A stretch of DNA of 59,094 nucleotides, filler included. It is 6 parts of 6 records of this genome, joined end to end, with 100 filler letters (N's around TTAATTAATTAA, not from the genome) between each part and the next. Parts side by side here need not be neighbours in the genome. Positions count along the whole stretch, not along the records: positions 47,720 to 52,768 come from SRR31147125_1044; 5 more parts are not named here. The stretch is one strand, 5' to 3'. Below, piece by piece: positions 1 through 59,094 of the stretch; positions within the stretch are counted from its first letter, which is position 1; each line of letters starts with the position of its first letter. The translations under genes were made by a program, and so were the position numbers. The notes beneath the pieces were generated by a model. That model saw only the letters and a program-made list of their open reading frames with translations, was not told the DNA's origin and searched no databases.

Positions 1-918
1 TATAAGAACAACCTTACCATAAGGGAGAGCACAACTTTTGGTTTTGTGCGGATGATAGTAAAAAAAGAAAAGGTACCAAGTAATATAATCCAGTTTTATA
101 AGAAGACAGAGTTTAAAGAACAATTGCTCCCCATGTCAGGGTTTGATGCGATCTTTGTCCGCATCGATCCCCCTTTGGATGCAATTATGTTAAATTTTCT
201 GGATTCGGTACGGGATGACACATTTATTTTAAATGACATTGACGGACTTCGAAAAGCTAATAATAAACTTTACCCGGCGGCTTTTTACGATCCCAATAAT
301 GAAATAATACCTGTAACCCATGTATCGAAAAACAAGGAGTTTTTAAAACGGGTAATTCAAGAGTCGAACAAAGACAAGATGATATTGAAACCACTCGATG
401 GTTTTGGTGGGAGCGGTGTTATTGTGCTGGAAAAAGGAGCCCAGAAAAATATTAATTCATTGCTCGATTTTTATATATCAGGTGGTTCGGGTAGTAATTA
501 TGTTATTTTGCAGGAATATATAGAAGGTGCAGACGAGGGTGACGTAAGGGTATTGATGCTTAATGGAGAACCCATTGGTGCCTATAAAAGGGTTCCGGCA
601 GCAGACGATGTTCGGGCAAATATAAAAGCTGGTGGAAATGCGGTTAAGCACGCATTAACAAAAGCTGAGAAGAACATATGTAAAAAAATAGGCCCCAAAC
701 TCGCTGCCGATGGATTATACTTTGTTGGAGTAGATATTATTGCAGGAAAACTTATCGAAATAAATGTATGCAGCCCGGGTGGAATTACCCGTATTAATCG
801 CTTTAACAAAACAAAACTTCAAAAACAAGTAATCGATTTTGTTGAAAGTGTAGTTAACACAAAAGAATTTGCAATTCACAGAAAGCAGTATTTGCGTGGT
901 ATGATAGAGAATGGTTAA
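1..918 (+). CDS. gshB: Glutathione synthetase-like ATP-grasp ligase (5' partial)
   Basis: Frame is open from base 1. GshB-like motifs FVRIDPP, ILKPLDGFGGSGV, QEYI, GDVRV, GVDII, EINVCSPGG. Confidence 0.8.
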   Translation, partial: YKNNLTIRESTTFGFVRMIVKKEKVPSNIIQFYKKTEFKEQLLPMSGFDAIFVRIDPPLDAIMLNFLDSVRDDTFILNDIDGLRKANNKLYPAAFYDPNNEIIPVTHVSKNKEFLKRVIQESNKDKMILKPLDGFGGSGVIVLEKGAQKNINSLLDFYISGGSGSNYVILQEYIEGADEGDVRVLMLNGEPIGAYKRVPAADDVRANIKAGGNAVKHALTKAEKNICKKIGPKLAADGLYFVGVDIIAGKLIEINVCSPGGITRINRFNKTKLQKQVIDFVESVVNTKEFAIHRKQYLRGMIENG

Positions 919-2901
919 GCTCTCTTTAGAGGAGATAGTTCGCAAAATAGAACTGGGGCTCACATTTGAGGCCACTCCGCAGGATGATTCGTTTCGAATC
1001 AAAATAGAAGATTATATACCCTTTGTATGTGCAGCTATACATAATGGGCATAATTTTCAGGGTGATTTGGAGGCAAATTGCCTACTCGACGATTATGAAA
1101 GGTGGTATGAAGAAGATCCGCAAACAGCTTCTTTTATACGGTCGTTTCCCATTGTGATTGTTGGTAACGATTCAAGATATGAATACGATCTGAACCGTGC
1201 CCCAAGTGAAGCAATATATGATGTGGCCTGGGGTAGGAAGGTATGGGACAAACCGATTTCGGAAGAGCAAAAAACCAGGGGTTAGAAAAACACAATGGTT
1301 TTTATATGGTTGTTAATGCCCTAATTGCCAAGATAGAGCAATTATTCGGTGCCTGTATCGTATTCGATATCCATTCCTACAATTACAAACGCTATAACCG
1401 TTATCTGCCACTTTTTAACCTGGGAACAGATAAAATCGATCAAAAAAGATTTAAACCAATCATAAAATATTGGTTTAAAGAACTTGATAAAGTTGCATTG
1501 CCAGATATTGTTAATACAGTAGCTATAAACGATATTTTTTACGGACATGGATATTTCCTGTCATATATAACAGGGAACTTCAAGAATACCCTGGTTTTGG
1601 CTACTGAAATTAAGAAGGTATACTGCAACGAAGAAACAGGTGAAAATTATCCATTGGTAATTTCATTGTTAACTCAAGGTTTAAAACGTGCAATCCTCAA
1701 TACATCAACATATTATTCCAGAAAGCATACCCGGTTAACAGTTCGGAGGAAAGAGCGCTTGCTTTCCTCGGAACTCGATAAAGATATACTACAAGTTGAT
1801 AAGCAGTTGTTTAACCTGGTAAAGAATTTCGAAATTCTTAATTACGTAAACCCAATAAATCTCGAAGTAGAGAAGAAAAGATTTTATAAATCGAAATTTT
1901 TTGTAAATCCAAAATTCAGGTATAAACAACTGGTAATTGATCCGTTTGATTTTAAGCGTAAATTATATCAAATGCCAATTGAGAAAATCAAAGATATCAA
2001 CCTTCAAATATTATTTAAAGATGTTATTAATTCTTACGCTGATAAAGTAGACTTATTAACATCAATAGGTAAAACTACATTTGTTTATAATTCATTAAGA
2101 TATTTTGGGGAACCTTCTGAGCGCGATATAGGGAATGCTAATTTTTTACTTCATTGCCCTGATGTTGACGATGAATACGAAGAAATGTTTAATGTTACCG
2201 AGGTAAAAGAACTTTTTGAGAAAACGATTGCGGAATATGGGTTTGAGGCAAAAGTAGAAATTGCTAAAAATGTTGTATCAAAAGTACTTGTTCTTAACAG
2301 TAAAAAGTTGATTAGGTTAAGAGCAGACGCTACATTCTCCCGGAAAAACATGCATGCGCTTGCTAATCATGAAGTGGGGGTGCATATGGTAACGACTATC
2401 AACAGTAGGAATCAACCTCTAAATCTCTTGAGGATTGGGCTTCCGGTAAATACCCTCACGCAAGAAGGTCTCGCGATTTTAAGTGAATACTTATCAGATA
2501 ATTTATCTGTTTTTCGGCTTAAACAATTAGCCTTACGTGTATTAACCGTAAAAAACATGCTCAATGGTATGGAATTTAGGCAGGCTTTTGAGTATTTAAT
2601 GGATACAAAAATCCTTTCAGAAGATGAAGCTTTTTATATGGTTACCCGTGTATTCAGGGGTGGTGGTTTTACAAAAGATTATTTGTACTTAAAAGGATTT
2701 CGCTATTTGTTAAATTATTACATGGAAGGTCACCCATTAGATAATTTACTGATTGGCAAAACATCTTTAGGAAATATAGCAACTTTAAACGAACTGGTTG
2801 AAAGAAAACTTTTATTGCCACCCAAATATAAAACGCAGGCGTTTATCCAGCCAGTTAATATAAACCCGATTATGAAGTATTTAATAACTTCAATTCGTTG
2901 A
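911..2901 (+). CDS. N-formylglutamate amidohydrolase-like domain fused to a QEGLA-motif (DUF1704-type) metallopeptidase; split by a 1-nt frameshift near 1278-1283
   Basis: ORF 911-1285 (AIHNGH, EEDP, SRYEYDLNR) continues into ORF 1243-2901 (FDIHSY, NLGT, then HEVGVH and TQEGLA). Adding one base in AGGGGTTAG joins the frames. Confidence 0.8.
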
Positions 2902-2974
2902 TGTATTTAAAAGATTAAATTTGATAATGGTGTTTTATAAGTCTGGTTGCTTTTATTAAAAGAGTTGTTGCGTT

Positions 2975-4507
2975 ATGAATGAAATTGAAAACATAGAACT
3001 GGTTTATTTAAAGCTGGAAGATTATAAAGATTTAAAAGAAGCTATGATTGAGGCTTACGCCAATATGCCCAATGCTTATTGGAGAGAGGCTCATATCAAG
3101 ACCTTGATAGAAAAATTTCAGGAAGGCCAGGTCGTAATAAAGGTCAACAAACAGTTTGCGGGATGCGCATTGTCTATAATTGTTGATTATTCAAAATTTG
3201 AAAACAGGCATACCTACAAAGAAATTACCGATAATTACTCGTTTAATACCCATACCGATAGCGGGGATATGCTTTATGGTATCGATATTTTTATCCGGCC
3301 AAAATTTCGTGGGTTACGTCTGGGAAGGAGGTTGTACGACTATCGAAAAGAATTGTGCGAACGCTTAAATCTAAAGGGTATTGCTTTTGGTGGCAGGATA
3401 CCGAATTACTATAAATATTCAAAAGAATTAACTCCCAAAAAATACATTGACAAAGTAAGGCGAAAAGAAATACATGATCCTGTCCTGGATTTTCAAATGT
3501 CGAACGATTTTCACCCTGCCCGCGTGCTTCAGGGGTATCTCGAAGGTGACAAAGAATCGAAAGAATATGCTGTTCTGTTAGAATGGGATAATATTTATTA
3601 TGAAAAAGAAGTAAAACAAGCTTCGTCAATAAAAAAAGTGGTTCGCCTTGGGCTTGTTCAATGGCAGATGAGGCCGTATAAAAACCTCGAAGAATTGCTT
3701 CAGCAAGCAGAATATTTTGTTGATGCCGTATCAGGCTACAGAAGCGATTTTGCACTTTTTCCTGAGTTTTTTAATGCCCCTTTAATGGCAGAGAACAATC
3801 ACATGTCTGAACCCGAGGCAATTCGTGAGCTGGCAAAGCACACGTCAGAACTGGCAAAAAAGTTTTCAGAATTGGCCATATCGTACAACATAAATATTAT
3901 TACCGGAAGCATGCCCGAGCTTCGTGATGGTAAATTGTACAATGTTGGGTATTTATGCAAAAGAGATGGAACAGTTGAAAGCTTTGAAAAAATACATGTA
4001 ACTCCGGATGAAGCAAAAGTGTGGGGCTTACAAGGGGGGAAGCAGGTAAAAGCATTTGATACGGATTGCGGAAAGATAGGTGTTTTAATTTGCTATGATG
4101 TTGAATTTCCGGAGTTGAGTCGTTTGCTTGCAAATGATGGAATGGATATATTATTTGTGCCGTTTTTAACCGACACTCAAAATGGTTATTCGCGCGTTCG
4201 GAATTGTGCGCAGGCTAGGGCAATTGAAAATGAATGTTATGTGGCTATTGCCGGTAGTGTTGGCAACCTTCCCAAAGTCCATAACATGGATATCCAGTAT
4301 GCGCAATCCATGGTTTTTACCCCTTGCGATTTTTCGTTCCCTGCAAACGGAATAAAAGCAGAAGCAACCCCAAATACAGAAATGATTTTAATTGCCGATG
4401 TAGATATTGATATGCTTCGGGAACTTAATCAGTTTGGTAGCGTGAGAAATTTAAGAGACAGACGCAAAGATGTTTATGAGATAGTTAGAAATAAAAGTTC
4501 AATTTAA
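2975..4507 (+). CDS. Bifunctional GNAT acetyltransferase / carbon-nitrogen hydrolase (nitrilase family)
   Basis: GNAT motif RGLRLGRRL; nitrilase triad motifs FPEFF, EKIH, ICYDVEFPE. Confidence 0.9.
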   Translation: MNEIENIELVYLKLEDYKDLKEAMIEAYANMPNAYWREAHIKTLIEKFQEGQVVIKVNKQFAGCALSIIVDYSKFENRHTYKEITDNYSFNTHTDSGDMLYGIDIFIRPKFRGLRLGRRLYDYRKELCERLNLKGIAFGGRIPNYYKYSKELTPKKYIDKVRRKEIHDPVLDFQMSNDFHPARVLQGYLEGDKESKEYAVLLEWDNIYYEKEVKQASSIKKVVRLGLVQWQMRPYKNLEELLQQAEYFVDAVSGYRSDFALFPEFFNAPLMAENNHMSEPEAIRELAKHTSELAKKFSELAISYNINIITGSMPELRDGKLYNVGYLCKRDGTVESFEKIHVTPDEAKVWGLQGGKQVKAFDTDCGKIGVLICYDVEFPELSRLLANDGMDILFVPFLTDTQNGYSRVRNCAQARAIENECYVAIAGSVGNLPKVHNMDIQYAQSMVFTPCDFSFPANGIKAEATPNTEMILIADVDIDMLRELNQFGSVRNLRDRRKDVYEIVRNKSSI

Positions 4508-4590
4508 ATAAAGCTATTGTTTTCAACTTTTTACTTAATTTGTAGATTATACAAAAAAATAATACATGGAAAACAACACATTTCTGTCCT

Positions 4591-7353
4591 TTAAAAATTA
4601 ACAGAAAAAGAATAAATCCCGGAACCTACTTCAAATACAGCATACTGACCTTCCACCTTCAGGAATTTTACAGAACTGCCAGAAAGTTTTTGTTCACTTT
4701 CTAAAACAGAAGATTCTGATGTGGCAGGTATATAAACAGTTGCGATTGAATTGCACGGTATTGTAATATTCCATTGAAAGGTAGAGTCATCCTTTTTCCA
4801 GGAACTTTTAATTAAGCCTTTTACAGAATGATAAGATGCATTTACACTGTTCAGTCCGTCAATAATTTCTGGCTTCATCATTAATTGCTTGAAGCCAGAA
4901 CTTCCTGGCGCATTTTTAATACCTGCCAGATTCTCATAGAACCAAAGAATCAAGTCGCCCAACTGCATAACATGATTCTGCGAGTCAATCCATTTGGCCA
5001 TTTTATCTCCATTCCAATGTTCCCAGATTGTAGTGGCTCCATTATCAATCATATAACCGTAACTAGGATAATCGGTCTTTAATAGCATTTGATATGCAAT
5101 ATCTGACCTTCCATTATCAGTCAACCCGCGCATCAACCATTGGTTGCCAATGATGCCAGTACTTACATGTCCATCAAATTTGTTCATGGTTCTATTCACA
5201 ATGCTTTCAAAAACAGCTTTTTTGTCGTTTTCAGGAACCAAATCAAAACTCAATGATAATAAATTGGCTGTTATAGTGTTGTTGCTGTAATAACCGTTCT
5301 CTTTATTCAAAAAGTTGTCATTATAAGCCTCTTTTACAACTACTGCCTGTTTTTCGAATTCTTTTGCATCTTCAGGTTTTTCAAGTAGATATGCAAATTT
5401 CTCCAGTAACTGAAGCATGTGGTAATAATATGCCGTACCAATTAATACTTTATCTGTAATTAATCCTGGATATTTAGGATCGTTAAATGTTGGATCTTCC
5501 GGAGGTGTGCACCAATCACCATATTCATCCCTTGGCATTAGGTGATCCGAGGTCATGTAATTATCCCTCATATAGTAAAGCCATTTTTTCATTGAATCGT
5601 AGTGCCTAAAAATGGGCTCCTTATTCCCAAATTGATCGTAAAGCATGTTAGATACAGTTAGGTATGTTCCCGGCCAGGTCATGTTATCCGTATATTTACT
5701 CCAATAACTTGGTGCGATATCAGAAATACTTCCGCTTTCAAGTTGGGTAATACGTATATCATTTACCCATTTTGCATACAGGTTATTATTGTTAAAAATG
5801 AAGCTCTCTCCATAGGAACCTATTGCCCGGTCTCCAGTCCACCCCATTCGTTCAGTACGTTGAGGGCAATCTGTAGGCATACCACGATAATTTCCCCGAA
5901 TACTCCAATATGCGTTTTTGTAGATTTGATTAACCAAAGCATTTGATGTCTCGAACGTTCCTGTTTGCTCCATTTCGTCATATACAACGCAGCCTTGAAA
6001 ATCATCAATTACAGGAATACCTGGGTAACCAGTTATTTCAACAAATCGAAAGCCGTGAGAAGTGAAACATGGTTCCCATTCTTCCTCGTTATTTCCTTGC
6101 AATGTATATTTATCTGTGGCTAATCCTCCGCGTAAATTTTCCTGATTAATCGTTCCATCTTCATTTAAAAATTCTGCAAAACGTAATTGTACTATGTCTC
6201 CTTTGTTACCTTTTACTCTCATGCGTAACCAGCCAACCATATTCTGCCCCATATCCAAAATATAGGTTCCCTTCTTAAGTTCTTTTATCGATAAGGGATT
6301 GATAGTGTCCATAACTTTTATGTTCTGGTTTAATTGAGCGCTTAGTTTTCCTTTTGGAGGTTCAACTAATTCGGCTGTATTCCACATGTCTTCGTGGAAT
6401 CCGGGTTTATCCCACCCAGGCATTTCTTTTCGTGCATCATATTCTTCACCGTCATATTCATTGTTGGCACGAATTGGTCCATCAGCGGTAACCTTCCAGC
6501 TCTCGTCACTTGTAACAATCTGCCTGCTTCCATCAGCATATTCCAGCTCCATCTGGGAAATCATTTTAGGATATTGATAGGGGATACTTTTGCGCATGTG
6601 AAAGAACCGACCATTACCTAATACAACACCTATTGCATTGGTACCTTTTTGTATGTTTTGAGTAACATCAAAAGTATTATATTTTACTTCTTTGCGATAA
6701 TCTGTTGGAGTGGGAGATAATTCCTGTTCTCCGATTACGTTTCCATTGATATGTAATTTATACAAACCAAGTCCGCAGATATATAGAGTTGCTTTTTTGG
6801 GAGGTTGGGATGTTTTAAATTCTTTGCGAAAATATCTAGCTCCCATTCGGGTACGATCTGCTGTCGGAGCTTCCCATTCGAATGATTTGTCCAGTCCGAC
6901 CCATTTAGCTTTCCATTCCCCAGGAGACATTAAACCCATGCTCCATTGAGCAGGTTTACTCCACCCTGATTTTCCTTTGTTGGTTGTTACACGAACCTTC
7001 CAATAATATTCAGTGCTGCTTTGTAATTTTTGTCCATTATAAGCAATAAAAACTGACTCGTCCGAATTAATTTGTTTTGAATCCCATATATCAGCTTTGT
7101 TTGCGTTCAGTTTTTCTAAAGAAGTGGATACTAAGATCTGATAACTCTTTTGTAATACGGATTTTTCTTTGCATTGTAGTTCCCAACTTAACCTCGGGGC
7201 AGAAATATCAATACCTTCAGGATTTGTGATTAGTTCGCAGCGAAGGTTGGTTACTTCAATAATGGATTCTTTTTTATTGAAGCAGGAACTAACAAAAAAT
7301 ATTATTATTAACAATCTCAAATATTTTAAAGAAACTGCAAAAGTCATTTTCAT
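4591..7353 (-). CDS. Alpha-L-rhamnosidase (GH78), lipoprotein
   Basis: Lipobox FVSSC; DMGQNMVG, PTDCPQRTERMGWTGD, GATTIWEHW, SQNHVM. Confidence 0.9.
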   Translation of the reverse strand: MKMTFAVSLKYLRLLIIIFFVSSCFNKKESIIEVTNLRCELITNPEGIDISAPRLSWELQCKEKSVLQKSYQILVSTSLEKLNANKADIWDSKQINSDESVFIAYNGQKLQSSTEYYWKVRVTTNKGKSGWSKPAQWSMGLMSPGEWKAKWVGLDKSFEWEAPTADRTRMGARYFRKEFKTSQPPKKATLYICGLGLYKLHINGNVIGEQELSPTPTDYRKEVKYNTFDVTQNIQKGTNAIGVVLGNGRFFHMRKSIPYQYPKMISQMELEYADGSRQIVTSDESWKVTADGPIRANNEYDGEEYDARKEMPGWDKPGFHEDMWNTAELVEPPKGKLSAQLNQNIKVMDTINPLSIKELKKGTYILDMGQNMVGWLRMRVKGNKGDIVQLRFAEFLNEDGTINQENLRGGLATDKYTLQGNNEEEWEPCFTSHGFRFVEITGYPGIPVIDDFQGCVVYDEMEQTGTFETSNALVNQIYKNAYWSIRGNYRGMPTDCPQRTERMGWTGDRAIGSYGESFIFNNNNLYAKWVNDIRITQLESGSISDIAPSYWSKYTDNMTWPGTYLTVSNMLYDQFGNKEPIFRHYDSMKKWLYYMRDNYMTSDHLMPRDEYGDWCTPPEDPTFNDPKYPGLITDKVLIGTAYYYHMLQLLEKFAYLLEKPEDAKEFEKQAVVVKEAYNDNFLNKENGYYSNNTITANLLSLSFDLVPENDKKAVFESIVNRTMNKFDGHVSTGIIGNQWLMRGLTDNGRSDIAYQMLLKTDYPSYGYMIDNGATTIWEHWNGDKMAKWIDSQNHVMQLGDLILWFYENLAGIKNAPGSSGFKQLMMKPEIIDGLNSVNASYHSVKGLIKSSWKKDDSTFQWNITIPCNSIATVYIPATSESSVLESEQKLSGSSVKFLKVEGQYAVFEVGSGIYSFSVNF

Positions 7354-7490
7354 TATTTCTTCGTATTATTTTTAATTTAAGGTTGATATTAATGATTCTA
7401 ATAGCTCAAATTTAAACAAAACTCAAAATTAGCTTGACAAACAATTTAGGATTAAAAAAATGCAAGAGCGTTTTGTGACATTTACTAATT

Positions 7491-8515
7491 ATGCCGATCA
7501 AGGGTTGAGAATATGTTAAAAAAGTCATATAAAAAGCTGGAAATCAGCAATTTAAACTTGTTAAAGCCCTTAAGAATCAGTATATTAAGGTCAACTTTAT
7601 ATATGATTCTCAAGGACAAGGACGACAAGTTAGTAAGAATTTATTTTCTTATCTGTGATTATTTTAATGAATTGCAATATTACTGTGAGCGGTTTAGTAA
7701 TAATAACAAGCCAGAATTTACAGACCAGGAGATTATGACAATATATCTGTATGTAATGCAACATGAGGGGCACACAAAGATTAAGGACATTCATAGGTTT
7801 GCCTCAGAACACCTAAGAGGCTGGTTTCCAAAGCTTGGGAGCTACCAAGCCTTCAATAATCGCCTCAACCGTTTGGGAGGGGCATTTAATCGGCTAGTAG
7901 AAATATTGCTAACAAGCAGTGTGCCTGATGATTGCATTCTAAACCAGAGCGTGTTGGACTCTATGCCTATTATTACCTGCTCAGGAAAACGTTCAGCCAA
8001 AGTTGCCTCTGAAGTTACAGATAAGGGTTATTGTTCGACCAAGAACATGTATTATTTTGGAATGAAGTTACATATGCTTGGTTTTAGACGTGATGGAAAA
8101 CTGCCCCATCCAGAGCAGATACTATTTACCCCTGCTTCTGTCAATGATATATCCGTCTACAGACAAGCGTGGGCGCATATTGAAAACCGCGTATTCTTTG
8201 GTGATAAAATATATATGGATCACGACCTCAACCAACAAATGATAATTGAACAGAATTCAGAAATGTACACCCCGGTTAAGGGTGTCAAAGGGATGCCTGA
8301 TATTATCAAACAAAGGCTAAAGGCAGCTGACGACTTATTTTCAACAGCGGTATCACGCATAAGACAACCAATCGAAGCAATCTTTAACTGGTTGATTCAA
8401 AAAGTAGACATCCAGAGGGCAAGCAAGGTCAGGTCGACAGAAGGTTTAATGATCCATGCATTCGGTAGACTTTCTGCTGCCTTTATTAATTTAAATTTTA
8501 ACTCTTGATTCACAT
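7491..8515 (+). mobile_element. IS982-family insertion sequence
   Basis: Transposase bounded by imperfect inverted repeats (ATGCCGATCAAGGGTTGA at 7491; reverse complement of the right end ATGTGAATCAAGAGTTAA ending 8515). TAATT flanks both sides (7486-7490, 8516-8520). Confidence 0.75.
7603..8508 (+). CDS. IS982-family DDE transposase (alternative start 7513)
   Basis: FTDQEIMT, SYQAFNNRL, LDSMP, YYFGMKLH, GDKIY, RQPIEAIF. Confidence 0.85.
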   Translation: MILKDKDDKLVRIYFLICDYFNELQYYCERFSNNNKPEFTDQEIMTIYLYVMQHEGHTKIKDIHRFASEHLRGWFPKLGSYQAFNNRLNRLGGAFNRLVEILLTSSVPDDCILNQSVLDSMPIITCSGKRSAKVASEVTDKGYCSTKNMYYFGMKLHMLGFRRDGKLPHPEQILFTPASVNDISVYRQAWAHIENRVFFGDKIYMDHDLNQQMIIEQNSEMYTPVKGVKGMPDIIKQRLKAADDLFSTAVSRIRQPIEAIFNWLIQKVDIQRASKVRSTEGLMIHAFGRLSAAFINLNFNS

Positions 8516-8534
8516 TAATTTATTAAATAAGAGA

Positions 8535-8580
8535 AAATGGAGAAAAATAGCATGTTATTTTTAGCTCATTTTCTCCATTT
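8535..8580. terminator. Stem-loop at the 3' end of susD
   Basis: AAATGGAGAAAA ... TTTTCTCCATTT inverted repeat. Confidence 0.55.
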
Positions 8581-8591
8581 AAACTTTTATC

Positions 8592-9578
8592 TTAATATCC
8601 TGGATTTTGAGTTATTTCTGGATTAGTTGAAATTTCTCTGTAAGGAATAGGATATATCAATTTCTCTTCTGTAATATTGTAAGCATTTGACGTGATATGA
8701 ATATCGACTGATTTTATGTAAGTACCGAATTCTGTTATAATATCAACTGCTTTGCCTGTTCTGATAAGATTGTACCATCTATGATTTTCAAAGGCAAGCT
8801 CATGTTTACGTTCATTAGCAACTACTTCAGCTGTTATTGTTGAAATTGCAGGTAATCCAGCACGACTTCTTACTCTATTTATATATTGAGCAGCCTCATC
8901 CGCTTTACCTTGTTCAACTAAATTCTCGGCTAGAAGCAGTAATGCATCTGAATAGCGGTATATTGGCCAGTTGTCATCAGTATTGTTTATTTTACTATGT
9001 GGCCAACGATATTTATTAATAAAAGGACTTGCATAAGCGTGTTGCTGTATTTTTGAATCTCCAACCGTTAGTATATCTCCATATACCTATACTTCTCCGT
9101 CGGTTGAACTACCAACAGCAATACCTATTGAAGGATTTATACGATTATCTCCTGTTTCATATGAGTCAATCATATGCTGTGTTGGTATATTCCACCCACC
9201 ATAAGAAATTGTGCTTGAAGGATCAACGCCAGTTGCTAATTCAGCATCTGTGGTCTTTGGTAGAAATTCGTACAAAAACATGCTTTCCAAACCATAATCG
9301 CCCATCAAATATTGAATAGAAAAGATGTGTTCTTTTGAATTTTTCATTGAAGTGTTGTATACATCCTGAAAATTATCCAATAGATCATAATTCATGTTCA
9401 AGATATCTTTTAGTTGTGTTTCTGCTTCAGGATAGTCTCTTTCTGATTTTGTCATCAAAACATAAGAGTATAGCATTTTCGCAGCACCTTTTGTGGCTCT
9501 TCCGTCTGCAGGAAATTCTGTAACCTCAGGAAGTTTATCTACAGCAAATTTCACATCTTTTGTAAGCAATAATTCCAT
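8592..9578 (-). pseudogene. susD: RagB/SusD-family protein, 5'-truncated with an in-frame TAG at 9087-9089
   Basis: GRATKGAA and EHIFSIQY upstream of the stop; the same frame continues after TAG with IYRYSDALLLLAE, ERKHELAFENHRWYNL and ends QNPGY*. No signal peptide or N-terminal part upstream. Confidence 0.8.
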
Positions 9579-9720
9579 AGTAGGTTATTTGATTTTCATG
9601 GGAGATGTTGTAGTGTGCTATTTAAATTATTTTGGTGGGAATTAAAAAAACTAAGAATAATTTTTTATTCTAATGGTTGATAGATATAGCATGTTAATTT
9701 CAATATTGCTTTAAACAAAC

Positions 9721-9757
9721 AAAAAAGGCACAACACCATAAAAGATGCTGTGCCTTT
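9721..9757 (-). terminator. Rho-independent terminator of an upstream minus-strand gene cut by the contig end
   Basis: AAAGGCACA ... TGTGCCTTT stem with an A-run on the left side. Confidence 0.55.
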
Positions 9758-9830
9758 ACTACTCGAAACTAACTACTACTAACAGTTTGTTGAATTACTA
9801 ATTATTCTTCTGTTGTTAAACTTTTAATCA

Positions 9831-9930
9831 NNNNNNNNNNNNNNNNNNNNNNNNNNNNNNNNNNNNNNNNNNNNTTAATTAATTAANNNNNNNNNNNNNN
9901 NNNNNNNNNNNNNNNNNNNNNNNNNNNNNN
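9831..9930. other. Artificial contig linker
   Basis: N run with central TTAATTAATTAA (stops in all six frames). Confidence 0.98.
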
Positions 9931-12714
9931 TTTTTTAAGTATTGTCCTGTATAACTTCTATCAACTTTTGCAACTTGCTCAGGTGTACCTTTAGCAACGA
10001 TTTCACCACCAGCAGCACCACCTTCTGGACCAAGGTCAATAATGTAGTCTGCATTTTTAATGACATCAAGATTATGCTCAATAACAACCATAGTAGCACC
10101 GTCATCAACAATACGGTGTAACACTTCAAGAAGACGTTTCACATCATCTGTATGAAGACCAGTGGTTGGTTCATCAAGTATATAAATTGTTTTATTTGTA
10201 ATCTTTCGATAAAGCTCACTTGCAAGTTTTACACGTTGGGCTTCACCACCAGATAATGTGGTTGCTGATTGTCCAAGTGTAATATAGCCAAGACCAACAT
10301 CATGTAGTGTCTTTAGTTTATCATAGATTTTAGGATGGTTTTCGAAGAAATCCATCGCATCATCTATTGTTAAATCTAGGACATCTGCAATATGTTTACC
10401 TTTATATTTAATTTGTAATGTCTCATGATTATATCTTGTCCCATGACAAACCTCACAAGGCACATACACATCAGGCAAGAAATGCATCGATATTTTTTTA
10501 AGTCCATCACCACGGCATGCTTCACATCTACCGCCTTTGACATTAAATGAAAATCTACCTTTTTTATAACCTCTTGCTTTTGCTTCATTGGTTGTTGCGT
10601 ATAAATCTCTAATATTATCAAATACGCCTGTATATGTTGCAGGATTAGATCGCGGTGTTCTACCAATCGGTGATTGACTAATCTCAATCACGCGATCAAT
10701 TAAATGATGATCATCAATAAACATATGTTCACCAGGCACATCTTTAGATTTATAATACTTTTGATGTAGTCCTTTATATAATACATCATTAACAAGTGAT
10801 GATTTACCACTACCAGAAACCCCTGTGACAACTGTAAGTTTTCCCATTGGAAAACCAACAGTTAAATCTTTTAAGTTGTTTGCTTTTGCGCCAACAACTA
10901 ATATTTCATCATTTAAACCTTTTCTTCTCTTTCTAGGAACATCAATTTGCATATCACCTTTTAAATATTGACCAGTAATACTGTTTTTATTATTCATCAC
11001 TTCTTTAGGTGTACCTGCGGCTACCACTTCTCCACCAAATTTACCTGCTTTAGGACCGATATCAATTAAGTAATCACTGGCAAGCATTGTTTCATGATCA
11101 TGTTCAACCACAACTAACGTATTACCTAAATCACGCATTTTTTGTAGTGTCTTAATTAATCGGTCATTATCTTTTTGATGAAGTCCGATAGATGGCTCAT
11201 CTAAAACATATAAAACACCTGTTAATTTAGATCCAATTTGTGTCGCAAGTCTAATACGTTGTGCTTCACCGCCTGATAGTGTTCCTGCTTGTCGATGAAG
11301 TGTTAAATATCCAAGCCCAACATCATTTAAAAATGTGAGTCTATTAATAATTTCTTGAAGTGCTAAATGTGCAATTTTCTTTTGCTCAACCCCAAGTTCT
11401 AAGTTTTCTAAAAAAGTTATTTCATCTTCAATTGATAAACGTGTAAGTTCATCAATATTTTTTTGACCAACTTTAACACTTAGCGCTTGTTCGTTTAATC
11501 TTGCTCCATGACACACAGGACAAACTGATTCAGTCATAAATCCTTCAATCCATGTTCTGATCCACTCAGATGTCGTCTCACGATATCTTCTTGTTAAGTT
11601 TGTAATAATACCTTCATAATAATCATATGATTTATGATGGTTGCCTGATGATGATTTTAAATTGAAATGAATTTTATCTTTTGAACCATATAAAATATAA
11701 TCTTTTTCTTGTCTTGTGAGATCTCTCATTGGTTTACTCATATCGATATGATAGAAGTCACATAATTGCTCAACCATTTGACTTGCAAGGTTTTCTTCAA
11801 AATTATTTTTATATGGAATAATCCCACCACCTAAAACTGGTTTTTCAGGATTGACAACAAGTGATTCTGAAACTTCTAATTTTAAACCTAATCCATTACA
11901 GTGTGGACAAGCACCAATCGGTGTATTAAACGAGAATAGTCTAGGCTCTAAATCAGGAATTGTAAAGTCTGAATCTTCACATGCATAGTTTTGATTAAAT
12001 GATAAAATATCTTTCCCATTAACTAAAGCTTTCACGCGTCCTTTAGATAGTCTAGCAGCAAGTTCTACTGCATCATAAACACGTGAACGAATGCCTTCTT
12101 TGATAATAATACGATCAACAATAATATAAAAATCATGATTTTGATTTTTATCAAGTGTTGGAAATTCATCTAATGTGACAAGTTCTCCATCAACATAAGC
12201 TCTTGTAAAACCTTCTTTTAAGTATTGTTCAGCCTGTTTCTTATGTGTGCCTTTTTGTCTTTCAACAATTGGACTCATAATCATCACTTTACTACGTTCT
12301 TCTAATGAGATAATGCGCATTGTCATCTCATCAATGGTTTGTTTAGAAAGAGGTTCATCCGTACCAGGACAATAAGGTGTCCCTACACGTGCATATAATA
12401 AACGTAAATAATCATAAATCTCAGTCACAGTCCCCACTGTTGATCTTGGATTATTCGATGTCGTTTTTTGATCAATACTTATCGATGGACTTAGTCCTTC
12501 GATGCGATCAACATCAGGTTTTTCAAAATTACCTAAAAATTGACGTGCATAAGAAGAAAGACTTTCCATATACCTTCTTTGGCCTTCTTGATAAAGTGTA
12601 TCAAAAGCAAGTGATGATTTACCACTACCAGAAATACCTGTCATCACGACAAGTTTGTTTTTAGGTATATCAATATCAATATTTTTTAAATTGTTTTCTC
12701 TTGCCCCATGTACT

Positions 12715-12728
<14 letters not shown>
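9931..12728 (-). CDS. uvrA: Excinuclease ABC subunit A (3' end cut at the contig edge)
   Basis: [10 protein letters not shown], two Walker A Gx[15 protein letters not shown] twice, zinc fingers. Confidence 0.98.
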
Positions 12729-14762
<2,034 letters not shown>

Positions 14763-14792
14763 TTATGAGTAGTAATAAAATATTCCAAATAA

Positions 14793-14801
14793 TGATATAA
14801 T
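14793..14801 (+). promoter_or_regulatory. Extended -10 promoter for the abi gene
   Basis: TGATATAAT about 30 nt upstream of the ATG, with a GGGGAG RBS-like sequence. Confidence 0.5.
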
Positions 14802-14832
14802 TAAAAATATACACTTGGGGAGATGAACAATA

Positions 14833-15717
14833 ATGGCAAATGCATATACGTTAACTACAAAAGAAAAAGACTTGTTAGAACGTTTTATCAACGGTAGACA
14901 CAACTATTATTATTTTAAAAACTTCTTAGATATAACCTCAGGTAATTTAAGAGATGCAATTGCTTTATATGAATTTGATCGTAGACTTAGAATTGTTCTT
15001 TTTAATTATATATTAAAATTTGAATTAATCTTAAAACATGATTTCTTGACATTTGCTGAGCGTGCAGGTGCTAGTACAACTTTTTGGAATAATAGCAGTT
15101 ACTTTTTAAGGGCCGCAACTATTGTCTCAAAAAATCATACTTACTCAAAATTTGATGCTTTAGTTAAAAAAACAACTCAAGACATTACACATAAAGTTTT
15201 TTCAAATTCTCCCATACAAAACGTGAATATATTTTATGCAACATCATTCGGAACTTTTTTAAGATACTTCGAACTACTGGAACATCGGTACAAAAATGAT
15301 TTCATTTTGAAGCATTTCAACTCAAAATTAGACTATTTAAATTTAAAAAAATATTTGAATTCAATCAAATTAATTAGAAACAGATGCGCACACAGCAACC
15401 ATATAGTCTCACCCAAATTAAGATTAGAGCAAAAAAGAACTAAATTAACCAATTTTTCGAATGAATTCAATATTTTTTATACCGAATTCTCAAAGTGTAT
15501 ACAATTTATTTACAGAACACTCACCATTAAAGATAAACAAGCTTTTAAAAGAGACCTCTTGATCATATTAGATAAATATATGAAAATATCTAACAAATAT
15601 TATAAACAACATACTATTGATTATAATTTGAATGCTAAACTCCGTAAAATTTGGCGTGTAAAACTACCTTTATTAAACAAATTAATTTACAAATTGAAAT
15701 TCTATGTTAAAATATAA
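14833..15717 (+). CDS. Abi_2/AbiF-family HEPN protein (abortive infection RNase toxin)
   Basis: LYEFDRRLR...ILKFELILK, SFGT and the HEPN RxxxxH motif IRNRCAH. Oriented opposite to all neighbours. Confidence 0.85.
   Translation: MANAYTLTTKEKDLLERFINGRHNYYYFKNFLDITSGNLRDAIALYEFDRRLRIVLFNYILKFELILKHDFLTFAERAGASTTFWNNSSYFLRAATIVSKNHTYSKFDALVKKTTQDITHKVFSNSPIQNVNIFYATSFGTFLRYFELLEHRYKNDFILKHFNSKLDYLNLKKYLNSIKLIRNRCAHSNHIVSPKLRLEQKRTKLTNFSNEFNIFYTEFSKCIQFIYRTLTIKDKQAFKRDLLIILDKYMKISNKYYKQHTIDYNLNAKLRKIWRVKLPLLNKLIYKLKFYVKI
15686..15713 (+). promoter_or_regulatory. Putative sigma70 promoter inside the 3' end of the abi gene
   Basis: TTTACA (15686-15691), 16-nt spacer, TG-n-TAAAAT (15705-15713). 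Confidence 0.45.
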
Positions 15718-15719
15718 AT

Positions 15720-15770
15720 AGATAATCAGACATAGGTGCTGGTTGCACTCCAGATAGGGGTGCTTTTTTT
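15720..15770 (+). ncRNA. Candidate AbiF-associated antitoxin small RNA
   Basis: GC-rich island GGTGCTGGTTGCACTCCAGATAGGGGTGC-T7 in very AT-rich DNA, with overlapping pairings GGTGC/GCACT, CTGG/CCAG and GCACTCC/GGGGTGC followed by a U tract. Confidence 0.5.
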
Positions 15771-15789
15771 ATTTTACATTTTTAGAATG

Positions 15790-15826
15790 AAAAGAGATAC
15801 CAATCCATCGATTGATATCTCTTTTT
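15790..15826. terminator. Terminator downstream of osmC (probably bidirectional)
   Basis: AAAAGAGATACCAAT-ccatcg-ATTGATATCTCTTTT. Confidence 0.65.
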
Positions 15827-15833
15827 CGTTTAA

Positions 15834-16277
15834 TTATTCAATAACTATACCTGAACGTTTAATCGGAACACCATTTTCTAATGTATCCGTTACTGGACAT
15901 GTTTTTTCAACAAAATCAGCAAATTGTTCAACTTTTTCTCTAGGTTCATTAGTTTTGAAATACATATTGTATCTAATTTCACTAAACCCTTTTCTAACAT
16001 CTGGATTTCTTCCAGTAAAACCATCAGGATCTAAATCACCTTCAATTTCAACTCTAAATCCATCATATTTAAAATCATGATGTTGCGCGAATGCAGCAAC
16101 AACAATCGCTTGGCATGCACCAAGAGATGTCAGTAATGCCTCCACTGGATTAATACCTTTATCTGTACCACCCATTTGTTTAGGCTCATCATATAATATC
16201 TTAAATTGTCTTGAACTTGTTTCAACTAATAATCCTTCTGCTTGTTTAGTAGCAGTTGCTTTAAATACTTGTTTCAT
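15834..16277 (-). CDS. OsmC/Ohr-family protein
   Basis: DEPKQMGG, NPVEALLTSLGAC, TCPV. Confidence 0.9.
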   Translation of the reverse strand: MKQVFKATATKQAEGLLVETSSRQFKILYDEPKQMGGTDKGINPVEALLTSLGACQAIVVAAFAQHHDFKYDGFRVEIEGDLDPDGFTGRNPDVRKGFSEIRYNMYFKTNEPREKVEQFADFVEKTCPVTDTLENGVPIKRSGIVIE

Positions 16278-16369
16278 ATCATCACTTCCTTTACGTATGC
16301 TATATTAACACTTACATATAGTAAGTTCAACGGTTATGCATGTCTACTTAAAATAAGCGAATATCTAAA

Positions 16370-17572
16370 CTATTTTATTTTAATTTCTTTATAGAATATG
16401 GATTTTTTACGATAATTGTCTGCATATTTTGTATAGGTCATATATAAATATTTTCTCGCTCTCGTCATCGCGACATACATTAAACGGCGTTCTTCTTCAA
16501 GTGTCATATATGTTTGTGTAAAAGCTGAAGGTATTTCTTGATCTTCTAGTCCAATAATAAACACGCAATCAAACTCTAATCCTTTTGCTTGATGCATACT
16601 TAGTAATTGAAGTCCATATTTTGTATCAATAAATGTTTTTTTAAGTGCCTTTTTTAAATGTGACACCCTTAAGTGATTGCGATAAAGAATCGCAATCTCT
16701 GAAGGCTTTATTCCTTCTTTGATACAATTTTTATATTGCTTTAATATAAAAGTTTTTTCTTCGTTGATATCTTCAAACACATATTTCTTAACTTCAAATC
16801 GGTCATTTCTATATGGTTTTAATACTTTTTTATATAACCTATGATTTCTCTTAATAAAGCCATTAGCAAGACTTAAAATTTGAGGTGTTGAACGATAATT
16901 TAGATCTAGAATTTCAACGTCTGCTTGGTATTCTTTTATAAAACGATCAATCACAAAAACATCAGCACCTCTAAACTGATAAATACTTTGATCAGGGTCT
17001 CCAACCGCTAAGACATAGCTATCCTTACCAATAAGTTTTTTAAGTATATGATATTGGAGTTTATTCGTATCTTGAAACTCATCAATAAAAATATATGTAT
17101 ATGTTTTTTTATATTTTTCTAAATACTCTAAATAGTCTAATAATAAGTCATCAAAATCCTTTACCCCGAGTTGATATAATTTCATTTGATACGCATCAAA
17201 AATCTTAGGTTTTCTCATATGAAATAAACTATTCTTATATTTAGATATGTTCAGTAATTCCCTTTGATCAAAACCTAATGTTTCATCATTGATTAACTGA
17301 TACTCTTTATAAACCGTTTTTAATTGATTGAGTGCAAGACTATGGAATGTATAAATATTATTGATCTTTTGATTTAATCTTGTACGCATCTCCTGTGCTG
17401 CTTTTCTTGTGAATGTTAGGCATAGGATATCATCTTCACAAACATCTTGATTCAACAAGTATTTAATACGTTCTACAATGACTCTAGTTTTACCACTACC
17501 AGCACCCGCTAACAAAAAAAGAAAGTGTTTATGTGTATAAACAACTTTCTTTTGCTTTTCATTTAATGTCAT
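16370..17572 (-). CDS. Minimal UvrD/Rep-family SF1 helicase (~400 aa)
   Basis: All core motifs present: AGAGSGKT, TFTRKAA, TFHS, DEFQD, VGDPDQSIYQFRGA, NYRST, HQAKGLEF, EERRLMYVAMTRA. RBS GGTGA precedes the ATG at 17572. Confidence 0.85.
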   Translation of the reverse strand: MTLNEKQKKVVYTHKHFLFLLAGAGSGKTRVIVERIKYLLNQDVCEDDILCLTFTRKAAQEMRTRLNQKINNIYTFHSLALNQLKTVYKEYQLINDETLGFDQRELLNISKYKNSLFHMRKPKIFDAYQMKLYQLGVKDFDDLLLDYLEYLEKYKKTYTYIFIDEFQDTNKLQYHILKKLIGKDSYVLAVGDPDQSIYQFRGADVFVIDRFIKEYQADVEILDLNYRSTPQILSLANGFIKRNHRLYKKVLKPYRNDRFEVKKYVFEDINEEKTFILKQYKNCIKEGIKPSEIAILYRNHLRVSHLKKALKKTFIDTKYGLQLLSMHQAKGLEFDCVFIIGLEDQEIPSAFTQTYMTLEEERRLMYVAMTRARKYLYMTYTKYADNYRKKSIFYKEIKIK

Positions 17573-17616
17573 CTTAATCACCCTATATATCATAGGGGAT
17601 ATAGATTTATTTTACT

Positions 17617-18393
17617 TTATGCGAAAACTGATGTAATCAACAAATAATAAGTCACAATAACAAATATCACACTATAAAGTGTCCCGATTAAATAATATTC
17701 AGAGAATTTTTTATCCTCTAATTGCTTAAATCTAGCAATAGATTTCGCAGCAATGACAACCGTTAACCCAATCCATTGTCCTGCAACAAGCAATACCATC
17801 ATAATAATTCTTTCCATAGATCCTATCAAAGCACCAGTGTTTAACTGATCTTTGTCTTGTTCTTTTTCAGCACTATATTGATTAAAATAGATTTTAAATA
17901 CTTGATTTGCGACTATGGATAGGACAATAAACCCAAGCACATAAATACTTGTTTGTCCATCAACCGCTGAGTCAATGATAGATCTTCTAACCCCGTCGTT
18001 TGCATACTTGATTTCACTCCAAACAGCAAGTGTAAAATAGATGTATATCGCATGATATGCAATATATCTAATTTGAATATATCGACGAATAAAATTATTT
18101 TTTTCTTCATCTGTTTGAGACTGTTGATAGCCACGAAATTTTGTGATGTTTGAATCTATGAATAATCTTAACGCAACCAATACAATCTTTAAACCAATGG
18201 CAAATAATATTCTTAGCCAAATATCAAATTCAGTTGGTATAAACCATAATAAGAATAAGAAACTCCCTGCTATTTGGATAATCAAATAACGGCCAAGTTC
18301 TTTTAAATTCCATTTGTCTTCAATAATTGTTTGGCTTTTTCTAAACCATACAAACTCTACTAAAACATATAACACTAAAAATAAATAAATCAT
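17617..18393 (-). CDS. DUF3307-family membrane protein
   Basis: Multi-TM; C-terminal GALIGSMER, AAKSIARF, EYYLIGTL; directly follows satD. Confidence 0.75.
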   Translation of the reverse strand: MIYLFLVLYVLVEFVWFRKSQTIIEDKWNLKELGRYLIIQIAGSFLFLLWFIPTEFDIWLRILFAIGLKIVLVALRLFIDSNITKFRGYQQSQTDEEKNNFIRRYIQIRYIAYHAIYIYFTLAVWSEIKYANDGVRRSIIDSAVDGQTSIYVLGFIVLSIVANQVFKIYFNQYSAEKEQDKDQLNTGALIGSMERIIMMVLLVAGQWIGLTVVIAAKSIARFKQLEDKKFSEYYLIGTLYSVIFVIVTYYLLITSVFA

Positions 18394-18404
18394 AAATGCC
18401 CCTC

Positions 18405-19031
18405 CTAAATATATTTTTTAATGATTTCTAAATTTTCTAAATATAAGTAATAATATGTTCTTTTTAGTTTTCCACTCACTGTTGATGGACTATAGTTAAA
18501 TTGCTTTGCTAAATCTTTTTGTACAAAATGATCATTTAAACCATATGTTTTAATTAATTCATATACAAAAGACTTTTGTGATAAAGTCCATTGATTTGTA
18601 ATCACTTGATTATTGATTAATAATTGATTAATCAATAATTGTTCTTTTTCACTGATGCCCTTGATATATATAGACATATGTTTTCTTTCATTTTCTTTAA
18701 TGATATCCAGAGCATCTCTTGCATGCCACCAAACTGGTCCGTCACTACTTCCATCTTCATAATTAAATGAGAGTTCACCAATACCGATACCAAATCTAAT
18801 ATCTACATGTGCCATCACTGCGATAATATCATGGATCATATCAAAAATATGAGCAGGACTGTTGAGTAGCACTTGAAAATCATCGCCTTGCATAATCTTC
18901 ATCGGTTTAACCATATGTGCTTGATATTTAATATTTATATCATTAATCACATCAATAAGACGCTCTTGTACTTCTTTTCTATATTTTAACTTTCTCGATG
19001 CAATTAAATCTCCAATGATTGCATAATACAT
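18405..19031 (-). CDS. satD: SatD-family protein (nucleotidyl cyclase-like domain plus C-terminal HTH)
   Basis: AIIGDLIASR, QGDDFQ, RFGIGIG, DGPVWWHAR; HTH QKDLAKQFNYSPSTVS. RBS GAGGTGG before ATG 19031. Confidence 0.85.
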   Translation of the reverse strand: MYYAIIGDLIASRKLKYRKEVQERLIDVINDINIKYQAHMVKPMKIMQGDDFQVLLNSPAHIFDMIHDIIAVMAHVDIRFGIGIGELSFNYEDGSSDGPVWWHARDALDIIKENERKHMSIYIKGISEKEQLLINQLLINNQVITNQWTLSQKSFVYELIKTYGLNDHFVQKDLAKQFNYSPSTVSGKLKRTYYYLYLENLEIIKKYI

Positions 19032-19059
19032 ACATACCACCTCTTGCATCAATTATATC

Positions 19060-19104
19060 ATAATTCGTATTTTTTTGCATATTTATAATAATTCGTATTT
19101 TTTT
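19060..19104. repeat. Perfect 17-bp direct repeat in the satD promoter
   Basis: ATAATTCGTATTTTTTT at 19060-19076 and 19088-19104. Confidence 0.85.
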
Positions 19105-19117
19105 ACTAATATAAGAT

Positions 19118-21211
19118 TTATCGTACTTTTTTAAGTGACGGATGACTCTCTAATATATTTTTAATGCCATGTGGCATCGCAAAAGCAATTTTTGCAATAT
19201 CATCATTGACTGATACAACAACGCCTGTTCCAAAGACTTGATGCTCTACTTTATCACCTGTTTTTAATATATGTCCGTTACTAATCGTTTGCTTGCCTTG
19301 ATAAAACTTAGGCGGTTGTGTTTCAATCAATCGTGATTCTTTAATAAATCTAGAAGGATACCCAAACTTCAACTCACCATATTGCATACGTTTATTGGCA
19401 TGTGTCATATAAAGTCTTTCTTTTGCTCTTGTCATACCTACATATGCTACACGTCGTTCTTCTTCAAGTTCAATAGAACTCATCATTGCATTATTATTTG
19501 GAAATAATCCTTCTTCTAAAGCAACCATAAATACAACTTTAAACTCTAATCCTTTAACTTGATGGTAAGTTGCTAATTTAACTTTATCTGTATCATCAAC
19601 ATCTTGATCCAAGTCGCTATATAATGCGATTTGATCAAGTTGTTGTTTAAGTTTCTCATAAAAGTTACCTTCATAATACATATCACCACGTACAAATACA
19701 GATTGAAGTTCTCTTAAGTTATTAATGCGATCATCAGCTTTTTCTGTATTTTCCGCTTTTAACATATCAACATATCCTGTGATATGCATCAGTACAGGCA
19801 TAATTTCTTGTAAATTTGTCATATCAAAAAATGCTGATGAAATATCTTCAATCAGTTTTTTAAATGTTTTAAGACTCGTTAAAGCTTTTGAACGTAGATC
19901 GACATAATCAATAGCCGCAAACAAAGATATACCAAGTTCTCTTGCTTTTTCTTTTAGTTTTTGAATACTAACCTTACCAATTGAACGTTTTGGCACATTA
20001 ACCACACGTTCAAAGAAAAAATCTTGATGTGGATCTACAGCAAGTCTTATATATGCAAGTGCATCTTTAATCTCTTTTCGTTGATAAAAAGATAGCCCAC
20101 CATAAATAATATATGAAATACTTTCTTTAATGAGTGTATCTTCAAACAATCTTGATAATGCATTATTACGATATAATATCGCAAAATCATCATATCTGTA
20201 GTTTTCATATCGCACTAAACGTTCTATTTCATTAACCACATAAAATGTCTCATTATAATCACTATCAGCGGCATAATATGTTATAGGTTCGCCTAAACCT
20301 AGATCACTTTCTAAGTTTTTAGCAGTTGGTCTATTAAAATTATTTGCAATCAGCTTATTCGCTGATTTTAATATTTGATTGGTTGAGCGGTAATTCTTAT
20401 CAAGAATAACCGTTTCAGCTTGATAATCTTTAATAAATCTTTCACTATTTTGATAACTTGCACCTCTAAAAGAATAAATCGATTGATCAGGATCCCCTAC
20501 AACAAATACATTCTTGTGTCGCGCACCAAGTGTACGTAGTATTTTATATTGAATAACATCAGTATCTTGAAACTCATCAACTAAGACATGTTGAAATTCA
20601 GTTTGATATCTGTCTTTAATATGAGGATAATCAGATAATAATTCTAATGTATAGATCAATAAATCATCAAAATCAACGAGTTGATTATCTCTTAAATAAA
20701 ACTGATAAGCTTTATATATTTTTTCTTCATCAGATCTTTCAAACTCAGGCAGTCTTTGTGATTTAAATAAAGAAATAAGCCCTTTTAATTGTTTCACTGA
20801 AAATTGTTTAATATCTAGACCCATATCTTTAATGATATCTGTTAATATCTTTTTGCCATCATCTTCATCAATCACCGTAAATGTAGGTTTGTACCCATAA
20901 GGAAGTTCTGCGATATGTCTTCTAAGTATTTGTAGCCCAAATGCATGGAACGTGTATAGCCATAAATCAGATGCATATGGCCCTGTCATATCACTGACTC
21001 TTTGTTTCATTTCACGTGCAGCTTTATTTGTAAATGTAATGGCTAAAATATGTTTAGGTGCAACACCATTCATGATTAAATAAGCTATTCTTGTTGTTAA
21101 TGTTTTAGTTTTTCCTGTACCCGCACCAGCAACAACAAAAAGCGGTCCACCAGGATGGATGACCGCTTTTAATTGAGATTCATTTAAGGTAGCTAGATAA
21201 TTTTCCATCAT
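19118..21211 (-). CDS. pcrA: ATP-dependent DNA helicase PcrA
   Basis: Full-length UvrD/PcrA motifs including 2B (NVPKRSIG) and C-terminal Tudor-like GDKVEHQVFG. Confidence 0.92.
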   Translation of the reverse strand: MMENYLATLNESQLKAVIHPGGPLFVVAGAGTGKTKTLTTRIAYLIMNGVAPKHILAITFTNKAAREMKQRVSDMTGPYASDLWLYTFHAFGLQILRRHIAELPYGYKPTFTVIDEDDGKKILTDIIKDMGLDIKQFSVKQLKGLISLFKSQRLPEFERSDEEKIYKAYQFYLRDNQLVDFDDLLIYTLELLSDYPHIKDRYQTEFQHVLVDEFQDTDVIQYKILRTLGARHKNVFVVGDPDQSIYSFRGASYQNSERFIKDYQAETVILDKNYRSTNQILKSANKLIANNFNRPTAKNLESDLGLGEPITYYAADSDYNETFYVVNEIERLVRYENYRYDDFAILYRNNALSRLFEDTLIKESISYIIYGGLSFYQRKEIKDALAYIRLAVDPHQDFFFERVVNVPKRSIGKVSIQKLKEKARELGISLFAAIDYVDLRSKALTSLKTFKKLIEDISSAFFDMTNLQEIMPVLMHITGYVDMLKAENTEKADDRINNLRELQSVFVRGDMYYEGNFYEKLKQQLDQIALYSDLDQDVDDTDKVKLATYHQVKGLEFKVVFMVALEEGLFPNNNAMMSSIELEEERRVAYVGMTRAKERLYMTHANKRMQYGELKFGYPSRFIKESRLIETQPPKFYQGKQTISNGHILKTGDKVEHQVFGTGVVVSVNDDIAKIAFAMPHGIKNILESHPSLKKVR

Positions 21212-21222
21212 CTACCTTCTTT

Positions 21223-22860
21223 CTATTTTTTATAACTTGATTTAAGTGGTACGATTTCGTTAAAAATCAGTTGATCTTCTGTTGAATCATCATCAACATT
21301 AAAGTATCCCACTCTCATGAATTGATATTTGTCTTGTGGCTTACTAGAGCCGATTGCAGCTTCTACATAACCATGTTTTACTTCTAATGAATCATCATTA
21401 AATCTTTCGAGTAAATCTTTTGATTCGTCATCATCTAACATCGGATGATAGAAATTGATTTGTGCTTTTTTAGCTGTACTTGCTTCTACGAAATGAATGG
21501 TACCATTTGGTTTTCTATCTTTAAATCCTGATCCACTTTTCGTTTCAACATCATATGTTGCAATCACTTCAACAATTTCGCCATTTTCATCATATTTGAC
21601 TTCATTTGCTTTAATAAAATATGCATGGAATAATCTAACTTCAATACCTAAAGCTAATCGCTTATATTTTTTATTTGGTTTTTCTAAGACAAAATCATCT
21701 TTATCAATATATAAATGTTTAGAAAAAGCAATTTTTCTTGAACCCATTTCAGGATGATCTTGATGATAATCTACATCAAGATATTCAATCTTATCGTCTG
21801 GATAATTTGTGATTGTGACTTTTAATGGATTGACAACACCCATCACACGCATAGCTTTATCTTGTAAATCAGATCTAACAGTTGCTTCTAACATATCAGC
21901 ACTCACTGTTGAATTTACTTTGGATAATCCTGTTGATAAAATAAAGTTTCTAATCGCATCAGGTGTATATCCTTTTCTTCTCATGCCTGAAACTGTAGGC
22001 ATTCTAGGATCATCCCATCCACTAACTTTATGGTTTTCAACAAGTGCTCTTAAGAATCTTTTACTAAGCACTGTGTTTTCAACATTTAAACGACCAAATT
22101 CAATTTGTCTAGGAACGCTAGGGATTTCAGTTTCTCTAACGACCCAATCATATAATGGTCTATGATCTTCGAATTCTAATGAGCATAGTGAATGTGTAAT
22201 ACCTTCAATCGCATCTTCTAAAGGATGTGCATAATCATACATTGGATAAATGCACCATTTATCACCTTGACGGTGATGATGCGCATAGACAATACGATAA
22301 ATCGCAGGATCTCTTAAATTCATATTTGGAGATGCCATATCAATTTTTGCGCGAAGTACACATTCGCCTTCTTTGTATTTACCAGCGCGCATATCTTCAA
22401 AAATCTTTAAATTCTCTTCAATACTTGTATTTCTATAAGGAGAATCAACACCTGGTGTATTGACGTCACCTCTATTTTTCGCCATATCTTCTGGTGATTG
22501 AAAATCAACATAAGCAAGGCCTTTTTTAATGAGTACAATCGCTCTTTCATACATTTCATCAAAATAGTCAGATGCAAAATATATATTTGCTGGTTCATAG
22601 CCTAGCCATTTGATATCTCTTTTAATCGCTTGTACGAAAACATCGTCTTCTTTTTCTGGATTTGTATCATCATATCTTAAATTTGTATATCCACCAAAAT
22701 TTTTGGCAAGTTCAAAATTGGTAATAATCGCACGTGCATGCCCAATATGTAAGAACCCATTAGGTTCTGGTGGGAAACGTGTGACAATACCATCATGTTT
22801 TTTACTTTCTAAATCTTGTTCCATAATTGTTTTAATAAAATTAGAATGATTTTCCATCAT
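21223..22860 (-). CDS. glnS: Glutamine--tRNA ligase
   Basis: TRFPPEPNGFLHIGH, YPMYDYAH, LSKR, GWDDPRMPT, QFMRVGYF. Confidence 0.95.
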   Translation of the reverse strand: MMENHSNFIKTIMEQDLESKKHDGIVTRFPPEPNGFLHIGHARAIITNFELAKNFGGYTNLRYDDTNPEKEDDVFVQAIKRDIKWLGYEPANIYFASDYFDEMYERAIVLIKKGLAYVDFQSPEDMAKNRGDVNTPGVDSPYRNTSIEENLKIFEDMRAGKYKEGECVLRAKIDMASPNMNLRDPAIYRIVYAHHHRQGDKWCIYPMYDYAHPLEDAIEGITHSLCSLEFEDHRPLYDWVVRETEIPSVPRQIEFGRLNVENTVLSKRFLRALVENHKVSGWDDPRMPTVSGMRRKGYTPDAIRNFILSTGLSKVNSTVSADMLEATVRSDLQDKAMRVMGVVNPLKVTITNYPDDKIEYLDVDYHQDHPEMGSRKIAFSKHLYIDKDDFVLEKPNKKYKRLALGIEVRLFHAYFIKANEVKYDENGEIVEVIATYDVETKSGSGFKDRKPNGTIHFVEASTAKKAQINFYHPMLDDDESKDLLERFNDDSLEVKHGYVEAAIGSSKPQDKYQFMRVGYFNVDDDSTEDQLIFNEIVPLKSSYKK

Positions 22861-22898
22861 ATCACCTCAAGTCTTTCTTATTATATAAGAAAAACAAA

Positions 22899-22936
22899 AA
22901 AACAACAAGGCAAATCCAAGATATGCTTGTTGTTTT
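22899..22936 (-). terminator. Terminator after the MATE gene
   Basis: AAAACAACAAG ... CTTGTTGTTTT. Confidence 0.55.
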
Positions 22937-22946
22937 ATCGTTTTAT

Positions 22947-23564
22947 TTATTCATCAATTAATTTAACATTCATCCATCTGCGTTTATACCATCGAAGAGC
23001 CATCGATGAACCTCTCACATTTTCGTCAATCGCTTGTGCAATAAATACACCTAAAATACCCAATTCTAAACGAATCCCTAAAATATAGGTAAATAACACA
23101 GATATCCCAAGCATAGATATCACAGCCATCACAACAGGAAATATCGTATCTCCTGCTGATCGAAGTGCTGTAATATATATCATATTCATTGAACGACCTA
23201 TTTCAATAGCGATTGATATATAAATCACTTGTCTAATCATTTTAATAATAATTGGGTCGGTTGTAAAAATACCAATCACTTGATATGCAAATATGTTTAA
23301 TAAACCTGTAACCATCACAATGGTTATAAATGCGACTTTAATGGTTTTAAGCGTATGCTTATAACCAATATTAGGATTTTTTTCACCAATGTGATAACCT
23401 ACAATAATTGAATTACCCTGTGCAAACGCAAAACTAAAAATAAAAACAAAAGATAAAATTAATGAAATATATGATTGAGCAATGACTGCTTCTGGTTGCA
23501 TTTGGTTAATAAAATATAAAATAAGAATTTGAGATATATTATACATAATGTTTTCTGCTGCAGC
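22947..23564 (-). CDS. MATE-family efflux transporter, C-terminal part (5' partial)
   Basis: IVGYHIGEK, ALRSAGDT, LGILGVFIA, DENVRG. Confidence 0.85.
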   Translation of the reverse strand, partial: AAAENIMYNISQILILYFINQMQPEAVIAQSYISLILSFVFIFSFAFAQGNSIIVGYHIGEKNPNIGYKHTLKTIKVAFITIVMVTGLLNIFAYQVIGIFTTDPIIIKMIRQVIYISIAIEIGRSMNMIYITALRSAGDTIFPVVMAVISMLGISVLFTYILGIRLELGILGVFIAQAIDENVRGSSMALRWYKRRWMNVKLIDE

Positions 23565-23664
23565 NNNNNNNNNNNNNNNNNNNNNNNNNNNNNNNNNNNN
23601 NNNNNNNNTTAATTAATTAANNNNNNNNNNNNNNNNNNNNNNNNNNNNNNNNNNNNNNNNNNNN
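23565..23664. other. Artificial contig linker
   Basis: N run with TTAATTAATTAA. Confidence 0.98.
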
Positions 23665-23817
23665 TGGGCTTTTTATTAAAAACCACAGTATTAATTTGGG
23701 AGACCGGGTTCGATTGCTAATGTCAAGCCTTCCAAGAGAGGACGGCAGATGCCTCGACAGATCACCCCCCTGCTTGTTTGCGGGTTCCTAATAGGATGTT
23801 TGACGGCATTGCGGGAC
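23665..23817 (+). ncRNA. ssrS: 6S RNA (5' truncated)
   Basis: GC-rich non-coding segment with Firmicutes 6S-like 3' features CCCCTG...GCGGGTTC...ACGGCATTGCGGG and internal GGGAG. Confidence 0.7.
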
Positions 23818-23839
23818 ATAAATTTGGCTAATGTTTATA

Positions 23840-23868
23840 TTTACAAAGGTCAATTTTTTTTATATAAT
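23840..23868 (+). promoter_or_regulatory. Sigma70-type promoter
   Basis: TTTACA-17nt-TATAAT just upstream of ORF 23877. Confidence 0.6.
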
Positions 23869-23876
23869 GAATTGAT

Positions 23877-24509
23877 ATGGAAAAATTATTAAAAATAACA
23901 AAACAAAGAATTAAAAATCATCTGCATTATGGTAAAAGGTATTATTTAATAGCAATTATAGCTGTGATTGCAACTGTAAATATTATATATACAACAACTG
24001 CCCCTAAATACCCCAAGGAAAACACAGTAAGTATAATGATGTATACAGGTACAATAGATGAAGATGCTGCAGATATCTGGCAAGAAGAAATGCTGAATCT
24101 ATTATCAGATGACCAAAGAGCTGTAGAGATAGTTTCTAGTGTTTCTGCTGATATAACCACGCAGCCTGTAGTTGTGGTAAGGATTGCAGCAAAAGAAGAT
24201 GATATTTTGGTAATGAGCGAAGAAGAAATGATAACATATGCAAGCCAAGGATCATTTTTGCCATTAGATGAGTATATGGATTTAGACAAAGTGTATAATA
24301 TGTATCCTGATATTGACTGGTCTAAATATGAAGTAATATACGAGGAACTGGGTGACACGGAATCTCATATTTATTGGCTGCCGTTAGATATGGTTGAAGG
24401 TCTCAGTGAGCTTGGCTTTTCAGGAGAAGGTATGGGAATAGGAATAGTCGTAAATAGCGTAAATGTTGACAATACCATAACTTGCTTTGAATATATAATT
24501 TCAAAGTAA
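23877..24509 (+). CDS. Membrane-anchored acidic extracellular protein, solute-binding-protein-like
   Basis: Single N-terminal TM helix; DILVM...GSFLPLDEY resembles sugar SBP segments. Confidence 0.55.
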   Translation: MEKLLKITKQRIKNHLHYGKRYYLIAIIAVIATVNIIYTTTAPKYPKENTVSIMMYTGTIDEDAADIWQEEMLNLLSDDQRAVEIVSSVSADITTQPVVVVRIAAKEDDILVMSEEEMITYASQGSFLPLDEYMDLDKVYNMYPDIDWSKYEVIYEELGDTESHIYWLPLDMVEGLSELGFSGEGMGIGIVVNSVNVDNTITCFEYIISK

Positions 24510-24545
24510 AGAAGAATTTTTAGTGTTTTTGGAGAAGTTAGGTAG

Positions 24546-25064
24546 ATGATTAGAGAGAAGAAAACTAAAAAGGAAGTGTCTGGCAATAAGGCTTTTTGGT
24601 TGGTCATTTTATTATCTATAGGTATAATAATTATGTCCAGCTTGGTGGGATATTTGCAGAGACAATTTGGCATCATGCATCTTGAAACAATTATTTATTT
24701 TCTTGTAATTGTTATTGCTTACTTCCTTATAAAAAGTTATTTAACTGAATATAGGTATTCATTTTTTGATAATGAATTAATAATAGAAAAGATTTTAGGT
24801 AAGCGTGTTACTCCAATTGCTACTATTAAGGCAAAGGAGATAAAATTTTTTGGTAAATTATCTGACCTTGAGTGGGATAATAAAGAGATACATATAGATA
24901 ATTGTGACGTACACAAAAGAGATGCGTATATCATTAAATACATTAAGAAGGATGTAGTAAAACTGCTTACACTTAACCCTAGTGAAGAATTAATTTTGCA
25001 TATACACAAGTCTATGAAAGCAAAAGATTTTGATGAAGTGGTTGAGGAAAAACTAATAAAATAA
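24546..25064 (+). CDS. Hypothetical membrane protein (2 TM plus soluble domain)
   Basis: Two hydrophobic helices then EYRYSFFDNELIIEKI. Confidence 0.6.
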   Translation: MIREKKTKKEVSGNKAFWLVILLSIGIIIMSSLVGYLQRQFGIMHLETIIYFLVIVIAYFLIKSYLTEYRYSFFDNELIIEKILGKRVTPIATIKAKEIKFFGKLSDLEWDNKEIHIDNCDVHKRDAYIIKYIKKDVVKLLTLNPSEELILHIHKSMKAKDFDEVVEEKLIK

Positions 25065-26440
25065 TGGCAAATACCTTTATAAGAAAGATGCTGGAAGAAT
25101 ACAGTGGGAGTAATCCAGCAAGATTCCATATGCCTGGTCACAAGGGCAAAGTTAATCCCTATGATGTAACGGAGATAAGCATAACGGATGATTTGAATAA
25201 TCCGCAAACCTATATTTTAGATGCACAGAAAGCACTAAGCAAAAGCTTCAAAAGTGCACAATCATTTTTTATGGTAAACGGGTCAACAAGCAGCATACAC
25301 GCAATGCTGAAATATGCCAGTCTGCATAGTTCTTACCCTATTTTAATATCAAGAAATTCTCACAAGAGCATACTTGCAGGATGTATGCTTTTTAATATTG
25401 ATACAATAATTTTAGAAGAAGAATTTGATAATGAAATTCAGGCATTTGCATTTAATGAAAAAGATGTAATTGATGCAATGAATAATAATAAATTATCTGC
25501 TGTGGTTTTTACATCAGTTGACTATTTTGGCAGGACTATTGATATATCAAATATTTCGAAGATTTGCAGAGAGAGGGCAATCTTACTGCTATGCGATGAA
25601 GCACATGGAGCACATTTTCATATAAGCGATATGCTGCCACCAAGTGCACTATCTCGTGTGGATATTTGTGTCCACAGTCCTCATAAAACTTTATCGGCAC
25701 TAACACAGTGCTCCTATGTACATTTATCAAACAGCATTGATATAGACAAATTTGAAAGCATAATACATAGCTTGCAAACAAGCAGTCCTAGCTTTTTGTT
25801 AATTGAATCTATGGATTCTGCTAGATTTTGTGCCGATACTATGAAAGCTGAATGGGAAGATAGAATAAAGTCAGCTAAAAAACTTATAGATAATTTAAAC
25901 AAAATAGATGGAATCAAAGTAGCAGATACAAATTGGGCAAAAAAGTGCGGATATTATAATAAAGACATAACACGCCTAGTAATAGATGTTAGTAATATAG
26001 GTAACGGAATAGAAATAGGCAAAGCATTAGAGAGCAAGTACAATATTTTTATGGAAATGTGTACATTTAGATATCTTGTAGCAATATTAACACCTTGGGA
26101 TAAAAAAGAGTGGGATGAAATGCTGTATAATGCACTATTTGAAATATCTAAAATTAAGAAGAACTTATGTAAAATTCCAAGTTATCCTACTAATCATATT
26201 AAAGCTATGGATTTATCTGAAGCAGAAAATTCAAACTGGGAAAAGGTAATGCTAAAAGATGCAGCAAATAGAATCTGCGCAGTATCAATTGGTGTTTATC
26301 CGCCAGGAGTGCCGTTAGTACTCCCAGGAGAATTTATTAGCCAAGAGGCAATAGATTACATGTTAGAAGTCAAAAGACTGGGAGGAAGTCTTTTTGGAGC
26401 TGAAAAAGGGTATGTTTGCTGTGTAAAAGGAGAGCATTAG
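25064..26440 (+). CDS. Orn/Lys/Arg decarboxylase family (YaaO-like)
   Basis: FHMPGHKG, VNGST, RNSHKS, DEAHGAH, SPHKTL, TSSPS, YPPGVP. Confidence 0.9.
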   Translation: MANTFIRKMLEEYSGSNPARFHMPGHKGKVNPYDVTEISITDDLNNPQTYILDAQKALSKSFKSAQSFFMVNGSTSSIHAMLKYASLHSSYPILISRNSHKSILAGCMLFNIDTIILEEEFDNEIQAFAFNEKDVIDAMNNNKLSAVVFTSVDYFGRTIDISNISKICRERAILLLCDEAHGAHFHISDMLPPSALSRVDICVHSPHKTLSALTQCSYVHLSNSIDIDKFESIIHSLQTSSPSFLLIESMDSARFCADTMKAEWEDRIKSAKKLIDNLNKIDGIKVADTNWAKKCGYYNKDITRLVIDVSNIGNGIEIGKALESKYNIFMEMCTFRYLVAILTPWDKKEWDEMLYNALFEISKIKKNLCKIPSYPTNHIKAMDLSEAENSNWEKVMLKDAANRICAVSIGVYPPGVPLVLPGEFISQEAIDYMLEVKRLGGSLFGAEKGYVCCVKGEH

Positions 26441-26448
26441 CTCTCCTT
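26427..26448. terminator. Hairpin between convergent genes
   Basis: AAGGAGAGC-atta-GCTCTCCTT. Confidence 0.6.
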
Positions 26449-26450
26449 AA

Positions 26451-26825
26451 TTATTTGCGTGTAGGAACAATCTCGATCCAATATCCATCAGGATCATTTA
26501 TAAAATATATTCCCATGTCAGGGTTTTCGTAGCATATACATCCCATTTCTTTGTGCTTTTTGTATGCTGTATCATAGTCATCTACCCTAAAGGCTAAGTG
26601 AAACTCTTCCTCGCCTAAATCATATGCATCTGGGTGATCTGCTAGCCAAGTAAGCTCTAATGAAAATGGCGAACCTTGCTTATCATTTAAAAATACTATT
26701 TTGAATTTATTGTGATCAGGTTCATTTCTTTTAAATTCTACTAAATCTAGTGCTTCCTTATAGAAAGCTATTGATTTTTCTAAATCCTTCACATTGAAGT
26801 TAACATGTGCAAATTTAAAATTCAT
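26451..26825 (-). CDS. gloA: Lactoylglutathione lyase / VOC protein
   Basis: HVNFNVKDLEKSIAFY, LELTW, HLAF, DPDGYWIEI. Confidence 0.85.
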   Translation of the reverse strand: MNFKFAHVNFNVKDLEKSIAFYKEALDLVEFKRNEPDHNKFKIVFLNDKQGSPFSLELTWLADHPDAYDLGEEEFHLAFRVDDYDTAYKKHKEMGCICYENPDMGIYFINDPDGYWIEIVPTRK

Positions 26826-26980
26826 TTTTCTTCTCCTTTTATTTTTCATAAACTTAAAATATTATCTAGGTATGATAATATTATACCAGTAATTGATGAA
26901 ATAAAACATCTTTTTGTATACTTTGTGACATTGTTATATGCAAACAATAAAAACAGTGGTACAATAACAAAATAGTATTA

Positions 26981-27931
26981 ATGGAGGTGGATCTAATGAG
27001 TTCAAAACAAATAGTGGGAGCATTTTTTGGCATAATTGCTATTATTCTAATTATTGCCAGTATTGCATCCATTTATAGAATTGAAGAAGGAGAAGAGGCG
27101 CTAGTTCTAACATTTGGGGAATTAACTGACAGGAAAGGTGCTGGTTTGTACTGGCATTTACCATTTATACAATCTGTTAAAACTCAATCGCTAACAGAAA
27201 AATATACTCTTGAATATGGTTACAGAACGTCATCGGCTGCGACTACAAGCCAAGGAGCAGTTTATAATGATGTTGCAAGTGAAGCAATTATGTTAACAAG
27301 CGACTTAAACATAGTAAGTGTTGAAGCAATTTATCAAGTGGTTGTTGACGATGCAGCAACATTTTTCTATGAAGTGGATGATCCATTTGGAACATTGCAG
27401 TATGCTTTTGAAACAGTCTTACGCAGAAATGTTCAAAATAGGACATTAGATGATGCATTACTTAATAAAAAAGTAATCCAAGATCAAGTTTTCCCTGATT
27501 TTAAAAAGATAATAGATCAATACAATATTGGTGTTAGAGTGGAACAGGTGCTAATTCAAAATATCGTTGTTCCAGATGCAGTTAAATCGGCATATGAAGA
27601 TGTTATTAACGCACAAAATGAAGAATTAAGGAAACAAGACGAAGCGGAGAAATATTATTATCAAGTCGTTCCTCAAGCAGAAGCTTCAGCTTACAAAATG
27701 ATCGAGGACGCAGAAGCTCAAAAAGCTGAAACAATAGCATCTGCTGAAGGTGATGTTGCAGTATTTAATGCAATTCATGAAAAATATAAGCTAGATCCTG
27801 AAATTACACGTACAAGATTGTTTATTGAGACTATAGAAAAAATAATGCAAAATGCAGATAGTAAATATGTCATAGAAAACTCAGGAGACGGTACAATTAA
27901 ATTCCTACCAATCGGTGGAGGTGAACAATAA
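26981..27931 (+). CDS. hflK: FtsH modulator HflK
   Basis: SPFH domain, MLTSDLNIV, AYEDVINA, PEITRTRLFIET. Confidence 0.9.
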   Translation: MEVDLMSSKQIVGAFFGIIAIILIIASIASIYRIEEGEEALVLTFGELTDRKGAGLYWHLPFIQSVKTQSLTEKYTLEYGYRTSSAATTSQGAVYNDVASEAIMLTSDLNIVSVEAIYQVVVDDAATFFYEVDDPFGTLQYAFETVLRRNVQNRTLDDALLNKKVIQDQVFPDFKKIIDQYNIGVRVEQVLIQNIVVPDAVKSAYEDVINAQNEELRKQDEAEKYYYQVVPQAEASAYKMIEDAEAQKAETIASAEGDVAVFNAIHEKYKLDPEITRTRLFIETIEKIMQNADSKYVIENSGDGTIKFLPIGGGEQ

Positions 27932-28959
27932 TGGATAATAATACAATTAACTTAAATAGAAGGAATAATAATAAAGAAATTATTAAAGCTACCAAGTCTA
28001 TTGTACGTTTAGTAGTAATATTTATCGTCGTAATTTTAATTCTTTCTCAATCTATGTTTACAGTAAACGAACATGAGCAAGCCGTTGTAAAACGCTTAGG
28101 CATAATTAAAAGAATTGTGATTGACTCTGAAAATACATTTATTGAAGACAATCCAGAAACAATGAATATAGAAGGAGCAAAAATTAATGATGTTTCTGTT
28201 AGTGTTGGTAAAGGGTTGTTCTTTAAAATCCCATTTATTGATAAAGCAGAAAAATATGATAGCTGGCTATATACTTATGTGTCTAATGCTGAGCAAGTTA
28301 ACACATCAGATAAAAGGCAATACTACATCACTATGTATGCTCAATGGCGTATCGCAAACCCAGGATTGTTTGCAGTTAGCCAAAAAACAACAATACAAGC
28401 AAGTGTATATCTTGACAATATGATTTTTCCTGAGATTATCCAAAATGTTAATAATACAAAATCCAGTGATTTTATTAACAACAAAGATCTTTGGAATCAA
28501 GTAATGTTGGACGCTCAAGTAAACATTAACGAAAAGCTTAAAGACAGTGGTATTGAAATTTTAGATATGCAAGTTCATAGAACTATTCTGCCGGATGCAA
28601 ATATTCAATCAACATATGATAAGATGATTGCTAACCGTGAGAAAATTGCCCAGCAGCACAGATCGCAAGGTGAAGCGCATTATACAAAAGAAGTTTCATC
28701 AGCTGATCGTAAAGCCCGTGAACTGGTTGCAGGTGCAATACTTGAAAGTGAACAAATTATTGGTGAAGGTGAAGCAGAAGCATTGGGATTGTATGCAAGT
28801 GCATATAGCATAGATCCAGAATTTTATGCATACTGGAGATCCCTGCAAGCACTGGAAACATCACTTGAAGATAATACAACTTTAGTTCTTGATGACACGC
28901 ATCCGCTATGGTCTGATTTGCTTGAAATGGCAACATGGGGAAGTTCATTAGAAGACTAA
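27931..28959 (+). CDS. hflC: FtsH modulator HflC
   Basis: GLFFKIPF, MIANREKIA, DPEFYAYWRSL. Confidence 0.9.
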   Translation: MDNNTINLNRRNNNKEIIKATKSIVRLVVIFIVVILILSQSMFTVNEHEQAVVKRLGIIKRIVIDSENTFIEDNPETMNIEGAKINDVSVSVGKGLFFKIPFIDKAEKYDSWLYTYVSNAEQVNTSDKRQYYITMYAQWRIANPGLFAVSQKTTIQASVYLDNMIFPEIIQNVNNTKSSDFINNKDLWNQVMLDAQVNINEKLKDSGIEILDMQVHRTILPDANIQSTYDKMIANREKIAQQHRSQGEAHYTKEVSSADRKARELVAGAILESEQIIGEGEAEALGLYASAYSIDPEFYAYWRSLQALETSLEDNTTLVLDDTHPLWSDLLEMATWGSSLED

Positions 28960-28999
28960 TAAATGCAACTAATCTACTGTATTTTACAGTAAATACACA

Positions 29000-29030
29000 A
29001 AAAGTGCTGCTATTAAATAGCGGCACTTTT
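29000..29030. terminator. Bidirectional terminator
   Basis: AAAAGTGCTGCTATT-a-AATAGCGGCACTTTT. Confidence 0.8.
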
Positions 29031-29055
29031 ATAATATATAACTTATCAAGTTATT

Positions 29056-29553
29056 CTAGCTTGCCTTTAGGTCTCCTTTTTTGTATTCAAGCAGTCTGGT
29101 TATTATAAACGCAAATAGATACATAAATGTTTCATCAATTTGAGGCTTAATGTTTACAACATAACTATTGCCGATAAGATTTTTTTTCAATTGAATAGTA
29201 CCGGCTATTTCTCCATATTTATATAGATGAATAGAAGACATATCCATTCTATGTGTTACAGTATAAATATTATCTGTGCTGGAAACATATAAATCCAATC
29301 CTGAAAATGTTTTACTTAAGTATATGGTTAATATTTCTTTAGATGATGCATCGTATATTATACATTGATAATTTTCTTTTCTTTCAAAGGTATCTATCAA
29401 GTATACTATATTATCAGTAGCGTCGTATATAACTTCCTTCCCATCAATTGATGAAAGTTTTCTTGATATTTTTAATAAAAAGTCCCTGTTCGAATTAAGT
29501 ATTGATATCTCTTTTTCCTTAGTACTACGGCTATGTTTAATTAAATATTCCAT
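29056..29553 (-). CDS. Hypothetical protein, LURP-one/Tubby-C-like
   Basis: 165 aa beta-rich sequence with a C-terminal hydrophobic helix; weak resemblance only. Confidence 0.45.
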   Translation of the reverse strand: MEYLIKHSRSTKEKEISILNSNRDFLLKISRKLSSIDGKEVIYDATDNIVYLIDTFERKENYQCIIYDASSKEILTIYLSKTFSGLDLYVSSTDNIYTVTHRMDMSSIHLYKYGEIAGTIQLKKNLIGNSYVVNIKPQIDETFMYLFAFIITRLLEYKKGDLKAS

Positions 29554-29788
29554 CTTTTGCCTCTCCCAAGCTTATTTTAAGTAGAGCATATTTATCTGCA
29601 AGCTCTTACCTGTAGGAATATATTAACATAATATAGCAATAAAAACTAAATCCTATCAAATGTCTTGGATTTTATTAACAAATGTAAAATCGGGGTAATA
29701 ATGTGTATAATTATACATTATTATGCAATTAAAAAAAGTGTATTTTTTTAATAAGTATAATGAAAATTAAAAGGCATATTAATCACTA

Positions 29789-30415
29789 TTAATATGCTGA
29801 TACAATATTAGTTATATCATAAGGAGAATCTACTATATAATCAGGGTTACCAGTAGATAGTATTTCCTTGCTGTCATACCCCCATGTAACTGCAATCACT
29901 TTGATATTATTTTTTTTACATGCTTCAATATCGCCTAGCTCGTCTCCTATATAAAGCATTTCATGTTTTTTAATGTTGTATTGCTTCAAATATTTCTTTA
30001 GTATTTTTTTCTTGGTCAATTTCCCCTTAGTAGAAAAAATTTCCTCTATTGTATCTATGTTATGCTTGTCTATAACTTTTCTTATATTCTCTTTAGAATT
30101 TAACGATATGATATTTGTTGTATACTTTTCTGAAAGATGTTCTATAACTTCTTTTATGTTTTCACACAAATCAACGCAGTCTAATTTCATTTTCATTTTC
30201 TTTTGTGCTATCAATGCAAATTTAGGCAGCTCATGCCACTTAATACCATATTCTTTTACTGCTTCTTTCCAATGCATACTCATATAACGAGACAGTTCCT
30301 TGTCAGTTAAAGGGTGTTTATCAAAATGTGTTAGGACTTCGTTAATAAGTTCTGGCACTAAAGGGGTAGTGTTAGCAATTGTACCGTCAAAATCAAAAAC
30401 TATGTGTTTAATCAT
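29789..30415 (-). CDS. HAD-family hydrolase (phosphoglycolate phosphatase-like)
   Basis: FDFDGT, YIGDELGD, VTWGY. Confidence 0.9.
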   Translation of the reverse strand: MIKHIVFDFDGTIANTTPLVPELINEVLTHFDKHPLTDKELSRYMSMHWKEAVKEYGIKWHELPKFALIAQKKMKMKLDCVDLCENIKEVIEHLSEKYTTNIISLNSKENIRKVIDKHNIDTIEEIFSTKGKLTKKKILKKYLKQYNIKKHEMLYIGDELGDIEACKKNNIKVIAVTWGYDSKEILSTGNPDYIVDSPYDITNIVSAY

Positions 30416-30502
30416 GCTTATACCTATCTCTTAAATATATTTATATTTTGTAATTATATCATGGTTATTTAAAAACTACAATTTGTTTAAGTAAATTTAA
30501 TG

Positions 30503-31747
30503 TTAGCTTATATTAATAAGAAAATTTCTTAAATCTTCTAAATTGTTTTTTTGGGGATTGAGTATAGCATACTCATAGGCTTTATCTTTATAAAATTTAA
30601 TTTCTTTTCCTTTTACAGAAAGCAAATCCATAATTTCATGTCCATTAATTTTAAGCATATCATAAGATATAAATTGATTATTCAAAATCATCTGTTGATA
30701 AATATTATTTAATTGAGATGAGGTATCTTTTGCCATTACATCTAGGAATTCTATCTGTCTTTTTGCAGCTTCTTTACCGCTTTTTGCAAAATGTATTATA
30801 ATCTCGTCCTTACTTCTATCAGCAATTTTCTTGTTAGTAATTAATCTATAAACTTCCTTAGCCAATTCTTTGCCTAGTGACAAGCTTAAAATATATTTTT
30901 TTGCATCTTTGGGTGAATTATCGCTTAAAAATACACCCCAGAGAACATACCTATCCTGTGTAGCAGAGCACACTTTCAGAGCAGTTTCTTTTTTTACCGT
31001 TTTACATATAACTTCATTAGCAGTTGAATTAAAAATTGCATCTATACCAAAGCTTAAGTTTTCTGTGTCACATAATATTCTATCTAACTCTACACCTATT
31101 CTTTCCTTTGAAATATTATTTAATAATGACGAACATTCTATTGCGCCCTTCATTGTAGCATCAGCAATATTAAAGCCTAGTTTGGCTGAAAATCTGCACA
31201 TTCGCAGTATTCTTAGTGCATCCTCTGTAAAAACCTTTTTGCTTTCTCTTACGGTCTTAATCATTTTATTCTTTATATCATTTTGACCTTCAAAAAAGTC
31301 TACTATCTCACAAGTTAATGGATCTAAATATAATGCGTTAATAGAAAAATCTCTTCTTTGTGCATCCTTTAAAATATCCGTGGTAAAAACAATTTTCGAT
31401 GGTGTATGGAATCCATCTCCTCTGTAGGACTCAGTACGAAAGCATGTGTACTCAATATCTAATTTTCCAACAATTAGCTTTAATGTACCCAAAGGGTAAT
31501 TAGCCTCACATAGCTTAATTCTATGGTCATTTGATATTATTTGGGCAAAAACTTCCGGTGTACAGTCGCCGCACACGTCAATATCATTTTCGTGTGAATC
31601 ACATGAACCTAGGAAGATATCTCTTACAAATCCTCCTACTATATAAAAGTTATAATTATTAGCTTTCATCAATTTTGCTAGATGAATTAATCCCTCTGGA
31701 GTGTATTTTTCTAATGTGCGTTTGTTCATGGCATTATTATACAGCAA
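30503..31747 (-). CDS. cca: CCA tRNA nucleotidyltransferase / poly(A) polymerase family
   Basis: VGGFVRD, DIDV, RRDFSINAL, EDALRILR, ISKERI. Confidence 0.85.
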   Translation of the reverse strand: MLYNNAMNKRTLEKYTPEGLIHLAKLMKANNYNFYIVGGFVRDIFLGSCDSHENDIDVCGDCTPEVFAQIISNDHRIKLCEANYPLGTLKLIVGKLDIEYTCFRTESYRGDGFHTPSKIVFTTDILKDAQRRDFSINALYLDPLTCEIVDFFEGQNDIKNKMIKTVRESKKVFTEDALRILRMCRFSAKLGFNIADATMKGAIECSSLLNNISKERIGVELDRILCDTENLSFGIDAIFNSTANEVICKTVKKETALKVCSATQDRYVLWGVFLSDNSPKDAKKYILSLSLGKELAKEVYRLITNKKIADRSKDEIIIHFAKSGKEAAKRQIEFLDVMAKDTSSQLNNIYQQMILNNQFISYDMLKINGHEIMDLLSVKGKEIKFYKDKAYEYAILNPQKNNLEDLRNFLINIS

Positions 31748-31886
31748 ATTCTAATCAAGGACAAATCTTATAAAAGTCAGCTAAAATTGCTGGAACTGAT
31801 TATAAATAATTAAGTACAAAAACGCAATATATTAGATATATAATCGCATAAAAAGCAAATATATTCTTAAATAAGAAAATTTGTTC

Positions 31887-31915
31887 TTGACTATTTACAA
31901 TAGTTAAATTATACT
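31887..31915 (+). promoter_or_regulatory. Sigma70 promoter with an overlapping palindromic operator
   Basis: TTGACT-17nt-TATACT; inverted repeat TTGACTATT-tac-AATAGTTAA (31887-31907). Confidence 0.65.
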
Positions 31916-31945
31916 AAATGTAATAATTAAAGTGATGAGAGGTAA

Positions 31946-32440
31946 ATGTTAATGAGAAATAAAGTATTAATTACAGTTGTATTCGTTTTAACAGCTATGT
32001 TGCTATTCGGATGCACAAGCCAACAACCAACTTCCGAAACAAGTAGCGATTCTAGCAGTTTTGGTACAGGAGATAGTGTTACATACGGGGATTACGATGT
32101 TGTTTTAAAGAGTGCTAGAGTATCTAATGAAGGTGCATCAGAAGGAAAAACATATATTTACTTAATGGTTGATGTTAAAAATAATACATCTTCTAAAATC
32201 ATGAGTAATTCATTCTTATCGGGCGCAAAGCTAAGCACAGTTGATGGACTAAGAATAGACGATTTGGAATATGGGGTAACTCCTCCATATAAAGAAGAAC
32301 TTGAAGCTTGCTGGATTGAAGCTGGGAACTATGTAACAGGTGAAGTTGCATTTTTGGTTGATGAAGAATTGACAGATTATTTATTCACTGTTGATTTAGT
32401 ATTGGCAAAAGAAGATAGTAAAATATTATTAACAAAAGAT
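31946..32440 (+). CDS. Lipoprotein, DUF4352-like (3' partial)
   Basis: Lipobox LLFGC, Ser/Thr linker, Ig-like VDVKNN...GEVAF. Confidence 0.6.
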
Positions 32441-32540
32441 NNNNNNNNNNNNNNNNNNNNNNNNNNNNNNNNNNNNNNNNNNNNTTAATTAATTAANNNN
32501 NNNNNNNNNNNNNNNNNNNNNNNNNNNNNNNNNNNNNNNN
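32441..32540. other. Artificial contig linker
   Basis: N run with TTAATTAATTAA. Confidence 0.98.
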
Positions 32541-32689
32541 ATCCAACTGACGACGCGTCTTTAATCCACTATCATTTTCAGGCTTTTAATTATCACATGA
32601 CAAGTACGATGATACTTTAAAAAAGGATTATACGATAAAAAGTGAATGGGCAAATGAAATAAAAGGACCATTGTAACAAAGGAATCAAC

Positions 32690-33131
32690 ATGTTTAATAT
32701 ATCAATCCTTTTCTCGAATACCAACAGATGTAAAGTATAAGGCATATACCTTACATAATTTTAGAAATATAAAACAAATGCAGGTCTTGAAAAAGGATCA
32801 GAAATTAAATATAGAAATTGTTCGACGTGTTTTCCCATTTAAAACAAATAATTACGTTGTAGATCATTTAATTGAATGGGAAAATGTGCCAAATGACCCG
32901 ATTTACATTCTGAACTTTTCTCAAAAGGATATGCTAAAGCCATCACATTATAATCAGATGGCTCTGGCATTTAAACAAGGATCGCAAAAAGAAGCGCAGC
33001 ACACAGCCAATAAAATACGCTACCAACTCAACCCTCACCCTGCCGGGCAGCCTTTAAAATCATTACCTGGTACTCATTCAAATGTCACCAATATTATATC
33101 GGCAATTCAATATCTCTTGAATCTGTCATAA
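32690..33131 (+). pseudogene. KamA-family (lysine 2,3-aminomutase-like) N-terminal remnant
   Basis: KYKAYTLHNF, FPFKTNNYVVDHLIEW, DPIY, LNPHPAGQ; stops before any CxxxCxxC; the RBS-backed ATG at 32690 is out of frame. Confidence 0.65.
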
Positions 33132-33241
33132 AAAGTTATTATCATAAAAGATATTAAAATTCTTTATTGGCAATATGGAATCTCTACAAATTGTACAGCA
33201 GGTTTCAAATTTTTATTATATAAATATGGCTATAAAAAATC

Positions 33242-34207
33242 ATGATCAAAAAAGAGCTCAAAACTGTAAAACTCTCAACAATAAACCAGGATCTCACATT
33301 TCAAATTTCATCGTTAGATTGTGATCCATTAATCCGTTCGATCCGACAGGTGGGTTTGATAAATCCATTAATCCTGCAGGCTCAACCTGACGGGCACTTC
33401 CGAATCGTCTCTGGTTTTCGCCGGTTGTCAGCTTTGAAAAAATTGAATATAACTGAGATACACGCTTTTGTCATTGAAGAGTCCGAAAGTGTGCTGACTT
33501 TATTTGAGCTCACTCTACATGAAAACCTGGCATTAAGACAATACAATCCAATAGAAGTCTCCCGCATTATTAACAAACTGGAAAATTCTCTGGATATGCC
33601 AAAAGAAACGATTGTAAAAAAATATTTGCCTTTGTTAGGCCATGGACGAAATCCAAAAGTTTACAATCTCTATGCACCACTATTAAAATTAAATCAGGAT
33701 TGGCAACAAGCTATCATCGATGATCGGGTTTCTCTGGAAATGGCGTCCCTGATGACTTTTGAGCCTACACCTGATAATGAAAATTTCCTGTCCATCATTA
33801 CATCTCTAAGACTTGGCAAAAACAAACAAAGGGAATTCTGGCAATTATTAAAAGATATTACCCGAATAAAGAACCTGGACATAGAGCAACTCGTTAATTT
33901 GAAAACCATCCGGGATATCCTGGATAATGAAAAAATAACGGCAGCGCAAAAAGCAGAACGTTTCAAACAGATCCTATGGGAATGGCGTTATCCCTCCTAT
34001 TCAAACATTCAACACCATTTCGACACGTTACTTAAAGAAGCGAAACTGCCACCCGATATTCACCTTAGACCGACTCCCTATTTTGAGAGGGAAGATTTTC
34101 ACATCGCGTTCTCATTTAAGAATGATACTGAATACAGCCATAAACTAAAATACCTGCATTCATTACTGGAAAACGGCCATATAAACAAAATGACAAATTT
34201 GACATGA
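33242..34207 (+). CDS. ParB/Srx N-terminal domain protein
   Basis: SIRQVGLINP, IVSGFRRL, ENLALR; no adjacent parA. Confidence 0.8.
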   Translation: MIKKELKTVKLSTINQDLTFQISSLDCDPLIRSIRQVGLINPLILQAQPDGHFRIVSGFRRLSALKKLNITEIHAFVIEESESVLTLFELTLHENLALRQYNPIEVSRIINKLENSLDMPKETIVKKYLPLLGHGRNPKVYNLYAPLLKLNQDWQQAIIDDRVSLEMASLMTFEPTPDNENFLSIITSLRLGKNKQREFWQLLKDITRIKNLDIEQLVNLKTIRDILDNEKITAAQKAERFKQILWEWRYPSYSNIQHHFDTLLKEAKLPPDIHLRPTPYFEREDFHIAFSFKNDTEYSHKLKYLHSLLENGHINKMTNLT

Positions 34208-35307
34208 TAATACAAAAAGATTTTTTCCAGCCAGAAAAAATCCTGGTTGAGGATTGCATACAACATTCAGCTTTCGCACAAAAATTATTGCAAAAGTTTC
34301 CTAATGTCTCCACAGAATCCGTTACTGATGCAGATGAGGTTATCAGAAGAGCTCAAATCACCGAAAATAAAAACGAGTGGAAGGGTACTCTATTATTAGC
34401 ACGGCAACGAGGTCCTTTTTTACGTTTATGCCCTGGCACACAGAAACATATTTGTTGTCTCTATCATAATCTCGATGTAGCAGCCGGATGTGATATTGAT
34501 TGCACTTATTGTATTTTGCAGGGATACCTGAATAATCCGCTGATTACCATTTACTGCAATATGGATGATATGTTTGCAGAGCTGGATAACAAACTTTTAC
34601 ATCATCCAAACATGTTTTATCGCATTGGTACAGGAGAACTCAGTGATAGTCTTACCTTTGATCACATATCTGAAACCAGCGTCGAATTGGTACCCTATTT
34701 TGCTGACAAAACAAATGCGATTATTGAACTAAAGACAAAAAGTGTCCGCATAGAAAATCTATTAGGATTACAGCACAATAGAAGAACTGTTGTTTCATGG
34801 TCGATGAACGCCCATGACATTCGTGAAAACGAAGAATCTTGTGCACCTGACATGAACAAACGACTCGAAGCAGCAAAAGAAATTCAAAAGGCTGGTTACA
34901 GGTTGGGTTTTCATTTCGATCCCATGATATATCATGACGACTGGGAAGAGGGTTACAGGGAAACTGTTAACAAAATATTTAATGTTATTAAACCTGAAAA
35001 CATCGCATGGATCAGCCTGGGGGCATTGAGGTATCCTCCGGCTTTTGATGACATTATCCGTGAAAATCATCCGGATTCCCCCATTGTCCTGGGTGAACTA
35101 TTACCGGGTGTTGATAAAAAATTACGTTATTTCAAGCCTATTAGAATTGATCTGTTTGGCAAGATGTATAATTGGATCAAATCCTATTCAAACGATGTTT
35201 GTGTCTATCTATGTATGGAAAGTGATGAGGTGTGGCGTAAAGCATTTGGTTGGTCACCAGGTAGTAGTGCCAGTTTAAAAAAATTATTGGATGATAGAGT
35301 AAGATAA
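34204..35307 (+). CDS. Spore photoproduct lyase-like radical SAM protein
   Basis: CDIDCTYC, RIGTGELSDS, ELKTKS, GFHFDP, YLCME; ATGA overlap with the ParB-like gene. Confidence 0.85.
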   Translation: MIIQKDFFQPEKILVEDCIQHSAFAQKLLQKFPNVSTESVTDADEVIRRAQITENKNEWKGTLLLARQRGPFLRLCPGTQKHICCLYHNLDVAAGCDIDCTYCILQGYLNNPLITIYCNMDDMFAELDNKLLHHPNMFYRIGTGELSDSLTFDHISETSVELVPYFADKTNAIIELKTKSVRIENLLGLQHNRRTVVSWSMNAHDIRENEESCAPDMNKRLEAAKEIQKAGYRLGFHFDPMIYHDDWEEGYRETVNKIFNVIKPENIAWISLGALRYPPAFDDIIRENHPDSPIVLGELLPGVDKKLRYFKPIRIDLFGKMYNWIKSYSNDVCVYLCMESDEVWRKAFGWSPGSSASLKKLLDDRVR

Positions 35308-35337
35308 TTTTTTGATCGGGAATCGGCGAAATGCTAT

Positions 35338-35679
35338 TTAATTACAATATGATAAAATAAATACATTTATAAAAATCACGTCTAGTGGATCATTCTGTTG
35401 ACTTGTTTTTCTTGTCCAACAACCATCCACTGACCAGATCTTCTTTCTTTTTTTAGACAACCGCTTTAATTTGCTCTCTTTCCGGTGTGCATCCTTCCAG
35501 CTGGGTTGTCTTTCCGTATAAACAAGCGTTACAGGTCGTCTGGAGCGGGTATAACGAGCGCCACCGGTTATCTCACCATTATGCATCCGTAAACGCCTTC
35601 CGATATCCTTGGTGATACCTGTGTACAAGGTTTCGTCTGCACAACGGACCATGTATACAAAATATAAAATATTTTCCAT
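35338..35679 (-). CDS. GIY-YIG nuclease (YhbQ/YazA-like); C-terminus possibly frameshifted
   Basis: YFVYMVRC..LYTGIT, RRLRMHN, GARYTRSRRP. Confidence 0.85.
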   Translation of the reverse strand: MENILYFVYMVRCADETLYTGITKDIGRRLRMHNGEITGGARYTRSRRPVTLVYTERQPSWKDAHRKESKLKRLSKKRKKIWSVDGCWTRKTSQQNDPLDVIFINVFILSYCN

Positions 35680-35681
35680 GC

Positions 35682-36512
35682 CTATTCTTCTGTTACAGGA
35701 TTCTTGCTGTGCTCACCAACAAACATCAGCAGGTTGGCGTTATTTTTGATGACCATCTCTGTTTTGCTGCCAAAGAGTCTGGTCCGTATCGGGTGATGAC
35801 CATAGGCTCCCATGACTAACAGGGCATCCCGTGGAGTCTCATTAAGAACTTCGATCATGGATTTTTGTGAGAAAAATGCCCAGTCAGTGAACTGTGACCT
35901 TTTTATACCTTCCTCTTTCAACAAATCCTCATAATAATCCCTGTCTTTTTTACCTTCCAAAAGAGTGGATACATATAACGGACAGTTGATTTGCCGGGAT
36001 AAAACGAGAGCCCATCTGAGCGCCCTGATAGAATGAACGGATCCACCAAAAAAGACCTGAATATGGGACCATTTTGCAAAACGGCCCGGACCGACAATGG
36101 CCGGAGCAGAGCTGGCCTTTATTAAATTTTTCACAGCCGAACCAAGCCCAGATGAAATAATGCCGGATTTGCTTTCCGCCATGATCCGTGGTAAACTAAT
36201 GATATCAAAATCATTTTCTACGTCAGGTAAATTGGAACCTGTCTTTGTTTTTACATGAACAAGTTTGGCTCCAAAGTCCAGGTCATCTAAAACTTTTTTC
36301 ATATTAGCAACGGCTGTTTCCGGGCTATATAAATAAGACTCGTCGAGTTTTATTTCCACCGAATTATAATCAAAGTAAATCATAAATCTTTCAAATTCGG
36401 GCATATAAACAAACAAATTACCATTAATCTTTTTAGTGAAATCAGCTGCCTGCCGCAGCGTTTCTTTACCGAGTGGTGTATTTCGAAATACATGTAAAAC
36501 ATTCAGGTTCAT
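35682..36512 (-). CDS. Universal stress protein (tandem USP)
   Basis: LLVMGAYGH...FGSKTE. Confidence 0.8.
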   Translation of the reverse strand: MNLNVLHVFRNTPLGKETLRQAADFTKKINGNLFVYMPEFERFMIYFDYNSVEIKLDESYLYSPETAVANMKKVLDDLDFGAKLVHVKTKTGSNLPDVENDFDIISLPRIMAESKSGIISSGLGSAVKNLIKASSAPAIVGPGRFAKWSHIQVFFGGSVHSIRALRWALVLSRQINCPLYVSTLLEGKKDRDYYEDLLKEEGIKRSQFTDWAFFSQKSMIEVLNETPRDALLVMGAYGHHPIRTRLFGSKTEMVIKNNANLLMFVGEHSKNPVTEE

Positions 36513-36654
36513 AACGATCACCTTATTATGAAAAAATAAAAGCATTAAAAACTATGTAAAAAGTATGGAAAAGCTGACATGAAAAAACCATTCCATACAT
36601 ACTTTATGGCAGTACAACAGGATAATAGCATGCCACATTTTCTACAATAACTAT

Positions 36655-38748
36655 CTAGATCTTTTCTGACAACTTTTTAAAACTGATCACATCAAGCGTC
36701 CTGCCATATATAATCAAGCGATTACCACGAGATAAAACTAAATCTTTATCTGGCATAAATCGTTTTGGCTCGGAATCGCTTGAGTCAAATGTTGATTTCT
36801 GACTCAACACCATTAGAATATCTATTTTATAACGATTTCGTAACCGGGCCTGGACAATAGTTTTACCAATAAATTTCTCCGGGAGATCTACCTCTGCCAA
36901 AGAAAATCCAGGAATAACCTCCTGAATTTCTTCTACCTGAAGTGTTTTAAACTCGCTGGCTAATCCATCTGCAAGGCTCAATTTTGCCACGCTTTGATTA
37001 TAAGCGTTTAAAATATCCTGATAATGAAGTGTTCCCAGAATTTGTGTTGTTTGGTCATGATAAACAACAGGGATCTCTTCAACTCGTTGCCGTGCAAATA
37101 CTTTCATGGCCTGTTCCAAATTTTCATTTGCATCAATATGAATGACATTCGGATCCGCAATGTCTTTAGCCAGCAAAACGCCCGGCAAATTTTCATATTC
37201 TGCGAGAATATGTCGTAATGTAGTGGACGTAATTTGTCCGGTTATATGACCCTCTTTATCTGTTGTATACATTGTATCATGAGTTTCCTCCAAAAACCTG
37301 CGAACAACCTCGGATAAAGGCGTCGCTTCAGAAACAGTCAGGATTTTTAGACGAGTGACTTCCTCCACTAACATTGAACGAAGAACACGAGTCTCATGCC
37401 CGGATGCATATTGATAACCGGCATGGCGCAATTCACGCAAATAAATAGAACCATTGAGAGCCAAATGGGCAACGCTGTTACTACCTACAATACCGAGCAT
37501 GAGCGGTAAAATAAAATGATAATTATTTGTCATTTCAAATAAAATTAATATCGCCGTGATAGGAACAGAATTGACACCAGCCAGCAACGCCCCCATACCA
37601 ACGAGTGTATAAGTTGTGGTATCGAGTGGTAATTGAAAAATATGCGACAGACCATAAGCAAAAAGATAACCATAACAGGCACCCATAAAAATGGAGGGAG
37701 CAAATATACCTCCAAATCCCCCGGATCGCAGGATAAGGATCACCAACACAAACTTCAGCACTAAAAGTTCAATAACATAACCGGCTGAATAGGAATGACT
37801 CAGAATGTCATTGATACCTTTATAACCAATACCAAAAATTTCAGGTCTTATAAAACCGGCAAGACCCATCAATAAACCAACAATGAGCATTCCGGTTAAG
37901 GGTGAGATGCGCTTATAAAGCTGCTGAAATTTGACTGTACCATACTCATTCGCCTTGATGAAGGCAATGGATAATAATCCGGCGCCGACACCAAGCAACA
38001 AATAAAACACAAAATGGCTATATGGTCCCAGATCAAGAGGGCTGAATTGAAATTTAATCTCGTTGCCCAGAATCGTTCGTGAAACGGCACTGGCTGATAC
38101 AGATGAAAGCAAGAAAGCACTGAGCGCCGACGCTTTTAAATCATTTAACAATACAACTTCAATAGCAAAAAATATACCTGCGAGCGGCGTGTTAAAAACA
38201 CCGGCTATGGCAGCACCTGCACCTGCAGCCGTAAAGATACGCAATCGGGATTCTGATAATCCTAAAAGTTTTCCAACTGCCGAAACCGCACCAGCGCCAC
38301 TCTGCGCAGCCGGAGCCTCAGGACCTACGGTACCACCTGTTCCGATACAAATAGCCGGAGCAAGAAAATGAAATAAAGTTGTCTTGAAAGAAATATCACC
38401 ATTACGCAGGGATACAGACTTTATAATTTCAAGTACACCACGTTGCTTTGCCTGCCTGGGAGCTGTTTTCGCCATAATCCACTGAACAAACATCCCTACG
38501 ACTGGCACCAAAATGATAATATACTCAAATTTAAAAATGGAGAGCTTTTGTTGGCTGAAAAAAAAGTGAGTTATTAATTCAACAAATTCATGAAATCCTA
38601 CTGCAGCTAATCCCGCGACAGTTCCCAATATCACGGAAAAAATAATAAGAAATGTGTATTCTGAAATGCCCTGAGACGTAAGGACATTTGTCAACTTTAA
38701 ATGGTACCCTTTAAATCCTCGATAAAAGTGTAAAAACCTCCGCTTCAT
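36655..38748 (-). CDS. CLC chloride channel/antiporter with CBS pair and TrkA-C domain
   Basis: GGTVGPEAP, FNTPLAG, FAIE, GGIFAP, FEMT; CBS region; C-terminal FIGKTI..LRNRY. Confidence 0.9.
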   Translation of the reverse strand: MKRRFLHFYRGFKGYHLKLTNVLTSQGISEYTFLIIFSVILGTVAGLAAVGFHEFVELITHFFFSQQKLSIFKFEYIIILVPVVGMFVQWIMAKTAPRQAKQRGVLEIIKSVSLRNGDISFKTTLFHFLAPAICIGTGGTVGPEAPAAQSGAGAVSAVGKLLGLSESRLRIFTAAGAGAAIAGVFNTPLAGIFFAIEVVLLNDLKASALSAFLLSSVSASAVSRTILGNEIKFQFSPLDLGPYSHFVFYLLLGVGAGLLSIAFIKANEYGTVKFQQLYKRISPLTGMLIVGLLMGLAGFIRPEIFGIGYKGINDILSHSYSAGYVIELLVLKFVLVILILRSGGFGGIFAPSIFMGACYGYLFAYGLSHIFQLPLDTTTYTLVGMGALLAGVNSVPITAILILFEMTNNYHFILPLMLGIVGSNSVAHLALNGSIYLRELRHAGYQYASGHETRVLRSMLVEEVTRLKILTVSEATPLSEVVRRFLEETHDTMYTTDKEGHITGQITSTTLRHILAEYENLPGVLLAKDIADPNVIHIDANENLEQAMKVFARQRVEEIPVVYHDQTTQILGTLHYQDILNAYNQSVAKLSLADGLASEFKTLQVEEIQEVIPGFSLAEVDLPEKFIGKTIVQARLRNRYKIDILMVLSQKSTFDSSDSEPKRFMPDKDLVLSRGNRLIIYGRTLDVISFKKLSEKI

Positions 38749-38994
38749 TATTATGAATCTCTCTCAATAGAATATTCCTCTAAGCACCAGCTTTGAGACC
38801 TTATAAAACATCATCAAAATTAGTAAAATATGTATAAATTATTATACAAAATATTTTCCCAACAATCAAATAAAAAGACTTTTGAGGTACAAAAGGGGAT
38901 GATTGGCTGGAAGTTATGCAACATTTCCTGGCAGTAAAAGTGTGGATGACATTTTTTTATCAATTAAAACGTACGTTTCAAAAAAACGCGCGTT

Positions 38995-41824
38995 TTATTT
39001 ATGGTTGTTCTCAAATTGAATCTTAAATAATGTTCCATTACTTCTTTCAATTTCCAACTGACCGTTTAATTGATCAGATAATATGGATACAAGCTGCAAG
39101 CCCAATGATTCCGTTTCCTCTATATTAATATCTGCGGACATTCCCACGCCATCGTCCCGGACAATCAACTCATATTGATTCGCACCGGTTGAACAAAAAC
39201 GAATAGCTATTGTGCCCTGTTTGCGATCAGGGAATGCATGTTTTAAAGCATTGGTCATCAATTCGTTAATAATAAGACCACATGGAATAGCCTCATTGAT
39301 TCCTAATAACACATCCTTAACATCCATGTCAAGCGAGATATTACCCGAAATATCATAAATTCGTAACAATTCTGTAGCTTGAGTTTGGATATAATCGCTG
39401 AAATTAATGTTAGCAAAATCACTGGCTGGTACAATTTTTCATGAACATGCGCCATTGAATTGATTCGGTTTTTGCTTTCCTGAATTGCTGACAACGTATG
39501 TTTATCTTTAATCTTATAGGATTGAAGGTTGAGTAAGCTGGAAATAATCTGCAGGTTATTTTTCACTCGATGATGAATTTCCTTCAGAAGCATCTCCTTC
39601 TCATCAAGAGATGCTTTAATTTTGTTTTCAACTTGAAGTCTCTCTGTTATATCACTTAAAATATTCAGCGTTGCCGGTTTTCCTTCCCAGGTAATTTTAG
39701 CCGTATTCAATTCCATCCATATGGCATCTCCATTTTTGTGATTGATTCTAAATTTATAAACACCAGGGAAATTGAAACCTTCGAGCCTTTTGAGATGCCG
39801 ATCCATTACAATTTGCCGTTCTTCCGGATGAACAAATTCAATAAAGTTTCTACTTTTCATCTCATCCATAGAATAGCCAAAAGTGGACATTGTTTTAGAG
39901 TTTGCAAATTGAATCTGCGCATCCTGAATAACAATAACGCATTCATTGGCATTTTCAACCAAAAGGCGATACTTTTCTTCAGAAATCCTCTGTGCCTCTT
40001 CAGCTTTCATGCGCTCTGATATATCTTCATAAACGGCAACTATTTCACCTGTCGGAAGTTTATAGACATAATTCTCTCTCCATCCGGTAATTCTTCCATC
40101 GCTATAAATTCCAACAGGGTAATGCTCTGGTTGTCCGGTCTTCCAGACTCTTTGAAGCACTTTAATAAGTCCGAAATCCTTTATACCCGGAAAAACATCC
40201 AGAACGCTTCTGCCCGTCAACTCTGTTTTTTTCACCTTATCAATCTTTTCAGCCCCACTATTAAAATCAGAAAAAACAAAATCCTGACCTTCATTTTTTA
40301 CCTCATACACAGCTACTCCGTTATTCATATTATTGAATAACTCCCTGTACCTGGTTTCACTTAATTTAAGCTTCTCCTCTGCCTGTTTGCCTTCCGTTAT
40401 ATCTTCACCAATTGACTGGTATTCGATAATCTGTCCATCATCGTCGAATAATGCCTGGTCCATCCATCGCTGCCATCGTTTTCCTTTTGGCGTGTAAACC
40501 TGGTGTTCATAAGTAACGATTGGGTGTTCTTGAGTGATGGATTCTAATTTCCTGTTAACCTTATCGTGTTCATTTTCAGGCACAAATTCCTTAATACTAT
40601 GATGGATTACCTCTTCTGGCTTTTTGCCAAACCAGCGGCAATATGCATCATTGACAAATGTTATTTTTTTACTTTTCGGTAAAAAACGACAAATGAGAAT
40701 AGGTATGTTTTCTACGATTGACCTGTACTTTTTTCACTCCTGCCTAATTCCTTCTCAACACGATGACGTTCAATAATCTCTCTTGAAAGTTGATCGTTGG
40801 TTTCTTCAAGTTTTTTTGTACGTAATTTTATCAGCTCTTCAAGTTGATTATGATATTTCCCTAATTCCTTCTCTGTCTCTAACTGCTCTCTTATATCGCG
40901 GCAACTGGCAAATAATACTTCCTTATTTTGCCATATACCCTTACTAACCTTCTGCTCAACAAATATTTGCTGGCCCTTTTTACCTTGCAAAGGAATACGA
41001 AAAACAGTCACTTTATTTTTTTTCATATCAGCAAAGACCTGATATACCCGATCAGTATAAACAGGCGAATGTAAATCAAATATATTCATACCAACTAATT
41101 CATCGGAAGAATAATCCAATCGTTTTTGCATGGCAGGATTGCTGTCCAGAATAGTTCCCTTCCAATCAAGAATAATTAGAAAATCATCTATTTCATTGAA
41201 AAGTGTTTGCAAATCTCTTTGGCTTTCATGTAACATCGTATTCGCTTTAATTCGTGCTATTACTTCTCCAATTTGAGTCGAAATAGTTTCTATGGTATAA
41301 CGAGAATTCCTGGAAAAATCAGCCCTGGTGTAAGAGATGAGGCTCAATATGGCCACAAGAGACCCATCATAATGAACAGGAACAATAGCAATCGCCTTTA
41401 GCTTTTCACTCCATGTCTCCAGACTGTAAGGTGGAATAAATTCGCGATAGCTCTTAAAGGCAGGTTTTCCTTTTTGGGCCCATGCGACTTCCAGAGAATC
41501 CGGGCTGCAATGAGAAAATGATTTGATAATTTCCGGAGGTAATCCGTTCTGTACAATAAGATTCAAATCCCCTTTTTCACAATCAGCAAGGTAGATTCCG
41601 CCTCCGTCAATTCCATCGACTTTTAACGCCATTTCCAAAATACGACTCGAGGCTTCATGCAAAGTCTTTGTTGAACTGAGAATAAAAGCGAGATCCCTTT
41701 GAATACGTAATGATTCGTCTGTTTGCCTCAATTCGGTATTCTCAGCCTCCAGGCTGGAGAGTTCCTGACGCAACTGTCTTACTTTATCTAATAGTGTTTG
41801 CTTTATTTTAGCATCATCGCTCAT
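38995..41824 (-). CDS. GAF/multi-PAS sensor histidine kinase (HisKA_2 type), split by two 1-nt frameshifts (~40729-40735 and ~39425)
   Basis: Three consecutive ORFs; [32 protein letters not shown]. Adding single bases restores [10 protein letters not shown] and LYQxSDF. Confidence 0.85.
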
Positions 41825-41994
41825 TTTATTTCATCCTAACAAAAAAAGGTACAATCCAGCCTGGTTTAAAAACATGAATAACTGGAATATACCTATTTAA
41901 TTCAAACAACCTCTCTACGCAACATCGCACTGGCCGCCCATTTCTCTATACCACAGAATTCTATTTTGTGTCATGGAATATTCCAGCCATGTAT

Positions 41995-42010
41995 TACAAG
42001 GAATGTGCCA
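41995..42010 (-). promoter_or_regulatory. Possible sigma54 promoter (non-consensus -12)
   Basis: Minus strand TGGCACATTCCTTGTA: correct -24/-12 spacing but GT instead of GC. Confidence 0.35.
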
Positions 42011-42207
42011 CAAAAAGAGCAAAAGGGAAATGACGGGAACATGGCATAACCACATATTTATCAAAGGATTCAGCCCACTTTAATAACAGGATGACATTAA
42101 AATGGGTAAAAAATTCTACACCAAAGAAAAATGTGCCACATTTCCCCGAGTTCAGTAATACGAATAGAAACAATCTATTCATCAAATCTAGTCGGTACAG
42201 GATAGGA

Positions 42208-42248
42208 TAAAAAAATGTTCCGATAAAGACTCTTACCGGAACATTTTA
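42208..42248 (-). terminator. Terminator downstream of the ECF sigma gene
   Basis: AAAATGTTCCG ... CGGAACATTTT. Confidence 0.65.
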
Positions 42249-42323
42249 TTGCATAAAAAAGAATTATTGTCCAACTTTTTTATTTGTTAATATAGATTTT
42301 TACAAGACTGTTTTTCAATTAAT

Positions 42324-42923
42324 TCAAGTCCAGCATAAGGTATTTTCAGTGTCATATTCTTTTATATACCCCTCTTTTTTTGCGTATTCTTTTAAACTTT
42401 TTTGCAACATTCTTCGTCCCCGGAACAAACGGGACATGACAGTTCCAATAGGCCGATCAATCATTTTAGCAATGTCCTTATAGGAAAAATTTTCTACATC
42501 AGCGAGTAAAATGACAATTCTAAAATCTTCAGAAAGTTTGGCCAGGCCGGCCTGGATATCGTCGTCAAACATGGCTTCATATCGCGTCTCATCATAGGTG
42601 TGCCAATTTTGTGGTTCATCTGTTTCAGCACTGTCACTTTTTATTGCAAATTCTAATTTTTCGAATTGCACTTGTTGTGGCGTTCTGACTTTTTTACGAT
42701 ATTTGTTGATAAAAGAATTCGTCAGTATTCTAAAAATCCATGCCTTAAAATTAGTACCCTTTTCAAATTTATCAAAAAATTTAAATGCGCGAAGATAGGT
42801 ATCCTGAACCAAATCCTCTGCCTCAGCTGTATTTCGTGTCATACGTAATGCTGTGCTATAGAGTGAATCCATATATTCAAATGCAACTTTTTCAAATTCG
42901 ACTACTTTATCTTTGTCATCCAT
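42324..42923 (-). CDS. ECF sigma-70 factor (SigH/RpoE-like)
   Basis: [31 protein letters not shown]. Confidence 0.92.
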
Positions 42924-42971
42924 GATTACACCTTCCTTTTCAAAATGTTTTTAGAGCAAAAAGATACCTTT

Positions 42972-43391
42972 TTACCTATCCAAAGACAGCCGGTATTTTA
43001 CATCATGAGATCCTACAAATAAAAGAGCTTTGTGTATTTTTTCTCGAATCTTGATAAGAGAAAGAGGTTTTGGCAGAAAATCAAAAGCACCTAATTGAAC
43101 AGCCTGAAAAGCATGTGTTATCGTATTATTACCGGAAATCAATATAACTGGAATAGACTCATCCTGCTGTTTAATTAATTTCAATGCTTCAAGACCATCT
43201 ACATTGGGCATGGCTATATCCATAAAAACAACTTTAGGTTGTTCATTTTTAACTTTTTGCAGTGCCTCACTCCCATCTTTTGCTGTAAGAAATGGATAAC
43301 CTTCCATCTTGAGAAATTGAGTAAATGCGTAAAGAATTTTCTCATCATCATCAACGACCAGGATTTTAGGATTTTTCCGTATAGAATTCAT
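42972..43391 (-). CDS. Single-domain response regulator
   Basis: ILVVDDD, FMDIAMP, ISG, FLPKP. Confidence 0.9.
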   Translation of the reverse strand: MNSIRKNPKILVVDDDEKILYAFTQFLKMEGYPFLTAKDGSEALQKVKNEQPKVVFMDIAMPNVDGLEALKLIKQQDESIPVILISGNNTITHAFQAVQLGAFDFLPKPLSLIKIREKIHKALLFVGSHDVKYRLSLDR

Positions 43392-43616
43392 AAGTATTAT
43401 CGTTTTGTTTTTAGTTATTAATGTTGTTAATAACGAAATGTTATGGTTAACAAAGCCCTTTAAATAATTATATGGCTTCTTTCAGAAATAAAATAAGTTT
43501 TGTAACTCGGACATTATTTTATTTTAACAATGAGAAAAGATGACCATTTTTTCAAGTAACATGAAAAATTACTTAAAAGGTACAAAAACGATTACTACTC
43601 TTTCATGACATAAACA

Positions 43617-43633
43617 AGCAACAGTCTTGCCAA
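43617..43633 (-). promoter_or_regulatory. Sigma54 (-24/-12) promoter
   Basis: Minus strand TTGGCAAGACTGTTGCT matches TGGCA-N6-TTGC. Confidence 0.7.
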
Positions 43634-43717
43634 ACTATCAGACTTTACAAAAAATGTATAAATGTATTTTTTTCAACATGATAAACATCTACGCCCAAAG
43701 ATGATTTGTAGAGTATT

Positions 43718-43757
43718 TGTCAACTGCAGCTTACAGAGTGTAAAGCGTAACTTGACA
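43718..43757. promoter_or_regulatory. Putative tandem enhancer (UAS) sites for a sigma54 activator
   Basis: TGTCAACTGCAGCTTACA and TGTAAAGCGTAACTTGACA, inverted relative to each other, about 85-125 bp upstream of the -24 box. Confidence 0.5.
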
Positions 43758-43812
43758 GGTAGGATTGCTAAGGAAAGAAAAAAAGATAATAATGTTTACA
43801 AATCCCGTTCTT

Positions 43813-45207
43813 CTAATCGGTGGTCTGGATTTTATGTTTTACCATAAGACGATGAAAATTCTGCCGGGACATTTTACTCGCTCTTGCAGCGGCGCTTACA
43901 TTTTTATTATATCGCCCGAGCTGTTCCGTAATGAATTGTTTCTCAAATTTATCCAGGAGATAATCTCGGGATTCGCTAAAATTAGAACTAAAAATAGGCA
44001 ACGGACTTTCTTTTATTGACGCGGTATAAAGGCGGGCCCGAATAACATCAGGAAGGATCACTTCCCCTTTTGTTAACATGACGGCTCGCTCAATAAGATT
44101 TTCCAGCTCCCGAACATTTCCAGGATAGGAATAAGATTGTAGTAATTTCATAGCCTCATCGGAAAAGCCCTTAATCCCCTTTTTCAGTTGATAATTATAT
44201 CTTTCAAGAAAATAATTCGCAAGTAAAGGAATGTCTTCACAACGGTCCCTCAATGTGGGTAGCTCTATTGTCACAACATTTAAACGAAAATATAAATCCT
44301 CTCTAAAGGAGCCGTCTTTGACTTTAAGGGCAATATCCTGATTTGTTGCGGCAAGAAAACGCGCTTTGATCTGTATCGGATTGTTCCCTCCCAATCGTTC
44401 AAACTCTCTTTCCTGTAAAACTCTGAGTAGTTTTAACTGCAAATTTTCAGTCAAATCCCCAATTTCATCGAGAAAAATAGTACCTTTCTGGGCAACCTCA
44501 AACTTTCCAAGTTTTCTCTCTGCGGCTCCGGTAAAACTACCTTTTTCATACCCGAATAATTCAGATTCCAGCAGGGTATCCGGAAATGCGGTACAATTAA
44601 TAGCGATAAAAGGTTCTTGTGGAAAGGCACTATTGCTATGAATGGCTCTTGCCACCAATTCTTTACCCGTCCCACTTTCTCCGACAATTAAAACGGGTGT
44701 TTGATTCGACGTAGTAGAAACAGAGCCAACCAGTTTGTAGATTTCCTGCATACGCTCACTATTACCAACAAGTTCATGCTGATCCAAAATATCCGCTTTG
44801 AATAGTATACGGTCAACAGCCGGACTCTGAACACTTAACAATGCTCTTTTGATAGCTTCCCGAACTTTAGCGACAGCCAGAGGTTTCGTCAGATATTCAA
44901 AAGCTCCCAGTTTTATCGCCCTGATTGCCGTGTGCATAGTACCATGGCCGGTAATAATAATGACTGGAATGGTTCTATACTGCTGTTTTATTTGCGTCAA
45001 GGCTGCCATTCCATCCATATCAGGCATGGTTATATCCATGAAAATAAGTTGAGGCTTTTCTCTGGCAATTTTATCCATGGCATCCCTGCCATTTTTCGCC
45101 TCAATGCTGGTGTATCCTTCCTTTTCAAATAGCTGGCGAAAAGCGAACAAAATATGCTCGTCGTCATCAACGACCAATATTTTCACGTTATTCATCACGT
45201 TATTCAT
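43813..45207 (-). CDS. Sigma54-dependent response regulator (NtrC family)
   Basis: REC domain, GESGTGKE, ESELFGYEKGSFTGA, FLDEIG, YPGNVREL, Fis-type HTH. Confidence 0.95.
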   Translation of the reverse strand: MNNVMNNVKILVVDDDEHILFAFRQLFEKEGYTSIEAKNGRDAMDKIAREKPQLIFMDITMPDMDGMAALTQIKQQYRTIPVIIITGHGTMHTAIRAIKLGAFEYLTKPLAVAKVREAIKRALLSVQSPAVDRILFKADILDQHELVGNSERMQEIYKLVGSVSTTSNQTPVLIVGESGTGKELVARAIHSNSAFPQEPFIAINCTAFPDTLLESELFGYEKGSFTGAAERKLGKFEVAQKGTIFLDEIGDLTENLQLKLLRVLQEREFERLGGNNPIQIKARFLAATNQDIALKVKDGSFREDLYFRLNVVTIELPTLRDRCEDIPLLANYFLERYNYQLKKGIKGFSDEAMKLLQSYSYPGNVRELENLIERAVMLTKGEVILPDVIRARLYTASIKESPLPIFSSNFSESRDYLLDKFEKQFITEQLGRYNKNVSAAARASKMSRQNFHRLMVKHKIQTTD

Positions 45208-47619
45208 AATGTTGCTCTTTCCTAGGCAGGGGTAAATATATTGTAAACGTTGTTCCATTACCAGGATTACTATGAACTTGTATGATACCCGCATGGGCAT
45301 TAACAATACGCTTGACAATGGAAAGTCCAAGTCCTGTGCCACTGGTTTTGGTGGTAAAAAAAGGATCAAATACGCGACTGAGCTTTTTAGCTTCTATACC
45401 CTTTCCTGTATCGGTAATTTCAAACAAAACACACTTTGTTCCTGCTGATAAAATCAATTCCGGATCACTGTTTGCTATTGGCAGCACATTTTCATGTCCT
45501 CCAACATTGGTGATACAAAGCTCCCGTAATGGTTGTTTTAACACAACTTTTCTCGTATTTATCAAAATTTCCCGCACACCTGTCGTTTCGGTTTTAGCAA
45601 CAATTGCGTGAATGGCATTCAAATACAAGTTAATCAACATTTCTCTAAAATTATTTTTATCAAGCGGTAAAAGTGGAACCTGATGATAAAGTTTTTTCCT
45701 GATCTTAATATTTTCTTTATCAAGTTGTGTTTTTACTATTGCAAGACTACTCTCAATAATATCGTTCAATTTACATGGTGTAAAAGTCAGTGGAGCAGGA
45801 CGCGAAACGTCCAAAAGTTGTTTTACAATGCTTTCCAAATGGTTAATAGAATCCAGGGCAACGGCAAGGGATTTAAAATCTGAATCGCACAGGTTATTCG
45901 ATTCATACAATAATTCCAAAATCATTCTTACCGAGGTCAGGCCATTCCGGAATTCGTGCGAGATCATGGCTGCCATTTCGCCAACAACCATGAGCTTTTC
46001 AGTATGCACCAGCTTTTTTTCCAGTTGTTTCTGCAACGTAACATCTCGTTTTACGCCCACAATCCCTTCAATTTTCCCATAAGAATCATAAATGGGTGAT
46101 ACGGAATTTTGGAAATATCTGGTTCCTGAGGGAAATTCACGAGACCATTCATACACGGTATGCTCTCCCTCAAGTACCCGATCATTGGATTTTTCATGCA
46201 CAGCTGCCACTTGAGATCCAAATACATCCCGCATCGTTTTGCCATAAAATCGATCAACAGGGATACCTGACTCTTCAAACCAGTTGCCAAAAATTTCAAC
46301 AAAGCGCTGTTCCCGATCGAGAGTAAATACCGTATCATCCATGGATTCAACCAATGTTCGAAAACGTTCCTCACTGGAACTTAAAGCTTCGTTAGCCATG
46401 GAGAGCTCTTTTGTTCGCTCCTGCACCCGTATTTCCAGTTCATCGTGCGATGTACGTAATGCCCGTTCCATTTCAATACGATCGGTAATATCGCGAATGA
46501 TACCAGTAAAAAAAGTCTCTTCTCCTGCCTTCCAGGTTGCAAGCGAGAGTTCAATTGGAAATTCATGGCCATCTTTCCCAATAGCTGCCAATTCCAATCT
46601 CTTACCAATTAGATGTGAAACACCAGTATCCACGACCTTCTTAAAAGCGTCATCGTGTGCTTTGTGGAATCGCTCCGGCATTAATATAGTAATTGGCTTT
46701 CCAAGGACATCCTTCGAAGTATAGCCAAACATCTTTTCTGCGCTTTTGTTCCACAATACAATATTTCCGTTACTGCCTGCGGAGATAATCGCATCACTGG
46801 CAGTGTGGGCCACAGATCGAAAACGTTGTTCACTCTTTTCCAGAGATTCCAATGTTCGACTATTGATAAGAGCGACAGCTGCAAGCTCACCGAAAGCGCA
46901 AGCCATGTTTACATCCTCTTCATTAAAGCCGCCTTTTTTATTGGCAAGCCCAAGCAATCCAACTGGCTGATCATCAATAATTAACGGAACAAACAGAACA
47001 TTCTCAAGCGTAACATGCCCATCCGGTAAATAGGTCATCCATTGACTTTGAGCAAAATCATTGCAATATACTGGTTTTTCTTTTTATACGCAAGTTCCCG
47101 AAAACCCCGCACAGGCATTGGTAAATCTGAATCCACCATGCAATCATGATCACCCGGATCCAAATAAACAATCTGGTTATTTTTGGCACCCGTAGCCAAT
47201 AAAGCGACATATCCGGAATCAGCACTTATGAGCTTTTTGCAGGAATCAAATAAGACTTTCGAGGCATCATGAAAATTTCTGTTTTCCAGGACAGCACGTG
47301 CCCCTTCTAAAAGAGCGGTAACTTCCTCCTGGCGTTTTTTAGTGACATCCAGAGCGTTGTTCAGCTCTTCTTCTCTTTGTTTCCGTTCCGTGATATCCCG
47401 AACAATGCCTATCATACGTACAGCCTTGTTATTCTCGTTTCGGATAACACTGCCTTTTTCAGATACCCATCTCACCTCCCCATTCGGCCACAAGATACGA
47501 TGTTCAATGTCAAAATCCTTAATACCTTCAAGGCTGGCGCGTGTAGAATCAAACACATAATGTCGATCTTCAGGGTGCACGCATTCTATAAATGCATCGT
47601 ATGTGCCATTAAATCCCCC
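45200..47619 (-). CDS. PAS/GAF sensor histidine kinase (5' partial; 1-nt frameshift near 47075-47086)
   Basis: PAS-GAF-PAS-PAS, SHEFRN, NLYLNA, DTGKG, FFTTK, GTGLGL. Confidence 0.88.
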
Positions 47620-47719
47620 NNNNNNNNNNNNNNNNNNNNNNNNNNNNNNNNNNNNNNNNNNNNTTAATTAATTAANNNNNNNNNNNNNNNNNNNNNNNNN
47701 NNNNNNNNNNNNNNNNNNN
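47620..47719. other. Artificial contig linker
   Basis: N run with TTAATTAATTAA. Confidence 0.98.
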
Positions 47720-47746
47720 TCACTAGTTCGAATCTAGTATCGCCCA
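47720..47746 (+). tRNA. 3' end of a tRNA (probably Val; anticodon not visible)
   Basis: T arm ACTAG-TTCGAAT-CTAGT, acceptor strand ATCGCCC plus discriminator A. Confidence 0.75.
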
Positions 47747-47757
47747 CATCTCAAAAT

Positions 47758-47789
47758 AAAAGCCTTAGAAGAAATTCTAAGGCTTTTTT
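47758..47789 (+). terminator. Terminator after the tRNA
   Basis: AAAAGCCTTAGAA-gaaa-TTCTAAGGCTTTTTT. Confidence 0.85.
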
Positions 47790-47904
47790 GTTTTAAGCGG
47801 TTTACATTTTCCCTTTTTAATCAGAAACTATTTTTTTATAATGGATTGTGTCTTCGTTTTATAATCAATAAATTAGACAGATTATTTTAATCTTCTTTTT
47901 AATT

Positions 47905-50900
47905 GTGACTGAAATTCTAGATATCACAGGAAATGAAATTGAACAACTTAAAGACGACCATCTTCGAGAACTAATCGGACTACTTTGCGAGGCAGAATAT
48001 CGAAAAGCCTCACTTTCGACTCAAGGGGTAACCTGGGGAGGAAATCAAGATGCTGTCGATGGTGGGCTTGATGTTATAATTAACAGCAATAAAATCCCTC
48101 AAGAAAATGGCTTTATACCAAGGTCACAATGTGGCTTTCAGGTAAAAAAGCCAGACATGCCAAGAAATGCAATCTTGAAAGAGATGCGACCACAAAATCA
48201 TTTAAGAGACAGTATTAAAGAACTAATTGAAAAGAACGGAGCATATATTATTGTTAGCTCAGGCAGTTCAACTTCTGACACAGCATTAAAAAATCGATGC
48301 AATGCAATGAAAGAAGCTGTCTCTGATCAGAAAAATTCGGAACATCTTTTTTTACAATTTATGGATCGCGGACAAGTTGCTACATGGGTTCGTTCACATC
48401 CATCTTTGATATTATGGGTTCGACAAAAAATAGGCCGCCCTTTAAGTGGCTGGAAGCCCTATGAGAATTGGTCGAAGTCTCCCGGAGGAATTAATGAGGT
48501 ATATTTACTTGACGATTCTATCAAGCTCTATAAAGGAATAAAGACCTCTGATGACAAAGGAATGTCTGCAGAAGGTGCTATTTCTGAACTTAGAAAAGTT
48601 CTTTCCCAAAAAAGAGTCTCAGTCAGATTAACTGGACTTTCGGGTGTTGGAAAAACTCGCTTAATTCAAGCTTTGTTTGATGAAAGAATAGGAACAAACC
48701 CTTTAAATAAAGAGCAAGTATTCTATACCGATATTTCTGATAGTCCAGTACCTACATCACAATCATTCGCTGAACAGCTTATTGCTTTTAGGAGAAGGGC
48801 AATTCTTATTATTGACAATTGCTCTCATGAGCTTCATGAGAAACTAACAAGTTTATGTTCTGATTCAGAAAGCCGAATTAGTTTAATAACGGTTGAATAC
48901 GATGTCAGGGATCATCTACCTGAATCAACTGATGCTTATAGGTTAGAGCCATCAAGCGATCAGCTTATTGAAAAACTAATACAAACGAGATTTGAACATA
49001 TTAGCCAAGTAGATGCTAAAACAATTGCAACCAATTCTGGCGGAAATTTTCGTATTGCAATTGCATTGGCAGAAACATTGAAGCAAAATGAATCCCTATC
49101 TCATTTTCACAATAACTTATTATTCGAAAGACTTTTCTGGCAGAATAATGAGCGTAATGATGATTTGTTGCTTGCTGGTGAAGTGTGTTCTCTGGTCTAT
49201 TCTTTTGAAGGAACAGATACCGAGTCAGAGGAATCAGAACTTCAGTTTCTAGCCTCTTTAATCCGCAAACCTGTTGATGAATTATATCGAAATATAAATT
49301 TCTTGAAAGAAAGGGATCTGGTACAATCTCGCTCAAAATGGAGGGCTGTTCTTCCTCATGCAATTGCAAATTGGCTTGCTACAAAGGCTCTTGAATCGAT
49401 CCCCAAGGACACAATTGAAAAAGCATTCATTAATAGTAATTCGGAAAGATTAATAATATCATTTACACGCCGTTTGAATTATTTACATGACAGCGAAATT
49501 GCCGTTGAGATTGTTGATGATTGGCTTAAAGAAGAAGGGTATGTAGGCAAGCATATCCACAACCTTAACCATTTTGAATTCGATATATTTCGAAATATTG
49601 CCCCTGTTGCGCCAGAAAAAACTTTGCTAGCAATTGAAAGAGCAGTTAAAAGTAATCTGAAATTTATAACAAGAGAAAACAGACATTACAATGAATTCAC
49701 AAATATATTGCTGCATTTAGCCTATGATGCAGAACTTTTTCTAAGAAGTGTGAAAATTTTAATTGAATTTGTAGCTTCGGAAGATCCCAACGAAAACACA
49801 AATTCAACCAATGAAAAACTTAAATCCCTATTTTATATCCATCTTTCTGGTACACACGCAACATTGGAAATGCGGGTTCAGGTTATTGAAGACCTATTAC
49901 ATTCTGATAGCCAAAAAATGCAAAGTTTAGGGATAAAATGTCTGGACGCAGCATTGGAATCCTCTCAGTTTTTCTCTCACAATGATTTTAGGTGGGGTGC
50001 ACGATCAAGAGATTTTGGTTATATGCCAAAAACATATAAGGAATGGAATATTTGGTTTAAAAGGTTTTTAGAAATAGCTTTCCAATTATCCATGTCAGAA
50101 AAACTTATTTCTAATGACGTAAAAGAAGTCTTAGCTACACAATTAAATGGACTATGGACTGATGTTCACTTATTTGATGAAATTGAAAACGCAGTAAGAA
50201 CAATTCATGATCAATCTCCTTGGCAAGATGGTTGGCTTGCGGTTAGAAATATAATGCGAATTAATGGTAAAAGCTTTAGCCGAGAAATAAAAGACCGACT
50301 CATCAATTTAGAAAATTATCTTAGGCCAGACTCATTATTGGAGAAAGCTCGTGTAATGGTTCTGTCAAAAGGAGTTTATCCCTATGAACTGGAAGATATC
50401 GAATTTGATGTAAAAATAAAGGCATCGGCCAGGATGGATAAACTTGATGAAAAGGCAATGGAAATTGGCTATAAAGTTGCAAAAGATTCAAATACGTTAA
50501 AAAAAATTGCAAATGAAGTAGTTACCATTTTTGCAAAACGGGCATTTCCCTTTGGAAAAGGGTTAGCTAAAGGCTCTCAGAATTTAGAAAACACCTGGGA
50601 TATTTTATATAAAGGATTTGCACAGACTAAAAAAGAAGAGCAAGGGATTCAGATTTTTCGAGGTTTTTTGTATCAAAGTTCAAATATTGACAATAAGTTT
50701 TATAATACAAAGCTTGACCAGATGGTCAAAGATGATCTTTTGGGAGAATGGTTTCCTATTTTGCAAACATCTTCTGTGATTGATAAAAAAGCTCTTGAAC
50801 GCCTTCATCATTCTATTGATTTTGAGAAAGCCCCCATTGGTGCATACCAAAATATTGCTTTTGGAGAAAGTCACTTGAGTATAAGCGATTCTGAACTTGC

Positions 50901-51735
50901 TAGATTGATAAAAAAACTGATGCCAAAAGATGAAAATCTGAATACTTCTATTGAAATATTGAGTATGAGATTTTATGCTAAAGAGAAAACCCAAAATGTT
51001 GCAAGACCTTTGATCAATGTCGCCCAAAAAGTTTTATCCTCATATAACTTTCCTAAAAATGTTAATAAAGAAAATGATGATTTTAGGCTATCACAAATTA
51101 GCAATATTGTTTTAGGTAAGACTAGTGGCGATAAAACAGCACAAAGGATAATTGGCAATTATATTAACACCAGAAAAGAATATTTTGCAGCAATTGATGA
51201 TTATCCCGACCTTTTGCAAAGTCTATTAAAATATCATCCAACAGCATTCTTAGAAGGATTTTTAAATAATAAATCTCTAGATAATAATTCCTTAAAAAGA
51301 TTATTTAGGTCTGATCCTTACCAGAATAAATGTCTTTTTGATGCTATTCCAATGAATATTTTACTTGATTGGTGTAAGGTTGAATCCGAGTCTCGATATA
51401 AAATACTCACTTCAGTTATAATCCCTTTTAACAAACATAAAAATAAAGAAGAGTTTGACTGGAAACCTATCATTTATCACATTCTTGAGAATTCAACTAT
51501 TACTGAAGAAATCCTAGAAAATTTATCTGTATCAATTAGGCCAAAAGTATATTGGGGTTCAAGGGCGGACATATTGGACAGCCGTTCAAAATTATTCGTT
51601 AAGCTATTTGATCACAACAATGGGGTCATTTCCTCATGGGCAAAAGATAGACACTTCCAACTGCAAGAAGAAATTAGAAGAATGGGAGAATGGGAACATA
51701 AACTAGAAAGTGAAAGGGATGAAAGCTTTGAGTAA
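47905..51735 (+). CDS. Large nuclease-like / STAND-type P-loop NTPase / helical-repeat protein (Avs/NLR-like, putative antiphage)
   Basis: N-terminal DGGLD...FQVK (PD-(D/E/Q)xK-like), Walker A GLSGVGKT, Walker B ILIIDNC, SGGN hinge, ~750-aa helical C-terminus. Confidence 0.7.
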   Translation: MTEILDITGNEIEQLKDDHLRELIGLLCEAEYRKASLSTQGVTWGGNQDAVDGGLDVIINSNKIPQENGFIPRSQCGFQVKKPDMPRNAILKEMRPQNHLRDSIKELIEKNGAYIIVSSGSSTSDTALKNRCNAMKEAVSDQKNSEHLFLQFMDRGQVATWVRSHPSLILWVRQKIGRPLSGWKPYENWSKSPGGINEVYLLDDSIKLYKGIKTSDDKGMSAEGAISELRKVLSQKRVSVRLTGLSGVGKTRLIQALFDERIGTNPLNKEQVFYTDISDSPVPTSQSFAEQLIAFRRRAILIIDNCSHELHEKLTSLCSDSESRISLITVEYDVRDHLPESTDAYRLEPSSDQLIEKLIQTRFEHISQVDAKTIATNSGGNFRIAIALAETLKQNESLSHFHNNLLFERLFWQNNERNDDLLLAGEVCSLVYSFEGTDTESEESELQFLASLIRKPVDELYRNINFLKERDLVQSRSKWRAVLPHAIANWLATKALESIPKDTIEKAFINSNSERLIISFTRRLNYLHDSEIAVEIVDDWLKEEGYVGKHIHNLNHFEFDIFRNIAPVAPEKTLLAIERAVKSNLKFITRENRHYNEFTNILLHLAYDAELFLRSVKILIEFVASEDPNENTNSTNEKLKSLFYIHLSGTHATLEMRVQVIEDLLHSDSQKMQSLGIKCLDAALESSQFFSHNDFRWGARSRDFGYMPKTYKEWNIWFKRFLEIAFQLSMSEKLISNDVKEVLATQLNGLWTDVHLFDEIENAVRTIHDQSPWQDGWLAVRNIMRINGKSFSREIKDRLINLENYLRPDSLLEKARVMVLSKGVYPYELEDIEFDVKIKASARMDKLDEKAMEIGYKVAKDSNTLKKIANEVVTIFAKRAFPFGKGLAKGSQNLENTWDILYKGFAQTKKEEQGIQIFRGFLYQSSNIDNKFYNTKLDQMVKDDLLGEWFPILQTSSVIDKKALERLHHSIDFEKAPIGAYQNIAFGESHLSISDSELARLIKKLMPKDENLNTSIEILSMRFYAKEKTQNVARPLINVAQKVLSSYNFPKNVNKENDDFRLSQISNIVLGKTSGDKTAQRIIGNYINTRKEYFAAIDDYPDLLQSLLKYHPTAFLEGFLNNKSLDNNSLKRLFRSDPYQNKCLFDAIPMNILLDWCKVESESRYKILTSVIIPFNKHKNKEEFDWKPIIYHILENSTITEEILENLSVSIRPKVYWGSRADILDSRSKLFVKLFDHNNGVISSWAKDRHFQLQEEIRRMGEWEHKLESERDESFE

Positions 51736-51801
51736 TGGTATGTATCTAGAACCTTTGTAAAGCTTTTGCATTTTTCAATTTTAAAAAGTTTAGTAATAAG
51801 G

Positions 51802-52110
51802 TTATCTCAATCTCTTTTTTAATCGTCTCATTAAATCCATTCTTTCATGGAATAGGGCAATAATCATTAATGGTTTGTTCTCTCTAATAAGTCCAAATAT
51901 GTAATGTTTTTGGCAATGTGTAACGCTGATTGTGCGATTTCTTATTTTTATATCTTTATAATAGCCATCTCCTTTGGCTATGGATTCCATGCAGTTAAGT
52001 AGTTGTTTTGTGTATTTTATTGTTTGGTTTTTGCCGTGGCGTTCAAGTGTATAGTCAACAATTTCTTCCCAATCTTTTAGTGCATCATGGCTTCTTTCAT
52101 ATAAAATCAT
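51802..52110 (-). CDS. ParE/RelE-family toxin
   Basis: ALKDWEEIVDYT..HG, HCQKHYIF, IIALFHERMDL. Confidence 0.85.
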   Translation of the reverse strand: MILYERSHDALKDWEEIVDYTLERHGKNQTIKYTKQLLNCMESIAKGDGYYKDIKIRNRTISVTHCQKHYIFGLIRENKPLMIIALFHERMDLMRRLKKRLR

Positions 52111-52367
52111 TTAGCAGACTTACTCTTATTGATTATTTCTTCGGTTAATTGTTCAAATGACTTTTCTGATGGAGAGTTGTTTTCTGCATTCTCGATTCGT
52201 TTCATTAAAAGTTCTTCAAGTTCATTCCAAGTTTGATCTTTGTCAGATTCATCCTCGGGAAATAATTTACCAAGCACATAATCTTTAACTGTCTTTCCTT
52301 GCAATACCGCCATTGCTTTAATTTTCTGGTGTTGCTCGCCTGATACATCAATAACCAATCGACTCAT
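52107..52367 (-). CDS. RHH-type antitoxin (ParD-like)
   Basis: MSRLVIDVSGEQHQKIKAMAVLQGKTVKDY; ATGA overlap with the toxin. Confidence 0.8.
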   Translation of the reverse strand: MSRLVIDVSGEQHQKIKAMAVLQGKTVKDYVLGKLFPEDESDKDQTWNELEELLMKRIENAENNSPSEKSFEQLTEEIINKSKSAK

Positions 52368-52389
52368 AATCTTACAACTTTTATTAAAA

Positions 52390-52411
52390 TGTACATTTGT
52401 ACAAATGTACA
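52390..52411. promoter_or_regulatory. Putative antitoxin operator: three TGTACA palindromes with 8-bp period
   Basis: TGTACA-tt-TGTACA-aa-TGTACA directly upstream of the antitoxin ATG. Confidence 0.65.
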
Positions 52412-52459
52412 AATTATTCAGGTGTTATTTAATTTTGATTATGGTTAAAGTGGTTGGTT

Positions 52460-52768
52460 TCAAATCCTAAACCTCTCATCCAACTTCTTTTTACCAGACT
52501 TACTTATGCGGTATTGATTTCCGTTAGTTAATACGGCTACATATTCATCGTTTGAAAAATGCTCTATGTTTACAATTGCTGAGACATTTACCAAAGCACC
52601 CCTGTGTACCCTTACAAACTCACCCGGATTTAATTTTTCCTCGAAGTTATTTAACGATTTTCTTACCAGGTATTCTTGATTTTCCGTTATAACTTTTACA
52701 TAGTAGTCAGCAGCCTCAATGCATAGAATGTCTGACGTTTGTATAAAAGCTACTCCACCACCTTTTTT
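52460..52768 (-). CDS. LytTR DNA-binding domain protein (5' partial; absent from the ORF track)
   Basis: Manual translation ...DILCIEAADYYVKV...LVRKSLNNFEEKL...FVRVHRGALVN...ISKSGKKKLDERFRI*. Confidence 0.85.
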   Translation of the reverse strand, partial: KKGGGVAFIQTSDILCIEAADYYVKVITENQEYLVRKSLNNFEEKLNPGEFVRVHRGALVNVSAIVNIEHFSNDEYVAVLTNGNQYRISKSGKKKLDERFRI

Positions 52769-52868
52769 NNNNNNNNNNNNNNNNNNNNNNNNNNNNNNNN
52801 NNNNNNNNNNNNTTAATTAATTAANNNNNNNNNNNNNNNNNNNNNNNNNNNNNNNNNNNNNNNNNNNN
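52769..52868. other. Artificial contig linker
   Basis: N run with TTAATTAATTAA. Confidence 0.98.
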
Positions 52869-52878
52869 TTTATTCTAG

Positions 52879-52937
52879 AACTAAGGTGGTACCGCGATGA
52901 CAATCGTCCTTAGATTTAATGCTAAGGACGTTTTTTT
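52879..52937 (+). promoter_or_regulatory. T-box riboswitch 3' part (antiterminator/terminator)
   Basis: AACTAAGGTGGTACCGCG T-box, then CGTCCTTAG...CTAAGGACG-T7, upstream of alaS. Confidence 0.9.
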
Positions 52938-52963
52938 ATTTTAAAAAAAGGAGTGTGTATATA

Positions 52964-55540
52964 ATGAGATACATGAGTGCACAAGAGATTAGAGAAACTT
53001 GGTTAAATTTCTTTCAATCAAAAGGACATAAAATTGAATCTTCAGCTTCACTAATTCCACAAAATGATCCAACATTACTATGGATTAATGCAGGTGTTGC
53101 ACCACTTAAAAAATATTTTGATGGAAGTGAAACACCAGTAAGTCCAAGACTTACAAATGTCCAAAAATGCATTCGAACAAATGATATAGATAATGTGGGG
53201 AGAACAGCAAGACATCATACGTTTTTTGAAATGTTAGGAAATTTTTCGATTGGTGATTATTTTAAAGACCAAGCAATTGCTTGGGGTTTTGAATTGTTAA
53301 CGGATGAAAAATGGTTTGGCTTCCCTAAAGATAAACTCTACATCACATATTATCCTGATGATATAGAAGCAAGAAATCAATGGATTGCGTTAGGGATGGA
53401 TCCATCTCATTTGGTAGCACTTGAAGGTAATTTTTGGGAAATTGGAACGGGTCCATGTGGTCCGGATACTGAAATATTTTTTGATCGTGGAAAATCATTT
53501 GATACGAGAGGCATTGAATTATTAGAAAAAGATATTGATAATGAACGATATATTGAAATATGGAATATTGTTTTTTCTCAATTTAATGCAAAAAGCGATT
53601 TAACACGTCGTGAATATCCAGAATTACCCAATAAAAATATTGATACGGGTGCTGGTTTAGAGAGATTTGCATGTGTATTGCAAAATACTAAAACAAATTT
53701 TGAAACAGACTTATTTTATCCAATCATTAAGCATGTTGAAAAATTAACAAATATTAAATACGAAGGACAAATGGCATTTAAAGTGATTGCAGATCACATG
53801 AAAGCATTAGTGTTTGCGATTAGTGATGGCGCAATGTTATCCAATGAAGGTAGAGGCTATGTTTTAAGAAGATTACTTAGAAGAGCTGTAAAATATGCTC
53901 GATTTTTAGGTATGCAAGAAGCATTTTTATATCTGCTTGTTGATGATGTGGTTCAAATGATGGGACCATTTTATCAAAACTTATATGAAACCGCTGATAT
54001 TGTAAAGAAAATTGTTCATAAAGAAGAATTGAAATTTTTAGAAACGATTGCTGAAGGTGAAAAACATTTAATTGATGCCATTAAAAGAGAAGGAAAAACT
54101 TTAAGTGGAGAAACAGCATTTAAACTCTATGATACTTATGGGTTTCCAATTGAAATCACTATCGAATATGCAAAAGAACAAGATGTTGATGTCGATATTG
54201 ATGCATTTTATTTAGCAATGGAAGCACAAAAGCAACGCTCAAGAAATGCAAGAAGTGAACAAAAAGGTATGAAAGCTCAAGATGAAGCATTTCTAAACTT
54301 TGAAGCACAATCGACATTTGTTGGTTACCATACTTTACAAGTTGAGACTAAAGTCATTAAAGTTTTCGATCAAGGAATTGTTTTAGAAAAAACGCCATTT
54401 TATGCAACATCTGGTGGACAATTGTGTGATCATGGATCAATTAATGGACTAAAAGTGACGCATGTTACGAAATTGCCGCATGGGCAATTTATTCATGAAG
54501 TCGAAGGAGAATTTGAAGAAGACGATGATGTGCTTGCAATTGTTGATAAAGCATATCGACTCAATACGGTTAGAAATCATAGTGCTGCACACTTATTCCA
54601 TCAAGCGATTAAAGATATCTTAGGTCAGCATTCACACCAACAAGGACAACTTGTTTCTGCAAAATCTTGGCGATTTGATTTTAATCATTTTGAAACAGAA
54701 AATGATGATAAAATCTTAGAAATTGAAAAATTAGTTAAACACTATATTTTAGAAAAACCGCTTGATGTACGCATTTTAGAAATGCCTATTGAAGAAGCTA
54801 AGAAAATGGGAGCAATGGCTTTATTTGGCGAAAAATATGGTGATATTGTTCGCGTTGTAGATATGGGATGGTCAAAAGAATTATGTGGTGGTACACATGT
54901 AGACAATACAAAAGAAATTATAGATTTTGCTATATGTTCATATGAATCCATTGGCTCAGGTATATATCGTATGGAAGGTATTACTGGTTCAGATTTAGCG
55001 GTTAAAATAAAACCATATATTCAGTCTTATGTAGATGAAATAGATAGCCTCTATGAGAAAATACAAAAACTAGATCCATCATTTAAACTACCAAAACAAC
55101 CAAGCATATTAGGTAGCTATCAAGATATATCAAATTATAGACACTATGTGATGACAATTAAAGAATTAATTAAAAATCATGAAAAAACTTTAGAAAAGAA
55201 AAAACAACAAGCAGCAATTTCAGATGTTGACGCACTGATTAATTTTGATTTACAAAATCAAGTGATCATCACTCATGGATTAGAAAACAAAGTGTTAAAA
55301 CAACTCATCGACATGATTGTTGATAAAGCAAAAGCACAAACCATATTTTTAATTAATATCGGTGAGGATAAAGCATCATTTATTTGTAAGAGTTTAGAAG
55401 ATAAAGCAAGTGAGTTAGTGAAACTTGCTGCATCAATATCAGGTGGTTCAGGTGGAGGTCGACTTCAAATGGCTCAAGGTGGTACACAAAATCTTGACAA
55501 AATTGATGAGATTGTGAAAGTGATATCTGAACAATTATGA
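52964..55540 (+). CDS. alaS: Alanine--tRNA ligase
   Basis: HHTFFEMLGNFS, GPCGP, IDTGAGLER, NHSAAH, ELCGGTHV, GGSGGG. Confidence 0.97.
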   Translation: MRYMSAQEIRETWLNFFQSKGHKIESSASLIPQNDPTLLWINAGVAPLKKYFDGSETPVSPRLTNVQKCIRTNDIDNVGRTARHHTFFEMLGNFSIGDYFKDQAIAWGFELLTDEKWFGFPKDKLYITYYPDDIEARNQWIALGMDPSHLVALEGNFWEIGTGPCGPDTEIFFDRGKSFDTRGIELLEKDIDNERYIEIWNIVFSQFNAKSDLTRREYPELPNKNIDTGAGLERFACVLQNTKTNFETDLFYPIIKHVEKLTNIKYEGQMAFKVIADHMKALVFAISDGAMLSNEGRGYVLRRLLRRAVKYARFLGMQEAFLYLLVDDVVQMMGPFYQNLYETADIVKKIVHKEELKFLETIAEGEKHLIDAIKREGKTLSGETAFKLYDTYGFPIEITIEYAKEQDVDVDIDAFYLAMEAQKQRSRNARSEQKGMKAQDEAFLNFEAQSTFVGYHTLQVETKVIKVFDQGIVLEKTPFYATSGGQLCDHGSINGLKVTHVTKLPHGQFIHEVEGEFEEDDDVLAIVDKAYRLNTVRNHSAAHLFHQAIKDILGQHSHQQGQLVSAKSWRFDFNHFETENDDKILEIEKLVKHYILEKPLDVRILEMPIEEAKKMGAMALFGEKYGDIVRVVDMGWSKELCGGTHVDNTKEIIDFAICSYESIGSGIYRMEGITGSDLAVKIKPYIQSYVDEIDSLYEKIQKLDPSFKLPKQPSILGSYQDISNYRHYVMTIKELIKNHEKTLEKKKQQAAISDVDALINFDLQNQVIITHGLENKVLKQLIDMIVDKAKAQTIFLINIGEDKASFICKSLEDKASELVKLAASISGGSGGGRLQMAQGGTQNLDKIDEIVKVISEQL

Positions 55541-55956
55541 AAAAATATTTAGGTATAGATCTTGGTAGTAAAACGATAGGATTATCGATGTCTACATCAG
55601 GTATTATCGCAGAAAGCTATGATACACTTTATTTTAAGAACGATTTATATGATGAAGCCGTTGAAAAAATCATAAATGTGGTAAAATTAGAAAGTATCGA
55701 TGTCATTGTTTTAGGTTATCCGAAACATATGAATAATGATGTAGGTATTCGTGGTAAAATTAGTGAAGATGTAAAACAAAAAATCATGGATAAAATCCAA
55801 GTTGAAGTTGTTTTATGGGATGAACGATTATCCACTAAAAGTGCATTAGATGCCATGATATATGGCAATACGTCACGAAAAAAACAAAAAAAGAAAAAAG
55901 ATGAAATGGCAGCAGTTGTCATTTTACAAAATTATTTAAATTATAAAGGAGCCTAG
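55537..55956 (+). CDS. ruvX: YqgF/RuvX pre-16S rRNA nuclease
   Basis: LGIDLGSKTIG, VLGYP, WDERLST, AAVVILQ. Confidence 0.92.
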   Translation: MKKYLGIDLGSKTIGLSMSTSGIIAESYDTLYFKNDLYDEAVEKIINVVKLESIDVIVLGYPKHMNNDVGIRGKISEDVKQKIMDKIQVEVVLWDERLSTKSALDAMIYGNTSRKKQKKKKDEMAAVVILQNYLNYKGA

Positions 55957-55958
55957 TT

Positions 55959-56219
55959 ATGTTTGAAAATGATAAACAATTAACATTAGTCGATGCAGAT
56001 GGTAAAGAAACAATGTGCGAAATTTTATTTACACATGAAGCAAATGATAAAAAATATGTAGTCTTTGAAGTCCTAGATACTGAAGAAGTCACTGCAGCAG
56101 TTTATGTCCCAAGAGAAGATGAATCAGAAGGCGATTTCTTAGATATCGAAACAGATGAAGAGTGGGATATGCTTGAAAAGTTATTAGAAAATTACTATAA
56201 CGATTTAGACAAAGCATAA
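55959..56219 (+). CDS. DUF1292 (YrzB-like) protein
   Basis: Acidic 86 aa, LVDADG..EILFT, IETDEEW; conserved position after yqgF. Confidence 0.8.
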   Translation: MFENDKQLTLVDADGKETMCEILFTHEANDKKYVVFEVLDTEEVTAAVYVPREDESEGDFLDIETDEEWDMLEKLLENYYNDLDKA

Positions 56220-56228
56220 AAATGATTT

Positions 56229-56254
56229 AAAGGAAGCCTATAGGCTTCTTTTTT
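56229..56254 (+). terminator. Rho-independent terminator
   Basis: GAAGCC-tata-GGCTTC-TTTTTT. Confidence 0.75.
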
Positions 56255-56297
56255 ATGTCAAATCGTCTCTTATGATAAAATATATTTAGGTGGTTTT

Positions 56298-56867
56298 ATG
56301 TTAGAAGAAATGAAAAAATATGCAATGTCTCATCGGGTACCTATTATTTGTGATGAAGGACTAACATTTTTAAATGAACAAATTAAAAAATATAAAGTCA
56401 AACAAGTGCTTGAGATTGGGACTGCGATAGGCTACAGTGCATTATATATGGCGCAATTAGGTTGTCGTGTTGACACTTTTGAAAGAAATCAACATATGAT
56501 CGATCTTGCACAAAAGAATTTTAGTTTATACGATCAAGATCAAGATATTAGACTTATACAGTCAGATGCATTATTATATAATCAACCATTAGATCAAACA
56601 TATGATTTAATTTTTATTGATGCAGCAAAGGCACAATATCAAAAGTTTTTTGAAAAATTCGCACCATATTTAAATGATGGTGGTATCATTGTTTGTGATA
56701 ATTTAGCTTTTCATCATTTGGATAAACAAAAAGTTAATCGAAATACAAGACAATTGATCCATAAACTAGAAAAATTTATTGATTATTTAAAACAACATCC
56801 ATTATATGATACTGAATTTTATGATGTCGGTGATGGGATGAGTGTAACAAGAAGGAAAAACATATGA
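56298..56867 (+). CDS. trmR: O-methyltransferase, tRNA 5-hydroxyuridine methyltransferase (YrrM/TrmR-like)
   Basis: LEIGTAIGYS, FIDAAK, DN, GDG; adjacent to U32 genes. Confidence 0.8.
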   Translation: MLEEMKKYAMSHRVPIICDEGLTFLNEQIKKYKVKQVLEIGTAIGYSALYMAQLGCRVDTFERNQHMIDLAQKNFSLYDQDQDIRLIQSDALLYNQPLDQTYDLIFIDAAKAQYQKFFEKFAPYLNDGGIIVCDNLAFHHLDKQKVNRNTRQLIHKLEKFIDYLKQHPLYDTEFYDVGDGMSVTRRKNI

Positions 56868-57733
56868 AATTATTAACAACGATTTATGACATTAATCATA
56901 TACCATTACTAAACCAAGCAGATGGATTTTTATTAGGCTCAAAAGATTATGCAACAAGACTAACACATAGTTTTCATGTAAGCGAGATTAATTTAGCCAT
57001 TGATCAAGTAAAAAAATTAAATAAAGAAATATTTTTACTCGCCAATCAAATGTTTGACGATGATATGATTCAAAGTTTTAAAACATGGATAAAAGATTTA
57101 AATGTAGAAGACCTAACAGGTATTGTGATTGCTGATGTTGGGATATATTATGCATTAAAAAAAATCGGATTACAAGATAAACTTATTTATAATCCTGAGA
57201 CGCTTATGACCAATTACTATGATTTTAATTTTTTAGTGGAACATGGTATTTATGGTGTTTATATTGCAAAAGAGATTACATTAGATGATATTAAAATGAT
57301 TGCACATAAAAAACAAACAAAATTATTTATGGTTGGTCATGGATATCTCAATATGTTTTATTCAAAACGACAACTTATTCATAATTATATGGATTTTATT
57401 AATGAAGAAAATACACTTCATGAAAAACAAAACATTAAAATTATTGAAGAAAAAAGAAGTGAAGATCCTTATCCAATCTTAGAAGATCAAGCAGGAACTC
57501 ATGTTTTTAGATCGAAAGTATTTGATAGTTATCCATATTTAGATGAATTAGAACCCATTGTTGATTATTTCGTCATAGATACTATTTTTGAATCTGATCA
57601 ATATGCAAAAGATATATTATCACTATATAAGCATCAACATAGCGTTGCATCAATTGAAGAAAAATATCAAGAAACATGGGATCATGGATTCTTTTTCAAA
57701 AAAACAATTTATAAACAAGGAGTTAAGAAATGA
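56864..57733 (+). CDS. trhP1: Peptidase U32 family, small subunit (YrrN/TrhP1-like)
   Basis: YNPETL, AKEIT, GYLNMFYSKRQL, GTHVF. Confidence 0.75.
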   Translation: MKLLTTIYDINHIPLLNQADGFLLGSKDYATRLTHSFHVSEINLAIDQVKKLNKEIFLLANQMFDDDMIQSFKTWIKDLNVEDLTGIVIADVGIYYALKKIGLQDKLIYNPETLMTNYYDFNFLVEHGIYGVYIAKEITLDDIKMIAHKKQTKLFMVGHGYLNMFYSKRQLIHNYMDFINEENTLHEKQNIKIIEEKRSEDPYPILEDQAGTHVFRSKVFDSYPYLDELEPIVDYFVIDTIFESDQYAKDILSLYKHQHSVASIEEKYQETWDHGFFFKKTIYKQGVKK

Positions 57734-58914
57734 TTGAATTATTAGCCCCTGCAGGTAACCTAGATAAATTAAAGATTGCACTGATGTATGGTGCTGATGC
57801 TGTTTTTATTGGTGGACAAAACTTCTCACTTCGAGCTAGAGCATCCAATTTTACGATTGCTGACATTGAAGAAGCAACCGATTTTGCACATGAACGTGGT
57901 AAAAAAGTATATATTACAACAAATATTATTCCTCATAACGAAGATTTAGAGGGTGTTATTGAGTATTTAAAAGCACTAGAATCAGTAAATGTTGATGCGA
58001 TTATTTCTGCATCACCATTTATCATTGATATGGCACTTAATCATACAGGACTCGAAGTTCATTTATCTACACAACAATCTGCATACAATAGTGAAGCAGT
58101 CAATTATTGGTATGATAAAGGTGTAAAACGTATTGTTTTAGCAAGAGAATTAGATAAACATCAGATTCACGATTTATGTCAACGTACAAAGGCAGATATC
58201 GAAGTCTTTATTCATGGTGGTATGTGTATGTCATTTAGCGGACGCTGCTCATTATCTGATAATATGACTGATAGAGATGCGAATCGTGGTGGATGTGCCC
58301 ATTCATGTAGATGGAATTATGAACTCACATCCGATGGTGTTAAAGTCAATGATGCAGCATTTTCTATGTCTTCAAAAGATTTAGAAGCGATTCATCAAGT
58401 ACCATATTTAATTGATAGTGGTGTTTCATCACTAAAAATTGAAGGACGCATGAAATCAGTACATTACATTGCAACTGTTGTCTCTACATATCGTAGACTT
58501 ATTGATGATTATATTAATACGGGTGATATTAAGGATTATGCTGCCTATGAAGAAGAAATGAAAAAAGCTGAGAATAGACTATCATCAATTGGTTATCTAG
58601 AAGGTAATCCTGGGGTTGAACAACAATTATATGGGATGCGTAGTGAAAAACCATCACAATTATTTATTGGTTTTGGACTTGATTATGATCAAAAAAATCA
58701 TATGGCAACCATTGAGCAAAGAAATTACTTTAAAATGGGTGATGAAATAGAAGTGCATAATCCAAGTGGTAAACATTTTCATTTTAAACTTTTAGAGATG
58801 ACGGATGAAGATGGAAATGCCATAGAAGTCGCAAGACATCCTAAACAAATTTTAAAAGTAAAAGTGCCACATGAAATTGAACCATATGCCATGATTAGAA
58901 GATATATCGTATAA
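57730..58914 (+). CDS. trhP2: Peptidase U32 family tRNA hydroxylation protein (YrrO/TrhP2-like)
   Basis: ELLAPAG, HGGMCMSFSGRC, NRGGCAHSCR, SLKIEGRMKS. Confidence 0.85.
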   Translation: MIELLAPAGNLDKLKIALMYGADAVFIGGQNFSLRARASNFTIADIEEATDFAHERGKKVYITTNIIPHNEDLEGVIEYLKALESVNVDAIISASPFIIDMALNHTGLEVHLSTQQSAYNSEAVNYWYDKGVKRIVLARELDKHQIHDLCQRTKADIEVFIHGGMCMSFSGRCSLSDNMTDRDANRGGCAHSCRWNYELTSDGVKVNDAAFSMSSKDLEAIHQVPYLIDSGVSSLKIEGRMKSVHYIATVVSTYRRLIDDYINTGDIKDYAAYEEEMKKAENRLSSIGYLEGNPGVEQQLYGMRSEKPSQLFIGFGLDYDQKNHMATIEQRNYFKMGDEIEVHNPSGKHFHFKLLEMTDEDGNAIEVARHPKQILKVKVPHEIEPYAMIRRYIV

Positions 58915-58940
58915 GATACTTATTTTAAGTATCTTTTTTT
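58913..58940 (+). terminator. Terminator
   Basis: AAGATACTTA-ttt-TAAGTATCTT followed by a T run. Confidence 0.7.
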
Positions 58941-59030
58941 ATAGGTTGTGAATATTTAGTAAATAATGAATGCCATCATATCTATGTATGATATAATGTA
59001 GGAAAATTAGTAAGGTGAGAAAGTAGGCTT

Positions 59031-59094
59031 ATGATGCAGAAAGTTGCGATGGTAGATATTGGCTCCAATACAGTAAGATTATGTGTATACAAAA
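59031..59094 (+). CDS. ppx: Ppx/GppA phosphatase (3' partial)
   Basis: MMQKVAMVDIGSNTVRL; TGATATAAT extended -10 at 58989-58997. Confidence 0.75.
   Translation, partial: MMQKVAMVDIGSNTVRLCVYK

Follow-up and report, generated by a model that had tools for sequence, protein, structure and literature searches.

In the window (the whole stretch of DNA that was analyzed, 59,094 nt), a gene for an AbiF-related HEPN protein is followed by a conserved RNA unit that has covarying stems, lies behind a promoter and accompanies only one protein subclade. Judged from sequence, the two probably constitute an AbiF-related module of toxin and RNA antitoxin, similar to type III systems, in which the RNA is encoded 3′ of the gene and under a promoter of its own. 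The role of the RNA as antitoxin is suggested by homology, and we infer that the RNA is transcribed, that it binds the protein, that the protein is toxic and that the pair acts against phages.

The abi gene, its protein and its surroundings

The gene (abi, 14833-15717, plus strand) was identified from its open reading frame, profile matches and predicted fold, and encodes a 294-aa HEPN protein of the Abi_2/AbiD-F group (P0001); the frame contains no in-frame stop under translation table 11 or table 4. P0001 matched Pfam Abi_2 (PF07751) over residues 36-191 at 62.8 bits (cut-off 25.6, E 6.8e-17), and its best PADLOC model was AbiD (E 1.9e-14). The HEPN Rx4H motif RNRCAH (R182-H187), located by translation and alignment, is encoded at 15376-15393 (plus strand) and is intact as the sequence-only reading had stated, with R182 and H187 invariant in 20/20 aligned relatives. 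A profile made from 20 relatives matched 8vz6_A at 2.4e-10 using hmmsearch. The AF2 model of P0001 (pLDDT 91.0, pTM 0.88) had the same chain, entitled "PbAbiF dimer bound to ncRNA," as its best Foldseek match (probability 1.00, E 1.6e-5, TM 0.55/0.54, identity 16%), followed by Cas13d (E 0.13). Both sequence and fold relate the protein to AbiF as solved in its complex with ncRNA (8VZ6). Homodimer prediction, computed without using the alignment, scored 0.01 where the mark is 0.32, a value that counts neither for nor against a dimer. Only 53 representatives among 1.84 billion proteins belong to this narrow protein subclade.

The last ~20 residues (codons 15658-15717, plus strand) form a C-terminal tail present in 4/20 aligned sequences and, when the DNA of loci L008 and L016 was compared, restricted to the close clade of the window; pLDDT was 54 and 43 across these last 20 residues of the AF2 model. 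At the other end of the gene, a promoter-like extended -10 site, TG-A-TATAAT (14793-14801, plus strand), and a ribosome-binding site, GGGGAG, 10 nt 5′ of the ATG (14817-14822, plus strand), were read from the sequence. The extended -10 site has no good -35 element and leaves a leader of only ~25 nt; it is absent from the output of the promoter scanner because the scanner demands a -35 match.

The neighboring genes (ligA and uvrA upstream, osmC downstream) are on the minus strand, in agreement with the earlier description of a lone plus-strand Abi gene amid minus-strand housekeeping genes. The G+C content of the abi insertion is 26%, compared with 30-33% in the flanking genes. osmC converges with abi and has a separate terminator, a 16-bp hairpin at 15790-15825 (-20.5 kcal/mol, minus strand), within one nucleotide of the 15790-15826 first proposed. 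The proposal of a Mollicute host, in which TGA would encode Trp, was rejected: the window reads open with table 11, 7/33 long ORFs end in TGA, and the gene content (a sigma-54 activator, PAS/GAF kinases, GshB, GlnRS) is against it. A tRNA/tmRNA scan of the whole window returned 0 genes.

Promoter-like site, hairpins and terminator at the 3′ end of abi

The promoter scan identified, within the last 11 codons of abi, a -35 element TTTACA, a 16-nt spacer and a TG-extended -10 element TAAAAT (15686-15713, plus strand), as had been noticed from the letters. These elements overlap the codons of the C-terminal tail, with YK encoded by the -35 box and YVKI by the TG-extended -10 box. Behind them lies a small RNA unit of ~51 nt (15720-15770, plus strand), delimited with the RNA model R1 and by folding, that consists of the leader AGAU, hairpin 1, a terminator hairpin and a U-run. 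R1 matched 15720-15771 at 51.4 bits (E 1.8e-11), its sole match in the 59 kb. Hairpin 1 (15724-15744, plus strand), defined by folding and covariation, pairs AAUCAG (15724-15729) with CUGGUU (15739-15744) across the 9-nt loop ACAUAGGUG. The intrinsic terminator (15745-15770, plus strand), found by scanning and covariation, directly abuts hairpin 1 and is common to the abi mRNA and the small RNA; it is formed by GCACUCC/GGGGUGC (15745-15763, a 7-pair stem with 5 G-C pairs and a 5-nt loop) and U7 (15764-15770). Only 15745-15770 fits the definition of an intrinsic terminator. The element is single-copy, with no tandem array in 14500-16000 and no second copy in the window. Folding of the 44-nt RNA gave z = -2.88, with 2/200 shuffles folding equally well, and the 136 nt upstream of abi were unstructured (z +0.30). 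Three RNA runs made with oligo-dT and labeled as the same species contributed 0 reads on the stretch, a count that says nothing on expression either way.

Two other pairings had been proposed for this element. The pseudoknot-like CTGG/CCAG pairing was discarded in favor of hairpin 1, since 51.2% of its cells were paired, no better than slid controls. Pairing between the hairpin 1 loop and the 5′ side of the terminator stem (GGTGC/GCACT) did not hold as a main fold: 73.3% of cells were paired, compared with 63.1 ± 3.1 in shuffled alignments, the pairs are weak and mostly G-U, and one of the five is unpaired in 7/12 sequences. From sequence, it is retained only as a possible alternative conformer.

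One reading is that the element is merely the intrinsic terminator of abi, the promoter hexamers and the upstream hairpin being chance in AT-rich DNA. The stem at 15745-15763 with its T7 is indeed a textbook terminator, and promoter-like sites in 2 kb were no commoner than in shuffles (10 found, 15.6 expected), a single promoter match not being significant in the window alone; terminator-like sites in the same stretch numbered 3, with 0.6 expected. The significance of the RNA unit derives from comparison across loci and not from the window, and that comparison, given below, makes the RNA unit more than a terminator and the terminator reading very improbable.

The RNA unit in related loci

The RNA unit was present downstream of the gene in 20/20 fetched subclade loci (L001-L018, L026 and L027, read by eye), a constancy that points to an RNA antidote located behind its toxin gene. 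In all 20, a -35/-10 promoter is followed after ~6 nt by an RNA of 45-58 nt that begins with four leader nucleotides resembling AGAU, continues with a hairpin whose core stem has 6 bp and ends with a terminator hairpin that directly abuts the first. Both stems covary, and the additional covarying hairpin counts against a terminator alone. R1 placed the RNA correctly in 18/20 loci at E ≤ 0.1; L004 scored E 0.16 with filters off, and L007 was missed, the same promoter and two hairpins being visible there. For 6 independent sequences outside the set from which R1 was built, 4 matched at E < 0.1 and 5 at E < 0.5. An RNA variant of the GGUGG...AGCCGCC type was seen in L001, L003, L004 and L006.

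Promoter position also argues against the terminator reading, because in 19/21 loci the top-scoring -35/-10 pair stops 6 nt short of the RNA start (with at least 9/12 matching positions in 15/21) although the distance of the RNA from the abi stop codon ranges from 2 to 108 nt. The claim of a self-contained ~50-nt unit 3′ of the gene is therefore upheld by its presence in 20/20 loci, the fixed spacing between promoter and RNA start and the covarying stems.

In alignment A5, 93.6% of cells were paired, compared with 79.2 ± 1.9 after shuffling (reached in 0/500) and 31-50% after sliding, with both sides changing in 8/13 pairs, and in alignment A7, 92.0% were paired with both sides changing in 9/13 pairs; the numbers of sequences (12 and 16) are small, A7 had been aligned by fitting to the model, and kinship alone can outscore shuffles without structure. 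For hairpin 1, two-sided changes occurred in 3/6 pairs in A5 and 4/6 in A7, with 97% and 96% of cells paired. The terminator stem covaried in 5/7 pairs, the first two (G-C and C-G) being invariant in 16/16 sequences. The check first suggested for this locus, conservation and covariation downstream of homologs, thus came out in favor of the element (20/20 loci, 8-9/13 pairs).

The RNA is also more conserved than its surroundings. Between the window and L008, the ORF DNA is 66% identical (583/883 columns) and the 120 nt upstream 53%, while the RNA is unchanged over its first 29 nt (29/29), a difference that counts against a mere terminator; the terminator loop differs. In L016, the first 32 nt of the RNA are identical to those of the window. 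Across relatives, upstream regions were similar in 1/78 pairs and downstream regions in 9/78. Two further observations speak against the terminator reading: the unit survives where the gene is broken (L004, L006, L016) or reduced to its 3′ remnant (L028), and R1 was silent (0 matches at E ≤ 1) when run on 30 canonical Abi_2 loci (104,665 bases). When three whole genomes (G181, G167 and G001) were searched, the best R1 match in each was the one beside the abi homolog, and G167 has a second match, next to the surviving 3′ part of such a gene.

As had been suspected from the window, no protein antitoxin is apparent. Among 353 neighboring ORFs of 14 loci, no conserved protein partner was found, and the sole cross-locus match was an opposite-strand frame that adjoins the RNA element (in L012 overlapping it).

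Small RNAs adjoining toxin genes often act as type I antisense regulators, and the RNA could in that manner pair with the abi translation start region. This candidate was rejected as extremely improbable: over 10 loci, cognate duplexes with the region from -50 to +30 averaged -17.6 kcal/mol, no better than non-cognate duplexes (-17.0 ± 5.0 kcal/mol), RNA and gene are on the same strand, and nearly all of the RNA is locked in the two hairpins.

Alternatively, the hairpins could act as DNA, for example as the recombination or attachment site of a mobile unit that carries the gene. The lower G+C content of the insertion, a tRNA gene ~100 nt from the locus of one relative, and the occurrence of the module both in MAGs labeled Spirochaetales and in MAGs labeled Erysipelotrichaceae or Holdemania could be cited for this. 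Set against them, the element is always on the gene-sense strand, behind a promoter and before a U-run; G-U pairs are used freely in its stems (e.g., 6 G-U at one helix-1 pair), which fits RNA and not double-stranded DNA; and the window lacks the second copy that an att pair would require. Action as DNA is accordingly given the slightest probability of all the readings.

In database searches, no Rfam family reached its gathering score in the whole 59-kb window, and none matched the element itself at E ≤ 10. The comparison with the Rfam abiF model (RF03085) that had been advised did not link the RNA to that family: there was no match at E ≤ 10 in 14500-16100, nor at E ≤ 1 or 5 in the loci of 8 relatives. 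RF03085 was also silent in 19 canonical Abi_2 loci and 151 genomes and had no positive control, so its absence at the RNA is weakly informative. First scans of genome and metagenome contigs, using the single protein or a 5-sequence alignment as query, returned no relative, and neither did viral contigs queried with alignment A2. tblastn against phages gave one weak match (26.9% identity) with no Rfam or R1 signal at that locus. No match to P0001 was obtained by tblastn in 72,556 plasmids, which makes kinship to the lactococcal AbiD group distant. In a viral scan, the exact 25-nt RNA core had 0 matches and a degenerate hairpin-junction pattern occurred in at least 119 stretches; none of 80 fetched loci reached R1 E ≤ 0.01, so these stretches are taken as chance matches in G+C-rich phage DNA.

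Known RNA-inhibited systems and a proposed mechanism

RNA partners of AbiF-type HEPN proteins have been recognized only recently, and Cas13 is considered to have evolved from AbiF-type systems. PbAbiF-AbiFr was reportedly described by Zilberzwige-Tal et al. in 2025 as a type III-like toxin/RNA-antitoxin with the structure PDB 8VZ6, in which a bulge of AbiFr is said to serve as pseudo-substrate in the HEPN site. In the available accounts of AbiV and classical type III systems, the RNA antitoxin is upstream of the toxin gene and co-transcribed with it.

Precedent for RNA antitoxins that bind AbiF-type proteins is contained in the accessible parts of three papers (PMC12373285, PMC12737573, PMC13064643), including AbiFCd-RCd22 of C. 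difficile phi027, an AbiF-type toxin with an RNA antitoxin (PMC12373285). The pair in the window resembles PbAbiF-AbiFr and AbiFCd-RCd22 in its Abi_2/HEPN protein of ~300 aa with an Rx4H motif, for which 8VZ6 is the best PDB match by sequence and fold, and resembles AbiF systems in its short structured cis ncRNA with a sigma-A-type promoter of its own and an intrinsic terminator, and in the absence of a protein antitoxin. It differs in that the RNA is 3′ of the gene, whereas AbiF-type and RCd22 RNAs sit upstream of the toxin gene, the AbiF RNAs in the 5′ leader, as far as the available text describes them (PMC12373285, PMC13064643); in that the RNA has 45-58 nt and one specific hairpin, compared with the 88-132 nt and two abiF motifs given there; in having no RF03085 match; and in reaching only 16% identity and a TM of 0.55 to 8VZ6. 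The upstream, terminator-separated, co-transcribed ncRNA that marks AbiF-type systems is not seen here, the RNA being 3′ and the leader ~25 nt.

The lactococcal AbiD/AbiD1/AbiF/AbiD-like group, in the sections available of PMC13064643, likewise combines a protein with a short RNA (AbiD being the best PADLOC model here) and its non-coding flank is better conserved than the coding sequence (29/29 nt against 66% for the ORF here), but that flank is upstream. As in the classical type III systems ToxIN, AbiQ, CptIN and TenpIN, the RNA would inhibit an endoribonuclease, and the arrangement of terminator and promoter would set the RNA-to-toxin ratio. The toxin fold is unrelated to theirs, and one downstream copy takes the place of the tandem arrays of repeats that, in the available text, precede the toxin gene as classical antitoxins (PMC12373285). 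The 3′ half of the element (15745-15770) is like an ordinary Rho-independent terminator, from which the whole differs in its conserved promoter, its leader, its covarying extra hairpin and its travel with one protein subclade only. In a full-text literature search, no downstream RNA for Abi_2/AbiF was described in the text available, and the survey of Zilberzwige-Tal et al. (2025) could contain such an RNA.

More specifically, we put at even odds the reading that the RNA is an undescribed family of ~50 nt, absent from Rfam 15, that acts as the antitoxin in a type III-like system of "reversed" order, with the toxin gene first, an RNA gene with a stronger promoter next and the terminator shared. 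In the mechanism proposed for the probable module, abi (14833-15717) would be transcribed from its weak extended -10 promoter; as there is no terminator before 15745, the abi mRNA should end at the shared terminator with the RNA element at its 3′ end. The second, better promoter (15686-15713) would start at about A15720 and yield a 45-51-nt RNA composed of the 4-nt leader, the 6-bp hairpin with its A/U-rich loop and the abutting terminator hairpin. On the "reversed" reading, each toxin mRNA would bear one 3′ copy of the antitoxin, with free RNA in excess, and the module appears to move between bacterial phyla as a unit. By homology with PbAbiF-AbiFr (8VZ6) and RCd22-AbiFCd, the RNA would bind the HEPN protein and block its Rx4H RNase site, and the A/U-rich loop of hairpin 1 may serve as pseudo-substrate there, as the AbiFr bulge in 8VZ6. 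Should a phage halt host transcription, or the RNA decay, the RNase would be freed and the infection would abort. In the clade of the window, as part of the same evenly balanced reading, the toxin frame would have grown by ~20 codons across the RNA promoter, so that the bases of the -35/-10 boxes double as codons (YK...YVKI). The lack of an RF03085 match, the single copy and a downstream site unlike that of the characterized AbiF, RCd22 and AbiV RNAs are facts against the antitoxin reading.

The small RNA may instead work with the HEPN protein in another way, as a required cofactor or activator, as an infection sensor or as an mRNA-stabilizing 3′ stem-loop, which we regard as unlikely. In the portion available of PMC13064643, the non-coding sequence adjoining lactococcal AbiF is essential for the antiphage effect, beyond tolerance of the gene; the abi mRNA should also end with this element, no terminator lying between the stop codon and 15745; and pairing of the loop with the terminator arm could mean a second conformation, although its G-U pairs and the pair open in 7/12 sequences weaken that argument. 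On the other side, the solved and tested relatives employ their RNA as an inhibitor, as far as the available parts of the reports go (PMC12373285, PMC12737573), and a mere mRNA stabilizer would not need a conserved, dedicated promoter at fixed spacing.

If the RNA is the antitoxin of a downstream-encoded, type III-like module, an RNA with a different fold and no Rfam entry would make the protein-RNA partnership in the AbiF group more plastic than described, and the pair (294 aa and ~50 nt) would be a very small model for RNA inhibition of HEPN RNases. A HEPN gene with a separately promoted hairpin RNA would also represent a second layout, independent of the first, among the AbiF-type systems considered ancestral to Cas13 plus array. 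For annotation, an Abi_2 gene followed at once by promoter, 4-nt leader, hairpin and terminator would be a new signature, and "orphan" Abi_2 genes may hide RNA partners within apparent terminators.

The abi gene, its protein subclade and the host

Direct reading of 14400–16300 placed the abi ORF (294 codons) on the plus strand from the ATG at 14833 to the TAA at 15715–15717; it contains zero TGA codons, and tables 11 and 4 yield identical translations. Upstream on the same strand are an RBS-like GGGGAG (14817–14822) and a TG-extended -10 (14793–14801), given which the abi leader would be only ~25 nt. The encoded protein, P0001, matched Pfam Abi_2 (PF07751) at 62.8 bits (cut-off 25.6), and its top PADLOC model was AbiD (1.9e-14). 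A profile, A2, was built from 20 full-length members of the surrounding subclade. As the sequence-only reading had proposed, the HEPN motif RNRCAH is intact (residues 182–187, with R182 and H187 invariant in A2) and abi is a lone plus-strand gene, flanked by minus-strand ligA and uvrA upstream and by convergent osmC downstream. G+C content is 26% in abi, 30–33% in the adjoining genes and 34% in the window.

The subclade is rare. A scan of 1.84 billion representative proteins matched 53 of them at E ≤ 1e-3, of which 26 reached E ≤ 1e-10; a word-indexed protein search returned 5. Subclade genes were present in 3/399 genomes sampled from one bacterial class, compared with 84/300 genomes of the same class sample for canonical Abi_2 genes; in a second, phylum sample they were present in 1/401 genomes, the query genome alone. 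Searched against solved proteins, the A2 profile gave one good match, 8vz6_A (E 2.4e-10). The AlphaFold2 model of P0001 (pLDDT 91.0, pTM 0.88) was compared using Foldseek, in which 8vz6_A ("PbAbiF dimer bound to ncRNA") was the sole match below E 0.001 (probability 1.00, TM 0.55, identity 16%), followed by Cas13d at E 0.13. Within the AbiD/F group, P0001 belongs to a narrow subclade.

The window does not support the earlier labeling of the host as a Mollicute: table 11 gives ORFs of 1276, 949 and 920 codons, TGA terminates 7/33 frames of at least 200 codons, and among the encoded proteins are a sigma-54 activator, several PAS/GAF histidine kinases, an ECF-type sigma factor, glutathione synthetase, GlnRS and a rhamnosidase. 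The 1276-aa ORF (47905–51735, plus strand) matched no Pfam family at E ≤ 1e-5.

Several features of the surrounding DNA were recorded. ligA (12715–14762, minus strand) is split by a single frameshift at 13840–13900, in a run reading gatgaaaaagaaaaagtc; the frame of the adenylation domain stops at 13752 and the OB/Zn/HhH/BRCT part is open in another frame. The cause could be an indel in an A-run introduced by sequencing or assembly, or this essential gene could truly be disrupted. Five sites (9831–9930, 23565–23664, 32441–32540, 47620–47719 and 52769–52868) consist of two 44-N runs around 12 readable bases and appear withheld or masked; one of them cuts the 3′ end of uvrA. Past osmC, 16370–19052 (minus strand) encodes a short UvrD-like helicase of 407 aa, a protein of 258 aa that matches nothing in Pfam and a SatD-family protein, followed by a full-length PcrA/UvrD (697 aa); this trio might be another accessory or defense cassette beside the abi insertion. 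A DDE transposase (DDE_Tnp_1; 7513–8508, plus strand) lies ~6 kb from abi. A plus-strand cluster at 46–4507 encodes a glutathione-synthetase/RimK-type ATP-grasp protein, a MATCAP-family peptidase homologue and a carbon-nitrogen hydrolase; the MATCAP family is unusual in bacteria.

A predicted small RNA gene 3′ of abi

Scanning recovered the elements noted earlier 3′ of abi: a promoter-like TTTACA-16-TAAAAT with a TG extension (15686–15713), a terminator-like stem (15745–15763) followed by T7, and a separate osmC terminator, a 16-bp hairpin at 15790–15825. The promoter match alone means little, since the 2-kb stretch around it contained 10 such sites where 15.6 were expected. RNA 15720–15763 is predicted to fold (-15.3 kcal/mol, z = -2.88) into a 4-nt leader, hairpin 1 (AAUCAG 15724–15729 with CUGGUU 15739–15744, plus strand) and, immediately after it, the terminator hairpin. 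The original observation was therefore accurate, and from the window alone the element is indistinguishable from an ordinary terminator, making comparison necessary.

DNA of relatives was obtained from species genomes (L001–L007), metagenomes (L008–L018) and a class-wide genome search (L026, L027). The predicted conservation beside homologues was borne out: a -35/-10 promoter and a predicted small RNA lie on the same strand 3′ of the gene in 20/20 loci, including L004, L006 and L016, in which the abi copy is broken. The RNAs are 45–58 nt, start with AGAU, AGAA, AGGA or ACAU, and consist of a first hairpin, no spacer, a G+C-rich terminator hairpin and a U-run. When the best promoter match was taken, the distance from promoter end to RNA start was exactly 6 nt in 19/21 cases, and at least 9/12 consensus positions matched in 15/21. 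The distance from the stop codon ranges from 2 to 108 nt, and in L013 and L026 the stop codon falls within the -35 box. For the closest relative with DNA (L008, protein 61% identical to P0001), identity to the window is 66% across the ORF (583/883 columns), 53% in the 120 nt upstream and 29/29 in the first 29 nt of the RNA; the terminator stem differs by compensating changes and the DNA past the terminator is unrelated. In L016, the first 32 nt of the RNA are the same as in the window and the terminator loop differs again.

Twelve RNA sequences were aligned using MAFFT (A5). The expected covariation was found: 93.6% of cells were paired, compared with 79.2 ± 1.9 in shuffles (0/500 reached the observed value) and 31–50% with slid partners, and both sides changed in 8/13 pairs (helix 1, 3/6; helix 2, 5/7). 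A covariance model built from A5 (R1) was searched against 137 kb (window plus 21 loci), giving a single match in the window (15720–15771, 51.4 bits), recovery of the unit in 18/20 loci at E ≤ 0.1 and, as its remaining matches, two spurious ones (E ≥ 1). For sequences outside its training, R1 with filters off gave L028 2.3e-7, L006 8.5e-4, L003 4.7e-3, L001 0.028 and L004 0.16, and missed L007. Fitting 16 sequences to R1 gave A7, which leans towards the structure of R1 and had 92.0% of cells paired, with both-side changes in 9/13 pairs (helix 1, 4/6); hairpin 1 closes with the same G-C in each of the 14 sequences that have residues at that pair (the other 2 are gapped), and no variation occurs in the first two terminator-stem pairs (16/16).

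As a negative control, R1 gave 0 matches at E ≤ 1 in canonical Abi_2 neighborhoods (30 loci, 104,665 bases). In whole genomes G181, G167 and G001 its top match was the copy beside the gene; at genome scale it missed the units of G003 and G005, which have a more divergent RNA type. A second match in G167 (E 4.7e-6), at L028, lies directly 3′ of a subclade gene remnant, whose frame ends ...YSKYGGKQSIDPTMISKLHKK. It is the comparison across loci that sets the candidate unit apart from an ordinary terminator, and the predicted RNA gene is very probably real.

At L028 (2910–3070), the small RNA is an orphan: only the last ~25 codons or so of a subclade abi gene precede it, and the adjoining ORF (541 aa) contains a P-loop-like motif, GKNNSGKSS. 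Here the small RNA outlives its gene. L002, from a Spirochaetales MAG, contains Rfam matches to DUF3800-I (50.1 bits, exceeding its gathering score) and DUF3800-XI (35.9 bits, slightly under its own) at 1358–1478 and 2610–2658, 0.3–1.6 kb upstream of the abi homologue, which suggests an island of RNA-associated defense genes. In L026, a tRNA gene (1190–1264) lies ~200 nt upstream of the abi homologue, a placement that would fit insertion at a hot spot linked to tRNA genes.

Alternative pairings, partners and the C-terminal tail

The proposed pseudoknot-like fold was not supported. CTGG/CCAG had 51.2% of cells paired, the same as slid controls; GGTGC/GCACT had 73.3%, compared with 63.1 ± 3.1 in shuffles, largely through G-U, and one of its pairs fails in 7/12 sequences. 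In this second pairing (15736–15749; A5 columns 18–22 with 28–32), the 3′ part of the hairpin-1 loop can engage the 5′ terminator arm, and it may represent an alternative conformer that competes with the terminator.

No conserved upstream element was found by folding in the window or by similarity among 13 loci: the 136 nt upstream of abi fold no better than shuffles (z +0.30), and similarity was detected in 1/78 pairs of upstream regions and 9/78 pairs of downstream regions. A tandem array of the element was likewise not found. The absence of a protein antitoxin was upheld, as 353 neighboring ORFs from 14 loci contained no conserved partner; the sole cross-locus match was an opposite-strand frame adjoining the RNA element and overlapping it in L012. 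Antisense control of the abi start region found no support (cognate -17.6, non-cognate -17.0 ± 5.0 kcal/mol).

The basic, hydrophobic C-terminal tail described earlier is present (last ~20 residues), is confined to the close clade of the window (4/20 sequences in A2) and is modeled at low confidence (pLDDT 54 and 43). Between P0001 and P0003–P0005, YK and YVKI are invariant, with variable residues separating the two. The bases that encode them in the window, L008 and L016 (which reads HVKI in place of YVKI) make up the -35 box and the TG-extended -10 box, respectively. Other clades have a promoter that starts at or past the stop codon. We infer that the tail is the abi ORF extended across the small-RNA promoter.

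Relation to known AbiF systems

AbiF-type HEPN proteins with a cis RNA are already known. In the excerpts available from these reports, C. difficile AbiFCd is toxic and is neutralized in cis and in trans by RCd22, an 88–132-nt RNA with two abiF motifs whose start lies 168 nt upstream of the ATG and which for the most part ends ahead of the gene, and PbAbiF is a homodimer with two ncRNAs bound (PMC12373285); bulge nucleotides of AbiFr block the RNase site (PMC12737573); the lactococcal AbiD/F group comprises a protein plus an RNA, with a conserved flank upstream (PMC13064643); and the AbiV RNA is likewise upstream (bioRxiv 10.1101/2024.05.05.592566). By homology, we lean towards the downstream RNA being an antitoxin that pairs with the HEPN protein and inhibits it. 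Two sources would supply the RNA: the abi mRNA, which would carry it at its 3′ end, and the small-RNA promoter, which would produce it in excess; phage-induced transcription shut-off would then lead to loss of the RNA and free the RNase.

What appears new, judged from sequence, is the order: the toxin gene precedes a single-hairpin RNA that has a promoter of its own and uses the same terminator. A full-text literature search did not find this layout, and the primary Cell 2025 paper and its supplements may cover such loci. The RNA family is absent from Rfam 15; the check for the known abiF motif gave no match of the unit to any Rfam 15 family in the window and the loci of relatives, RF03085 included, and this RF03085 negative is without a positive control because that model matched nowhere scanned, canonical Abi_2 loci included (19 loci, L030–L048, ~1.5 kb flank where the contig allowed, E ≤ 0.1). 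The curated abiF motif thus seems to capture the family incompletely, and there may be other unrecognized RNA partners in the Abi_2 family.

Follow-up and report, generated by a model that had tools for sequence, protein, structure and literature searches.

An intact predicted stand-alone Avs8A-like gene, a distant member of the Avs8 (PD-lambda-4) family

A single large gene in the 59,094-nucleotide stretch of DNA analysed here (the window) encodes, with a probability that we put at roughly 0.8, a stand-alone Avs8 (PD-lambda-4A) antiviral STAND protein (Table 1). Judged by sequence comparison, the gene is an intact, distant representative of the Avs8 (PD-lambda-4) family, which is already known, and not a new kind of system. 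Pfam leaves it almost blank; it can now be given a precise predicted function, that of a capsid-sensing abortive-infection nuclease. The first-pass annotation had described a single-gene antiviral pattern-recognition protein composed of a nuclease, a STAND NTPase and a sensor, and could not assign it to a named Avs type. This reading of the architecture was retained, whereas the novelty was not.

Table 1. Features of the contig carrying the avs8A-like gene, in window coordinates.
Feature	Position	Strand	Basis
tRNA 3' fragment (T arm, acceptor 3' strand, discriminator), cut by contig edge	47720..47746	+	Rfam RF00005
Intrinsic-terminator-like hairpin with T run	47758..47787	+	13-bp stem, 4 G-C pairs, 4-nt loop, TTGTTTT tail; inverted repeat I10
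avs8A-like gene (PD-lambda-4A family), 1276 aa, GTG start	47905..51735	+	ORF; PADLOC PDLC03991; BLASTP against EcAvs8A
Predicted N-terminal effector, Mrr-like PD-(D/E)xK nuclease, residues 1-200	47905..48504	+	E29, D52, D56, Q79, K81; motif in EcAvs8A
STAND NTPase, residues ~201-500, Walker A and B, helical and winged-helix domains	48505..49404	+	Foldseek, VIA-align, motifs
C-terminal alpha-helical repeat sensor, residues 501-1276	49405..51732	+	AF2; PDLC03989; alignment with EcAvs8A C-terminus
parE toxin gene, 102 aa, convergent with avs8A	51802..52110	-	PF05016 E 1.6e-8, 35.4 bits, cut-off 23
parD antitoxin gene, 86 aa from ATG at 52367	52107..52367	-	PF09386 E 2.2e-28, 98.9 bits, cut-off 27.3
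TGTACA-rich palindrome upstream of parD	52385..52416	.	Inverted repeats I13 and I17, 16-nt arms, 88% complementary, no spacer
LytTR response-regulator gene, 3' part, cut by contig end	52463..52768	-	PF04397 E 2.8e-24

Family membership and relatives

PD-lambda-4 is reportedly the system of Vassallo et al. 2022; a passage on PD-lambda-4 was not found in the main text of that paper. PD-lambda-4A is renamed Avs8 in the available passages of a recent preprint (10.1101/2025.07.02.662641). The PADLOC PD-Lambda-4_A profile PDLC03991 covers the protein essentially over its full length (E 5.3e-302, 1003 bits; residues 4-1276 align with positions 3-1283 of the 1283 in the profile), which overturns the earlier view that it could not be assigned to a named Avs type. 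The two partial models, PDLC03990 (E 1.3e-123) and PDLC03989 (E 1.2e-18, residues 831-1270), are matched as well, and at E <= 0.01 PADLOC returns PD-Lambda-4_A models only, with no Avs1-5 (AVAST) model and no other defence family. For scale, the same full-length profile gives 2531.7 bits for E. coli Avs8A (EcAvs8A; PD-lambda-4A, ECOR07, WP_000963924.1) and between 823 and 1125 bits, again over full length, for seven of seven homologues checked from other phyla, and the protein is therefore a typical non-enterobacterial member.

Direct comparison with EcAvs8A leads to the same assignment. BLASTP yields a single collinear alignment with 32% identity (403/1265) and 3% gaps, running from residues 4-1247 of the protein against 3-1254 of EcAvs8A, and the two are of nearly equal length (1276 and 1283 aa). 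They share the domain order of an Mrr-type nuclease with a D...QxK motif, a STAND NTPase with GLSGVGKTR and hhhhDNC motifs, and a helical sensor. A full-length hit to a characterised Avs protein, which the first-pass annotation had named as the result that would remove the novelty, was thus found in EcAvs8A. The differences are the low overall identity of only 31-32% and the gene neighbourhood: in E. coli an Avs8B gene lies downstream, whereas none does here. The two genes downstream of the avs8A-like gene match no PADLOC model, and hence no PD-Lambda-4_B, and tblastn with EcAvs8B across 84 loci and the window matches only its own E. coli locus. Because Avs8B is dispensable in E. coli, where Avs8A alone gives the defence of the full system in the preprint's account (10.1101/2025.07.02.662641), we do not count its absence against membership.

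Stand-alone Avs8A-like relatives (P0002 and L001-L080, for example) are about 1277 aa long and align from residues 1-4. The 120 matches listed are 46-51% identical over 94-100% of the query, and the closest among them reaches 51% overall and 40% in the last third. By record title they come from Chloroflexota, Bacillota, Bacteroidota, Planctomycetota, Desulfobacterota and others, and of 600 pattern matches in the genomes of species from many phyla, 489 are relatives; tblastn against 50,697 phage records gave no match. A 2024 survey, in the portion of its text available, reports PD-Lambda-4 only in Proteobacteria (10.1101/2024.10.26.620412). Like the gene described here, the environmental relatives are single genes with no conserved neighbour: in 80 related loci with 552 flanking ORFs, each family is found in three loci at most. 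As stand-alone Avs8A was never accompanied by Avs8B in the loci examined, detection rules that require two genes would miss such genes.

One relative (L049) carries an in-frame stop, which would suit the idea that the protein has decayed into an inactive relic, or is a STAND protein with a role outside defence, for instance a regulator. We regard this as highly improbable, given that a 3.8-kb frame stays open in DNA of 35% G+C, that every invariant catalytic and NTP-binding residue is kept, and that the defence role of the family has been demonstrated experimentally.

Domain architecture and proposed mechanism

Several features were found just as the first-pass annotation had described them, namely the single ORF of 1276 codons, the motifs DGGLD (residue 52), FQVK (78), GLSGVGKT (244), ILIIDN (300) and SGGN (378), the long helical C-terminus, the terminator hairpin with its T tail and the convergent ParE/ParD pair. 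In the N-terminal 200 residues, the D...QxK residues of a predicted Mrr-type nuclease are intact: E29, D52, G54, D56, Q79 and K81 are invariant in a 57-sequence family alignment, and the motif aligns with PDGGID...FQAKK of EcAvs8A. In the AF2 model the elements of this domain follow the order alpha-beta-beta-beta-alpha-beta, and strands 2 and 3 carry the motif residues; in an ESM Atlas search with the same 200 residues Mrr_cat clusters made up 19 of the 30 matches. Profile methods did not show a link to Mrr: an hhalign comparison between E. coli Mrr and the profile of the family gave no match (probability 0.3), and Pfam Mrr_cat matched none of 12 family members at E <= 1; Pfam returned no nuclease family for them, only AAA-type matches below their cut-offs. 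The NTPase took up the lists from all three fold searches, one with Foldseek and two with VIA (wide and second look), and the VIA matches covered only about residues 170-560.

The structural models show residues ~201-500 to be a STAND-fold NTPase with intact Walker A (GLSGVGKTR, 244-252) and Walker B (ILIID, 300-304) motifs, and G244-R252, D304, G379, G380, N381 and R383 are invariant in the 57-sequence alignment. With the model of residues 1-560, Foldseek retrieved 6mfv_A (1.3e-8) and the portal-bound Avs4 structure 8DGF (chain A, E 6.4e-7), and VIA-align gave Z scores of 13.6 for Apaf-1 (3sfz; rmsd 7.2, 312 aligned), 13.5 for NLRC4 (rmsd 5.0, 317 aligned) and 13.2 for 6mfv. By sequence, Pfam AAA_14, AAA_16 and AAA_22 match the NTPase region only below their cut-offs, and the family profile matched no PDB chain at E <= 0.01 and only noise at E <= 10. 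Avs4 (AVAST type 4) has the same arrangement of N-terminal nuclease, STAND NTPase and helical sensor, and it works by directly binding a conserved phage structural protein, a mode of action that the avs8A-like protein may share by analogy. In contrast, there is no match between the two at the sequence level, the sensor folds are only generically similar, and the target of Avs4 is the portal and not a capsid protein.

The biology of Avs8 is described in the accessible parts of the preprint cited above (10.1101/2025.07.02.662641). EcAvs8A binds the monomeric HK97-fold major capsid protein, with KD values of 127 nM for lambda gpE and 14 nM for the Bas21 capsid protein, and binding switches on the N-terminal Mrr-type DNase. 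This DNase activity is triggered by capsid protein in an ATP- and Mg2+-dependent manner, is not triggered by assembled capsids, and defence is lost in nuclease active-site mutants (10.1101/2025.07.02.662641). Sensing of the major capsid protein by Avs8 is also reported as an independent finding in the consulted part of a second preprint (10.64898/2026.01.04.697583). By analogy with E. coli Avs8A, we propose the following hypothetical sequence of events, in which (i) in the infected cell, the sensor would bind HK97-fold major capsid protein that has just been made and is still monomeric; (ii) the NTPase, with ATP and Mg2+, would then drive assembly, with a tetramer as the predicted form; and (iii) assembly would switch on the N-terminal nuclease, leading to degradation of phage and host dsDNA and to abortion of the infection. 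According to this scenario, the avs8A-like gene would need no partner gene.

Divergence of the sensor and its predicted trigger

The AF2 model of residues 501-1276 is all-helical (pLDDT 87.1, pTM 0.75), and a fold search with it returned generic alpha-solenoids only (karyopherin, SF3b; TM 0.2-0.3). Alignment shows homology with the E. coli Avs8A sensor over its whole length, as the C-terminal 376 residues alone still match the EcAvs8A C-terminus with 19% identity (E 1e-14). Identity to EcAvs8A is 40% for residues 1-200, 38% for 201-420 and 43% for 421-560, and amounts to 30.1% for 561-900 and about 18.4% for 901-1276. The suggestion in the first-pass annotation that the phage trigger may be undescribed is at odds with the HK97-fold major capsid protein published for EcAvs8A; because identity to that protein drops to ~18% in the last ~375 residues, conservation of the trigger here is something that we infer by analogy.

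The same divergence, together with the distance even to the closest homologue among the matches listed, would allow a second reading, in which the protein belongs to the Avs8 family but its sensor has drifted to read something other than the HK97-fold major capsid protein, so that the trigger of this clade would be undescribed. The target could then lie on a different surface, belong to a separate capsid lineage or be some other phage protein. Avs families whose heads resemble each other can have different targets, and a Gao-lab preprint, in the passages available, defines Avs families by the structural cluster of the sensor. We consider such a change of target unlikely, since the sensor is collinear with that of EcAvs8A with few gaps and matches the C-terminal profile of the family. 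Moreover, EcAvs8A itself is described as recognising, through their fold, capsid proteins that share less than 15% identity, so that drift of the sensor need not change the target class (10.1101/2025.07.02.662641, as far as its available text goes). We therefore favour the HK97-fold major capsid protein as the predicted trigger, and a family member whose distal sensor is just 18% identical may offer a useful comparison for identifying which sensor surfaces read the HK97 fold.

Contig context, tRNA fragment and the ParDE pair

The window is a chain of contigs held together by five N/TTAATTAATTAA linkers (0.11 expected by chance), which the first-pass annotation had missed. Base 47720 is the first after an N44-TTAATTAATTAA-N44 linker, and the avs8A-like locus is a separate contig of 5,049 bases (47720-52768). 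Consequently, the PAS gene on its left and alaS and ruvX on its right are not its true neighbours. The contig ends within a LytTR response-regulator gene whose best relatives are proteins of 260-262 aa with PF00072 and PF04397; this fragment is context and lies outside the defence system. In the rest of the window, the PADLOC models for GajB and for a DRT helicase each matched two members, and NCBIfam placed two members each in UvrD/PcrA/Rep helicase families; we read the PADLOC matches as probable cross-hits to UvrD/PcrA/Rep-type helicases. No further defence family appeared there among the 25 of 58 families listed.

At the left edge, the contig begins with what the first-pass annotation called a tRNA 3' end. 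By eye the 27 nt form a T stem of 5 bp without mismatch, closed by a TTCGAAT loop, and then 7 nt of acceptor strand and the discriminator A, and they match RF00005 at model positions 43-71 of 71. This part of the claim is only partly confirmed: the match, 5'-truncated by the contig edge, is not significant alone (15.1 bits, E 1.2), ARAGORN found no tRNA in the window and no Rfam family reached its gathering score there. The hairpin that follows is probably the terminator of this tRNA. Among sequencing runs, a single DNA run, a possible source of this DNA, contains the stretch, and no RNA run is listed for it, which weighs neither for nor against a role of the gene. In a unitig assembly of this probable source run, a second unitig shares only the first 30 nt (47720-47749) and then diverges, which fits a repeated or polymorphic tRNA end, and the fragment may mark a variable spot in the genome. 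The proposal of a tRNA-borne island was weakened: the fragment occurs once, with no direct repeat of it in the contig or the window, and the contig has no unassigned ORF of integrase size. On a contig of this length, the far border of an island may lie outside. The EcAvs8A copy, in contrast, sits in an ssrA-integrated island with an integrase.

The two genes convergent with the avs8A-like gene appear to be a real, adjacent and overlapping type II toxin-antitoxin pair. They resemble ParDE of the RK2/RP4 type in that both Pfam matches exceed their cut-offs, the antitoxin gene comes first, the parE ATG overlaps the parD stop, as read from the letters, and a palindrome lies upstream. The parD ORF has 101 codons and is open back to a TTG at 52412; because the PF09386 match begins at residue 16, the ATG at 52367 is the probable start. 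The palindrome is likely a putative autoregulatory operator.

Defence islands commonly hold toxin-antitoxin pairs, and the avs8A-like gene and ParDE are only 66 bp apart on one contig. One could accordingly envisage a single functional unit, for instance a two-part island in which the toxin-antitoxin pair stabilises or regulates the defence gene. We think there is very little chance of this. The survey of flanking ORFs given above, in which no family recurs in more than three of the 80 loci, speaks against such a unit and also undercuts the earlier view of ParDE as part of an island. In the unitig assembly, moreover, avs8 and parD are not spanned by any one piece. The two pieces concerned share just 30 nt, within parE, and have unequal depths (37.1 vs 49.3), and the right-hand one departs from the window sequence at five places. 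ParDE would rather be an independent type II toxin-antitoxin module beside a stand-alone Avs8A gene.

A broader and rather doubtful scenario would combine several of these features. The clade is widespread outside enterobacteria, and its sensor may have adapted to capsid lineages, or to some other phage protein, that EcAvs8A does not see; the position directly after a tRNA without an integrase, which occurs in 3 of the 80 relatives, might represent a small integrase-less defence spot; and the host might be a Mollicute. One other contig in the chain carries an Acholeplasmataceae-like AlaRS, and nothing ties the 5-kb contig to it. Correlations of tetranucleotide usage (0.90-0.93) are too alike to discriminate the host of the contig. 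If the two contigs did belong together, the host of this NLR-like capsid sensor would be a Mollicute, lacking a wall and having a small genome, from a group whose phages are barely known.

Assignment of the protein to Avs8 and its predicted architecture

The window protein, an effector-STAND-sensor protein of 1276 residues encoded by the gene that we call avs8, is a divergent, stand-alone Avs8. Pfam returned AAA-type matches only, all below the cut-offs and within residues 230–307. The full-length PADLOC profile of PD-Lambda-4_A (PDLC03991) matched residues 4–1276 over profile positions 3–1283 of 1283 (E 5.3e-302, 1003 bits). Both partial PD-Lambda-4_A models matched too, and no other PADLOC defence family matched at E 0.01 or better. 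PD-lambda-4 is now named Avs8 in two reports (10.1101/2025.07.02.662641; 10.64898/2026.01.04.697583). The first-pass annotation, which proposed an NLR-like antiphage island and suggested a PADLOC search, had been unable to assign the protein to a named Avs type; this full-length match and the collinear similarity to the E. coli protein overturn that view.

The tested E. coli protein, EcAvs8A (WP_000963924.1; 10.1101/2025.07.02.662641), is annotated together with its partner EcAvs8B (WP_000443183.1) in E. coli FORC_069, where the pair adjoins ssrA and an integrase; the two match PD-Lambda-4_A with 2531.7 bits and PD-Lambda-4_B with E 2.1e-164, respectively. BLASTP of the window protein against EcAvs8A gave a single collinear alignment with 403 of 1265 positions identical (32%) and 3% gaps. 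Identity was 40.2% in residues 1–200, 38.1% in 201–420, 43.2% in 421–560, 30.1% in 561–900 and 18.4% in 901–1276, and the last 376 residues alone align with EcAvs8A at E 1e-14. The FORC_069 locus also encodes, between the integrase and Avs8A, a 1248-aa hypothetical protein (L083:1787-5533, minus strand) that matched no PADLOC model at E ≤0.01.

All five motifs named in the first-pass annotation lie where it placed them, starting at residues 52 (DGGLD), 78 (FQVK), 244 (GLSGVGKT), 300 (ILIIDN) and 378 (SGGN), and its reading of a nuclease-STAND-helical architecture was right. The motifs are not chance strings: E29, D52, G54, D56, Q79 and K81 as well as G244–R252, D304, G379, G380, N381 and R383 are invariant across a 57-member family alignment. 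In the model of residues 1–560 (pLDDT 86.3, pTM 0.81), a helix (17–34) is followed by strands at 42–44, 57–60 and 75–81, by helices and by a strand at 113–118; D56 opens the second strand and the third carries Q79-x-K81, an order that we take to be the PD-(D/E)xK arrangement. The fold-search lists cover only about residues 170–560, where the predicted NTPase module matches STAND proteins: Foldseek, likewise suggested by the first pass, found 6mfv_A (1.3e-8) and Avs4 (8dgf_A, 6.4e-7), and VIA-align found Apaf-1 (3sfz, Z 13.6), NLRC4 (Z 13.5), 6mfv (Z 13.2), NRC2 (Z 12.2) and MalT (Z 11.6–11.9). Evidence on the N-terminal nuclease from outside the fold searches is mixed: hhalign found no match to E. 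coli Mrr and Pfam Mrr_cat matched none of 12 family members, whereas 19 of 30 ESM Atlas matches to residues 1–200 were clusters with Mrr_cat (score 0.90). Residues 501–1276 are modelled as an all-helical solenoid (pLDDT 87.1), and the sensor model returned only generic karyopherin-like matches (TM 0.2–0.3); a PDB sequence search found no solved structure of the family.

Proposed function by comparison with E. coli Avs8A

In E. coli, Avs8A alone equals the operon in lambda defence, Avs8B being dispensable, and EcAvs8A binds lambda gpE with a KD of 127 nM and the Bas21 capsid protein with a KD of 14 nM (10.1101/2025.07.02.662641). With either capsid protein present, EcAvs8A degrades linear dsDNA in a reaction that requires Mg2+ and ATP and is not seen with AMP-PNP, and assembled virions do not trigger the nuclease; the N-terminal domain is called Mrr-family, and active-site mutants lose defence (10.1101/2025.07.02.662641). 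A screen reports the same capsid-protein trigger for Avs8, with the sensor modelled against the capsid A-domain, on the face that forms pentons and hexons (10.64898/2026.01.04.697583). At the level of sequence, the window protein is homologous to Avs8A and retains the predicted catalytic residues, and we infer that its trigger, oligomeric state and defence function would be as in EcAvs8A.

Distribution and genomic neighbourhoods of the family

Judged from database searches, the family is large and uniform, with 2600 of the 8000 proteins scored reaching E 0.001 or better, and with 46–51% identity and lengths of 1212–1302 aa among the 120 matches listed. With one genome per species, at least 489 relatives occurred among the 600 pattern matches listed. 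According to their record titles, the stand-alone homologues at the 80 loci kept belong to Chloroflexota, Bacillota, Bacteroidota, Planctomycetota, Desulfobacterota, Fibrobacterota, Cloacimonadota and others, and all seven homologues tested, from different phyla, matched PD-Lambda-4_A over its full length. A Cytophagales copy (L049:6001-9822) contains one in-frame stop and could be a pseudogene or reflect a sequencing error. A homologue was present in 45 plasmid records and in none of the phage records searched; an enterobacterial copy was matched by 174 of 5426 E. coli genomes.

A 2024 survey places PD-Lambda-4 in Proteobacteria only (10.1101/2024.10.26.620412), a restriction that we suspect is due to two-gene rules requiring Avs8B. 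In tblastn against 84 loci and the window, EcAvs8B found its own locus only and was absent from all 80 relatives, and PD-Lambda-4_B matched none of the 10 genes directly downstream. No neighbour is conserved, the largest family among 552 flanking ORFs at the 80 loci being found at three. The flanking genes often look defence-related: among the 132 nearest ORFs, four were type I restriction enzymes, and methyltransferases, GajB, OloB and mad2 were represented by two each, and the Enterobacter plasmid copy has a neighbour that is Abi/PD-T4-5-like.

Boundaries, flanks and host of the avs8 contig

Bases 47620–47719, left of the locus, read N44-TTAATTAATTAA-N44 and form an artificial boundary. The same linker, with stops in all six frames, occurs at 9875, 23609, 32485 and 52813 besides 47664. 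Chance would give 0.11 matches in the window where there are five, so the window consists of six contigs joined in a chain. Gene neighbourhoods spanning the linkers are artificial, and the first-pass annotation overlooked these joints. Because the PAS-domain gene on the left side and both alaS and ruvX on the right belong to other contigs, none of them is a neighbour of avs8, whose contig (47720–52768) comprises 5,049 bases with 34.0% G+C.

Features of the avs8 contig
Feature	Position	Remarks
tRNA-like 3' fragment, 27 nt	47720-47746	first element on contig
Hairpin terminator	47758-47787	between tRNA fragment and avs8
avs8, 1276 codons, GTG start	47905-51735	plus strand
parE	51802-52110	convergent with avs8
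parD	52107-52367	convergent with avs8
Palindrome TGTACA-TT-TGTACA-AA-TGTACA	52385-52416	just upstream of parD
LytTR response-regulator gene, 3' part		runs off contig; PF04397, E 2.8e-24

A tRNA 3' end and a terminator had been proposed before the gene. The hairpin stands, whereas the tRNA is weakly supported: ARAGORN called zero tRNAs and Rfam gave zero matches at gathering score in the window, and under permissive thresholds the fragment matched positions 43–71 of the 71-position tRNA model, 5'-truncated, with 15.1 bits (E 1.2). Its sequence corresponds to a perfect T arm followed by an acceptor strand. Of the 80 relatives, three (L039, L047, L062) have a same-strand tRNA no more than 500 bp upstream, and there the gene starts 266–382 bp after the tRNA (SeC, Phe, Arg); at nine of the 80 loci the upstream sequence is shorter than 500 bp. 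Two more (L019, L069) have a tRNA further upstream, and odd ARAGORN calls inside the gene (L053) or just after it (L054) were left out of the count. No integrase was found among 10 flanking proteins from L019, L039, L047 and L062; the seven flanking genes tested at the latter three, none of them an integrase, include those for a PLD-like nuclease and for a DUF4238 protein.

Unitigs were assembled from the only public run found to contain this DNA, which is a possible source of it and so not independent. Their graph branches 3 nt past the tRNA end (47720–47749) and again inside parE (51931–51960). A 92-nt unitig matches the window only at 47720–47749 and then diverges, and the main unitig runs on into avs8. 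The piece carrying avs8 has a depth of 37.1, the alternative one 31.3 and the one with parDE and LytTR 49.3. In that sample, therefore, the tRNA end is followed by two continuations, owing to another copy of the tRNA or to a between-strain presence/absence difference, and this also accounts for the contig break. The branching and the depths hint at variation of the avs8 segment within the population sampled, or else at repeated flanks. The avs8 and parDE pieces overlap by 30 nt inside parE, and the right-hand unitig differs from the window by four bases and one insertion.

The parE/parD pair, correctly described in the first pass as convergent with the large gene, is a textbook case of parDE: the stop and start codons overlap, and upstream lies a TGTACA-rich palindrome that is likely the ParD operator for autoregulation. 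It is linked to avs8 by proximity alone and nothing further.

AlaRS on the next contig (52919–55540) is Acholeplasmataceae-like, with 90% identity to one protein and 69–76% to named Acholeplasmataceae proteins. Elsewhere in the chain, contigs encode glutathione synthase and PAS sensor kinases (46–915, 43813–47580) and are richer in G+C, and the set may mix two organisms. Tetranucleotide correlation of the avs8 contig is 0.90–0.93 with every other contig in the chain and singles out none of them; the composition of the avs8 gene (34.8% G+C, 25.6% at third codon positions) fits a low-G+C host.
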